Assembly (NCBI GenBank): GCA_051294905.1
Contig: CM119386.1
Location: 3,968,001 to 4,032,000, forward strand
Origin: Botryllus schlosseri
Lineage: Eukaryota
DNA length: 64,000 bases
Direction: 5' to 3'
Every line of letters starts with the position of its first letter. Positions within the stretch are counted from its first letter, which is position 1. The position numbers and the translations under genes were made by a program. The notes under the pieces were generated by a model. It did not search any database. It had not been told where the DNA came from and saw nothing but the letters and a program-made list of their open reading frames with translations. Shown piece after piece: positions 1 to 64,000 of the stretch.

Positions 1-1
1 A

Positions 2-172
2 GCGACGTCGTCCGACAGTCAGCCTGATATCGAAAGCGTGAAAGTCGCCAGCCGCAGGAACAAGCGAAAAGGGATCCCGCGAAAACTTGTCTATTTCACG
101 GACCATGGATCCGAAAATGATGACAGCAACATGGACTGCAACGACCTCGTTTTTAATAACAAATACATTTGA
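2..172 (+). CDS. Probable terminal coding exon (3' part) of an unidentified upstream gene
   Basis: Open frame from base 2 to TGA at 170-172: ATSSDSQPDIESVKVASRRNKRKGIPRKLVYFTDHGSENDDSNMDCNDLVFNNKYI*. It is more GC-rich than the AT-rich sequence that follows (UTR-like) and has a basic NLS-like motif. No family recognised. Confidence 0.5.
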   Translation, partial: ATSSDSQPDIESVKVASRRNKRKGIPRKLVYFTDHGSENDDSNMDCNDLVFNNKYI

Positions 173-1372
173 TCCGCATCCGTTACACGCACAGTGTTCA
201 GAAGTTGCGTAAAATTTTACCTACGGAATGGAGTATTGCAGTTGTGAACCACTAGAGTTTGCCTTTCTTTCGCTCGTTTACTGACATGAACCGCGTCCGC
301 AGCGCGGTGCAAATTTCATTTTCTACGTGTTACGTATTTTTACCAATATCTCTTTGCGTTTTAGCTATCGATTTTTACTATTTTTGACCAAGTCTCCCAG
401 GAGTGCGTTATGCGCGTATGTTTAGCACTTTTACAGCAAGCCAGCTTGCCTACTTAATATTACATTACACTGTCTCTGAATGTTGATAGTGGCAATATGG
501 TTGCAATCAATTACATTTTGCTAACAATTACATTTTGCTATCCCGCTCAAAATATATGTTCTTCCGTGCCATCTGTTAACATCTGTCGATCTAACGTAGT
601 AAAATCTATGCTATGCTATGTGTGATGCATATTCTTGGAACACAGCCATACGTAAACATGCGTAACCACAAAGAAGACTGTTGATGAAATATATCAATCA
701 AATTAAGCAAGATTTCACTCTTGAAGTCATCTGTTGAAAATAACACAGCTTACCATTCTGACTGTACTGGTTTTTGCAATAATTTTTTCTTGTGACCTTT
801 CCCATATATTAGCGTTTCTGTTTGAAGTTCAACAGTTGCATACGTGACAGCCTAAAGTGCCTGCGGCAGTCTTTCCACTATGTAGACAAGTATCACAGAC
901 TTTTTGCTGCAGACACAAGATTTCTTCCGAACCGCAAATTCCTTTTCATGACATGCAAATTGCTATAGTATGCAAATTATTATAATATTACAGGTATGTG
1001 TTGATCCGTTCCTTTTCAATCATACCATTTAGTAAAAATGCTTGGAGAATTAACACTACATGGGTATCGATATATATAAGTTGTAAGTGCATTTTTACTA
1101 ATACAAATTTTTAAATCTTTCCATCGAAATTTAGCGGTAGCTCTGTTGACGTTAAGCAGTGAACGTGGCAAGAACATACACGAAAACACGTGGAGTTGTT
1201 TGGATACGTGGGATTCGCAAATCGTACACAATTGACCGTTCGTGTGCTGCTTATAAACAATATATGGGAAGAGCCCGAAGTCGATCAGTCATAATAAAAG
1301 CTAACTAGGTCAGGCAAATCGTTAATCTGTCATTCACCTTGAATTTCATGTTACGCCACGCATCGTCTAAAT

Positions 1373-2389
1373 CAGTGGTTCTCAACCGGGGGGGGGGGGG
1401 GCGTGAAACATCTGAAGGGGGCACGTAGAAGCGATCAACTGAAATAATTTTTCCCGCTCTGCGCGATTTACCTCCAATTCACGTGTGCTTCTCTCTATAT
1501 ATTTTTACCGAATTTCATATTTTTAATTCTCTCATCAACAGTCATAACTAGGGCAAGTTTTTGTTGCACTAAAAAGTTGCATTCAATTTTAACAAAAGTT
1601 GCAGTAAAAAGTCGCATTTATAATTTTTGTTGAATTATTAGGGTATGAGATACTCGAAAGGTTCCGTTGCACAACCCAGTTCCTGCAGAGCTGTTTAAAT
1701 CTGTTATACTTTACCATTTACCAACATTTTTTCCCGGCACACAGCAAGAAAACAACGCAATGCGGGAATAATTTCCCACAAAAAGCTATACAGGATAGTG
1801 ATAACCCCTCCCCCTAAACTAGTCAAATACCACACCCCAAACCCCCAGGTCTGCAAACTTCACCCAAGGCATTACAGAAAAACTCACTCTCAGCGACTTT
1901 ACCGGAATCAATAGCCTTGAAAAGATGACACAGTGAAAATATAATTTCCACGGTCTCGCCTGGGAGTTCGTGAAATAAAACGATCTCAAATTTAAACGAC
2001 AGAATTGGTGAAGCGATCTATTCACATATTGTTAGGGCATGGTCTGGTCATGCTTGGTTGGGGTAGTTGAACTTTTTGCTTGCAAGCCATTGTGTCATAG
2101 ATAACAGTGACATGCAGCTAACCCATCATATGCTCTTTGTTAGGCAAATTATAGAAAATAGAACCACGCTAGAAATAGTTTATAGCATGATTTTGAATCA
2201 CTCCTTCACATTTTTACACAATATTTGACAAAACTTGCCCTAGTCATAACCTTCCATGCCATCAAACAATCTGTTGGGGTTGCTAGCATCCCGGATGGAT
2301 TTTGTGATATGACGATAAGGGGGGGGGGGGCGCGACATTTTTCACCATCATAAAGGGAGGCATGTCTAAAAAAAGGTTGAGAACCACTG
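1373..2389. mobile_element. hAT (Buster/Charlie-type) non-autonomous element
   Basis: 15-bp TIR CAGTGGTTCTCAACC at both ends; perfect 8-bp TSD GTCTAAAT (1365-1372, 2390-2397). Confidence 0.9.
1549..2242. mobile_element. hAT MITE nested inside the 1373-2389 element
   Basis: TIR TAGGGCAAGTTT / AAACTTGCCCTA; perfect TSD GTCATAAC (1541-1548, 2243-2250). Confidence 0.85.
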
Positions 2390-3325
2390 GTCTAAATTCT
2401 TACCCGCAACACTGGCAAGTCTTCAGATGTGTTACGCAGTAAAGCGTAGTCCGCTCATCTCTACCACAGACCCGCTCGTCACTTGTGTCGCATATAGCCG
2501 TCAAATCGGTATATACATATTCGATGCTCCACCTATGATTTAGGTATAGACAAATCCCGCTCTGTCCTATTTGGGTCGCCAAGACCTACCGCTAGCTCGT
2601 AGAAAGAGGATGACAAGCACCACTCTGTTTGAATTGAAACTTTTTCAGGCCATGCACGCCCAAGCTATCGTAATTAGTCTGATGGATTTTGATGCTTGTC
2701 GCTAAACAGAGATTGAACTATGCTGTTACGCCAGTGGCTCTTAACTGGTTTCCATGTGGAACACTAGGGATTCCATGAGCCAGTTTCAAGGGCTCTGCCA
2801 AGACGCACACTCAACTACTACATACGATTTGTGATGATACGCCCGTCTGGGTCATGACTGTAGTGGTGGTTCGGTCGAGGTCGTGTACATTGCTGGCGTA
2901 CACAGTGAAATTGTGGTTTGAAACCGAATTTACATCGTTCTGAAATGCCAATCCTATCTCCAATATTTATAATTTGATTTGTAATCAAGCAGTTATATGA
3001 CGCGGTTGTGTTTCGACCGAACAATGCGATGACACTTTCCAAGGTGAAGCCTCGCATTTCCGAACTGGTTCCGCGACGGCTTTCAGATTAGCGCAAGTGT
3101 TCCACAGGTTAGTAGGCCTAAAGGTTAAGATGAACCGCTATGCTATAAGAAGAGTGTGCCAACCATACAAATGTCGTACTTAAAACCGGTTTGAGATCGG
3201 AAAATTGTATACCCGTCAAAAATATCAAATCAGTTAGCCGCTTCGACTGTGAAAATCGCTCTTGTCCTGCGTGGCTCGGCTCTGAAGACTTTATCATATC
3301 GAGCCTCCCGTCTACCTTGCATGTC

Positions 3326-3466
3326 NNNNNNNNNNNNNNNNNNNNNNNNNNNNNNNNNNNNNNNNNNNNNNNNNNNNNNNNNNNNNNNNNNNNNNNNNNN
3401 NNNNNNNNNNNNNNNNNNNNNNNNNNNNNNNNNNNNNNNNNNNNNNNNNNNNNNNNNNNNNNNNNN
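3326..3466. other. Assembly gap (141 N)
   Basis: Run of N; ORFs spanning it are artefacts. Confidence 1.
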
Positions 3467-3726
3467 TTGGTATATGTTCGTCACGTTATGCAAATAATTA
3501 TTCGTTGTGACGTACATTTTCGTCATATTTTCCAACGGACAGACTTAAAGCGAACACCAATCGTTATGTTCGCCATATTTGACTCAAAATATTAACCTGC
3601 TGTCAGCCATCCCTTTATATTATGTTAGTATCGATCGAATTAGAACAAATGGTAACGGGACGACGACGGATTATGTTCTCATGCTACAGTCTACGAATAT
3701 GTGTCTACGGCTCTAGGACAAGAAAG

Positions 3727-4420
3727 CAATCAATCAATCAATCAATTAGGTTTATTAATATTTTCATCGTTTCAAAACATCACAAGAATGCGATACAATG
3801 ATAAGATAGGAAGGAGTCGAAACAACTTGGAGTAGCCTTTAACATCAGACACCCACCTTAGCCTAGGCGAAGTAAAGAAGAGGCATGCACTGCACAGTGC
3901 ACACTGAATGAAAAGTAATGCTGAGAATAGAAGACGCAAGCGACAAAATGAGGTGGCATGTGGCGGAGGGCGAGGTCGATGTTCGGTCGTGGTCCGGTAA
4001 TCCTGAATGGTGGCTAGTATTCATTTAGAAGAAATTGCTTGTATTTCGACTTGAATGCGGTCATGATCGACGACTGTCGGATAGCCGGCGAGATGCTGTT
4101 CCACAATTGGGGTCCGGCATAAAGCAATGCGTTTTCTTGTATTCCGTCCTGATCATGTGGTAGTTGTTCTTGGTTGACGCGCGTGTGCTGTACTTGTGCG
4201 CTTTTGTCTCTGAGGTGAAGTAGTCGTTGAAATTTGAGGTACATTGACCGCATTGGAACCGATACATAAACTTGGCAATTTCTAGGCTCCTCATATCTTT
4301 TAAGTTTAGAACACCAAATCTTTTGAGAGGCGATTTATCAGTTGCGCATCCAGGCCCCCGTGGGACTTTGGCAATGATACGGGTGATCCGATGTTGAAGT
4401 GAATGTAGTTGTGAATAATC
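3727..4420 (-). mobile_element. 5'-truncated CR1/L2-group LINE (ORF2 C-terminus, 3' UTR, (ATTG)n tail)
   Basis: Minus-strand remnants LQHRITRIIAK...LKDMRSLEIAKFMYRF and LLYAGPQLWNSISPAIRQSSIMTAFKSKYKQFLL resemble CR1/L2 ORF2 ends, with frameshifts. (CAAT)n at 3727-3746 is the tail. Homologous copy at 35620-37060. Confidence 0.8.
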
Positions 4421-4920
4421 GCTATTATTTCTAATGTAAAAGTAATCTATTTCGAGATTTTGCTGTAATCCTTATCTTAATCGAGCTATTCAGACGTGAT
4501 CGCAATCGATCACAGTGTTTCAGTAATCGGCCAATGCAAGACACACTCAGAATGGTTGTCGGCTGCGCTACAGCCAATGTCACGTGACGCTCTGGTTGAC
4601 TAGGTTTAGGCGAAGAGTCAGTGACAGTCAGAACTGCGCGAAAAACAAATTTACTCCAAGAAGCTCTTCAAATTTACTGTTGGAAGCAAAAAAGATATGT
4701 GCTAACACTGACATCTAACGGATGTTATGATATTAACATCTGTCGATTCTGCAGCCAGGACGTGACTCTGACTATAGTCTACTATTTCCAATCAAAACGA
4801 CAAGGCCTGGCGATTTGACAACATGTATGCTGAATAAAATCTATGACTCTGTGGATTCTGTATTGAGTGAACACGTTTTTTTCGGGAAAACTTTGTAGTC
4901 GTATACTTGCCGTTATTGAG

Positions 4921-5322
4921 GAGGGGTAGTGTAGTGGTTACGATAAGCGCCCAGCACGCAGGCAAATCGCGTTCGATTCCCGTCGGAGGTTTATCTGGGC
5001 TCCTCTTCCCCTGCCGTTGCCGTTCTTACGGCGACAAAAAAGCCCAGAAAAAGACCCGACGAAAGAAAGCGCCCACTAAGAATGGAAAAGAACTAGCAGA
5101 AAGGGCCGCGGCTTCAAAGAGATCAACATCGAAAAAGAACTGTGACATCGGGCACAGGCCGAGGTGGATGTTAGAGTAAAGGATCGCTACTGATGCGTGT
5201 CGTTCTACATCCTCCTATCTGTTCATGACATCGCATTGTGTCTTATCGCATTGTACATTGTGTGTGACTTGTTCAGATAAAAATATAACCCAACCATGTT
5301 ATGTTATGTTATGTTATGTTAT
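4921..5322 (+). mobile_element. tRNA-derived SINE, ~400 bp, (TGTTA)n tail
   Basis: Pol III A-box TAGTGTAGTGG (4927) and B-box GTTCGATTCCC (4971); (TGTTA)n tail at 5296-5322; highly similar second copy at 57151-57540 (-). Confidence 0.85.
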
Positions 5323-6479
5323 TGCCATATTTCACTATAAAATTTGAGAAAGAGCCACCGCAATTCACCTCTTTAAGTTCCACATATGGAGACCTCTGAA
5401 GACCCTGTGACAGACCTTATACCTTTGGCGGACGCTATTCGATCCACCTTTCGGAAACATGTCGGCGGAAAAAAGAGATGTGCACACCAATTCAAAGGTT
5501 CTTATGCGAAATGCGACCTAAAAAGCCAGCTCGTCGACCGGAGGTTAAGGACCACTGACCAATGTTCCCAATAATTTTTCACTAGTCAGCGCGAACTCAC
5601 CAACTCACTGCGCGGACCCTTGTCTTCACTTTGACTGGACTGCCGAATTACCCACTTTTCTCGTTAATTTTGTGGTGTTGACTAAAAAAAGGTCATCACT
5701 TCGGCTTTTTCATGCGCAGCTTAGATTTTCTGTGCGCAGAGACCGTGTCAGCACTGCGTAATTGCGCACTCGCGCAGCTTAGAGGGAAAAGTGCCACTGA
5801 CCTTTTTGAATTATGTCAGCAACCGCTGAATTATATGATTTTATATTTGAATTATCACAACTTGTTTGACGAGAAAAAAATGTCAAATTATTTGTCTTAT
5901 TTGCATATTATTTCTTCGCCTATAGAGCCTGTGTATACCTTGGGTTACCATACTTTGGGATCCGGAAATGAACACACAATTTAAAAACCACAAAATTTAG
6001 ATTACCGGACTTGAAAACTGCTGATTCTAAAATTTTTACGGGGATTCTTTTTGTGTTGACTAAAAAACGTCATTTTTCCACTCCTATTTCCGAATAGCCC
6101 GCCTGAACATCCCCTTTGCAGGTTCACGTCATTTATGGCGTTTTTTAGTTGTGCCTGGCCTTGTCCATTAGCCTGGCTGTTAAAGCTATAATGAGGACAT
6201 TAAGTAACCCTAGTTTATCATGCAACCAAAATTAAACAGGAATTTCACTAATGACGATGATACTGTCGACGTGGATTCGAATCCAGGCAGTGGTTCTCGT
6301 CACTCTCCTTTACAAGCTCATAGCGCTAACTCTGGTTATTAGGAGACATGGCAATAATAAAGCGGTGGTTTTCTCAGTGGGAGTAGGTTGATGCGTTGCA
6401 ATCGTTTTGCCCACCTAACATCTGTGATGCAATGATGAGCGGTAATGTACAGAAATCTGACAATCTACTGCCAGGAACT

Positions 6480-6997
6480 TGATATATGGCACTTGTTCAA
6501 ATATGTCATCGTCCTTGTCAACGGAAAACATCTACTTATTATCGCCACCCAATAGCAACCTAACTGAGAGATCTATCGACTATATCATCTGGAATGCATT
6601 GCCACAACATATCCGTGAACAGCCTTATAATAGATTGTAAAAAACCTACTTAGTTAGCCTACCTCTTGCGTCGTCAACGTCATATTAACACTGTTGCCCT
6701 ACCTCACCCAGACATCGCTTCATTGATCATTTGATACCATCGTTTAATTTCTTCTTTCTTATTTTCCTTTTTTAACTAACATTTGTTACAGCCAGACTGT
6801 ATAGAGACAAGTGTATTTGTTTTTGATACGGGTGTGATCAGACTAGTTGACCTTCAGGGTCGTATGGTATCGATCATTCCTCTGTCGCCGAATGCTGTTC
6901 ATGTTCATGCATATTTTATGCACCAGCGTCATCGCCGTCTGTTTGTTATGTATTTTGGTTGGATGAAAAAAATAAAGACTCTCTCTTTCTCTCTCTC
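6480..6997 (+). mobile_element. Degenerate CR1/L2-like LINE 3' end with (CT)n tail
   Basis: Remnant IWNALPQHIREQPYNRL*KTYL near 6590-6650; ends in AATAAA followed by (CT)n at ~6972-6997. Boundaries approximate. Confidence 0.55.
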
Positions 6998-7156
6998 AGA
7001 ATTGTTGAGTAGTCGCCATTTTACCTAGCAATGGATTATTATGTGTGTGAAATTATCGACTACTATTACTTTGTAAAGATTTTCGAATGAATGGATTGCA
7101 ATTACTAGAAAATGCTGTAAACATCACTATATATAAAACAATTAAAGGTTACGACC

Positions 7157-7248
7157 GAGCGAGATAGTGTAATGGTTATGCGTTCGGCTTTTCGACCGGT
7201 AGGTCGTGGGTTCGATCCCCGGATCACTCTCTCTCTCTCTCTCTCTAC
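7157..7248 (+). mobile_element. tRNA-like SINE head followed by (CT)n
   Basis: A-box TAGTGTAATGG, B-box GGTTCGATCCC (7209); same head as the copy at 8951; no complete acceptor stem. Confidence 0.65.
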
Positions 7249-8950
7249 TCCAATCTCCAAATCTGCTCGTCACGACGTGCATATGTGTTAAACTTCTGTT
7301 CGTTAGGTGGCGCAATAGTGTTGGTCAGAACTCGGGCTATTAAGTTCCGATAATAAATTCTTTGTAAAGAATTCGAGGATGCGACATCAATGAAGAGCAA
7401 GGTTTGATATGGGGGCTACGTTGTACAATAAACAGTTACATACCTCATCTAAAATTCTGGATACAATGGTTCGAAAGATATCGGCAATTATACTACAATA
7501 CTAGTCAAATAGTGCTAACGAAATGCCATAATTAATATTAAAATAACTCGTTTTGGTATTGCTCATGCACCAATAGCCAATACGATAGCCCCCGCAAGCA
7601 GTAGAGTAACTGGTAAATCAACTGCCATCGACGCTAGAGACCCCGGTGAAAGACCCGATGAAGGACGAATGGCAACAGGAGAATGATCACCATCCATACA
7701 CTGTTGCATCTTAGATGTGGCTGTTAAATTCAAAGATATTAGCTCGGCGTTTCAGCATCTTGCCATCTGTTCATTACACTATATTGTGTCTTGTGTATCT
7801 CATCGTACATTCCTCTGTGTCTTGAGTGGACAAAAATATAACAGAACCGCCGATTTTATTATGATAGGATGTGCTATATTTATGCGTTGCGTCGTACGGT
7901 TTACTATTACCACTAGTATTACTATAACATTACTATTAGCATTATAAAAGATATAGATCTTATATTTTCGAACGCTGGTAATAGAGATGGCTAAAAATAA
8001 CTGAAAATGCCTATTTTTACCATTTTCTTTATCACATTGTATAATTCTCCTGTCTGCATGGCCCCTGATTTCGATTGAAGCTTATCAAACGCTTTCCATC
8101 GCAAACCTCATACTTGCATTCGTCAGCTAACGGTGTAGATCCCGATCGGCCGTACTCATATATAGCATGAGGGGCATAACATCTTTGTTCTGGAAGCTTG
8201 GTTTAACGAGTTCAGCAGTAATATTTCCGTCAAGCATCTCAAATAAACTCACCGGCGAAAATGTATTGAGGAGTAGAGCGGTTGTCCCCAAAGTTTTTGA
8301 GCTTGGCTCACTAAGAAAAATTACAAAACGGTCGCCGCATACCTACGAAAGAAGAAAAATTTCCACGTGTTAATGCAGTGGATATTCTTATATGTGCGAA
8401 CATATACGACTGAAATGTTGCTGCATTGTTGACAGACATACCCGCGTTTCGTCATCAATTACAAACGGTCTCTCCCGTTTACAGCTTTTAAATTCGGTCA
8501 AAACAGAAAAGCCTGTACTGTTATACACATAGCCATGAAGATGCGAACGACAACAAAATTTCGATGGCTTTTGCACCGATCACGGGGTATACCTACCTTT
8601 TCATCAGAGGCGGTCAGTAACGAAATACTTTTCGCAGTACTCCAGTCCAATATTTCCCTTTAAACTATTACATCCAAAACTACTTACTTTTTAGCCTACA
8701 TTTTGGCTTATGAAGAGTAGAAGGTAGTTTAGGGATTGCTTTGCATCACGCTTGCGAGTCAAACAATCATATATCTTAACAGCCGGACGATATAACCCCT
8801 GTACAATATATTTCCGAAAATTGGTAGGGCCATCAGTCATTTCCCGTTGTCCCGCAAGCTGCAACTTGAAATTTCGAAAGTATTCGTCCTCCAATTTACC
8901 CGTAAAAGTACGTGACCCCTAGACCAAATGTACTTTGGTAAAGTGCTATC

Positions 8951-9190
8951 GAGCGAGATATTGTAATGGTGATGCGTCCGGCTTCTTGATCGGTAGGTCG
9001 TGGGTTCGATGCCCAGCCGGGTCAGACCAGAGACTGGTATCCGAAGCTATCCTGCTATGCTCTCCAACATCCACGGATAGCATGGAGGCGTTGGCTGCTG
9101 AGGCTGTAAGCCGGTGTTGGACCCAAAAAGATTCGCTGCACACCAGAAAATCAATGGCGGCAAATGGTTTGGAAATCACTGGATTAAATT
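8951..9190 (+). mobile_element. tRNA-derived SINE (second family)
   Basis: Head GAGCGAGATATTGTAATGG...GGTCGTGGGTTCGATGCCC, homologous to the 7157 copy. 3' boundary approximate. Confidence 0.6.
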
Positions 9191-10019
9191 ATTCAAATAT
9201 ATGCGCATTGCGCATACCAATGGTTTTGAAATATTACAACTTTGTTTAAACCCATGTTCAAGACTCATGGTATCATCCGTAACCCATGTACTGATCTCGG
9301 ATTCAAACAATGCTGGAAGCTTTCAGTCCCATTTCAATTTCAAATATACAGGATGGACCAAAATGGATTTTGAACTGATAAAAATGCTAGAAAATGATGA
9401 CGCACATCACGACTTGGAGCGTACATTTGTAACGTGTGATTTCACTAAGATGTCGTTGCTCATTTCAGTCATTTCTCATAACAGTCCGAATGTCTGGGGT
9501 ATATATATCATCTATCGGCTGTAATTAGTTCCGCATTTTCAGAATTATTGCTAACAGAATATGATCGACGTATCTTTATATGTTTCCAACATAGACCTAT
9601 ATTTGGTTTACGGGAAGATTCATTCGATTAAGATTGACTGAAACCGAATAAAAATTACGGGTTGATCCGAAATGCACATAGTTAAGTCATGCAAATCCGC
9701 AGAATAATAGCATACTTTTCCTTGTTGTCCAGAATCGAAGATCAATAAATGTTTCGTTCCATAAGCCAGTTAATATGTCTCACAGCAGCCCCAACTCTTA
9801 ATCTGACCACTAGCACAGTTAAACTCATGTTGCAATCTGGCTAATGCATATTGCGTTGGCGAAGAATTGATTTGGGATGCACACATTTTTGACGCAGGAA
9901 TATCGTACACCGGTACGTATAGGCCTATATTGGCGCGACGAGTGTCGCAATGGGTTGCGGACTCCAATCCCACCGATATCGACACTTAAAGTCGACCATT
10001 CGAGTAAAAGACGGTATTA

Positions 10020-10165
10020 ATTTCGGTTTGCGATCTGGTCATTATAGTTTAAATGCTCATTTGTATAAAATTGGAATAGTATATTCTTCATTTTCTAGTT
10101 GCTACCGTTACTCTGAAACTCTGACTTTCATGACAGATTTCTCGTCGATAAATGTATCCAATTAA
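10020..10165 (+). mobile_element. Relic of the C-terminal region of an I/Ingi/Nimb-group LINE
   Basis: LRSGHYSLNAHLYKIGIVYSSFSSCYRYSET matches the RLRTGH.xLNxHLxxIG...C..ET motif that precedes the CCHC finger in I-group ORF2. Confidence 0.6.
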
Positions 10166-11653
10166 AAGTGAAATTTGCATCTCCGATTTGCTCAGTGACC
10201 TTTGCATACCTCCTTGCGTTGTCGAATTTGCATTTGTGATCCATTTGTGATTTTCACGTCTTAATATTCAATTCTGAACTTTGATCGTTATTTCGAATGA
10301 CCTCGTTTCGCCCTGTATATACTGTGCAAGTGTGCATTCTCATTGACCGTGGTGCGAAAGGCCAACAGGCGACAAGCGCTAAATGATTTTGTTAAATAAA
10401 CGACAACAACTATACGTCATCTATTGACGAAATTTAACTTTTGTAGGCTATGTATCGTTGCTCAGGTAGATCTTATATCAATTGGCATATATGCGTTCGG
10501 GTAAGTTTATAATACCATCATAATACCAATTTTATACCATAGACGTCTAACGCACCCGCAGCCCCTCCGGCATGATGCGGGAAATGCTCAAGAGTGCTTT
10601 TCCAAAGATATCCACCGACTCCATCACTTCATAGTACCTTTGAGCAAGAATGCGCTCGTAATGCCTTCGCATGGAGAGATAATCGGGGATAATCAGAGAG
10701 ATACGCAAAGTCGACTTCATCCTTAGAATACATTCAAGTAGCTTCGAGTATATATCATCAGATTATTAAATCAAAGAGGCCGAAATGGGGCCGATTTCGA
10801 CTCGGCGTAGTCTACGGATCGCGATTGACGCCTTCACACAAGATTCCGTAGAATGCAAGCAACAACACGTTTCCGTTCTGCAGTGTCTCAACGGCGCCGC
10901 ATATATTCGGAAATCCGTAATGCCACGAACAATACATTTTGCAAACGAGGGGAGATAATCACTTGTGTCGTAATCGCGATGCTATAGAATTAAAGTGTAT
11001 TATGTTCGAATAGTGTGAGTATTAATTTCTCCTCTCATCAGCCATCGCAGCCGTAATAAAACAGGAGCATTCCATTTATGGGGCATATACTTGCGGCACA
11101 GTGTGTTTCTGTATACCATCTAATTGTAGAGCTATCGCTTATAATGTCGCAAATCCACATGCTTACCACCATTACGCAACTTCCATCATTTTACCGGCAG
11201 TGACTGAAGGCTATACCGTGTTACAATTTGCTCAAAAACCTACCCAGCGCAGTTATAAAATGCACATTCAAAATTACGAAGTATATAATACATAAAACTG
11301 ATTCGTGTTGTCACCGCCATCACATACCAACGCATCGTATTCATCATCCATTTCATCGCCTGGTCTTTAGTGCAATGTAGTTCGGCTCAAGTATCAGCTT
11401 GGTTGCGGCATGTAAAAGCGAATGATCGAACTTGCATCGCATATGTGGATAATTGACAGGGCCAATAAACTCATCCATATATCATATACCCATAATTGTA
11501 ATCCATGCAGTATGCAGATGCAAGCAACCACCGACTTTTTCTCACAAAACACCTTAAATGTAACCGATAACCGCCGAGGAGATGAACAACAGTGTGAACA
11601 GCAATGTTACATATATTCGAGAGTATGGAATTCAACTATTCACTTATCCACTG

Positions 11654-12639
11654 CAGTGTTGGGATGACTCAAGTCATGACTTGACTCGAGTCAGACTCGA
11701 GTCACCTTTTTCGAGTGACTTGACTTGACTCGAGTCACTTTGCAAAAATGACTTGACTTGACTCGGCGCTTCAGAAATGTGGATTGACTCGAGACTCGGA
11801 GCAAAATTCACGAGTCAATTTCAAGTCATTAAGTAAACTGTGTCGATTAAATAACCATATCTTGTTTATGTTTGGGTTGTTCGCGATACGCCGGTGTCAC
11901 TTGTGAAAGCAACCAGTCATTCGCTGATTTTACGTTTTACTGATTCTCCATTGTCACATCACAAATAATTTGACCACTAACGAAACAATCACAGCTTACG
12001 TTATCGTAGTAGCAATAGATTAATCTAATAGCAACGTGTATCCTTGTTTCTAAGACGGCTCAGAGCTTACATTGCGGATGTGCTCACCTTTACCAACCAT
12101 CTTGTTTGATATATAACGAACGAATATAGTTTACGCGTTTATATTCTCACGGATGTGTATTTGGGCAGTGTATTGTACCACATCAATTTCATCAACTTCT
12201 CGAGGATTCGTATTCGATACTCTATATTGGCCGATAAAATCAGACTGTAGATGTAACTATAAAATTACTCGCATATTTTATTAGCAGTTCTACGTTTGCG
12301 TGAGTGCTGCAACATCGTTTTGCATGTATATTTATCGTTATATTCGTTATTTGATTCAAGATAAATGGCATATTCATCTGTCCTTAATCTAGTTAGCAAA
12401 ATGTAATGACTTTGCATCATCACTCATACTTCGAAATTTCAATTTGACTTGAATCGTGACTTGACTCGTGACTTGACTCGACTTGACTCGACTTGACTCG
12501 AGTCACCTCCAAAAAACGAGTGACTTGACTTGACTCGAGTCACCTTTGAAAATCGATTGACTTGACTTGACTCGAGTCAAAATGTGCAATGACTCGAGAT
12601 GACTCGTGACTCGAAGGTAGTGACTTGATCCCAACACTG
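11654..12639. mobile_element. hAT MITE with subterminal GACTTGACTCGAGTC arrays
   Basis: 12-bp TIR CAGTGTTGGGAT; perfect TSD ATCCACTG (11646-11653, 12640-12647); many copies of palindromic GACTCGAGTC and GACTT at both ends. Confidence 0.9.
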
Positions 12640-14146
12640 ATCCACTGTCACGGCCACCACGTAGGTATATCTGCAGCGTATATACTGCGTGTTGGATGCA
12701 ATCAATGACAGACGCAACCGACATAGGACCCAGGACCGCAATTTGATCAGTCTTATGGAGGCACTATTTTTCTCGGTACTCAGGTGGTTAAGAGTCGAGC
12801 CCGGCCGATATTAGATTGTTGTGCCGATACCGATATCTTGACACCTTGGTGGTAACACCTTCACCGATAACACCGATATCTACAGCCGATATTCAAATAA
12901 GGTGGAAAGAACAATCGGCGAAAATGAAGCATGTGCCGGTATAGTCGATATGTCAGATCGTGGCCCGATAATCTCGAGCGTATTCATGATGTCATGATTA
13001 CAAACATATTGTATAGCAGTGACTCTTGGAGATACAGAACTTCAATACACAATACGATTATATATACATATTGCCGAGTGTAAGGCGAAAATATTCGGGT
13101 TTAATTCAGTATGAATATATTATTCAACAATGTACCGCATAAGCAAATTTTCGATATCGTACAAACATTGCGACAATATCAAATCTATTTCACAAGTGAA
13201 ATGTTAGGCGAAGACACCTCATCACACAACGCGCCCGCTATCCACCCAAAATAATACCGATACACAAAGCGGCAGCGACTAATAATTTCAAATGCTACGA
13301 ACTGACGCTAAAATTCAAAGCCGCCTGGCTGCGAGAAAGACTGAAGTTGGCGCAGTTTTCTCTCGCGTTGAAATTATCCTCAGTTACCGCTCGTCTCAGC
13401 GGGGCTATCGGAACCAACGAGCTTCTTTTTCTTAAGACCGGGCGATTGTTCGATATATCTTGTCTGACGTGAGCAGAAACTGTCTCCATTCTTTTCGGAC
13501 AGTGAATTAGAATCATACGTGCCATTGAGGGCCTTGGAATATCATGATTGTTAGTTGGTTAATGCGATGTTTATACACATCGCGATTACATCGGGGTTGT
13601 TTCGCTTGATAATTGCCACCCTTCCTCGTATTCATTGAACGCGTCATGACATCTCTTCATCGGGTTTTCGTTTTTACTGCCTAACGTGACTCTGCAAGTT
13701 CCCTCGTAATTAAGGTTCCATCAGTTGCGAAAAAAGATCGGGCAGACCGCGGCGGAATCAGCGGATTTTCATCAGAGCTTCATGTGGAGAATATAATTGT
13801 AGGTGTCGAGGCTGAATTTTTAAACAAGCTATAAAAATATTCCTTATTCGGCTCGCAGGCACTCGGTTGCCCACTCAAGTCGTCAACTGCACCTTCGCGA
13901 ATCATTGAAATATCGTCGAGTGCCTCTTTATGTGTTGACAGAAACGCCTAATGAATTCTATCACTTTGCTGCATTATGTCTGCGGATAACCAGAATTGAA
14001 TTCAAGCGGATATTATAGGAAGGTTAAGAATGTTAGGCAACCTATCTTCATGTCATCATTGAGCATTAACGGTCAAATATCATGTTTTCCAGTAAGTTAC
14101 TGCTAAAAGGGAAGGCAGATTAATTTCAGGTTTGACTTGAAATAGA

Positions 14147-14255
14147 ATGAGTTGTACTTGGGGACCGGCAATGACGGCTGGCCACGGAACGATGAACCAT
14201 CCATTCGCAAGGGGAATGACCCCAACAATGTCATCATTAACGTCATCAAGATCGG
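14147..14255 (+). CDS. Pax2/5/8: Pax2/5/8 coding exon 1 (N-terminal leader)
   Basis: MSCTWGPAMTAGHGTMNHPFARGMTPTMSSLTSSRS, ending in G|GTAAGT (phase 1), which joins exon 2 (G|GC = Gly) in frame. Confidence 0.7.
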
Positions 14256-17200
14256 GTAAGTGCTATTGCGACTTCAACAAAATTTACCTGCATCGTCGAA
14301 TTTACCGAAAATCGAGGTTTTCTTGTAAAATCACGCCCGCCATTTTGGCCAAAAGGCCTGAGTTTCGACGCGACGCACGCGCGTAGCCCAAACGTGCGAT
14401 CGAAAGCCGTGTTTTGGTGAGGACGTGCGAGGTGCAATTCATGGCGTATTATGAAGCGTCACACCAATTGTAATCTGAGAGGCTTAAGGCATTACGAGTC
14501 CCCGGGGATTCGGTCTTTTTGTACGTTCTCAGCTCATTCCAAACTTTTCCACACTATTTCATTGACTCTCAAGGCCCCATGCTGTGGCGAGTAGCGACAT
14601 CTCTTCCGCTCGCTCTGATTCCAACTCCCAGCCAAACATGTCTCTGAGAAACCGCGGGAATCTGGCCGACACGATTTTCACAAATCGTACGACACGGCGC
14701 ATTATGGCAACCTAAAAAATTCCAGTCAACAAACAAGTGCATCGGCTACTGTTACGGTGTGAATAAGAGTTTGGGAAATCAATGTTTCTTGAATACACAA
14801 TACACATTGCTGATTTGTGTTGTAGTTCGGTGAATAAACTGTCAAAAAGTGTACTCGTTTTAAAAGGCGCTCTAATTTCTCTAAATGCCGTTGCGTCCCT
14901 TGCGTCATCTCTCGTAGAGAGAGTGCATGATTCATATCACCGGTAATCTAATTATGCTCACCTTGATTACCTGTCTTGCTGATTGACAACAGTTTCGCGG
15001 GTACCATTAACAGTGATTCGAGAAATACAATTGATGTCGGGAGATTGCAAAACAGTCTTGATAGAGATATTCCTACGAAAGGTTTGCTTACAAGTCTGAC
15101 ACGTAATATTACGGAAGTTTACCTAAATATGTATGCCATGATTTCTCCCTACCCCATTAAGTTAAATGTGTACATCTTTCACAATTATTTGCAGATTTAT
15201 GCCTTATATCTGTTGTAGTGTGGGCAGATAGCCAAAGTGCGCTTATATATCGTCTAATGTCTTCCGGTATATTAAAAAAAAATTACACATCCAGTTATGA
15301 TACATTTATGCTATTAGGTTGATTGCATAGTATCACAGTACTTTTTTACTTCATAATACCTAATTCCTAGACTGCGACTGCAGAATAAATGAGTGGATTA
15401 TGCTGTCGCATGGGGTAGGCCGAAGTAGATAATAACTGATGCTTGTAGATAATTTATACGGAGAATTTGTTATATGTGAGTAGTCACATTTTAATTTTCA
15501 GAAATTCACCAGCCCAGCGTCATCATGATCCTATAAGACGATCTTACGCAAAGCGAAATATTTAATACTGATGTTTGTCACATCAAGGGTCATAACCCCC
15601 TGTTACCCAATTGGTAGGGAAATCTGCTTGGTTTACGGTGATTAGCCACTGAGACTCAATGTTATATGCCTCACTCCGCGTATATCGTTGCAGTGCGTAA
15701 AATAACCGGGATTACATTGGAAAAGGTTATTCACGATGTATCTGACCAAACTAGGCTGCACTGAACAAATCTCATATATTGGTTTGAAATGCCAACCTAC
15801 ACCTAGCGTTTTGCTGTGTTATATGGGTCCAGGAATTGCAAATCAAAACTCATGTGAATGTACCATATGACTTGGCATTTCCAGTGTAAAAGTCCTCTTT
15901 TCATCATCTTCGGCAAAACAAAATTTTCGTGACCCAAGTCTTTATGTCAAACAACCATCTTTTTTTTCGGTACACTTGTGAACATTTTGGAATTTCAGAA
16001 TCCAGAACAACTAGGAAGGGAAATTGTCAACTGTGTCACAATAGGCTACTTATTATTTCGAGCTAAGAAAAAATGTTTTCATATGACCCTCAGTACATAT
16101 TTTATGAAATGTCGAGGGGGCTCTGCGTTATATTTGAAACCAGCAACCTATTAGTATATTCGTGGTCTTTTAAAAGACCATCGCGAGCGGATATGAAGCT
16201 GAGATCGTCACTAGGTCCTCCGCCCTATTACCAAACTAAACAATCCTACATTGAGTCACGGTTTACGGTAAGAACTTTGTCAAGTATAATTGACGAATTG
16301 GACAGGACAAGATATGCGAATAAACGAACAGTTTGAGGGATCGTAAGCTCAACTTATGATGGAACTTGATATATACTTTGGAGGATCAGTAATTATTCAT
16401 TTTGAGAACACGAAAGTCAAGCCGGACAGCTACTTACAATTGTTTGTAGAAGCCTCGCGACCCCTAGGAATTACTATTATAGATCTCGACTGTCGGCTCA
16501 TACCAGCATGTAATGCGTCAAACAGTTTGGTACAATAATTCTCTGATGATGATCACTATATGGCCAAGCGTTAAGACCCCGTCGGTTATAAACAGCACTT
16601 GTCGCCTTCGCATGATTGTTCAAAATAGAACCAGTCAGGCTATATTGCCGAAGATTGCGTTGATTGTACAACAATGAGTGGGTGATGAAGTGCTCTATTG
16701 TGGTAAACGAATTCACTTCATGTTCACTTCATGAAAGTATCGAAAACCGTATCTAAGCCGTTTAAGTTCCTTACAGAATCCACTTGTAAACCACTATTGA
16801 CTGTTGTCAATTATAATTCAACCTCTAACATTTCGATCGCGACAATTGATAACGCGTAGTTCTGGTTACAAAAAGAGGAATATGTTTTTTCAAATAAATT
16901 TTGATCATTTTTCAATTTATCAATATATCATATTCACAAGGACTCAGCCACGATATTGTTTGAAAAAGGAAAGAAAAATTATTTGCCAAAAAAATGATTA
17001 TATCAGTGCAAGAAAAATGGCAGTTTATGGAAAATGGCAAACACTTAAATATTTGGTAGGACACGTCATTCCAAATAAAATATGTATCCTGTGTAGTGAC
17101 TCACCTAATACATGATTTCTCCGATAGATTGATCTACGGCAAATTAGAATCCATGCGTTTTATAGAAGAGTTTGTCATAATAATCTCTCATGATTGTCAG

Positions 17201-18972
17201 TGCTTTCAATGTGGCCGGGTTAATACCAACTAAGTGCGTCTTGCGGAGGAAATTCGTCGTCATTGTGTTGTTAGCTCGATGACTTGGTTGATTCAGCGAT
17301 TCCTTGGATGGGTCCGAGTGCGCTATTGCTCCGGTACTGACTGCCAACTTGATTTGTTTTGAAAGATGTTTGTCTTTTGCCGCATCGCCAATTAATTCAA
17401 TCCGTTCGATTTAATTCATTTGGAACGCCTCCAGCGAATCAGGTCGTAACATCCGTCTCATTATATATGCAGGGATTGTCGGCTCAAGTTTTCGAACTTT
17501 TGTGACGCATATGTCTGCTGCCGAATGTCGCGTAGTAGATGAACGCTGACAGCATCAGCGTATTAATGCACACACTCGCCAAAATGGCGGTTACTACAAA
17601 TTATACGCATCTATATTTCATGTGACCGAATAATAGTTAGTTAGTCTGCCGTTCACGCATCTTAGGCATGATCGACTGAGCTTTGCCTGATCCTTAGGAT
17701 TTTTTCGTAGCCTCTTCTTGTTTGCGTATAATCGAGTGTTCGTTTACTGGTATGTGTACCCACATTTTTCACTACGGCAATATACAAGTATGCGACCAAG
17801 AAACGTGTTCATTTGCTCAATCACAACTGATTTTCCTCATCCTGATATCAGATCTCGTGCCAAGGCTTATCTTAAATTGAGTGTAGAGTACAGTACATAT
17901 TATTTCGATTTACCGAAAAGAAATGTAGTTCCACCTGTATGTCTTTAGCTCCGGAATTCAGAGCTTGGAGTTTGCCCTCACGAATATATCGAATACACAA
18001 CTGCGCGACTGATTAGGCTGGGAATATAACTGAAACGTGACACCGACATCTATTATTGCGATACATGTGCAGAATATGTCGGTCAGGTTTACAGTACGCG
18101 AAACAATCTTTGCCAGTAAATGCCTCTTAAGAATCGGCCGAATAATTCTTCATCGGTCACGCGTGGTCCCGTGATCGGACACGCACATAAAGCGATATCA
18201 ATCCAGGATCTGACACACGATGCCTAATCTTGTATAGGCCTACCTTGCATGGCTGTAACAGTGTAACATGTCAAATGTCCATGGCCTAGAATAGCAGGCT
18301 ATGTCATATCAGATTTGAAATTCGATGCTATCATCTGACAACAAACTTCGGGAATTTTAGTCCACAATTCCCCACATGTTAATATGTGCGTTTATATAGA
18401 CTTGTTAATATTTCTTCATACTCGAATGAATGGCTCGGTATCATTTCCCAGTGATTCTCGCGTTGCTCTTCGCAATTTATCTCGCGCATGTTGCACGCAG
18501 AAGGACTCTCCCAACCATAATTAACGTTGAAATCGGGTTCAAATAGGATCCGTCCAATGCTTACAATCGATCACACCTAACGGTAAAAGAAATGAGCGTT
18601 CCATGTGTAGGGAAGCCATTATTTACGTTAACCAATTGTGTGTTGGTGCATCCTTGTAAGTCCTTGTGTAAGAGGGAGACTGTAGAGAAAATTATATCAC
18701 AGACGATCGCACGAAACGCATGCATACAAAATAATAAGTCAATACCCGCGGTTTTACGGCCGATTAGTTCCGAATGTACACAAACGCACCACACGAGTCA
18801 AGGTTCAATAGTTCCCTGATTGCTAACTCGCGTGCTGTGAAATATCAATAATGCAAAACAGAATGAATCATCGCAAGTCTTGTGCTACTGACAATCACAC
18901 GAATGGTTTATTAACTGCATTTTCTCAGAGGGCTCAATATGATACGTAAATAGTATATCACTTCCTGCACAG

Positions 18973-19138
18973 GCCATGGAGGTATCAACCAGCTGGGCGG
19001 CGTCTACGTCAACGGAAGACCTCTTCCGGATCCGGTGAGACAAACTATTGTCGACATGGCTCATCAAGGAGTAAGACCATGCGACATTGCAAGGCAGTTG
19101 AGAGTATCTCACGGTTGCGTCAGCAAGATTTTGGCCAG
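18973..19138 (+). CDS. Pax2/5/8: Pax2/5/8 exon 2, paired domain PAI subdomain
   Basis: CAG|GC CAT GGA...GCC AG|GT; 166 nt; [56 protein letters not shown]. Missed by the ORF track. Confidence 0.98.
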
Positions 19139-19558
19139 GTACGCTTGTGTAAAACATTTTAAATATTATAAATGATCCTCCTGGATCGATGCAATCATGT
19201 AAATTCGATCTTCGAATTTTTGTTGAAAGAGTGATCGACATTTCAAATCTGCGTGTATACACGACACGATCATTTCATTAACATGGATTATTGCCTTGTG
19301 GGTACGGATTGATATGCTTTTCACCTAGAAGTAATAATTCAATATTTTTGACAATTTTCATCGTAAGCGCTGTATAATTCATAGATACCATACTTTAAAG
19401 AATGTATTTCGAATGAGAAATCGTGATGATTTCACCCATAACAAATCACACGATCCATCTTCATTACCGCGCTCTGTCTAGGACGAGTTGCCAACTCGCC
19501 CGAGACTTGGCCGTAGTACATCCAAAGGCGGATTTATGGAAAATGAATTCCTCATCAG

Positions 19559-19756
19559 GTACTACGAAACGGGTAGCATAAAACCCGGTATCATCGGCGG
19601 AAGCAAACCGAAAGTGGCCACGCCGAAAGTGGTGGATAAAATCTGCGAATACAAAAGGCAGAACCCTACCATGTTTGCTTGGGAGATTCGAGACCGCTTG
19701 CTCCTCGAATGCATTTGTGATTCCGAGAACGTTCCCAGCGTCAGTTCAATAAACAG
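19559..19756 (+). CDS. Pax2/5/8: Pax2/5/8 exon 3, paired domain RED subdomain
   Basis: 198 nt; [66 protein letters not shown]; AG/GT bounded, phase 2-2. The [10 protein letters not shown] motif is of Pax2/5/8 type. Confidence 0.98.
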
Positions 19757-20736
19757 GTACTCCACGAAAAGGTTTTCTTAAGCGCGCTGGGTATATACGG
19801 CGGTATAAACTAAAATTCTCTGGATATTTGAACAGCGCCCATTTCATATACAGAGTAATTTATAACAAGCAAAGCAGCTTCGACCCCACTTTCACCTTAT
19901 TATCCACCATCAAAAGGAGCGCCCCGAAAGCACTAAGCGACATGATTCATGCGCGTTGTTACCAGTACAACCAAAGCATCTAGTCTTGTTGCATCTAATC
20001 CTAGCTCGCTTAAGACCATATTTTAACGCATATACAACGCGATTCTTATCAGCACTGCTCTTGTAGGAATTTATGAAAGCCGCGCCATCGCGCGTGCTGG
20101 TAACCATTCTGATATTTGTTTGAATCAAATTGATGCGCCTCTTCTGGTGGCTTAACCATAATTATTCGCGGCGCGTGCTTTGTGGTTTTTCGCCGTATGT
20201 GTAGTACATTACAAGTAAAACGGAACAGATCTTAATTGGATCTGAAGTGTCTTAAAAAGTTAGTCATGTACCCGCAACTCACCAGAATATTACAAATGAC
20301 TTACCACTCTGGCTAACTTTGGAAATGATTCACCAGCATTCGAATGGTGCTCATGATGCATGGACAATAAGAATAATAGGTAGAGACGAGAATACAAAGA
20401 CTGTTCGGAAGATATTTTAATATCTGAGACTCCGGTCAAAAGCGAAGCATAGGGTAAAATATGAGTAATTTTAAAAATCTCTCTATAGACGAATTTCACA
20501 TGATTATATTTTGTACTTCGTAACGAAGCATCGTGCGTAATGACGGGTGTGCGGAAACTACGGGGTATTCTTTTGACTAAATCCGTGGGCTCATATCAGC
20601 GTAAGAGCTTGCCCCACAATCAACCATGATATTAGGGAGATTTCCGTACCATGATTGTACCTAACATTTCAACTTGGCTATACAATAGCGATGACAGTAA
20701 GTACACAATGAGCGATATGATCCCACCATTCAACAG

Positions 20737-20816
20737 GATAGTGCGCAATAAGGCGGCGGAGAAGTCAAAACACTCTGGGCTCCCACCATCGTTAAACATA
20801 CCGACAACGGCTATGA
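20737..20816 (+). CDS. Pax2/5/8: Pax2/5/8 exon 4 (end of paired domain and linker)
   Basis: CAG|G ATA GTG CGC AAT AAG gives (R)IVRNKAAEKSKHSGLPPSLNIPTTAM; donor GTAAGT at 20817. Confidence 0.92.
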
Positions 20817-20873
20817 GTAAGTAAAACTAATGCCTGCAACCTTACAACTATTACATTAGAAAATGCATTACAG

Positions 20874-21263
20874 GCATGCACCAGAATGGTTGCATCATGG
20901 ACGGAGGGGACTTACGAACGCCGTATTCAATAAACGGAATATTGGGATTACACGGACACTCGCAGGCCGGTCCGATGCCTTTATCAGTACGCATGGCGTT
21001 ACCTGGGACAGTACCTATTCCGTCTGCGACCACGCCTCACCACCAAAGTCAACACCCGCAGTTTGCGATGAAAATGGCCGAGGTGGCGTGCACGGGAAAT
21101 TATCACCCACCTTCTCCAACGCATACCTCGGCCATAGCGAGGTCTGGTACCTCACTCGTCAAGTACCCTCAGCATGTCAAAGAATGTGATATGATGGCCG
21201 TGCCTACATTGGGAATGATAATGCCACACCAAGCTCAGAAAAGGCATATTTTATACCACCAAG
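20874..21263 (+). CDS. Pax2/5/8: Pax2/5/8 exon 5 with octapeptide
   Basis: Follows a 57-nt intron (TACAG|GC); contains the YSINGILG octapeptide; donor G|GTAGG, phase 1. Confidence 0.92.
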
Positions 21264-22779
21264 GTAGGTTATAGTGTTATTCGTGTGGGTGACTGATTTT
21301 GCGACCATCCCCAAGTCTTTTCGGGATAATTGCTTCATATCAACAACGTAGCCAAGTGTGTACTGTGTATTCATGAAGCGTACATAGATGTGCAAATGTC
21401 CAACGATGCTATCGGTCCTCGCAATGGATCATGGCACACGCTGCTATTCTCACTATTTGTAAAACGGGGTTTAATATATATCGGCTTTCGCGATCAAAAG
21501 TGATAAGCGCGTTGTTAATAGGCTTCTTACTGTATAGTCAAGAGAAAATCGCAGCTGGCTGAGTTCCAGACATTTGAGAATTTAGTGGATTAACTTGAAT
21601 CGCTAAGCCAATCCTTGGGTGAACTCACCTTTTGATGAAGCATGCGGAATCTAAGTGCAGCACTCAGCACACGGTAGCATTGAAATATATAAAGGGTTGT
21701 GGCGTCATGGGACATGACGTAATGACTGCTTATAGTGAATACATCCTCCCATCAGTGATGGTGACAAAATCGCAATGACAGGGAATTAGGGATCGTGTCG
21801 TTCTTGTCCTCAGTATCTCTAAATGTTTTCTTTTCGATTCACACGGAAAATCATCGTGACTCCTAAACCTACCACGTTTCCGTGATGTCGTGTTCGCAAA
21901 TTTATATATAAATTTTATTGGTTGAATATAATGTTAGGTTTGGGCGAGGAAGCCATATAGAGAAAGGCGGTATTATCAATAGGCAAATCCGGCATTCCTG
22001 CCCCTTCAGAAACGAAAATTACTGCGATATAAAATGAAATTATCCAACACTAGGGCATGATGGTATTTACTCTGGTCCCGTTTCAGCAATTACCTTTGTT
22101 TGGGGGGAAATAAAACTGAGCCTCTATTAGACCTGTGAAGACCATCTATCGTGTCGAGTGTCATCTCAATATCAGGAACTGGGTCACGTATTAAGACGGA
22201 TAGCGCTTTGATATTCCTTGTAAACCGCCCAGGATTCTAATGCTCGACGATGGCGGAGTATGCATCAAAGATACACATTACACAAATATTTACCACTTTG
22301 CCCCAGATATTGCATATCCCGTCAGACGAAAAAATCTTGTAATGCAAACAAATATACGAAACGCAAAGCAGAGATCCTTTCAGTGTCCTAACAGATTATG
22401 GGCCTTGGAGCAAAATATATGTATTATGTATTACTGTGCAAAATTACATGTATTTTTTAAATAAGCGCATGCGCATTGATGGCGCAATGCAAAAATGAAG
22501 AAGAAAACGGTGATAGGTAGGTATCACCACCATCTGCAAACTGAGTTGTTGAGGTAGCGGTAAGAAACATTACATGATAGTGCATAATCACAGTCCAACG
22601 GCTTACGAAATATTTGAGTTGCGAATTGAAGAAGGATAGCACCGTGCGCGTCGAATAAAACCCCAACGTCCACGCATATGAAACACTGCACAAGTATAGG
22701 CTACACTTGTCCAATGTGCATATGTTTTTGGATTTCAGTATACATATCTAAAACGCACAGCCGGACGTTCGCTACATGA

Positions 22780-22822
<43 letters not shown>
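22780..22822. repeat. Compound microsatellite (TG)n(AG)n
   Basis: Seen directly, in Pax intron 5. Confidence 0.95.
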
Positions 22823-22824
<2 letters not shown>

Positions 22825-25800
22825 TATTAGGTTTCCGCATTACACAGAAATACTGTAACAAAATTAATACCTTGAAAGAACAGTACCGGTTGAACGGTTA
22901 GTACTTTTCCCTCACCATATTAAGATATTCAACAACAAAAAACTGCATAAATATAAATAGAGGAGTTGCGAGGTGCTATATCTAAAAGTAACCTATGCGG
23001 AGACGACAATTTTCAGGTCCGTTATGAGTTTTGGGGAGCCTAATCGACACTGGAACAATTTGCGCCAAGTGTAGACTGAGCAGTTGAGCCACCTATAGAT
23101 GTCAGCAGTACTCCAAACTCCACATCGCACAGATACATGGTAGCGATAGCAATTTATTGACCTGTCGGTATAGCGATGGTGAAAGAGGTTGATTTTTCCT
23201 CAAAATGGCGCCGCGAGATGATTTATCAACGGGGTGGTTTAAGATATAGTACCAAAATCACAATTGTAGCCGTTTTGACGAAACATAGATAGCACTCTAT
23301 ATCAACATATAGTAATTCTGAGGCGTTCACGTGCCATTGGTGTAGGTAGATGACCAACGAAGTGCTGACAAATCAATCGCGAGTTATGAATTTAATGATA
23401 GTTCGTCTTACAGTATAAAACTAATATTCCATTTTTATGATGCTAGATTTGAAGTAATATAATTGTATCTATATAGGCGGGCGAGATAGTTATTCATGCA
23501 CGCATACTCTGCATTATGAATCGTTTTAATGCACGGCAGTTATAACGCGAAAATCTGAAACACGAATAGGTATTGTCGATGACCAACACGGAAAAACATC
23601 AGTGCCAACATATATATGGTGCAATAAAATTGTTTCAGAAATAGACAGCCAAATAATTCCGTAAATGTTGTCTGCTATGGACACCACAACATTGGAGCAT
23701 TTGAAGCTATACTTTGACTGTTCTGAAGTGCTATTTGGTATCTGAACGTAGACATGTCTCACTCAAGGGAGAATATCTCAATCGTATTTTAATTTTGACA
23801 AAACTCGTATAAGGTGTTATCCCAATACCTTTCGTGCGATCTTAAAAATATTTATATCGACAACGGCCTGCATGGTCCAATCGTGTTGGATTACGTGAAA
23901 TGTGTTTGATTTGAATGGATTTCTCGCAAATGTAGCATGTGGAGTGTACGTTGTGGTAATTAAGAAGAATAAGTGTATCGTCATCGAATTTACAAGTAAA
24001 CCAGAATTTTCACATAACTCATATTCGAATGATTCATACGTGTATCGTTGTATATAGCCTACAGAAATTTCAGCTCGCTCACAATGAGAAACTATGGTGC
24101 CAAACTCTCCCTCCATATACTGTCGGTTGGGCAAGATTGTCGTCCAGTGTTCACATCCGTAATAAACAAATGAGCTGCGGCGCAGCGAGAGGTCAAACCA
24201 GCACCAACAATTATAGTTTGACGTTTGAACTCTGATTTTTTTTCTATACATCACGAGTTTAACGCTACAAATCATCGATGGCATCTACTGCATCCACACT
24301 CTCTCACCATCCTCCCAGAAATTCGGTCATAATATTTTCCGTGCGTGATAGAACTGTATTATTGGTTTCGTAATTCATAGTTTTCATTCCATCAGTCATG
24401 TTAGGTTAACGGATATAATCAGGAGAATTGTCGCCACAAACCAAACTATTTCCGTCTTCCGTAAGTTCATTCTACATTACGTGAATATCGAATTAAATTT
24501 TCAGTGCGATATCAATATACACCAGCGCTGGGTGCGAACGCATGAACTTATGGGCATAACGTGACCATGGATCTACTAAAATTTTGCCAACAGGTTTTTA
24601 GATTAGAACACCCTGTGATAAGAGACATTTCTCTAAGTCACGTTGTATCAGTGACATCTTGCGAAGTGCACCAAGCGTACCCCGATTAATGATTATTACT
24701 TCGCCAGTTATGCAGATTGCAGAAAGGCTTACCCATATACCACTTCTATCGCACCAAAATTCAGAGGATTCCGATAAGGAGGTGTAAGATCTGTCAATTT
24801 AAATTAACGTACATTTAGACATGTACGAACAGTACATTTGCCTAGAATTAGCGGTGTGACGTCATTGATTATTGTCCATGTCCACACGAGCCAGAACCTT
24901 TCAGAGTATCGCACCATGCGAAGTCAGACATCCTCGATATGTTCGTATGTATGCGTTTCCGTTAAACTTACCACAATCACCTGTATGCTGGAAAGAAATC
25001 CAGATGTCCATGCCTCAAGTATTTCCGAAGATGCTCATTTAAGCATATCAAGTATGCGGAGTAATTCGGATTAAAAAGAAATACCATAAATAAGAACTTA
25101 CGTTGAGAACAATGAGAAGGGGCAAACAAGGAACTCATATTAATACCTTTCCTACTAGGTAATAGCCCTCATCACAAGCCCAAGCAGGTACTTGATGGTA
25201 TATGCTTTCAAAGCCCGTTAGCAAAGGTAGCAGCACATTCGATTTCCAGCACCTTTTATGTGTTTTCTTTATGCACCTCTATATACGGCGCGAAGTAAGA
25301 ATACAGCAACGATTCATAGTCTATTTTCTAGCTAAAGAGAATGTTATCGTAGGCTTTATATCATTTCCATACGCATCCATTGAACTAACCAGTTTTTTAC
25401 AACTTCAGGAGACAGGAACTATAACTAAATAGCCTATATAAATCATTGCAAATACATATAGAGAGATTTGATGAGAAAAACAAATTCATATAGGTATAAT
25501 ATTTACGGCACACTAACCCTGGATTTATGGTTGAAGATGTTGGCAGTCAGTCAGATTCTATTACCTACCTGATTACACTAATCGACAGGGAGAGGCATAT
25601 GTAAAAATACAGCATTTTCCCATTCTCGACGACACCCTAACCACATTACATTAGCCGGAAACTCTTCCATGTGCATCGAAATGCACCTTATTTCATTTGG
25701 AGGTCACTCGAAATTAGAGAAATATCTTGCCAGCGATACATATAATTCAGTCCCAGAGGCTCGAATGATAGACTCATCCAGTTTTAACTTGAATTAGTTC

Positions 25801-26236
25801 CAATGACCGGTTCTATTCTGCCTCGGTTTGTGATTTCGCACAATGCTTAATTATGTATAAGGAGATGATTTCAATATCATGCGAACAGCGCCATTTTCCT
25901 TCATTGCCTGTAATCTGAGAACAGATAAAGACGTGCTATTTTTTCTTCAAGACGTGTCCTGCTCTTAATGTTGCGCCATCTGATGGTGCTTTTATTTCTA
26001 ATATATCACTTCAAGATCTACGCCACGACTGGGTAAATTGGCCCGGCAATTACGCTCTGAATTACGTACCGAAAAATCGATGACAGCTTGTCGGCATTGT
26101 CGAACAAGTGCCTCAATATGGTGCGACGCTTTTGTGTCGTAGTCTTGAACATTTGGAATGAAACTGACATGTACAAAATTGTTTTTGAAGCCTTTCAAAT
26201 CTACTCAATTTACATATTTCACGCTACGGTCTACAG

Positions 26237-26397
26237 ATGGCACGTACGATCACGGACAACTCTCTGTACTGAGCAGAACAGCGGAAGAAATTACTTCATC
26301 AGGGGATGATCTACATCCACAAAGTCAAGCATTGCCGTTAAGCTCACGACACAACGCGATATACGGAAACCATTCACGATTAGTGAACACTCCGCAG
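26237..26397 (+). CDS. Pax2/5/8: Pax2/5/8 exon 6
   Basis: CTACAG|AT...CCG CAG|GTATGA; phase 1 in, phase 0 out; DGTYDHGQLSVLSRTAEEITSSGDDLHPQSQALPLSSRHNAIYGNHSRLVNTPQ. Confidence 0.8.
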
Positions 26398-27180
26398 GTA
26401 TGATATACATAAAATGGACAACATTAGCATTTAGTGAGCGACTCAATTCATTGAACATAGAAAACTTGAAGTAGCATGATATTCCGAGATGATATTCAAC
26501 AATAAGGCTTGTGTTATACGTCAGGTATTGGGGTCATTTCGGGAGTCACCGCGGCACAAGTTCTGTCACCTTACAACCATAACATTGTTCCAGTATAATG
26601 GTAATCCACGAGACTATTCCTTGATCTCTCTTGACTTATATCATGAGAGTAAAATCTGCGCGTCACTCGACTAGATATACCAAAAGCGAGGTGAGACGAA
26701 TTAGTCATTGTGCTTTATCAAACAGGACGTTTCCCAAAGAAGTATTGACGACTGATTAGCCTGTCGGTCCAGCCTTCTCTGTTTTCTAAACACGGGCTCC
26801 AAAATACCTGAAACCCGGTAATAAAGAGGCTCTGGAAACAATATCAAACAAGATTAACTCGCTCAGCATGGGTAGATCCGTCTAACACATTGTAGCCGCG
26901 GTCTGAAGTCTAGTGAGGGTTAATCTAATTTTTCTTTCTGTTAGCCCTCTCAAGACCAATGTTTACCCCCACAACAGTCTTCGTGGGTTGCGTTTGCTGG
27001 GAAATATCTCGTTTGGGTCATAGAGAATTTAGGAGAATAATAACATTAAAAGTTAACTTTTCTCTGACGCACAATTATAAATTTTGCCCACGCCATTTTT
27101 TCAAATCACGTCTTCCCCAACGGCACGTATTATTTTCATATAAATTTAAATGCAATAAAAGAACTGTTACCTACTTTCAG

Positions 27181-27292
27181 ACTATATCAGCAGAGTACTC
27201 AGTGGCCCCTTCGATCAGACAAAGCAGGCCGTCCTCATTGTCGCCACAACATCGATACGACCTTATCTCAAATCCGTCCACAATCCGCGGGG
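27181..27292 (+). CDS. Pax2/5/8: Pax2/5/8 exon 7
   Basis: CTACTTTCAG|ACT...GGG G|GTGAGT; phase 0 in, phase 1 out; TISAEYSVAPSIRQSRPSSLSPQHRYDLISNPSTIRG. Confidence 0.85.
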
Positions 27293-27447
27293 GTGAGTAA
27301 TGTACAGCTTCGGAATTAGCAAGCATGACACATATTCCGTTACAATTAAGAATAGTACGTGGGTAAATCGTGATTCACTGTAAGCATTGCATTCTCACAA
27401 TCATTTCTACATCCCATCATGTCGTTGTCTATTTTTCATGTACACAG

Positions 27448-28053
27448 CGCCTCATGGTATCGAAATAAAACAAGAGAATACCAACTCCACGCCAATTTCC
27501 TCCATACCAAACCCTGTGCCGATATCTGATTCAACTGGGCTGGAAGCGGGGACTCAGATGAATCACTACCATCAAAGCCCTCAAAACTGCAACGACCGTT
27601 CAAGCCCGCCGAAGGGAAGGAAGACTAAAAGTCCGCCCGAAACGACTTTGACTGAATTGAAACCGTCTCCCGCAAAGCACCCAAACCACTATCATGACAC
27701 AAGTCCCCTACGGCCTACCCATCACGCCATCTTGCCTACAATCGCTCTCCGGACAGCGGCTTCTACATACGAATTATCCGAAAACGCGAGACTCACAACG
27801 ACAGCCTCCCGAATGATGCATGATTCGACTTCTAATCCTCAAATATCCAGCTCCCCGTACACGAGTTTAAACGTGGTACGTAACGATCATGGAGCCTATC
27901 TACAAGAGAATAGCTACGGCCAGTTTTATTCGGTTTCGTCGAATTATTGCGAGAATCTGTTCCAATCATCTCATAATCATCATCACCAACAAAAGCCTGA
28001 TCATTTCGCGATTCCGGTCACAAGTAGCCTTCCTCAAAAGTCGCATAGCGAAG
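27448..28053 (+). CDS. Pax2/5/8: Pax2/5/8 exon 8 (606 nt, Ser/Pro/Thr/His-rich)
   Basis: TACACAG|CG...GAA G|GTATGG; phase 1-1; lies in the longest host ORF (27387-28109); contains the psi-KxE motif IKQE. Confidence 0.88.
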
Positions 28054-28894
28054 GTATGGATGTTCATTGTTCATATATTTTCATCTATATCTCAATTGTA
28101 AATTTGTAAGGGGCCTTGATATTAGTAAACTCAAGCTGCTATGAGTGGATGCAATGTTCCAGGTTGTGCAGGGGCAGCGAAACGCAAAACGTGGTGAATG
28201 CTCGATACATCTAGTTGTAGCCTACTTGCGATAAACGTGACCAGGCAATGTCCGTACAATGGAATATTTTCATGTAACTCAAAAGAGGAGATGAACGTCG
28301 TAATCCGCTAATTCAATTTAGAGACAAGATACTATTTCATTGTTGTATTTAAGCGATCCACTCCTTCAACTGATAGGGGCACCGCTCCAATTACTCGTGA
28401 ATAAAGCTGTCGACAGATAGCCTAAAATTAGTGTTCTAAGCATGTCCAATGGTCATAGATCAGGAATCATAAGATACTGCCTAACAGCAATGCCGTGACC
28501 TGCCGTACGCTGTGATATGTTATTTTGGACCAACGGGCACATATCTCCGAAAGAACAATGCAATTATATTCATCAATACATTGTTCTTGTACTAGGCCCA
28601 CACGCAGTTGATTTAGGTTAAAACAATGAAACCAAATCAGCCCGATATGCTGCTGCCGTTTCCTATTCACACACGCAAAAAAAGGACTTGCAGCAATCCA
28701 AATACCTGCATGCAAAGATCGTGATTTTCGACAGCACATTCTATGAACTTCAGAGGTCACACCTGCATGAAACTTGATAGTGTTTTTGTCATACCAACTC
28801 ACGACAACGGAAATAGTGCGGATAAATTCATAGCGCACCTCTCAAGAACAAATCATACGTACGGTATTATTCAAACAATTCCTTCTCCGCACAG

Positions 28895-29155
28895 GTGCAG
28901 CTTTGTCAGAATCTACGCGAGCAGGTTGCAGTCCCGTGCATGCAGTGAACTCATCAAACGATTACCGAATCAGACCCCAAGCAGAAACCAGAGGAAGCTA
29001 CTTGCTCGATGCCACTTCTAGCCCGGGATCGATGTCAATGTCATCACAACATTCGCCAAATGGAAGTAGCTATGAATCAGGCAATCTCCACAGTTACCAA
29101 AATGCGACAGCCACAACTCACGGACTGCCAGCTGGACAATATGGGTCATCAAGTG
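28895..29155 (+). CDS. Pax2/5/8: Pax2/5/8 exon 9
   Basis: CCTTCTCCGCACAG|GT...AGT G|GTATGT; phase 1-1; S/Y/G-rich, like a transactivation region. Confidence 0.85.
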
Positions 29156-29549
29156 GTATGTATAAAATCGTATTTCGAAAGAGCATATACTGTTGACCAT
29201 AAGTAGAAATTAACCCGTCTCATCACTTGTAAAATATTTTAGATCACGGCTTGCAGTGCCCGACTTACACAAGTTACGGCGAACATTGGAGGAATGGACA
29301 GATAGGGATCGTTAAAGGTGAGAGGTGATTTATTCTTGGAGTTTTCACGAAACCTTGATTAGCTCTAGTCGTGACTGATGACTGACAAAAATATATGACA
29401 TAGCCACAAGAAGATCCTCATTCGTTGCTAATTTCGAGACAAAGAGAAGTGGTCAGAAATACTGGTTGGGAGTTGGCTTTGTGACTATTCTAGCGAATAC
29501 ACTTACTATTTGATAAGATATGGTTTCCCTGCGCCGTATTTAATCCCAG

Positions 29550-29615
29550 CGCACGCAGGAACTGCGTCACGTCACTTGCAACAGTCTTCGGCTGTACCAG
29601 AATGCCCAAACTCGT
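29550..29615 (+). CDS. Pax2/5/8: Possible 66-nt cassette exon of Pax2/5/8
   Basis: TTTAATCCCAG|CG...TCG T|GTAGGC; symmetric phase 1-1, frame-preserving (AHAGTASRHLQQSSAVPECPNS); donor is weak. Confidence 0.3.
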
Positions 29616-29940
29616 GTAGGCATAATACATATGCACGACGCACGCCTATATTTTCGATGTATTCTTTAATTTTCCATTGGCCACACTGTGTGTTTGATTG
29701 ATAGATCGACTCCGTACTATCTTTTCATTGCATCGTAATCTCGTAGTGCTTTTAGAAAGATAAAAAAACAATGCATAAACCGAAGTGAACCCCGACTTTA
29801 CACATTTATGGTCACAAACCTTACATATTCTATTATCGCTGCAACATTTTGACACAAGTTATGACCTACTATATTGGTTTTATTTATAGTATAGTCAAGC
29901 CATGAATCAGAAAATACGTTAGATGTTGCATTATACGCAG

Positions 29941-30050
29941 GTGTGTCGCCGCACTCGCCGGAGCCGTCCTTAATGAAACCGCGATTGGTTGATCTCCACG
30001 CAAAATCAAATGAGCGCAGCGTGAGCGTTGGAATGATCAGCGCACAGTGA
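29941..30050 (+). CDS. Pax2/5/8: Pax2/5/8 last coding exon
   Basis: TTATACGCAG|GT (phase 1); GVSPHSPEPSLMKPRLVDLHAKSNERSVSVGMISAQ*, TGA at 30048-30050. The ten exons sum to 2193 nt, i.e. 730 aa plus stop. Confidence 0.7.
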
Positions 30051-30104
30051 CAATCACGACTTCGTCCGTGAAGTCTCACGGTCAAATGACGCGAGGTCGA
30101 CATG

Positions 30105-30269
30105 AAGTCACGACGAAGGGCACCAACATCAAGTCACTCGATTCGAACTCTCTCTGGGGACACGAACTGGCCTGAGAACAGACCGGGAAGGAGCATAGAG
30201 CCGCTGGTAAAGTGTCGTCAGAGATAGGACACGAATATTCGCAACAATCATACGAATGCTGAGGATGCA
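30105..30269 (+). repeat. ~165-bp direct repeat, copy 1 (55 nt after the Pax stop)
   Basis: AAGTCACGACGAAGGGCAC...GCAACAATCATACGAATGCTGAGGATGCA aligns colinearly with 31256-31419. Confidence 0.85.
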
Positions 30270-31255
30270 ACATCGCACCACACTTTGTACGTTTTCTATA
30301 TGCGTTTAGTCGCTTCCTCAGAAAGCCGCGTATTTACATTTTTTAGTTTATAATTTTCCAGCATACTTTCGTATATTTTGTCAATCATGATTTGAGCGTG
30401 CTCTCTTCTGCTGTTGTCGTAACAACTGCTAATGCATGACGGTTGGATTGTTGCAATAGATGTAATCATAAAGGCTAGTAAACTGCCAAACTATGAAATC
30501 GTTTTCTTTGGACTCGTGAATAGCACTATTTAGCATATCGTATCCAATGCGATATGAAAGATATCAGTATTAACTTCTATTGATATCGAGTTAAATTGGA
30601 AATACAGGTGAAATGAATTGAAATTGAACTGTTTGTGAACTTATGTCGAGTCTGAATTGTGTAAGAACAACAACGCCTGCTACGTTAAACCCAAAGCTTA
30701 TATTATAATGTGAGACCCTGTCAAGATGTACTCCAACAAAGTGAAGTGATTTCAGATTTTTTTAAGTTGAGTTTTAAAGTTACGAAAATTTTCAGTGGGA
30801 CTCGAATCAAGTCAAACCAAATTATCCGATCTTAGTCAAAAAATTCATTCGAACCACGAATTTTTTATCTAACGTCATTTATCCCCATTTTCACTCGAAT
30901 CTATTCACTATGACTTGGTTATAGAAGCTGTAAAAGAGGACGAATTGCCAAGAAGGACATTTAGGCGTCCTCGGAGGACATCTACAAAAACCTGAAATAG
31001 GAGGACAAATCCCCCTAAAGGGTGATGTATGGTGACCGGAGGTGACCCTAGTTCAGTTAATATGCGGATGCATATGCTCAAAGGCGAGAGCGCGTCAGAC
31101 TTGGTGTCATGCCATTTCCGAACTGCTCAGACAACGTATAAGCCGTGGGTTATTTATGTAGCTTGCTGAAAATTCCCATCACAGGGTAAAGTTCGTACTA
31201 GATACGATGGGAGCAAAATTCGACATAAATATACTGAATGAAATCCATAGGTATA

Positions 31256-31419
31256 AAGTCACGACGAAGGGCACGAACATCAATTCACTCGATTCGTACT
31301 CCCTCTGGGGACGCGAACCGGCCTGAGAACAAACTAGGTGAGAGAGTATAGAGCCGCTGGTAAAATGTAGGGATAGGGACACGGGTATTCGCAACAATCA
31401 TACGGATGCTGCGGATGCA
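31256..31419 (+). repeat. ~165-bp direct repeat, copy 2
   Basis: AAGTCACGACGAAGGGCAC...GCAACAATCATACGGATGCTGCGGATGCA; roughly 80% identical to copy 1 by eye. Confidence 0.85.
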
Positions 31420-32219
31420 TCTCCGAGTGCAGTCAATCAAGATATATTGAAGTTGAGTCGCGAGTCAAATCACGGAAAGTTTCTGAGGGACAGCATCTTC
31501 AACCTCATATTTGTGTATGTATAGAGCGGGAATAATGTTTGAGCATTTATAGTCTAGAAATATGTTCGCCAACGTTAGTTCTAAGTATAAAATTCATTTT
31601 TAATCATCGACCATTGAACTAAATTTTATCTACATTTGTTCGATTACGGTTATATGCACCGCTATCTCTAATATCCATGCAGGCCTCCAGTGCTGATAAG
31701 GGTTGCATTTGAAACAAACGGCGGCATGTCGCATGCTGTTATGTCGCACGCTGGTATGATCAAATGTTCCTGGATCGCGGCGCTAATAACCTCTGCGGTC
31801 TAGTGCGGCACGTTCTGTATTAGATTGTATCAAATCATCTCACTATACATGGACTAAATAAAAACATTGCTTGCTCATACAAAAAGGTTGTATGTTGTAA
31901 AATATTCCAAATTCAGTTTCGGACAAGCGTCGAACAGATCGTATTAATTATCCTAGGCCTACCGCCGATGCTCGGTTATGCTTGCATCGTTAAACGATTT
32001 GAACGTGGCCACTTGCGAGGAGCATGTAAAACTAAAAAAAAAATTTGAAATTTCATGCTCGTTTGAATAAAACATGAAGGTTTCCACATCGAAGCATTAA
32101 AAACCAAAGGCTGCTGGTATTAGGCTAATCATAACCGAGCCGGTCTTTGCCGCTGCTCGTAATATCTGCGTGGATTGTAAGCGAATAAGGCAACAGGCAT
32201 ACGCAATACGCATGTTCAA

Positions 32220-32876
32220 TAGGGCTCTTCAAAAATGACTTTTTTTCTCAAATCGTGCTGGCTACTTGATAAAATTGTTAGGTTACCTAATTTAAGCCTA
32301 CACACAAAATTTGGTTCAATTCCAGCCAGTAACCGCTTTGCTACAGGAGAAGAAAGTTTCTATTTATTATGCAAATAATATATAATAAAAAATTTGAAAA
32401 TTTTCTGTTCACCCCATGAAAGTGTTAGGCTGTGTATAGAAACGATGTTCACCAAATTGGTGCAATTACAACCAGTGGAAGCGGAGTTATTGCCGTCGAA
32501 AAATTTTGATTTGAATAAAATAGTATTTACGGTGAGCGATTCTTTGTTTATTTATTATAGTTGTGCTCACCGTAAATACTGTTTTATTAAAAATTTTCGA
32601 CGGCAATAACTCCGCTTCCACTGGTTGGAATTGAACCTAATTTGGTGAGCATCGTTTCTATAGACAGCCTAACACTTTCATGGGGTGAACAGAAAATTTT
32701 CAAATTTTTTATTATTTATTTTTATATAATAAATAGAAACTTTCTTCTCCTGTAGCAAAGCGGTTACTGGTTTAAATTGAACCAAATTTTGTGTGTAGGC
32801 TTAAATTAGGTAACCTAACAATTTTATCAAGTAGCCAGTACGACTTGAGAAAAAAAATCATTTTTGAAGAGCCCTA
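32220..32876. mobile_element. Foldback-type MITE (~320-bp inverted arms, 27-bp spacer)
   Basis: TAGGGCTCTTCAAAAATGA...TACGGTGAGC / GCTCACCGTA...TCATTTTTGAAGAGCCCTA; flanks ATGTTCAA / TTGTTCAA (7/8 match). Confidence 0.9.
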
Positions 32877-33369
32877 TTGTTCAAGTTTATTGCTCATTGT
32901 TCTAGCAATATTCATTATAGCAGAATGTTATTCTCACTTTATCTTATTCTCATCTGGCCCTATTTGTAACGGCACCAATCATTATTTCGCAATTCTTAAC
33001 TCGATTTTTGAATCTGTCGCCACAGCCACGGTGCTGGCGTGGGTTGTAGCTAGAATGAAAACCGTTAGGGACAATAAATCGTCAGCTATAAAGTTGGGCA
33101 GTGGATATATTGTGACATAGCAAGCGAATGAAGTCATATTTAAAAAATGGGATTATTTTATCATGTGGCCTTCTCATTGAAATCGTAATATTGTCTTCCG
33201 GTGACCAAGCTTTGAGAACCAACATAAATGTAGCCTAATCGTGATCACTTTTCTATGTATAGCCTAATCGTAATCGACTACTTCGAGATGTTGCTGAAAT
33301 CGTTCTCGCAATCGCTTATATTGATGAAGTAATCACCCCATATCTGATATATAATTATTGTAATAATAA

Positions 33370-33770
33370 GGCCGCGAGGACTACAGGAAATTGAACAGAC
33401 GTTAAAAACAGAAATCATTGGCTTGTCACAGTACTGAGTACATCTACCTACAACAGCGATAATATCTACTGCAAACTCATTGCAGAGGAAACAGCGCAAA
33501 ACAAAATCTCTGAGCAATCGACATGACAAGTACGCCAGAGAAGTCAACATGGAAACAACTAACCTGTACAACTTCACAGCCCCATGTAGAGAAGCTTTCA
33601 TGGAGCTGGCTATGAGGCTATCCAGCTCTTGCCTGAAACCGGCAAGCGAAGGATTCATTTTCGCAGCACAATACCAATCGCCTCCTATAAAATAATATCG
33701 CAAAAGAATTCTGAAGCAAAACACGCACGGCAAAACCTCTTCATATATTGCATATAGGAAAAACAATTTG
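33370..33770 (+). mobile_element. Degenerate R4/Dong-like non-LTR retrotransposon fragment (post-RT region)
   Basis: RPRGLQEIEQTLKTEIIGLSQY* and LKPASEGFIFAAQYQSPPIK*YRKRILK resemble the GRGL...E..L..Y and L..ETEGFI.AAQDQ...T..Y...I motifs; in-frame stops present. Confidence 0.55.
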
Positions 33771-34585
33771 ACTGTATTACTGAACTTTTAAAAATTTACT
33801 CTAATCTCGTCATTTTCCTTTGGGGGCAGGTAGCTCCCGGGATTATGTGAGTATTTACCAGTTTTACTGTAAATAAAGAATAATAATAATAATAATATTA
33901 CCACCATGAAAGGCATATGTTAGTTCACTGGCATTTGTGAATAACCAAGGCCGTTGACAAACCTTGAATATTTTACAGTCAAAATTGAACGACACGTGGA
34001 TATATGTTGGCCTTCACATGGGGTAAATGCGCGATTGCGCGGTGTTGCAGCAACGAGTCGAGGTCCGTCTCTGAATCCAGACAGTCATGATATGACTCAC
34101 GTTTAGTGCCTGTAAGGGACAGTTAATTTTTCTTAATAGGGTAGGAAACCAAACTAATGTCATGAGGTATACAGTAACTTCTCTCATCGAGTAATTACGA
34201 TGAAAAAGCCAATGGGGGCTTGTTGCTGTAAGTTGGCGATCCAAGAACCGGTATTTTTAAAGCTACTGTCGCTATTATCCCGGAAATATCTATATATCAT
34301 TATAAACAGTGCACCAGTCCTACACCTCAAAAATCGCACTGCCTTACGAAAATTATCATGATTTCATATCAATGCGCGGTCTATTATGTCACATTAATGT
34401 ATCAAGTTTATGTCGCGCCGTAATCCTGTTCATATTGACGAATTTTACAACGCAGGGGCGCCCGTAGTCGGTGCCTTGATGACGAACCACAGCGTCCCCT
34501 GGTAGCAAATACATAAAATCCCGACATAGGGGTTCAAGCTATACAAAGTAACACAGGCCGTACTATTTCAACACCTCATTAGGAT

Positions 34586-35115
34586 TAGAGGTCGACCGAT
34601 TATTATCGACCTAGCCGATTATCGAGGCCGATATTTGTAGCTTTCCCGATTATCGATATTTTATATATAAAAAAAAATTCAAAAATATTGGAAATTCGAT
34701 GCTCCGTGTTCTCTATCTCAAGAAATCGACAATGCAAAGGGCGATACGTGACATATCTACCCTTGCAGGACGAGTTTAACTGGGTGACCATGCAGAGAAA
34801 CTATGCTTCCTGCATAACAATCTACCTCTACTGGACTGATCTGCAATTCTGCATCACGTTTTGCTTTTTGGGTTATCCCAAATTACCATGAATGTGCAAA
34901 ATTAGGCAATAATTCTTTTTAATTTCATTATTCTCGTTTGTTGTTCAGCTTTCTGTTGCACGTAGAAGTGCCATCTTTCCTAATATAAAATATTTTTTGC
35001 GAAATGGTTCTCTGCTCCTTCCATATTAATATCGGTCTATGATATCCGTTATCGGCTTTGTGAGTGTGTCGATAATCGGTATCGGCCTTTAAAAATCAAT
35101 ATAGGTCGACCTCTA
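34586..35115. mobile_element. hAT MITE with CCGAT/ATCGG subterminal repeats
   Basis: 12-bp TIR TAGAGGTCGACC; perfect TSD ATTAGGAT (34578-34585, 35116-35123). Confidence 0.9.
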
Positions 35116-35619
35116 ATTAGGATATCTAGTCAGATCCATCATTTTCCCTCTCCATCCTGTCAGGAGGGCCTAAGCACCTAGCTGGGAAGTCGAATATACC
35201 GGTGTTACGATCAAGTCTTACCAGGGTGGAGAGATGGATGCATGATCTACCAAGAATACGGGGGCGCTCTAGCACCATCTCGCTCCCTCAATTTTTCTGA
35301 TTACGCTACTGTGTGTGTTTGTTTACCCTATACCGGGTAGCGACTGAATGACCGGCGTTGTATTGAATACAGGTTTGGTACGGTTTATATTGGAGGCTAC
35401 CGACGCGTAATCAACAAAGTATAAGATCCGGCTCCGACCGTATATGAAAATACGTGAATCCGGCCGGATATCCGGTCCGGCTTCGGTCCATGACCCCCTC
35501 TAATCTGGCACTTCCCATTTTTTTCTAGCTGCGGTAGTACTGTTTCTATTTCCAACTTAGCAGAATAGTGGTGACACATGAACCAATTTTTGGATGTTAA
35601 AGTGACAGTGTCAGCATCA

Positions 35620-37060
35620 GTTTATGAATATTTTCATCATTTCAAAACGCCACAAACTGCGATATAATGAAAAGATAGGAAGGTGTCGAAACGACTTGGA
35701 GTAGTCTTTGAGATTGGACACCCACCTTGGCCTAGGCCAGTGGTTCCCAACCTTTTTCGACTCATCGCCCCCTTTTCAAGTCCAACACCGATCATCGCCC
35801 CCCAAATTTTGTGAACCGAAAAATGGGCATACAAACTGCAATGACCGGCGGGTTGACCAAAAAAAAATGTCAACTTTCCGGCTCGATGTCGAATTTTACA
35901 CTTTTGCAACCAAATTTTGGTGGGTTGACTAAAAAAAAGGGGCATTACTCCGCCTTGACTCCAATATAGCCGTTTTAACGCGTCATCGCCCCCTTCGCAA
36001 TTTTCGCCCCTATCGCCCCCTTTGCCCATTTTCGCCCCCCTATCGCCCCCTTCGTCATTTTTGCCCCCCTAGACCGCCAAATCGCCCCCTGGGGGGCGAT
36101 ATCGCCCACGTTGGGAACCACTGGCCTAGGCGATGAAGGATGAGGAATGAACACTGAATGAAAAGTAAAGCAGAAGATATTAAAGGCAAGCCACAAGATG
36201 ATGTGGCATGTGGCGGAAGGCGAGATCGATGTTAGGTCGTGGTCCGGTAATCCTGAAGCCTTTATTTAGAGAAGAAATTGCTTGTATTTCGACTTGATAG
36301 CGGTCATGCTCGACGACTGTCGGATAGCCGGCGAGATGCTGTTCCACAATTGGTATCCGGCATACTTGATAGAGCAATGCGTTTTCTTGTATTCCGTCCT
36401 GATCATATGCTGGTAGTTGTTCTAAGTTGATGCGCGTGTGCCGTACTTGTGCGCTTTTGACTCCGAGGTGAAGTAGTCGCTTAAATTTGAGGGACATTGA
36501 CCACAACGGAACTTGGCAATTTCTAGCTCCCTCATATCTTCTATGTTTAGAACACCAAATCTTTTGAGTAGCGGTTTATCAGTTGCACAGTGCACATCCA
36601 GGCCCGCGTATAGGGCTTTGGCAATGATGCGGATGATCCGATGTTGTAGTTTTTGCAGTGGGTCAATCGTATTCTTGCCGGCAGCACCCAACAAAGAATT
36701 CCGTATTGTAACTTTGATAGGAATAGGGTGTTGAAAAGTATCAACAGAATCCTAACTGGCAGAGTGTAACTAAGGCGGCGAAACAGACCACATACCTTCG
36801 ATAGTTGTGGTTTGAGTGATTGTATATGTGACTCTGCCAGCACATGTCCGAATCCAGTAAGGTATTTCAAGGTATCCCAAGGTATTTGGCATTTTTAGCG
36901 TTGGAAATTGGTTGGCCAGCGATGTCAACGGTTACGTTATCGCAGAAGTGTTGCCCACTAAACTGTCCTTTAATATTTTCTAATTCGAAGCGATTGCAAA
37001 GTAACAGTATATTAATCCTGATGCGCAATTCGAAATAATTTAATATTTGACTAATCACTC
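35620..37060 (-). mobile_element. 5'-truncated CR1/L2-group LINE, same family as 3727-4420, interrupted by a MITE
   Basis: Frameshifted RT C-terminal remnants: AKYLGIP, KLQYGILCW, LQKLQHRIIRIIAK. The 3' UTR matches copy 1 on both sides of the 35738-36123 insertion. Confidence 0.85.
35738..36123. mobile_element. hAT (Buster-type) MITE, 386 bp
   Basis: 14-bp TIR CAGTGGTTCCCAAC; perfect palindromic TSD GCCTAGGC (35730-35737, 36124-36131). The empty site GCCTAGGC is visible once in LINE copy 1 (~3861). Confidence 0.93.
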
Positions 37061-39097
37061 AATAAACGGCGACCGTGAACCTCAAGAGTTCCAGTACACC
37101 GGCTTTGCAATTGTAAATAAAAGCTGAGCATGATCGTACACAAACCTAATAAAGATATTGATTTCCTAATAGCAGAAAATTAAATTTTCCCAGCGGATAA
37201 ATGTTGACTTAAATCATCACAGAGGTTCAAGAACCGTGATACTCGGAACTGTAATACAAAAGGGATACCTCATATGTATTGAAGTACGCATAATCTCAAT
37301 CATTCAAGAAAGACTACGGATCGATATTAATCGATGTCTTGGGCATTAATAACTATAACTCAGTATGTCCTAGTCTAAGCGCTGCAGAAGCAATGAGGCG
37401 GCATATACTGGATTGAACTTCCAGTAAGATGCATGCGAAAGGTGAGATATGTTGCATAAATTGTCGTTTCGTGATGATTTAATATTTTGTAGGGCAATAG
37501 ATGACCTCAGCGGGAATATTGGCGTGGTATAACATTAGAATTCTAATTTTGCGGTAATGTTATAATTTTGCGAAGAAAAGACGCAACTACGGTAGATCGA
37601 AACGTGCAAGTGTTGAGGCGGTAGAAAAGTGGGCACCGTACCGAAAAAAAACGATGGACCGGGAACTTTCCGCTTCGGTTAATCAGCCAGTCAAGTCAGT
37701 CGGTCAGTCAGATTTATTTCTCCAAAAAGCAAAGTCATTGAGGGTTATTTGACAATGATAGGCCGTGATGGACAGGAGTCGACAAGGTGTAAACTGAGGT
37801 GCCATTCAAGTAGCAGCGAGGCTGTAAAAATTCTACTCTGAGACAGGTAGAAACAAGCATAAGTAAAAAATTGATTTTTGAAATGAGTTGATGTAACTGT
37901 GAAAGTTGATCACAACCACCGTGAAAGCATACCGATAGTTACTATAAAATTCGAATTAGGACGCGATGAGGGGGTTTATTTCGTCTGCATCACCGAGGTG
38001 CTTGGGCGATGAAGATGCGAATGAACCGGAAGGTTATCGAGTAAGCATCATGCACCATCATTCGTCTCCACGCTATTCCGGAGTACTCAACGCCTAACGG
38101 AGAAACCGTACACGCAGCAAACAAACTAGTATTCAGAGGTGGTGAATAACAAAGTACTTCTACCTTTTTCATAGTACTCAAGTAGTTTTCCTCCCCTTGT
38201 AATCCTCAATCAAGTAATAATAATTTCCAGATACTTGTACTTCGTATATACTGTCATTTCCTTACTCACTTTTCCCTATATACAGTTTGTTATGTAGCAG
38301 TATTACATTCTTTCAATGAGAGAGAGAGAATAAGACGGATAAATTTAGGGGCTTTACAGTTTTCACGAAGAGCTAAATAGAATTGAATTTTCATAAAATT
38401 TGAAGTCCAGAATTTTGATGGTGCTTCGCGCGGAATAGATATGGAGTGACAAATGTGTTTTCATTTAATTATCGGTCAATATTATTTATATAGCGAGTTG
38501 CGTGGTTCTTTTCACACCGCACAAAAGGCATAAAATATATTTTGTGCTCCTTGACATGTTATTTGTATTTTCCTTTTATGCATGGTATCATTACTGTGAG
38601 GTCTTCTATTTATTGCCAGTTCTTTTGTCTGGAACACATGCATGTTGAAGTGTAAAACTAAATATAGTATTGCCTCTATTTTCCGGTGGCAAATTAATTG
38701 TAAACTGCATTTGTACGACCGACATTATTTTTAGTAACGTACTAATTTCGAAGTTTTAGAGGAACAGATAATTGAAAACGTGGAATCGAAATCACAGAAT
38801 TTATGCGATAAATTTTGATTCCGAGGGCAAGTTACTCCATTGGCGTGTCCCCGTGTTCTTGCGTAATAGAATATGCAGAGTTCCCAATAAAGTGATCATT
38901 TGGAGCATTCGAATCGAATATTTGGCAGTGTTTATTGGATATATGCTTCATTATGATTTTGCTCACGGCTCAATCTTTATGCTATATTTTTCAGTACCGA
39001 TCTGTTCTGCAAGATGCACCCAATTACACCCAATTAAAAGCGACATTAAGCTGGCACAGCCTTGTATGAGTTCATTGTCGATTGTTACTGCATAGAT

Positions 39098-40549
39098 CAG
39101 AGGTCTCAAACTCAAATGTGCTCGCGGGCCAATTTCCTAGTTTTGATGACGTCGCGGGCCGCAGCATCAATAATAGGGAAATTCAATGTATAATTTGCAA
39201 ACAGCCCTTAATTGACGGGACCTTGCAAAGATCGTGGAAATGTAATTTACCATTGTATTATTCACGCTTGACACGGAAAAAATCGCATTTTCAAATATTT
39301 GGATAAAATTGTTCCGGTGTCGGGATATATATAATATTGCAGCTAGTGGACCTTTGACGTGCGACAATTTTATGTAGAATATTTTAAAATCTACTGAAGA
39401 CTGATCTGATATCAGAGCATTTGAGCGGTTTAGCCTAATCCTGGTTTTGATATAGTCGTGATAAGTATATAGGCTATTGTTACTGTCATTTTCAAAGTCC
39501 AATTAATTCAGCGCTAAATTTTTGACTTCGATTATTATTGGAACTTATCAATAACAACTTAAATATAATCATCATTGAGCCATAGTAATAGCATTGCTTT
39601 TAAACCTTTTTAGCGATCGTACCCTTTGTGCTTCCAATGAGATTTCTCGTAGCCCCTGTCCATTTTCAACGCAATTTCTGATGGTACCTATATTAAAATC
39701 AGAAAGCCCTTTCACATAAAATCGCACGTAGCGCGAATACTATTTTCCAATTGAATAAATTGGCCAAGAAAATATTCCCCAGCATAGAGGCCTAATCGCA
39801 TCTCGTACACCCTGATGTGGTGCTTCGTACCCCGATGGGCCTACTGGACCTGGTTAAGAACCCTTGGAAGAGAAATGTGTGAAATGAGAATTTATTGGTG
39901 TTAGAGCTGTAGAGCGCCCGTACCTTACTCGCCACCGATAATAACATGGATAATGAGAACAAACAACACCCAGCAAGTAACCAACTATACGTCACGGGGG
40001 TCACAGTATATGCCAATGGTGGTCATACTGACCTGATTAGATAGCTATATACCCTGCGCAACGCAAGCTATACGACCTTTTGATATATTACTACTCCCGA
40101 TGACAGTTTCATAGATTGTTGCGTCTGTAGGATTACCAAGTCACCGTTCCGAGTCGCAAGTTCTTCTCTGATTTTAACGTTTGACCCGATTCAACTCGAG
40201 TAATTTTTATTAAATCGCCCAGACAATCCGAAATCGAGTAATTTTACGAGAGGGTCGCAACAAACCAAATCACAATTTTTAGTCACGAATCATCAACGGG
40301 TCATGTTTTATCATAATGAACTAGGAATGTGACGTATTAGCTGATCTTCTACCGCATGGTAGCTTTTAAAAGTGATGTGAAGTTTGTTGAGATTTCAGTG
40401 ATTTTCATAGTAGTTTTTGTATGAACTTTAAGTTCTTATATCTAAAAAAGATATGTGGCACTTGAATATATTGTTGGACACTTGAAATTCCAAAATGCCG
40501 TCGCGGGCCGCACAAAATGCTCTCGCGGGCCGCGTGTTTGAGATCTCTG
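39098..40549. mobile_element. hAT (Buster-type) non-autonomous element, 1452 bp
   Basis: TIR CAGAGGTCTCAAAC (13/14); subterminal GCGGGCCG motifs; perfect TSD GCATAGAT (39090-39097, 40550-40557). Confidence 0.9.
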
Positions 40550-43396
40550 GCATAGATCGTCATTGATTCACAATAATCACTCATCTTGTGTTAAAACGTA
40601 CGAAGTACTGTTTATTGTGACATAACTTAACATGGGAATTGCGAGCATGTGTCGTAATTCAGCTGCGAATTGTCCTAGTTTTTTACGTGCAAATTTTACT
40701 TTTCTTCCGTTTCTGGGCATTTTGACCGAATAAAGCGGTGTCCAGATTATCCAGTGTCCGAAAAAGCGGAGTAGACTGTATTCCAAAGGAATAAATAGCA
40801 GAGCAAGTTCAGGGACAAGATTGATATGGGCCAAAACAGACTTATTTGTGACGGCATTGCGTGCTGTGTGGCTCACATCACCATTTCTTAACCTATATGG
40901 AATATATTGTAGGGTTACCATACGTCCTTTTTTTTACTTTTTTGCCACCCAAACGTCCTCTTTTTTGAGAATTTTGGTTAAAGGGTAAAATTCGAATGAG
41001 ATACAGTAAATCAGCACTGAAGTAACGCTCCGGCGGCTATTACGGAAGCTGAGCCGGAAAGTTGATCCGAAAATTTTGAAAAAATACTATATTGTTAATC
41101 CTAGAACATTCGATATGACTTTTTTGTATATAGGTGATACCCATTATATCACAACACAGCTTAATGTGTCAGGAACTGATTGCTCATTGATTTTTAACGA
41201 CATAGCTTGATACTGCTTCTGTTCCAATGGCTGGTGCAATACACATGCTCAACAAGTTTTCGAATCGTCCAGAATCAAGTATGGAACATCAGAAGAAAAA
41301 TTCTAGCACCTACCTTCAAACCCCAAACAGGTAATATCTAAGGTGAAGTATAAATCCGAATTTGAGTAATCTGAGGAGTAATCTGAGGATTACTCGATTT
41401 CTGATCTATTACGTTACAAATCATTCATTATTCAGGCAGTCGATTCCGAGCTTAATTTCGCTAGTTGGGGATAAGTATAATGTAGCGTAGCTATATAATG
41501 TGTAGGCCTATTCTGCGACTAGGTCGCTACAATCCTGTTCGTGGTATCCTTAGAATAAGTTGCTGAAGGAGACTACATATAGCGAAATCACAGCAAATCC
41601 CTTCAATTGTACAAATATGATCTTTATAAGGGCTATGGTACAACTGCACGCTTATCGTTCCATGTCGTTAGGGTCGTTACGGACTAAAAAGTTTAATTTC
41701 ATCGACATGCGACAAAATATCAACAATTCTCTAAAGAGGTCTAGCTGTTTCATCTTCGAAAAATATCTTTTATAGGTGCTTGATAAATATTTTTCGCGAA
41801 TATCCATTGCGGGCGGACGGTGCACCAAATCTCAGAGATGATAAGCACCCCAAGAGTTTTCGCTAAAACGATTTTTTTGTTATTAACAATAATAATAATA
41901 AATAAACATATGTGCAACTTTCAAATCAGCCAGAATTACATAGCAATCCAATCATTACAGGAGCGTGATGCCTAAAGTACGAAGAACGTTTGGCAAGGAT
42001 CGAGCACCAAAAAGATTTCGTAAAAAAAGGTGGGGATATAGTCAGGAAAGGCTTTTTGTAGCCGAGAAATTTCGGACAAAAGTTCTCAGACCTAGAATTA
42101 TATTAGGACTCCGCGAGAAAAATTAAACGGAAAGCTATAGTTCGGAATTCGATTATACCAGTGTCTCACAAACTTTTTTACACGACGCCCATGGGACGCA
42201 AACCAAGTATAGAACATCGCCCTAACCCCTCCTGTTTGGTTCATTACGTAAACTTTTGGCCTTGATCTAATTCAGGGGCGGCCAACCTTTTCGGCCAAGG
42301 GGCCACATGACATTTGCGAATCTTTGCGCGGGTCACTTGAATGTTGAATGCTGATGACCTTTCTTTAGTCGTCCGATAAGAGCGAACCGGATTACGTAAC
42401 GATGAAAACAAGACTGGGTGGATTGCACAGATGCCGATTGAAAAGTAATCATCGATTGCCTTAATCGGCGATAATTTAATCAGCGAGCAAGGTCACCTAG
42501 TGACTCTGTGGTACAGATACGGATTCGCCTGTGAGTTATCTTATCGCGGATTACTGACGCAAATCGACGCAAATGACGTACGTTAGCAATCAGCTGTTTT
42601 CGGTCGGTGGCGGTATGAACTGTGTCGTCATAAGGGAGAGATGCGATCTTCATAGATGTGTATGTTTAGTTGATGTCAGTGAAGTTGTTGTATGAGGTTT
42701 ATTCGTTGCAGATCTAACTAAACTGTTGCCACTGCATAGTGCTAGGTTATGAACGCCAAGCTTCCCCTTCTACTGTAGAAAATGCGAAGCCAGAATAAAA
42801 ACGTTTCGAGGTTATGATAAAATGTATTGTAGGACTAGACTACCAAAATCATCGTCTTATACCGGTGTAGCTATGCCAGAAACTGTACATATCCTACTGC
42901 AAATTTCGTATGTTGCATGGCATTTATCTAACTACGTTTAATAAGGAATTTCATTTTCCGTTTACACGTTTATTGATGCAGTCGTCGCGATAGCCACTTC
43001 ACCAATGTGAATATTTATAAATTGAGTTCATACAAAACATCTGTGTAGATTCTGCAGAACATACATTAGCATCAGATTTCTCCATATCAATTGGTTCTGA
43101 AGGAGTGTAGAAGTATATTTCAGCCATTGCAAGGATTTAACTGTTGTGCAATGTGGAGATGTTATCCTACAATAAGCATATGCATATTTGCTCAAATGCT
43201 GTGAAAATAGGTATGCATTTATGATACAATTTTGCAATGCAAAGTTAACTGCTGTTACCCAGTTGAGTAATCTTGTAAGCTGACAACCAAGCCTCTAGTC
43301 AGTTTATCAATAGTTTTACAGTGACCAAAAAATTCAATACAACCTGTTTTAATGAAAAGCTACACCAATATAGTCAAATAACAACCGAGAAGAACA

Positions 43397-44437
43397 ATGG
43401 ATCCATACCTCGATGTTCTTGCTACGCTCCGGAGGTTAGAGAGTCTTGTAGAAGAAAGAGTGCCAAGAAGATTGGTAAAAGACAGAGCCAATCCACTGGA
43501 ATGTCTGACTGATGAGAAATTTGTCGATAGGTATCGGCTGTCAAGACAATCCACTGTGGATTTACTGTCCATTATCAAAGATGATTTGACGTATGAAAGT
43601 AGTCGATGTCATGCTATCCCGCCCCACTTCCGGCTGCTTGTCACCCTTCGCTTTTTTGCTGCGGGTCATTTCCAAAGGACTGATGGTGATTTGATACCAA
43701 TGGATAAGAGCAGTGTTTGCAGGATTGTACATCAAGTGTCGAGGGCAATAGCTGGCAAAAGACATGCTTTTATGAAATTCCCTTCAACACCACCGGAAGT
43801 GCGTGCCCAAATGAACGCGTTTTATGAGGAACATCAATTCCCAGTAGTTGGCCTGGTTGATGGTACCCATGTCCGAATTTGCAGTCCTGGCGGTGACAAC
43901 GCTGAATTGTATCGTAATCGAAAAGGCTATTTCTCAATTAATGTACAACTTGCCTGTGATTCCAATATGGAATTCATTCATGTGGTATCAAGATGGGCAG
44001 GAAGTACACATGATAGCAGGGTCCTTGAAAACAGTACTCTTCCCATGGCAATTCAAAAAACTGATGGTGTTCTACTTGGAGACAGTGGCTATCCGTGCTT
44101 GCCATACCTCATGACCCCTATTTTAAATCCATCCACTCTGTCGGAATCAAGATATAATAAGTCCCACATTGCCACCCGTATTAAAATAGAAAGGACTTTC
44201 GGGGTATGGAAACAAAGGTACCGATGTCTAGCAATACCTCTTCGTACCAAGCTGCAAAATTCTTTCACAATTATTGTTGCGACTGTTTGCCTGCATAATT
44301 TTTGTATGAGGCGGAGGGAAATTAATCTGAGCGAATACACCGCGGAGGTTAGCGACACCGATAACGTGACAGCACAACCGAGCACGACTTCAGGCAACAT
44401 GAAGCGGAGAGAGATTGTGCAAAATCACTTTTCTTGA
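43397..44437 (+). CDS. Harbinger/PIF DDE transposase (HARBI1-like, DDE_Tnp_4), 346 aa, uninterrupted
   Basis: LLVTLRFFAAG, HTH-like DKSSVCRIV, GLVDGTH, NRKGYFSINVQ, GSTHDSRV, LLGDSGY, IERTFGVWKQRY, LHNF. The catalytic D/D/E positions appear intact. Confidence 0.95.
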   Translation: MDPYLDVLATLRRLESLVEERVPRRLVKDRANPLECLTDEKFVDRYRLSRQSTVDLLSIIKDDLTYESSRCHAIPPHFRLLVTLRFFAAGHFQRTDGDLIPMDKSSVCRIVHQVSRAIAGKRHAFMKFPSTPPEVRAQMNAFYEEHQFPVVGLVDGTHVRICSPGGDNAELYRNRKGYFSINVQLACDSNMEFIHVVSRWAGSTHDSRVLENSTLPMAIQKTDGVLLGDSGYPCLPYLMTPILNPSTLSESRYNKSHIATRIKIERTFGVWKQRYRCLAIPLRTKLQNSFTIIVATVCLHNFCMRRREINLSEYTAEVSDTDNVTAQPSTTSGNMKRREIVQNHFS

Positions 44438-44779
44438 GTGTCTATATCAATTCATCTATTGTTTGAACATCAATAATCACACATTCAATTCCTGGTCTAT
44501 TACTTTTATTACCAGATCCAGTATGCTTTACTCAGAATTGGACAACTAGAAAATTAGTACAGAATTATAGATATGGTAGGTATTTTGTAATTAAATTAGA
44601 ATGGGGATATCTGAATATGTCAAAATTTGGAAATTGAATCGCTTTAGTATTGGAGGTTTCTACTGTAGCATTTTCAGCAAAACCAGAAATTAGGTTGGAA
44701 TTATATTACCATCATTTCGCACTAACTAGTCTAATTAGACAGCCAATTAACTAGTTGTCCAAGTCTGGTTTTTGTTGTT

Positions 44780-44949
44780 CTATTTCGTTTCGTCGCTGTA
44801 TTTTTTCAATTTTGCTGCGTGCAGTTCTTTTGCCATTTCCAGTTTTTGCTTTTTAATTTCCAGTTTCTCCCGTTTGACATACATCTTCAATTCGAAATAC
44901 TTCATTCTGATATTGTGTTGCTCCTTGGCCATTTCCAGGACACTCATTT
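44780..44949 (-). CDS. Harbinger Myb/SANT-like protein, exon 6 (coiled-coil C-terminus)
   Basis: GTTCAG|AA; EMSVLEMAKEQHNIRMKYFELKMYVKREKLEIKKQKLEMAKELHAAKLKKYSDETK*. Confidence 0.8.
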
Positions 44950-45011
44950 CTGAACACCACATTTTGATCAGCAACATTATGATTAAAATATAATTTTTTC
45001 TCTCAACACAC

Positions 45012-45098
45012 CTGGCTTTTCCAGACTTTGAATTCTGGCCCTCTTTTTTGAGACAATCGGTGTCGATCTGTTTGTTTTCTCTGTTTCCTCTTGTATAT
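45012..45098 (-). CDS. Harbinger Myb/SANT-like protein, exon 5 (87 nt)
   Basis: ATGCAG|AT...CCA G|GTGTGT; phase 1-1; DIQEETEKTNRSTPIVSKKRARIQSLEKP (NLS-like KKRAR); flanked by 60- and 62-nt introns. Confidence 0.7.
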
Positions 45099-45158
45099 CT
45101 GCATGCAGCAATGAATAAACTGTGGGCTGCAATATTGTATGCTAATGCTAACACTTAC

Positions 45159-45245
45159 CGGTCTGGTGTTCCATCGCAAAGTCTTTCAAGGGTACTGAAG
45201 GTAGTGTTACATCGCCATCAACGAAAAGAGCAGCGGTTTCATTTG
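45159..45245 (-). CDS. Harbinger Myb/SANT-like protein, exon 4 (87 nt)
   Basis: CTTTTCTTGCAG|CA...ACC G|GTAAGT; phase 1-1; ANETAALFVDGDVTLPSVPLKDFAMEHQT. Confidence 0.7.
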
Positions 45246-45470
45246 CTGCAAGAAAAGTACGGATAACAACAGTTGTATCCTGATAGAGCATGTTGTTGTC
45301 AGTCAAAACAACCTCGAATCTTCTATTTGAAGTATTCGTGTGAGAGAGTCTTAATTTTAATCCAACCAAAATACATAACACACAGCAGTGATGGTGGTAC
45401 AGAAAATATGCTTGCACAGTATTCGGCTACGTTGGTACCAACATGAATTGAAATTACTACCTATACTTAC

Positions 45471-45557
45471 CATCGCTGTTGTGACATGACGAGCCATCCT
45501 CTGTGTTCACATCATCGTTAATAATGAAGGTGCAGATTGAATCCTGGGAATATCCAT
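45471..45557 (-). CDS. Harbinger Myb/SANT-like protein, exon 3 (87 nt)
   Basis: TTTTTATTCAG|AT...GAT G|GTAAGT; phase 1-1; DGYSQDSICTFIINDDVNTEDGSSCHNSD. Confidence 0.7.
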
Positions 45558-45934
45558 CTGAATAAAAATGCAATGCTTCAGAAGAACAGTAAAATCTATG
45601 AAGGCCTACAAAACTTGTTACTGGACTGCTAATACATGCTTCAGTATGAATCTTTCTCAAATATCTAGAAAATTTTAGTTAGAAATACATTAGAAAAGTT
45701 ACTTTCAAATTTTTCTTTCATGGTTTATCTTATCATCGCGAAACATAGGAAGGACGGAAGACTAAAATCATGAATTGAGTGGAGTTAGAATTATCAGTTT
45801 GGAATGGGATGAATTGAGTTGACTCGGTTCACCGCTTCAATATGCCAGACTGTTACAAATTAAAATTTGATGCAAGTTCCTCAGCCGTTGGTTGTAATAG
45901 TTAGCCTACATATTCAAAAAAATAATGTGCTCAC

Positions 45935-46012
45935 CATTGTTTGGGTAGCTATCCAATACACTATCGTCGTCATACGGATGTTTCAGACTTTCAATTTGAG
46001 ATGGGATAAGTT
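45935..46012 (-). CDS. Harbinger Myb/SANT-like protein, exon 2 (78 nt)
   Basis: CACTTTTCAG|AA...AAT G|GTGAGC; phase 1-1; ELIPSQIESLKHPYDDDSVLDSYPNN. Confidence 0.75.
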
Positions 46013-46337
46013 CTGAAAAGTGATAATAAATATACCAGTTTTATGAAAACAAATGCAGATTAATCAAGAAGCGGTTCACATTCGAGATTCGCTGAGCAGT
46101 GTTCCCCATGTGCCATTTTCGTATAGCTGATGTGCAGCAGACTCTGGATATGGTTAGTTTTTTATGAATACAAAAAGACAATATATGTATGTTTTTCAAG
46201 CTCATCAAAATTCATATATTTGGCTCAAAACGAGCGTCAATATATGTATGAAGCACGCTGCGAGTCACGATAAACACAGATGGAAACAATAAATCAGCTA
46301 ATGCGAATTTTTAAGAATTGCCAGTCAAGTTACCTAC

Positions 46338-46653
46338 CGAAAACCTTTTCCAAGAGGTCGTCAACTGGAGGTGGCGGTGGGCCACCACCAGTTTTGGCCC
46401 GTTCCACGCGTCGTGAGGCATAAATCTTTTTTGCTTTTTGTTTCATATTTTTCCATGCATTCTGGATTTGGCCAGTTGTCCGCGCAGGACCATTATTCAT
46501 GGCTGCATATTTCTTGCTGATTGCATCCCAGGCGACATCTTTTTGTTTTGTTGTTTTGCCATCTGTTTTTTTGTTTTCCACAGTTGCAATATATTCTTCA
46601 ATCAATTCTATTAATCGAAACTTTTCTTGTCTATTGAAATTCTCCGTCCTCAT
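46338..46653 (-). CDS. Harbinger Myb/SANT-like DNA-binding protein, exon 1 (MSANTD/NAIF1-like domain)
   Basis: MRTENFNRQEKFRLIELIEEY...VENKKTD...KDVAWDAISKKY...RTTGQIQNAWKNMKQKAKK...KTGGGP, a typical Myb/SANT-like trihelix domain; donor G|GTAGGT. Confidence 0.92.
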
Positions 46654-46703
46654 ACTCTAATTCCAAAGTATACTACCGATTTTTATGCAGCCTGTAAAAT
46701 GGC

Positions 46704-48038
46704 CAGAGGTGGTCAGTAACGAAGTACTTCTACTTTTTCGAAGTACTCAAGTAGTTTTCCTCTAATTCTGGTACTTACCCAAGTAGATCTGATTTTCGCT
46801 ACTTCTACTTCTACTTCATAATATTTTGTGCTCTACTTACTTACTTTTCGCTATTTTTAGTTTGTCAAGTAGAAGTAGTTCAATCTTCCAATCAGGTAGA
46901 TAGTCTGAGGAATTTCGGGGCTGTTTTCACGGAGTACCACCATTTGATTTCCATAAAAAAGCCAGTAAAGCCAGAATTTCAGTCGCGCAGTGGATACGGC
47001 GTTACCAGTATGATTTCACGAAAGTATCGATGAATATAATTCATGTGGCGGGTTGGCGTGATTCCGTTCACACAGGGATATCCAGAATTATATATCTAGA
47101 TATCCCTGAGTCCACACCACATTGTCGCCCTTCGCGCATATGAAATAATTCATCGCAGTATATATGGTTAATCATAACGTTTGAAACTGATGTTTCGCAA
47201 TCCAGCATTTAATTACTTGTCATATCGTAATCTAGCATGTCCACGGCGCTTCCTAACTTGGAATAGTGGACTCTGACCTTTTTTGTTAGTTTTAGAGCTG
47301 TTTCAGCATACCACCGTTGATACTTTCTGGACTAAAGGCATGGAAAACGTTTACCGCTTTTAGAACTAGTATTTATGTTCTATTTTCAATTCCCAGTATC
47401 ATATACTTTGAGTTATAATCAATATCAGTTCTTTGGTATGGATACCATGCATGTTGAAGTTTGAAAGCAAGTGTAGTAATGCCTGTAATTTCCGGAAATA
47501 AAGCTACACAATATGGGATTTTTACGGCCCACCATATTTTTTATTAACGTTTACTAATCGCGCAAAGTGTTTACACCGTATCCTATACAACTCTTCCGTA
47601 TTGCTCTTCGACTAAACTACGGACCTTATAATATGGGGGATGGCGCCATACCATGCTATTTTTTAAAACGTGCTGTTCGAGAAAACAGGATAAGTATCGC
47701 ATTTCCATATCAATCCTATCATTTTCATCCCATGATGTGGACGAATGCTTATGCTATCAAAAATTGGATACCGGCTGGTATGCATCAATGTGAATATAGC
47801 TCGTCACCTTTCGCATAGCTTAATTTGCACCTTTATACAATCCATGTGAACAAATTAGGATCGTTTTCACAACTACTTACTTACTTAAGTACTTTTAAAG
47901 TCAGTCAATTCTACTTCTACTTCAAGTAGTTTAAGGTTGCTTATGGAAGAAGTACTTTTACTCGTACTTGAGTAGATTTTTTCGTCGGTACTTCTACTTC
48001 TACTTGAGTAGCTTTCTTGGCTACTTTGACCACCTCTG
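46704..48038. mobile_element. hAT MITE (1335 bp, AAGTA/TACTT-rich) inserted in the Harbinger
   Basis: 12-bp TIR CAGAGGTGGTCA; perfect TSD AAAATGGC (46696-46703, 48039-48046). Related left ends at ~8606, ~38133 and ~60518. Confidence 0.9.
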
Positions 48039-49479
48039 AAAATGGCATACCGGTAATCATATCATAACGTACTCTCAGCTGTGGTGGGCCTTATTATATG
48101 CGCAAACAGTTGTAGTAGTGTCAGAGTACAATAATTTCAGCTAATACCGCAACTGCACGCGAGAGCTTCTACTCAACACCATCTCAGTACCAAGCACAGG
48201 TGTCTATAGCCAGCCCAGACAGCAGCCACGCCGCGAAGCACACAGCCGATTAACTTTCTAGACACCTCGTTCGGCGGATAACATTTGACCGATTAAAATT
48301 CACGGATTAGTGGCTAATCGTTATCTGTACCACGGAAGGCAGCCGATTACTGACGTTTAATCGACGATTACCACTTAATCGACATCTGTGCAATCCACCC
48401 TTAGCCTTCGCATCAAAATCGATTAGAAATATGTAATGAAAAGTCAGTGTGCATAGTGCAGTCATGATCTAATCGCCCCAAGCGCGAATTTTTTTTTAAA
48501 GTTAATGAATGAAATCGGCCGATCGTAATATTATTGGCTTAAATTGCGGGTCGCCGCTGTATGCCGCTGTGTTCACTTGGAAAGGACAGGATTGTTCGGC
48601 ACCAAGGCATATAAATTTTCAAGATTTCGGCTTAGATGCGTCTATCATTTTGTGCAAAGGTTTCATCGCCGACAATCTTTCTGCAAGTGCAGACGCGAAG
48701 TCGGATATTGGACGACACGTTGTCTCATAATTTCGAGTATTGTCAGACTCAATTCGGAAAATTTTCAGGAGGGGGTACTAAAGCAAGAAATTGAGTGACA
48801 ATAAATCGCGCAAAGCACTAAGTAAAATATGAAGTTAAATAAATCTACAACGAAATATTCTACGTTATTGTCGGATACGAAGATCTACGAAAAATGTGGC
48901 GGGCCCCTGGTTACGCAAATGCGTCGGAACTGATATTTAAGTCATCAAGAACCAAAATTTCGTGGTCAAGCTAATAAAATTTTTGCTTGGCCGTGCAAAT
49001 TCACAATAAATTACTTGCGTAATTTATTATTTGATATTATAGCAAATTTCGGGAATTATCTCGCGGGCCACTCAGAATCTGATCGGGAGCTCCATCTGGC
49101 CCGCGGGCCACGGGTTGGCCGCCTCTGATCTAATTCATTGCTCGATATACGTTATGTATACGCTATGCCAAAGTCGGATCTTGTACGGATTCTAAGGACA
49201 GTCGAATCAGTAAAAACAATCGTACAAGGCAATTTCTCTTCCATGTAATAGCACTTCGCTTTGGAGCGTTGTACATGCGTTTGAATGTGTGCTCATAACT
49301 AGCGCTCAATAAGTGTTAGTGAATAATTATAGCATTTGGTATTTGATTGATAGATTGTTTGCCTAGAAAACTTAATGTAGCATAACAATGAGCATAAGCG
49401 AGAGCGTTAGTGACGATTTGCGATTGAATGCATCTTGTACGGCCGCGAAAGCTGTGATCACATTTTCATAAATCAGACT

Positions 49480-49481
<2 letters not shown>

Positions 49482-49528
<47 letters not shown>
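49482..49528. repeat. (GA)n microsatellite
   Basis: Seen directly. Confidence 0.95.
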
Positions 49529-49530
<2 letters not shown>

Positions 49531-50646
49531 TTTGGTGCACAGAGAGAGTCAGGACCGTGACTGCCGCACCCCAAACCCCCCAATCAGGGGTGGCAGAGCT
49601 CGAAGGGGCCCAAAGTTGGTATTACCATAAATCATAGAGTATTTTTTGGGAAATTTATGAAACCTTTTCAAAATAAAATTCGCGCCAGGCGCGATTTAAT
49701 GTTGTCAAATATATTGATTATTGGGTATACCTTTTCCCTCAACAAAAAATAAGCATGATTTATAGAAATGGGCACTTCAGCATCAGCCATTACCGCGCCA
49801 CGACGCACCACAACATATGAAGTTATAGGCTATGTAACATGCGACTCCGAGAAGTGTGCCAGAAGGATCAGCAGCGAGAAGATCTTGGCCGAAAAAGACT
49901 TGCCCTTGTGCTGACAGAAAACTTCGATATATAGATATATGTTTAATTGTCCATAGGCCCCTAAATGGCTGGCGCCGAATGTTCCTGTCCTGGCGATCTG
50001 ATTCCCATAAGACAAATGCCCACTCGAGGGAGCATTATTTGCCATTAAAGAAATACCAATTTGAAATCTTGTACGTCTTTTAGTCTGGTACGACTGGGCG
50101 ATTTCAATATCTTTTGACATAGAAGATAGGAGGTCATGAAATAGCATCATGTAAAGAAGTCATTATACCAACGGGTACACCTTTTCCAACACAACTCACT
50201 CAGCTCTACCGGTAAATCTGAGTACGTGAGCAGAGAGAGGATAAAAATTGATAGCAATATATATGCAATTCCCGATTATACTGACCGATTTAATCATGAA
50301 TTATAGAATTTTTTCGCGCTTCGCGCGTACAGGCGACACAAGCCCGCTCGCTAAACGGACACCAAATGTAGATGACAAGTAGCGGCAAAAAGCGTATAGC
50401 CTGAGGGGGTCTGGGGAACAAAGCCACCAGAAGTTAGGTTTATTACCCTATGGGAAGCCCAAGACCAACGTTTTTTTTTGGGGGGGAGGCTGGGGGCTGA
50501 CGAAGTAATGTTACGATCCTGGAGAGAGTTATTAATTTACGGACTTTCCCCAAGTTTTCCATGGTCCGTCCCGCCCCCGTTCACTCTCAGCACCCCTCCG
50601 AGGTCGCAAGCGCCCTCTTTGCGAACCACTGGACTATACGTTAGTG

Positions 50647-51798
50647 CAGGGGTGGGCAAACTTTTGAGCCAGCGGGCCGCATTCGACATCTGAATCCATT
50701 CGCGGGCCGCACTATATAAAATTGGGATTATGAACCAAAACACAATGTTGGTATTTGATTATATAGTGAGGACATTGAGATAATATATGTCTATTTATTA
50801 CAAACCAAACATTGCGTTGATGATATCGTACCCGTGTCAGAAACAGTGGCGAGATTTCATAGACTGGTCGACCTCAATAACCAATTGGTCAAAACTATAG
50901 AGATGACAGTCGGTTGTCCCGATTCTTAGAACAGCGACCTGTTCAAAGATTTAATAATTCCACTTTTGGTTCAGTTTCAGGACACACAATGCCGACAGCA
51001 TCATAACCATGTTAGCTTCTAACACGCTTCTACGCTGTGTAGATAATACATAAATACTTAAATCCTACGCATAACGAATCTACCTAAGACACGCGTGAAT
51101 CGTTTTTTATAAGCACGACCACTGAAATAATAAAACCAGAGTGGCCAATCTAAAATCTGCACACACGTGATCCGAATTATGTCAATCTCATTTAGGATTT
51201 TTGTGATGTTTAGCAGTTGAAACCTTTCAAACTGCGTTAGCCTTGTGTCGTCGGGCTGTCGGATCAGAAATTAAACATAAAAAATAATATAGGAAGTATT
51301 TACCTCGGAACAGTGGTTATCAAACTTTGTAAAACACGCCCCCCTCCGTTATGATGGTGAAAGATATCGTGCCCCCCTTATTGTCATATCACAAAAGGCA
51401 ACTAGGATGCTAGCCAACCTAATGGACAGTTTGATGGCATGTAGGTTACGACCATGGATGAGAGATTTTAATATATGAAATTCAGACTAAAGACGAATCA
51501 GCAGTAAATCGCGCGAAGCGCGAAAATTTTCTTTAGTTGAGCTCAGCTTCGCGCCCCCCTTTATATGCTTTCACGCCTCCAAGTGGGGCGCACCCCCAGT
51601 TTGAGAACCACTGCGTTAGAATTATCATGGTGATAAAGATATATACTAAGAAAAAGTTTAATCAAGTCCCTGCATTAATTCGATTTTTAGTACGCATTTT
51701 ATCACTATTTTCAATAAGTTTCTTTAAACTCTCGCGGGCCGCACAGAACGGTGTTGCGGGCCGCATGCGGCCCGCGGGCCGTAGTTTGCCCACCCCTG
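50647..51798. mobile_element. hAT (Buster-type) MITE, 1152 bp
   Basis: 16-bp TIR CAGGGGTGGGCAAACT; GCGGGCCG motifs; perfect TSD CGTTAGTG (50639-50646, 51799-51806). Confidence 0.92.
51311..51613. mobile_element. Small CAGTGGTT-ended MITE-like segment inside 50647-51798
   Basis: CAGTGGTTATCAAAC ... GTTTGAGAACCACTG (14/15), but the flanks CCTCGGAA / CGTTAGAA do not form a TSD. Confidence 0.55.
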
Positions 51799-52175
51799 CG
51801 TTAGTGCGTTGCAGGTATTTGGACAACATCGTGATTTGTAGACACTCACATATAAGTCGCAACTGGGTGTACGATGTAATATCCTCAAACCACCCCCACC
51901 CAAACGACTGACCAAGATGTAAGCTACCAAAACTCATCATGCATAATAGCCCCCCAAGTAAAAGCTGAATATGATTGCATGGCGGCCACGCACCAATACC
52001 GTGGACGCGACAGATCACTTAGTTTGACTCTTCTCCGATAATATAGCTCATTGTGTGGCATGTATAATTTCAGGCTTAGTTGAGTTATAGGTCGCCTGAT
52101 TCTGAGTCTGTTTGAGAATGAATTAATGAAGCCCTTGGATTTATCCACAATATCGCATGAGTAGTACGCCAGTGC

Positions 52176-53677
52176 CAGTGACGTGCGGTGAGGTTCATGG
52201 ATGGTGAGGCACGGACCCCTCCACACACACACACGCATACACACACAAACACGCACGCACGTAAAGTACCTGATAAAGACACCCAAAATGTGAATAACAA
52301 CAGTAGCGAGTATAGAGAGCATTTTCTTTGCACACTGATAGATAGCCGCTGCAATTCCACATTACATGTGGGACTGGTCGCTATCGTGCTAAATGGGCAA
52401 GTTTAGACGGATAATAATTACTATCTCTTCAAGTACCGGTATAAATTATTCGAAGCTCATCAAAGTAGCGTCCTCATTTTCAAATATTTTTTCAGTAAAA
52501 AAACACTAGATTTGCCGAATTTCGGAAGAAAATACACAGGGCACTAGGTCAAGTAAAAATACACTAGATCTAATGTAGAAGCACTAGGAGTGGCACCACT
52601 GACCACTGACCACAAACAACGACAACGCAGGCTATGTAAGTATAGCTACCGCATACCACAATTAAGGTTATTATTATTATTAAAAGTTTTCAGTGGCACT
52701 TATCACCTGTTAAGGTCTTGTGTGCAACGGACGCAAATAAGTTCAGGAAAGCTTAGGAAAAGGGCACTCAGCATGAAAACGGCACTCAGATGTATCTAGC
52801 ACTTGATAGGACCAATTCAGAAACAGCGGGCGATAGGGCAGAGTTAGACAACACTCCAAACAGATTAAAATGAAGGTTGAGCCTAGTACACTCCTCGCGC
52901 AGAAATATGCGATAAAATTGATATTCCGGACATACAATAACGAAATGGTACACTGTTTCGGGTACATGACAACGTTCACAAAGGGTTATAGGTATTGCAG
53001 TTGAACACACCATAAAGGCCACGAACAACGACAGCAGCCTATGCAAGTAGCTATCACATAGCACAATTTAACGGAAAAAACATAACAGCTACATAAGTAA
53101 GTATTTGCTCCGCATTACGTATTGGCCGTCGCTACTAGATATAATTCCTACAAGACTGTTGGATTCTGAAATCGGTAGCGCGTTTGACTGTGCTGCGATT
53201 GTCCAATTGTTAGCGAATAATGCATGAGGCAGATTCGTTTGTGCCTCACCTGACAATTGTTTCTCTGCGATGGCATTGTCTGTGATAAAGCCGAATGTCA
53301 CCTTCCTTGGCAATTTTTGGGGGTTCTGGTGCTCTGACACTGTTAATATGATGATTTTCGGAATCAGTGGGACGATAGCATTTGATTGATACCAGTTGTT
53401 ATGAATTCCGAGCAATTTATGATAAATTGCATTGTCGCAGGTGAGGCACGACCCGCCCGTGCCTCACCTGTGCCTTAACTCTCCAAACGCGCTGTATTTT
53501 TGAATAATAATTATGCAAATTGATGATATTGGGTGAAAAAATATTCAAATTTAGTTATTTATGAACATCGATGTAAAATATCAATAATCATCGACTCGAT
53601 TTTCACAATGTTCACTTACTCGCCCTGAAGACAGGTGAGGCACTGCCTCACCTGCCTCATTGGACCGCACGTCACTG
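52176..53677. mobile_element. hAT MITE (1502 bp, GTGAGGCA repeats) containing a LINE fragment
   Basis: 14-bp TIR CAGTGACGTGCGGT; perfect TSD GCCAGTGC (52168-52175, 53678-53685). A partial relative starts at ~57778. Confidence 0.9.
52668..53020 (-). mobile_element. 3' end of an I-group LINE with CCHC finger and (AAT)n tail
   Basis: LCERCHVPETVYHFVIVCPEYQFYRIFLR matches CxxC...ETVxH...CPxY..R; (TTA)n on + at 52668-52682 is the tail. Confidence 0.7.
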
Positions 53678-53886
53678 GCCAGTGCGTATCAGGGTAAGCT
53701 ATGAAGTTGGTTGACGCCGTGGGCACATCAATACAACCATTACATTAATTAATCGCTCATCTCCTTTTAGCACCATCAATATATGTTTGAAGATATTATG
53801 CTGAAGGCATTCGGCACCATACGTAAACCCTGAAATACAATTTTTGTCAGGCGACTCCAACACATATAATGTACTTTTATCGTCAG

Positions 53887-54022
53887 ATGGAGAGGCATTC
53901 ATCCTTTGCTAAGGAGGAGTATATGTACGATTATTCTCGCAATATGTGGAGTACTGACGGGTGTTGCTTTGATTCTCGTGGAAACAAATGCAAAATCTAC
54001 AGCTGAGTGTCAATGCAATACT
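53887..54022 (+). CDS. Candidate internal exon A of an orphan membrane protein (TM1)
   Basis: CTTTTATCGTCAG|A TGG...AAT ACT|GTGAG; WRGIHPLLRRSICTIILAICGVLTGVALILVETNAKSTAECQCNT; needs an unidentified phase-2 upstream exon. Confidence 0.5.
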
Positions 54023-54081
54023 GTGAGATAGTGTACCGACGAAGCGTATCATGATCTTAACATGAACTTTTTAATTTTCAG

Positions 54082-54210
54082 ATTTATATAGTAGGAGTAT
54101 CCATAGTTGTTTTCTCCAGTGTGGTGTGTCTTGTAGGCCTATTATGGTTATGCAGAAGTTATAAGAGAATGCGGCGGGAAGGGGTCCCAAAGGCAACCGA
54201 AAACCAGAAG
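54082..54210 (+). CDS. Candidate internal exon B of an orphan membrane protein (TM2 and basic stop-transfer)
   Basis: Follows a 59-nt intron (CTTTTTAATTTTCAG|); IYIVGVSIVVFSSVVCLVGLLWLCRSYKRMRREGVPKATENQK|GTAACG; in frame with exon A. Confidence 0.55.
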
Positions 54211-54603
54211 GTAACGAGTCTGTTAACTGTATACATGTGTCAGTATAACTGCCGAATCCTGTTTCATGATCACCATTCCCATTGCTGTGGTCAATCTGGT
54301 CATGATCCATGACCATGGCTATATATATATTTCAGATAGGCCTACACAAATCATATTTATAGTAGCATAATCGCTAAAATCACAGGCACCGTTAGACCCT
54401 ACTTCAATCACTGAAATTTACAAATGCAGAGGTAACAATGGCAATTACCGAAATACATAAGTTTATGTCAATCCGCGGAATGTATTTTTAATGAACCTTC
54501 AGCAATGTTTTTACTTTACTGTATGTCTAGGCTACAGCGTATAGATTAACAACTTGATTCGACAATTCTGATGCTATTCTATTTGTACTGTGTATACCTA
54601 CAA

Positions 54604-55477
54604 CAGGGGCGGGCAACTTCTCCAGTCGGCGGGCCGGATATATGAAAATTAAGCACTTATTGGCGGGCCGGATCGATGAATCGACACATTATTCGCCCAT
54701 TTATCCACATATACAAGGTGTAAATCGTATTTAATGAATGTATGTTAACGACAGCAATGTCACTTCAAAGCCATTTCTCGCCCATAATGATGAAGACAAT
54801 GTGGGTTCGAGAACAGCATTGTCATACAGGCGCCGCCATGTCTGCTTCTCTCTGATCAATCAACACACGGTGCAATGCAATCACTAATTAAGATTTCAAG
54901 GCGTTCGATAAGCCCGGTACCCCAAATTTACCAAGATATCAATTCATTAGGGCTGAGTAGATGACGAGATAGTGTCGTTGTTCCACTATGTGGCCTATTT
55001 ATCTCGATATTGAATCCATGCGGACCGCGGCTTCTACGACATTTGAAAAGTGGCCCGTGACCCGTTTTGAGTAGGCGACCCCTGGCATAAGCGGTGTCTT
55101 ACAAAAGCCTAGAAGTGTGCCGTGCTACAAGTCGGCAGCTACGGAATCAAAAGTAAGAAATATCGGCCTGGTGTAAATGACCATTGTAGTCGACAAACGC
55201 CATGATTATCACAAACGATATTTGGGTTGAGTACATCGTAAATGCCGATAATGCAAGTCTTCCCGCTTCAACGAACTTACGCGTAAGCTCCACTCTCGCA
55301 CGCTGCGCAGTGCGCATACATGTATATAATAACAATCAGTCACCAAAATTTGACGTAGTAAGCAAGTAGCGGGGAATCTCGGCAGATTGTATCCGCGGGC
55401 CACATTATCATATAAGACGGAAAACTGTCCGCGGGCCGGACAAAATCACTTTGCGGGCCGTATGTTGCCCGCCCCTG
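54604..55477. mobile_element. hAT (Buster-type) MITE, 874 bp
   Basis: 14-bp TIR CAGGGGCGGGCAAC; perfect TSD ACCTACAA (54596-54603, 55478-55485). Confidence 0.92.
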
Positions 55478-57150
55478 ACCTACAACATTGTTAGCAACCA
55501 ACTCTCGGTCTGTCGGGGATATCTAGATAACATGTCCCCATCTTTGTATATCCTGTATCGTGTGACATCGTATTATTTTGTAATAACATGAGATGTCTAC
55601 CTATTTAAACATCCGAAGGAGACGGTTCCGGGCCATATGAAAATCAAGAATGATATTTGCCTTATTGTGATTCCTAATAACGAATTACACACGTTTTCAG
55701 AATACCGTTCAGTCCACGGATACTAGAATAATTTCACGAGATTCCGTTCAATTACTTCCTTTTGTTGCAAAAATCCACGTACCTATTATAGTATTTTATT
55801 TAACGAAGCTCAAATATGAATGAGAAAAATCTGAGATAACGAAATAAAATAGGCCCGAGAAGCATTACCTCCCTCCCGGGATCACCGGTGCTTTTGAAAA
55901 TCATTCGCACAATGTTCAATTCTACGTGAGTTAATCTAATACATTTCTGCTTGCTGATGAGTAGGGCGTTTTTTTTACATGTCAAAATTTGTCAAAATTT
56001 TGTCAAAATTGTAGCGTTAGGTCAGAATGAGTCAAAATTGTTTACTAAGTCAAAATTCTTTTGACCTCTGCATTTCGTTTGCATCGTAGATTTTGCACTG
56101 TCGGTGAACTTATCATTTGATATTTTACAGCTTGTAGCCTACTTTATAGGACTACCGTTGTAAACGGCCCATCGTCTGCTCATTGTGAATCATAAACGGT
56201 CAAATGAAACAAATAGGTTGACATGGTTTTAAGGTCAACGTACCGCAATATCCTAACTGAAACAAGACTGCTTGGGCATTGCATGGTTCTTATATCAAGA
56301 AGCGCAAGATGGAAAATAGTGACGTAGACAACATTGTCAGAATGAAGCAACACGGTGTGTCAAAAAAATCGCCCTACTGATGAGTTACCAGCACAGTATA
56401 GATGACAAAACACGAAGATATACAACTGAGCAGTGAGCAATCTACCTCGCAAAGGTGTAGCCTTGCCCTTGATAAAAGGCATCCCCCAGTGTATTAGACC
56501 TTGGAGAAAATTAACATCAGAGATGTCTTAGGTCTGGTATGATAACAGTCACAATCCTACCCCTACATCTACAATACAGGGTCAGTGCCCTGTACAAAAC
56601 GCAAAGTTCCTCTAAATGCAACGGTGTTGATGTTTGTGTCGTAGCTTCATTTACTCGGATTAACATTGTGTCATATAGACGAGTTGCGTCATAAAAGGTT
56701 GCATATTTACATCATCAATTTTTGTAGGTGTTACAAAGCGATATTACATTGGATCGACGACAGCGGCAGGCAACTATGTGACTGTGAACAGTATTACAAT
56801 AACATGAATCGGTCGATATCGACAACATTCTATTTTTGTAAAGCGTTCAGCTTTTCTATAGAAATTTGCCATAGCAAATTTGATATACTATTTTGAAATA
56901 TTCGGAAATATATGCGTTATATTCAACAGTAAAGTGCTCGTAGAAATTAAATCACGGGGCTGATTTGTTCGTGTCGACTGCTATTTGGCACTGAGTACGC
57001 ATCTACAGTACGCAAATGATATATGTGGATTGTGGATTTCACCATGGCGCGTGGTTTGAATCCATTCGGCGGCGGCTTCTTGCACGAATTTAACCTTTAC
57101 ATCCATACCAGTTGGCATTAATGAGTCAGATAACCATATACAAATGAAGT

Positions 57151-57540
57151 CATAACATAACATAATATAACATCGTTGGGTTATATTTTTCATCTGAACA
57201 GTCACACACAATGTACAATGCGATAAGACACACTGCGATGTCATGAACAGTTAGGAGGATGTCGAACGACACGCATCAGTAGCGATCCTTTTCTCTAACA
57301 TCCACCTCGGCCTGGAATGCCCGATGTCACAGTTCTTATCGATGTTGATCTTTTTCGAAGCCGCGGTACTTTCTACTAGTTCTTTCCATTCCTTGTGAGT
57401 GCTTTCTTTCGTCGGGTCTTTTTACTGGGCTTTTTTGTCGCCGTAAGAACGGCAACGGCGGGGAAAGAGGAGCCCAGATAAACTATAGATAAACCTCCGA
57501 GGGGAATCGAACCCGATGGGCGCTTATCGTAACCACTACT
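57151..57540 (-). mobile_element. tRNA-derived SINE, same family as 4921-5322
   Basis: Reverse complement aligns over ~390 bp, including the B-box GGTTCGATTCCC and the (TGTTA)n tail. Confidence 0.88.
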
Positions 57541-58289
57541 GTTAGAATCAGTTCTGCGTACGTTTAACATTTGGCGACTTATTCCCGGCGTGGTATACGT
57601 CGATGTTTACTGAAAAGATTTTGCGCTTGTCGCCTGACGGCCTTTTGCACCACGTATAATAAAAAACATATTGTATACCACGAAACGAGTTCATATGAAA
57701 TAACGAAAAAATATCAGAATAGAGCATACGGAACAGCCTCACCTCCACAACCAAAAACCACCTCACCGTGTACGCACCAGAGACGTGCGATGAGGTTCAT
57801 GATTATCGAGTCAGATTCACAAATATATAAAACCTAAAAGATTAGCTTATACAGTTGGCAAATTGTTTCTGAAAACATTACCACTCTCCGTGCGCTGGCT
57901 CCGTAAGCGTGGATTGTAAACTTGCTGTGTATCAACTATTGGAGTGAACAATAGTTAACAAAAACATAACTTCCATCATCATGAGAAGGTATTTTATCAG
58001 CACTACCCGTATGTTGGCCGTCGCGAAGTGTTGATTGCATCACTGCGAATGTATGGAATGCAGACTTACGATCTGGTGGCAGATTTATTCGTGCCTCGCG
58101 ACAAGGGATATCTAGAACTGCTCACCGTGCTGCTATCGTACGGAATGTTGGACCAACAGTCGGTGCGGCAAATTAAATTGTGCCTTCACCTGTCGTTTAA
58201 CTGAGCTGTTATGTGACGTAACAAATCCAAATTTCAAAATTCTAGGCGCTTTTCTGGGGGTCCTATCAATGACTGTGCGTGTGCACAGT

Positions 58290-58684
58290 AGGGGTGTTCA
58301 AAAATGACTTTTTCTCAAATTGTACTGGCTACTTGATTAAATTGTTAGGTTACCTAATTTAAGCCTACACACCAAATTTGGTTTAATCCCAGTCGGTAGC
58401 CGCATTGCTACAGGAGAACAAAGTTTCTATTTATTATATAAGAATGAATAAACAAAAATTTCAAAATTTTCTGTTCACCTCATGAAAGTGTTAGGTTGTC
58501 TATAGAAACGATGTTCACCAAATTGGGCTCAATTCCAACCAGTGAAAGCGGAGTTATTGCCGTGGAAAAATTTGGATTTGAATAATAAGAAGAATTAGTC
58601 ACCGTTAACACTATTTTATTGATAATCCAAATTTTTCGACGGCAATTACTCCGCTTCATGGCATGGTCATTCTTGAACACCCCT
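58290..58684. mobile_element. Internally deleted relative of the 32220-32876 foldback
   Basis: Left arm homologous to 32220-32540; short right arm; AGGGGTGTTCAA TIR; flanks TGCACAGT / TGTACAGT (7/8). A more diverged one-arm copy lies at ~60730-61085. Confidence 0.8.
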
Positions 58685-60325
58685 TGTACAGTGCAGTGGT
58701 TCGCAAACTATAGTTCGCGAGACAATTTTCTTGGGCCGAGAAGCACGCTTCCAAGAAATCGATGCGATCCCGAATAAAAGATTATGTAGAAGAAAAAGTT
58801 ATGCGACCAATATTGCGAGATGTTAATAGACGAACTCAATGTCAGATAAACATCAACGTTCGATGCATTGAGCTGAGTTAGTCACGTCTAGCCTGCCTTT
58901 GACCCTCGGACATTGAAATGCACAGTGCACAGTGCACACGCATGGGGGTTACGCAACATCACCCTCTGGCTGCCCTTCGTTAACTACACAAAAAGATTTC
59001 GCAATGGTCGACCCGTCAACACAAATTGAATTTCTCGTCAGCACACGACAGCATTATGCACACGCAGTCGATTGCGTCACAAGTTACCTGGAGTGTGTGC
59101 CTTTGCACTTCACTGATCCAGTTATGTAAATAATCAAGGCTGATTCAGCAATGATACGGGGCGCGAACTTACCAGAAGTGAGACGTGACGCTCAGAGTCC
59201 GCACCGTGATCAAATGGCGCGATCGCTCTCTAAGATGACGCTCAAACGAAGGTGTTATTCAATAAAAAGGTTATCCGTGACCCCACACGGAACTGACTTC
59301 ACTCATCTTCTCACGCGGTCCACCCACTAACCGAGTAAACTTTCGGATTTGTGACGAACCGATCGAAGTGTTCTGTAAGCTGTTGGCGTGAGGTTCGAAG
59401 CAAGCAGATCCAATCCTTTGCACTATTCAAACTCACAACTGCATGAAAATAGCCGAAATTCACGACACTCATCTATTCGAGGCATTGAAACGATTGTGGA
59501 GTGAACATTCGCAATTTGCAAGACACAATTATTGGCTACATAGAAATCACAATGCGAGTTACTGGTATTACATCAGCTGTTTGTTCGCACGAGACGAAGG
59601 TAGAGCCTAGAACGAAGTTGCAATGGCTCATCAAAACAGCGATATGAAATTGTTTCGTGATTGCTAAACATCCGATTACTTGCTATATCGAGGTGTCAAT
59701 CCACTATTGTATATAGTCAGCAATGACAAATACCAAATAAAAATTAAAAACAAAAGTAGTTTAGTGCTCTATCCACTCGCCATAGTCATTTCCATCCATC
59801 ATGATTCGTACAGGAATAGATAAAAATTCGCAAAGCAAAAATATCATATGACATAAGAAACACTGTACGTGCCAACGTGCGAACAGGTGACATCTAGAAA
59901 AGCAGCGCTAATAAAAACTAGCCACAGTAACAATATGAGCGCTTCCAATGCATAAGTTTACGAGGAAATACAAAAATCCCAGACGGCTCGAAGTAAATGA
60001 AGATACGTATTCATTCATGTGCACGCTGGATTACAGCTACACCTAACCGATTCGACACATGCGCGGACCGTACACCCTTCCGACAAAGTTGAACGACACG
60101 GAACAAAAAGATAATTGCATACTCTTACCGATAGTGAATAAAATTATGTCAGGAATCAGAAACGATGTCCTTCATCTCATCTGCTACCATCTAAATTTCA
60201 TTGGGGGGTTAACAGAGGTAAACACAAACCACTGATACAAAGAAGAATGGTAAGCTATAATAAATAACGACAAAGCGATTACTGGTTCGACGGAGGGGTT
60301 GAGCCGGAGAACGGTGCGGTCCGTA

Positions 60326-60454
60326 CTAGGACGAACCGACGCCGGCGCTTCTGCTCCGGAGGTTCATGCCGAATGAGGAGTTCTTCGTCGAACGCAAGTC
60401 GTGTCCGTTGGTTTTGGCGGAGGAGTCCGTGCTGGCGTCCGTCTTCTTTTCATC
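60326..60454 (-). CDS. ELOVL: ELOVL3/6-like elongase, candidate last exon (C-terminal extension)
   Basis: CTGATTTTAG|GAT; DEKKTDASTDSSAKTNGHDLRSTKNSSFGMNLRSRSAGVGSS* (TAG at 60326-60328); phase 0; GC-rich, coding-like composition. Confidence 0.7.
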   Translation of the reverse strand, partial: DEKKTDASTDSSAKTNGHDLRSTKNSSFGMNLRSRSAGVGSS

Positions 60455-61423
60455 CTAAAATCAGATTACCGTGAATGATAACGCCGACTCTAGCACTCGC
60501 CGACGGCACGGAGGCTGCTACGCTTATATTAGGTTTGCATTTTAACGTGATCACGACGGAAAGCGGAAATATAATCAGAGGTGGTCAGCAACGAAGCAAT
60601 ACTACTTTTTCGAAGTATTTAAACCGGTTGTAACTACGTCCTAAAGTGGTTAGGCTTCAGACCACAGGATTTCAACAGGTCCCGTTTTAGATTTTGTCAT
60701 GTGGAGACTCGTATGTGGAGAGACTCGAGCTGTTCAAAAAAACTTTTCTTCAGATTTCACTGGCTATGTGACAAAATTGTTAGGTTGGTGACAACAACGC
60801 TGCACACCAACTTTAGCTCAATTCCAACCAGTATAAGCGATTTTCTTGCAGTAGAAAGTTTTGAATTTATCATTAAAAATTAAAAAATTGAATTTCAAAA
60901 TTTTTCTGTCAACCTCATAAAATTGTTAGTCTGTCAGTAGAGATGATGCACACTAAATTTGGCTCGATTCCAACCACTAGAAGCGAAGTTATTGCAGTAC
61001 AACAATTTCCAATTCTATTATTTTACAATAAATGATCAAAGAGTTACCCCACCGTAAATACTATTTTGTTCAAATCAAAATTTTTCTTTCCATTATTGAT
61101 TTGGATCCGGCGACCATATGAAACGAATTCGGAAATTGAATATACTTGCCACTAACAACTGTGTGAACATAGTGTATACCTTTTCCGCACACACTAATTT
61201 TCAAACCCAGAACACCAAATTTGCCCTCTGTTAAAGTTAAAGCATCACATAATACCTATGGCGTTTCCAGTGAATCATCTAGTATTGTTTGCCGAGCGGT
61301 GCAACATAGATTTCCATTCAGGGTCATCGACGTATCCGTTGCGTTAACCAATCAACGCCATTTAACCCGTTTTCTCGCATATCATATCTTTGAAATCAAG
61401 AATAAAAGAAATGATATACACAC

Positions 61424-61609
61424 CTTCAGAGCAGCGGCACGCCCAGGCTTTATGTATGCTCCGTAGAAGAAGTTGCAGAAAAGCACGAGGTACGAGAAGT
61501 ACATAAGTCCCCCGTACAACAAGTGCTTGGACTCGGTTTTGCAATCGTCATCATTCTGCCACATGTATAGACAGCAAAATGTAGCCACGCCGAGAACCAT
61601 TTGCGCGAT
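61424..61609 (-). CDS. ELOVL: ELOVL3/6-like elongase, penultimate exon
   Basis: CCTTTAG|ATC; IAQMVLGVATFCCLYMWQNDDDCKTESKHLLYGGLMYFSYLVLFCNFFYGAYIKPGRAAALK|GTGTGT; matches the QM...MYxSYLVLFxxFF..AY motif of ELOVL6/3. Confidence 0.93.
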
Positions 61610-61865
61610 CTAAAGGCAAAGGCACGCACGATGATCAACATGCAATAAATGCACAAATCTATGTCAAGACTTGCATGCCATGTGATACGTCATAATAATA
61701 GCGTCTGCCAAGAGTTACCTCACACCAGTGATACGGAACATGTGACATGAATAATATTCAGCCGAATATAAGGATGCATCTTGTAAATACTGAAATGTGT
61801 TCACAGTTCACATCATCCTATGGCTGCAGCTGCTGTTGAACCAGATATTTTACGATGCTCTAAGA

Positions 61866-62902
61866 CAGTGGTTCTCAACCGGGGGTCCGCGAAGCATTTT
61901 CAGGGGGTCTGCGAGGCCTCTAAATTTACGAAATAGTTGATAACATTATTTTGAGTTTTTAAATTGGGAAAATCACGAGGCAGTTTCGCTTCATTACTAG
62001 TAGAACTCACATATACAGAATGACCGTCTGATATGAAATATCCTACTGCGCAGACTCATTTTATTTGCTAAATTGCCAATAGCTTACTGATACAAATATG
62101 TTGCTGTATGGAGGTGTCTTGTTGGAGAATGTGTAAAAATAAAAAGTTTGATTAGTCAATCATAGTGACTTGGAAATGTTTATAAAAATCCTTTTTCTCC
62201 TGTGATATACATAACCATTTTCCATAATAACTTGAGCTAGTATAGATAGAAATGACAAGGCTGGACCGTATTATGTTCAATGACAAAATTAGTTTGTCAA
62301 TTTCGGTGCCATATTTGTTGCGATCACATCCAAATGTGTCATCGAAAGCGTTACGCGTTACGTTACGTCATTCCATTCGCCACCACCTTTCTTTGTGAAA
62401 ACGGATTTTCAACGCTCGTTTATACCGAATCGAAGGCGCGGATTTTCAAGACACGACCACGCATCTCAAAACATTCCTCTTCAGAATTCGCTTTAAATTA
62501 ATAAAAGTATTTCCAATTTCTACATAAATAAAAGGCTATGACGTTTTTCTCAAGAATCGTCAGAGGTCACTTCGTTGCTGTTTATTACTATCCTACAGTT
62601 GTTATTTGCGGGGGCCAGAAAACGGTCGCACGATGAAAGAGTTAAATTTGAAGTGAAACTTTGGGGCAGTTGCAGAATTCGCTTTGAAATATAAAGTCAA
62701 CCCTATTTCTACAAATATAGTACGTTCTCCAAGAAAAGTCATTTTGTTGCTGTTTATCACTAGCCTACAGTTATCATATTCAGAAGACAGATGACGATTG
62801 CACGATAATTGAGCTAAATTTGACACAAAACTTCGTGGGGGTCCGCGGGATCCGTGACGGTTCAAAAGGGGTCCGCGAAGACAAAAAGGTTGAGAACCAC
62901 TG
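61866..62902. mobile_element. Buster/Charlie-family hAT deletion derivative in an ELOVL intron
   Basis: 15-bp TIR CAGTGGTTCTCAACC; perfect TSD CTCTAAGA (61858-61865, 62903-62910); retains the dimerisation-domain remnant IPFATTFLCENGFSTL (~62370-62425). Confidence 0.92.
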
Positions 62903-63265
62903 CTCTAAGAGAAACATTACAGCCGAAACTTGGTGGCTTGGGAATGGTTATTCAAGCGTGATGTTTCATACAATATGGCGTTTATGGCTTTGAAGTATTG
63001 AATTGGGTTGTAATAAAACCAGTCAAAGGCCATCTCCGTGACATTCAATGACATCAGTTTTAACAATTCTACCAGGTACTGTGCGATGGCGTTCCCAATA
63101 CGCATATATTTCAATTAACAGAGGAGCAAATATTGCAATGAAGTTTGGGACACGAAGACAGGAAAGTACAGCAACATTCTGTGTTAACACTTGCCACAGT
63201 ATTACTTGCAATGTTCTTAAGGTGCAAGCTGCGACAGGAATGTCACGAGACTTCATCACAATCAC

Positions 63266-63387
63266 CTGGAAAGTAGTAACTATTAGAGCAATCGGTCTTG
63301 GAACTTTTACTCTTGCAGCCCGGAGAGCGTAATATGTGTACATCATGGAATGCACGACAAAATTCATCACCATGAAGACTGGCCCAC
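63266..63387 (-). CDS. ELOVL: ELOVL3/6-like elongase, internal exon (upstream exons outside the window)
   Basis: ATTTCAG|GT GGG CCA; GPVFMVMNFVVHSMMYTYYALRAARVKVPRPIALIVTTFQ|GTGAT; contains the GNS1/SUR4 NxxVHxxMYxYY motif. Confidence 0.95.
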
Positions 63388-63654
63388 CTGAAATGTTACA
63401 TATTCGCATTACCATTCTCTTGCAGTCATACATTCCACTGTGCTCGCAGTAATGAATAATTAATATGTGACGACACCTCATATTTCATCCTGAATCGTTT
63501 CATTCTTCGGGCATGCATTACCACACCATAATTGGGCAATGGGCACAAGTCGCATGGTATGGTAAGTTAGTTGTCAAAAGCAAATTACAGTACCATCATT
63601 ACCATGAGCAGAAATCGCAACCGAATACTAAAAAATATTGCTAACCTTTAAATA

Positions 63655-63900
63655 GTGGATTCTGAACTATCTTCCAATTATCCTTCACATTTCTGCTTGA
63701 AAATCGCCTCTCAGACTTTCATACTACCTTGCAACTGTTGCAAGTATGAAATGGTTTTCTTCTTTGAACAGTGGAAAATGGATATTTGAATCGCTCATTA
63801 TCAGATCGTACAGTGTCCTTCCGCTATGAACATACCGCTTCAATCCCCTGAGAAATCATTCTGTCACTGCGCTACTGTCTGCAGTCTCTTAAATTGATTT
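63655..63900 (-). mobile_element. Possible decayed BEL/Pao LTR-retrotransposon integrase fragment
   Basis: FLRGLKRYVHSGRTLYDLIMSD and YESLRGDFQAEM*RIIGR weakly resemble F..ALRRF..RRG.P..I.SD and (W/Y)ERL...VK..L.K.LG; several stops. Confidence 0.35.
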
Positions 63901-64000
63901 CTACGTGAAGCCATCACATATTTTGCCAATGCTACTGTAGATCTGTTTTAAACTGCTGCAAACTTATGAAAACCACATCAAATCTGGTCAAAAAATCTAT

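What the first reader, a model, noticed from the sequence alone, without database searches (positions are those of the whole stretch)
42273..49127. Three-level nest: hAT MITE encloses an intact-looking Harbinger transposon, which holds a second hAT MITE
Seen: the outer hAT TIRs (14/15) have a perfect TSD ATCTAATT 6.85 kb apart. Removing the Harbinger (42416-48400) leaves ~870 bp, matching the size of the free MITE at 54604-55477 with similar TIRs. The Harbinger has 24-bp TIRs, an uninterrupted DDE ORF and a spliceable partner gene. Established: hAT transposases need only the ends in cis, and Harbinger transposition needs both the transposase and the Myb/SANT protein. Inference: the outer ends could move the whole cassette, so a two-gene Harbinger may hitch-hike on hAT mobility. 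The missing Harbinger TSD (ACT vs TTA) leaves the order of events open.
Basis: partly seen in the sequence, partly recalled or inferred. Interest (0 to 1): 0.7.

Follow-up and report, generated by a model that had tools for sequence, protein, structure and literature searches.

The report
Ordinary three-level nested transposon insertion
An old 870-base hAT-type jumping gene was hit by a young two-gene Harbinger transposon, which was then hit by a second hAT-type element; the nest is real but occurs only once in the genome, so it looks like an ordinary pile-up, not a new way for a Harbinger to travel.

Summary
The outer element (42273-49127) has 14/15 ends and a perfect 8-bp duplication. It encloses a 5985-bp PIF/Harbinger (42416-48400) with an open 346-aa DDE transposase gene and a Myb/SANT gene. 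That Harbinger holds a 1335-bp hAT-like element (46704-48038) with its own perfect 8-bp duplication.

The order of events is not open:
- 37 relatives of the outer family run straight through the Harbinger site, and that family is old (about 12% from its consensus).
- The Harbinger is 97-99% identical to four other copies. None of them lies in this MITE and none carries the inner element.
- The inner element is 98% identical to its nearest relative.

The missing Harbinger duplication is explained. The family duplicates TTA, the MITE consensus has a TTA at this site, and 3-7 bp including the left copy are gone.

Both composite junctions are unique in the 495-Mb assembly. Nothing shows that the composite ever moved as a unit. 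A single cut-and-paste move cannot be strictly excluded.

Unchecked earlier notes of this scan describe similar nests elsewhere in this genome, which they call a sea squirt.

The parts
42265..42272 (.). left copy of the 8-bp target duplication (ATCTAATT) of the outer element
42273..42415 (+). left arm (143 bp) of the outer 870-bp hAT-like non-autonomous element, including the 15-nt terminal inverted repeat
   Evidence: about 93% identical to the family consensus and colinear with 37 relatives
42416..48400 (+). PIF/Harbinger transposon (5985 bp; 4650 bp without the inner element); terminal inverted repeats at 42416-42457 and 48359-48400
43397..44437 (+). transposase gene, single open 346-aa frame, DDE_Tnp_4; the DGTH, GDSGY and IERTFG motifs that hold the D, D, E residues start at residues 155, 228 and 264
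44780..46653 (-). Myb/SANT partner gene. Five-exon model: 46653-46338, 46012-45935, 45557-45471, 45245-45159, 44949-44780. All introns are GT-AG and phase 1; the product is 245 aa. It is convergent with the transposase gene.
   Evidence: Exon 1, exon 2 and the last exon are conserved at protein level (34-63%, mostly 46% or more) in Harbinger lineages whose transposase is 66-70% identical. No RNA evidence.
45342..45426 (.). about 85-bp piece of a separate high-copy repeat inside intron 3 of the Myb gene; shared by all young copies and absent from the older lineage
46696..46703 (.). left copy of the 8-bp duplication (AAAATGGC) of the inner element, 43-50 bp upstream of the Myb start codon
46704..48038 (+). 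inner 1335-bp hAT-like (Tol2-like ends) non-autonomous element with no coding remnant
48039..48046 (.). right copy of the inner element's 8-bp duplication
48401..48403 (.). TTA, the surviving right copy of the Harbinger's 3-bp target duplication; the left copy is missing
48401..49127 (+). right arm (727 bp) of the outer element
49128..49135 (.). right copy of the outer 8-bp duplication

Best explanation
This is three successive, independent insertions at one place.

1. Long ago a copy of an abundant 870-bp hAT-like non-autonomous element inserted here and duplicated ATCTAATT.

2. Recently a copy of a young, probably still active, PIF/Harbinger lineage inserted into a TTA in the left part of that element. 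The family's normal 3-bp duplication survives only on the right. Between 3 and 7 bp of the MITE, most likely 7 (TATA plus the left TTA), are missing on the left. The few bases just right of the TTA also differ from the family consensus. So the insertion was imprecise or the junction was damaged afterwards.

3. A 1335-bp element of a second hAT-like family with Tol2-like ends, which was active until recently, then inserted 43 bp upstream of the Harbinger's Myb gene and duplicated AAAATGGC. This happened either here or in the donor copy before it moved.

Shown: the anatomy, the order of events, the copy census and the uniqueness of the junctions.

Inferred: the outer shell is a passive wreck and not a vehicle. 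This Harbinger copy keeps both reading frames, but the upstream region of its Myb gene is split, so it may depend on sister copies for that protein.
For: Outer element came first:
- 37 relatives are continuous across the Harbinger site.
- The window copy is 0.12 substitutions per site from their consensus, its best partner is 83% identical, and the closest pair in the sample is 95.6%.

Harbinger is young:
- Copies at C6 and C13 are 99% identical, the C17 copy is 97% and a C17 end fragment is 98.9%.
- Their flanks do not match the outer element.

Family target is TTA:
- C13 has TTA on both sides, C6 has TGA/TTA, and the C17 copies have TTA on the one end present.
- The MITE consensus reads ...AAGACT TATA TTA C TACGC..., while the window reads ...AAGACT | Harbinger | TTA GCCTT CGC....

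Inner element came last:
- It is absent from all sister Harbingers. Their sequence closes over one copy of the 8-mer.
- 19 relatives are 90-98% identical, and 14 of the 19 have perfect, mutually different 8-bp duplications.

Composite is unique:
- Only the window itself matches across either 80-bp junction.
- No second near-identical copy of either arm exists. The next best are 89% and 82%.

Coding state:
- The transposase frame is open here, in C13 and in C17, and frameshifted in C6.
- Myb exon 1 is open here, in C6 and in C13.
- A five-exon GT-AG model reads through.
Against: - The outer copy has a perfect 8/8 duplication, while 8 relatives have at most 7/8. A younger insertion date would predict this. 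At 12% divergence, however, 8/8 is expected by chance about 13% of the time.
- A cut-and-paste move leaves no second copy, so uniqueness alone cannot exclude one move of the composite.
- Genome searches score only the best 40-150 candidates, so the copy census is a lower bound.
- The hAT assignment of both shells rests on duplication length and end sequences. No transposase was linked to them.
Confidence: 0.87

Rival explanations
1. The composite is a working vehicle. After the Harbinger entered the MITE, a hAT transposase recognised the outer ends and moved the whole 6.9-kb cassette to this site by cut and paste, so the Harbinger hitch-hiked.
For: - The outer ends are 14/15, and the left arm is about 93% identical to the family consensus.
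- The 8-bp duplication is perfect while relatives have 6-7/8.
- The genome holds many hAT transposase frames, some open over 600-934 aa.
- hAT elements can carry more than 10 kb (Tol2, PMC1635535).
- Cut and paste need not leave a second copy.
Against: - There is no second copy of either junction.
- The closest relative of the outer copy is 83% identical, and the youngest sampled pair of the family is 95.6%. That is far older than the Harbinger's divergence of 1% or less from its sisters.
- The perfect duplication has about a 13% chance probability.
- No autonomous partner with these ends was identified.
Confidence: 0.04
2. The Harbinger did not enter by a normal transposase-made staggered cut. 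An excised copy was captured at a chromosome break, or a one-ended or aborted transposition event was repaired. This gave no duplication and altered bases on both sides.
For: - The left TTA is absent, and the bases just right of the TTA (GCCTT against the consensus CTA) also differ. The rest of the arms is about 93% identical to the consensus in the left arm and about 88% overall.
- PIF/Harbinger excision removes the element together with one copy of the TTA (PMC2836001). An excised molecule could therefore bring the single TTA with it.
Against: - Both Harbinger ends are complete to the last base and identical to the sisters', which is unusual for end-joining capture.
- The MITE consensus has a TTA exactly where the right flank starts, as a normal insertion predicts.
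- The C6 sister also has a mutated duplication (TGA/TTA), which shows that simple decay happens.
Confidence: 0.1
3. The nest is an assembly artefact in which repeat copies were joined wrongly.
For: All three components are repeats, and reads could not be checked.
Against: - The two outer arms fit one family member exactly (870 bp, continuous register) and carry the same 8-mer on both sides.
- The inner element is bracketed by the 8-mer that is single in the sister Harbingers.
- Three coincident exact junction pairs are not what misassembly gives.
Confidence: 0.02

Closest known systems
PIF/Harbinger superfamily (Harbinger3_DR of zebrafish; Ping/Pong of rice)
   Same: It has a DDE_Tnp_4 transposase plus a separate Myb/SANT protein gene, short inverted ends and a TTA target duplication in the family. 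Both proteins are needed for movement (PMC2836001).
   Different: This copy lacks the left duplication. Its Myb gene has four phase-1 introns and is convergent with an intronless transposase gene. Its Myb upstream region is split by another element.
hAT superfamily non-autonomous elements (Ds of maize; Tol2-derived elements)
   Same: Both shells have 8-bp duplications and ends beginning CAG. The inner family starts with the same 8 nt as both Tol2 ends (primers in PMC4818426) and has AAGTA repeated 15 times in each terminal 200 bp. That recalls the repetitive subterminal region that a paper title in that reference list reports as essential for Tol2.
   Different: No transposase remnant and no identified autonomous partner. 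At 870 and 1335 bp they are large for MITEs.
Nested transposon insertions and oversized non-autonomous copies swollen by later insertions
   Same: A young element sits inside an older one, with the order readable from divergence and from empty relatives. Unchecked earlier notes of this scan describe the same in this genome (s1-268384, s1-240532, s1-249688).
   Different: Nothing of substance. The only particular point is that the guest is a two-gene Harbinger that still looks coding-competent.

Membership tests
PIF/Harbinger | DDE transposase of the DDE_Tnp_4 / PIF type | tested here: met
   PF13359 at 2.9e-34 covering the full model (1-158 of 158); the three motifs that hold D, D, E are present.
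PIF/Harbinger | second, separate gene for a Myb/SANT-like DNA-binding protein | tested here: met
   PF13873 at 9.3e-16 in exon 1; five-exon open model; exons conserved in related lineages.
PIF/Harbinger | 3-bp target duplication TTA/TAA | tested here: inconclusive
   Met in the family (C13 TTA/TTA, C6 TGA/TTA, C17 TTA). In this copy only the right TTA is present.
PIF/Harbinger | terminal inverted repeats shared by family members | tested here: met
   (42 nt, 86%); dozens of loci match the terminal 40 nt at 88-98%.
hAT (outer element) | 8-bp target duplication in independent copies | tested here: met
   Window copy 8/8. Five relatives have 6-7/8 at different sites, and three others were misregistered.
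hAT (outer element) | autonomous partner with the same ends encoding a hAT transposase | tested here: inconclusive
   hAT dimerisation domains are abundant and the 15-nt end occurs 392 times. No listed pair was adjacent. Only 100 of the 392 places were listed, and no more genome DNA could be fetched.
hAT (inner element) | 8-bp target duplication in independent copies | tested here: met
   14 of 19 relatives have perfect, mutually different 8-mers.
hAT (inner element) | hAT-type ends and subterminal repeats | tested here: met
   The first 8 nt equal both Tol2 ends (PMC4818426). AAGTA occurs 7.5 times per 100 bp in the ends against 0.29 in the background.
hAT (inner element) | autonomous partner encoding a hAT transposase | not tested
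   The internal ORFs have no Pfam match.
Composite transposon that moves as a unit | two or more loci with identical internal junctions and different outer duplications | tested here: not met
   only the window's own locus spans either junction; sister Harbingers have unrelated flanks.

The most novel reading that the evidence does not exclude
The 6.9-kb cassette is still a competent hAT substrate and reached this site as a unit. A complete two-gene Harbinger would then have been carried by the transposase of another superfamily, giving it a second, independent route of spread.
Probability: 0.04. Interest if true: 0.5.

Novelty: new member of a known kind. Interest (0 to 1): 0.2.

Why it matters
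As a nest it is routine. Abundant MITEs are frequent landing sites, and the order of events here is the usual one, young inside old.

Its use is practical:
- It gives clean, dated examples of three families in this genome.
- It shows that one Harbinger lineage has several 97-99% identical copies with open reading frames, so it is a candidate for current activity.
- It shows that a Tol2-like non-autonomous family moved even more recently.

If the composite were shown to move, it would be a natural case of one DNA transposon superfamily ferrying an autonomous member of another. Nothing here points that way.

Tried and rejected
There is no test of insertion polymorphism, of expression or of splicing.

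2. Full sister copies. The C6 and C13 copies were judged from their ends and from protein and DNA match tables.

3. The look-up of encoding contigs with the transposase found no record.

4. Linking the outer ends to an autonomous hAT. I compared the places of the 15-nt end (only 100 of 392 listed) with the hAT domain places. No adjacent pair was seen, so the result is inconclusive.

5. Pfam on the eight ORFs of the inner element found nothing.

6. Two automatic splice-chain enumerations gave no model or unconvincing ones. The final model came from reading the open segments, from seeing that part of one apparent ORF is a foreign 85-bp repeat, and from locating consensus sites. The exons were searched one by one by reference. 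The joined product was built only inside a local script to check the frame and was not sent to any search tool.

7. Same-family status of the free element at 54604 was rejected, because only the ends match.

8. Ectopic recombination between two Harbingers as the cause of the missing duplication was rejected. Both flanks belong to one continuous MITE copy with one outer duplication.

9. The large protein searches were not used. Pfam had already settled both proteins.
Full report
**Observation**

- The outer ends at 42273 and 49127 are inverted copies of one 15-mer, matching at 14 of 15 bases. They are flanked by ATCTAATT at 42265-42272 and 49128-49135.
- Inside, 42416-48400 is bounded by inverted repeats that match at 23/24 and extend to 42 nt at 86%.
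- This inner unit carries a single open 346-aa frame on the plus strand, 43397-44437, which matches the PIF/Harbinger transposase domain DDE_Tnp_4 at 2.9e-34 over the full model.
- On the minus strand, a 107-aa open first exon starting at 46653 matches the Myb/SANT family PF13873 at 9.3e-16.
- Inside the Harbinger, 46704-48038 (1335 bp) has 12-nt inverted ends and is flanked by AAAATGGC on both sides.

**The outer shell**

Joining the two arms gives exactly 870 bp. This joined sequence is a full-length member of a very abundant family in the window's own 495-Mb assembly:
- The first look found 1714 and 3915 candidates for the two arms.
- The exact 15-nt end occurs 392 times, against 0 for the reversed control.
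- Thirty-seven distinct relatives align straight across the point where the Harbinger sits.
- Relatives at other loci carry degenerate 8-bp duplications at different sites, 6-7 of 8.

The family is old:
- The window copy is 0.12 substitutions per site from the consensus of its relatives, and they are 0.08-0.20 from it.
- Its best partner is 83% identical, the median pair is 79% and the closest sampled pair is 95.6%.

Its interior does not align. It is a different family that may share a transposase type.

**The Harbinger**

The assembly holds four other copies of the same young lineage:
- C13:16137337-16141986 and C6:4649721-4654369, both 99% identical and both full length at about 4650 bp.
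- C17:2417010-2420760, 97% identical, with a 214-bp internal deletion and truncated inside Myb exon 1.
- An end fragment at C17:1784 kb, 98.9% identical.

None of their flanks matches the outer element. None carries the 1335-bp inner element. In each of them the sequence closes over a single copy of the 8-mer that is duplicated in the window.

Coding state of the copies:
- The transposase frame is open in the window, C13 and C17 copies and is frameshifted in C6.
- Myb exon 1 is open in the window, C6 and C13.

For the Myb gene I arrived at a five-exon model: 46653-46338, 46012-45935, 45557-45471, 45245-45159 and 44949-44780 on the minus strand.
- Its four GT-AG introns of 209-377 bp are all in phase 1.
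- It reads through to a 245-aa product with an N-terminal Myb/SANT domain, an acidic middle and a coiled-coil-like tail.

Exon 1, exon 2 and the last exon are each matched at protein level. Identity is 34-63%, mostly 46% or more. The matches lie in the same order and convergent orientation, next to Harbinger transposase genes that are only 66-70% identical to this one. This supports those exons as coding.

The exons were searched one at a time by reference. The joined product was made only in a local script to check the frame and was not sent to any search.

So "intact-looking" holds for the reading frames, with one reservation. The inner element sits 43-50 bp upstream of the Myb start codon and splits the roughly 410 bp between that gene and the right end of the Harbinger. 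That is where its promoter would be expected. Whether this copy still expresses the Myb protein is unknown, though sister copies could supply it.

**The missing duplication**

The lineage duplicates TTA:
- C13 has TTA on both sides.
- C6 has TGA and TTA.
- The two C17 copies have TTA on the one end that is present.

This agrees with the 3-bp TTA duplication described for the superfamily (PMC2836001).

The consensus of the 37 MITE relatives at the site reads AAGACT, TATA, TTA, C, TACGC. The window reads AAGACT, then the Harbinger, then TTA, GCCTT, CGC. The right-hand TTA therefore sits where the MITE has its own TTA. The left arm stops 7 bases short (TATA plus the left TTA copy). If this copy had already lost TATA, it stops 3 bases short.

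The Harbinger ends themselves are complete and identical to the sisters'.

The simplest reading is a normal insertion into TTA with a small deletion at, or after, the event. Capture of an excised copy at a break is a minor alternative. Recombination between two Harbingers is excluded, because both flanks belong to one continuous MITE copy with one outer duplication.

**The inner element**

Nineteen relatives, 90-98% identical, were examined. Fourteen have perfect, mutually different 8-bp duplications, and the ends are conserved. The nearest relative is 98.3% identical. Because the 99% sisters of the Harbinger lack the element, it is the latest event. A cut-and-paste donor leaves no trace, so it may have entered the Harbinger before that copy moved here.

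Its first 8 bases equal those of both Tol2 ends as given in primer sequences in PMC4818426. The pentamer AAGTA occurs 15 times in each terminal 200 bp, against 0.29 per 100 bp in the window. Its internal ORFs match no Pfam family.

**Does the composite move?**

Both 80-bp junction probes are matched across the junction only by the window's own locus. Every other hit covers only the Harbinger half. No second near-identical copy of either arm exists; the next best are 89% and 82%.

Two cautions apply:
- A single cut-and-paste move leaves no second copy.
- The outer duplication is perfect where relatives have 6-7 of 8. At 12% divergence, though, 8 of 8 is expected about one time in eight.

Against a recent move, the outer family shows no pair younger than about 4% in the sample, whereas the Harbinger has been here for at most about 1% divergence.

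In its favour, only general facts can be cited. Size is no barrier for hAT elements, since Tol2 carries more than 10 kb (PMC1635535). The genome has many open hAT transposase frames.

**Comparison and verdict**

This is a nested insertion of known kinds: a PIF/Harbinger inside a hAT-like non-autonomous element, with a second hAT-like element inside the Harbinger. Unchecked earlier notes of this scan report similar nests and an oversized hAT copy elsewhere in the same genome, which they call a sea squirt or tunicate. I did not verify the organism.

The finding is real and well described, and its mechanistic speculation is unsupported. The interest is low. The most useful by-product is a catalogue of a young Harbinger lineage with open frames and of a recently mobile Tol2-like family.

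Noticed in passing
G000:C3:30450196-30453632 and at least 40 other loci (relative to window 43503-44332): An older lineage (72-82% DNA identity) of the same Harbinger family lacks 830 bp, which is 277 codons of the transposase gene, with an exact junction. It keeps the Myb-gene region. Most copies share an in-frame stop in Myb exon 1, so it is an amplified non-autonomous deletion derivative.
   Followed up: partly
window 45342-45426: An approximately 85-bp piece is 95-98% identical to many unrelated loci (1287 first-look candidates). It lies in intron 3 of the Myb gene of all young copies and is absent from the older lineage. It is a fourth, tiny repeat in the nest, and it created a misleading open frame.
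   Followed up: partly
window 46704-46903 and 47839-48038: The inner element has Tol2-like ends: the same first 8 bases as both Tol2 ends and 15 AAGTA motifs per terminal 200 bp.
   Followed up: partly
right ends of Harbinger family copies genome-wide (one search list): In 23 of 39 hits the alignment runs at least one base past the TTA (TTAG). In 6 hits it runs 8-10 bases past the end of the element, resembling the window's TTAGCCTT. This suggests a one-sided extended target preference or short flank carry-over. The left flanks of the sisters show no mirror pattern.
   Followed up: no
G000:C1:32.44-32.70 Mb: Nine copies of the outer family with exact 15-nt ends lie 16-47 kb apart in one orientation, so this MITE sits inside a tandem segmental array.
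   Followed up: no
G000, e.g. C1:12776575, C9:3299281, C9:4097178, C2:38415784: At least 150 hAT dimerisation-domain matches were found, many in open frames of 600-934 aa. Four loci carry the same 934-aa frame, which makes them candidates for active autonomous hAT elements.
   Followed up: no
window 54604-55477: A separate 874-bp element has a perfect 8-bp duplication (ACCTACAA) and ends one base different from the outer family, but an unrelated interior.
   Followed up: partly
window 63023-63481 (-): An open frame matches the fatty-acid elongase family ELO (PF01151, 8.4e-12). It is probably an exon of a host gene.
   Followed up: no
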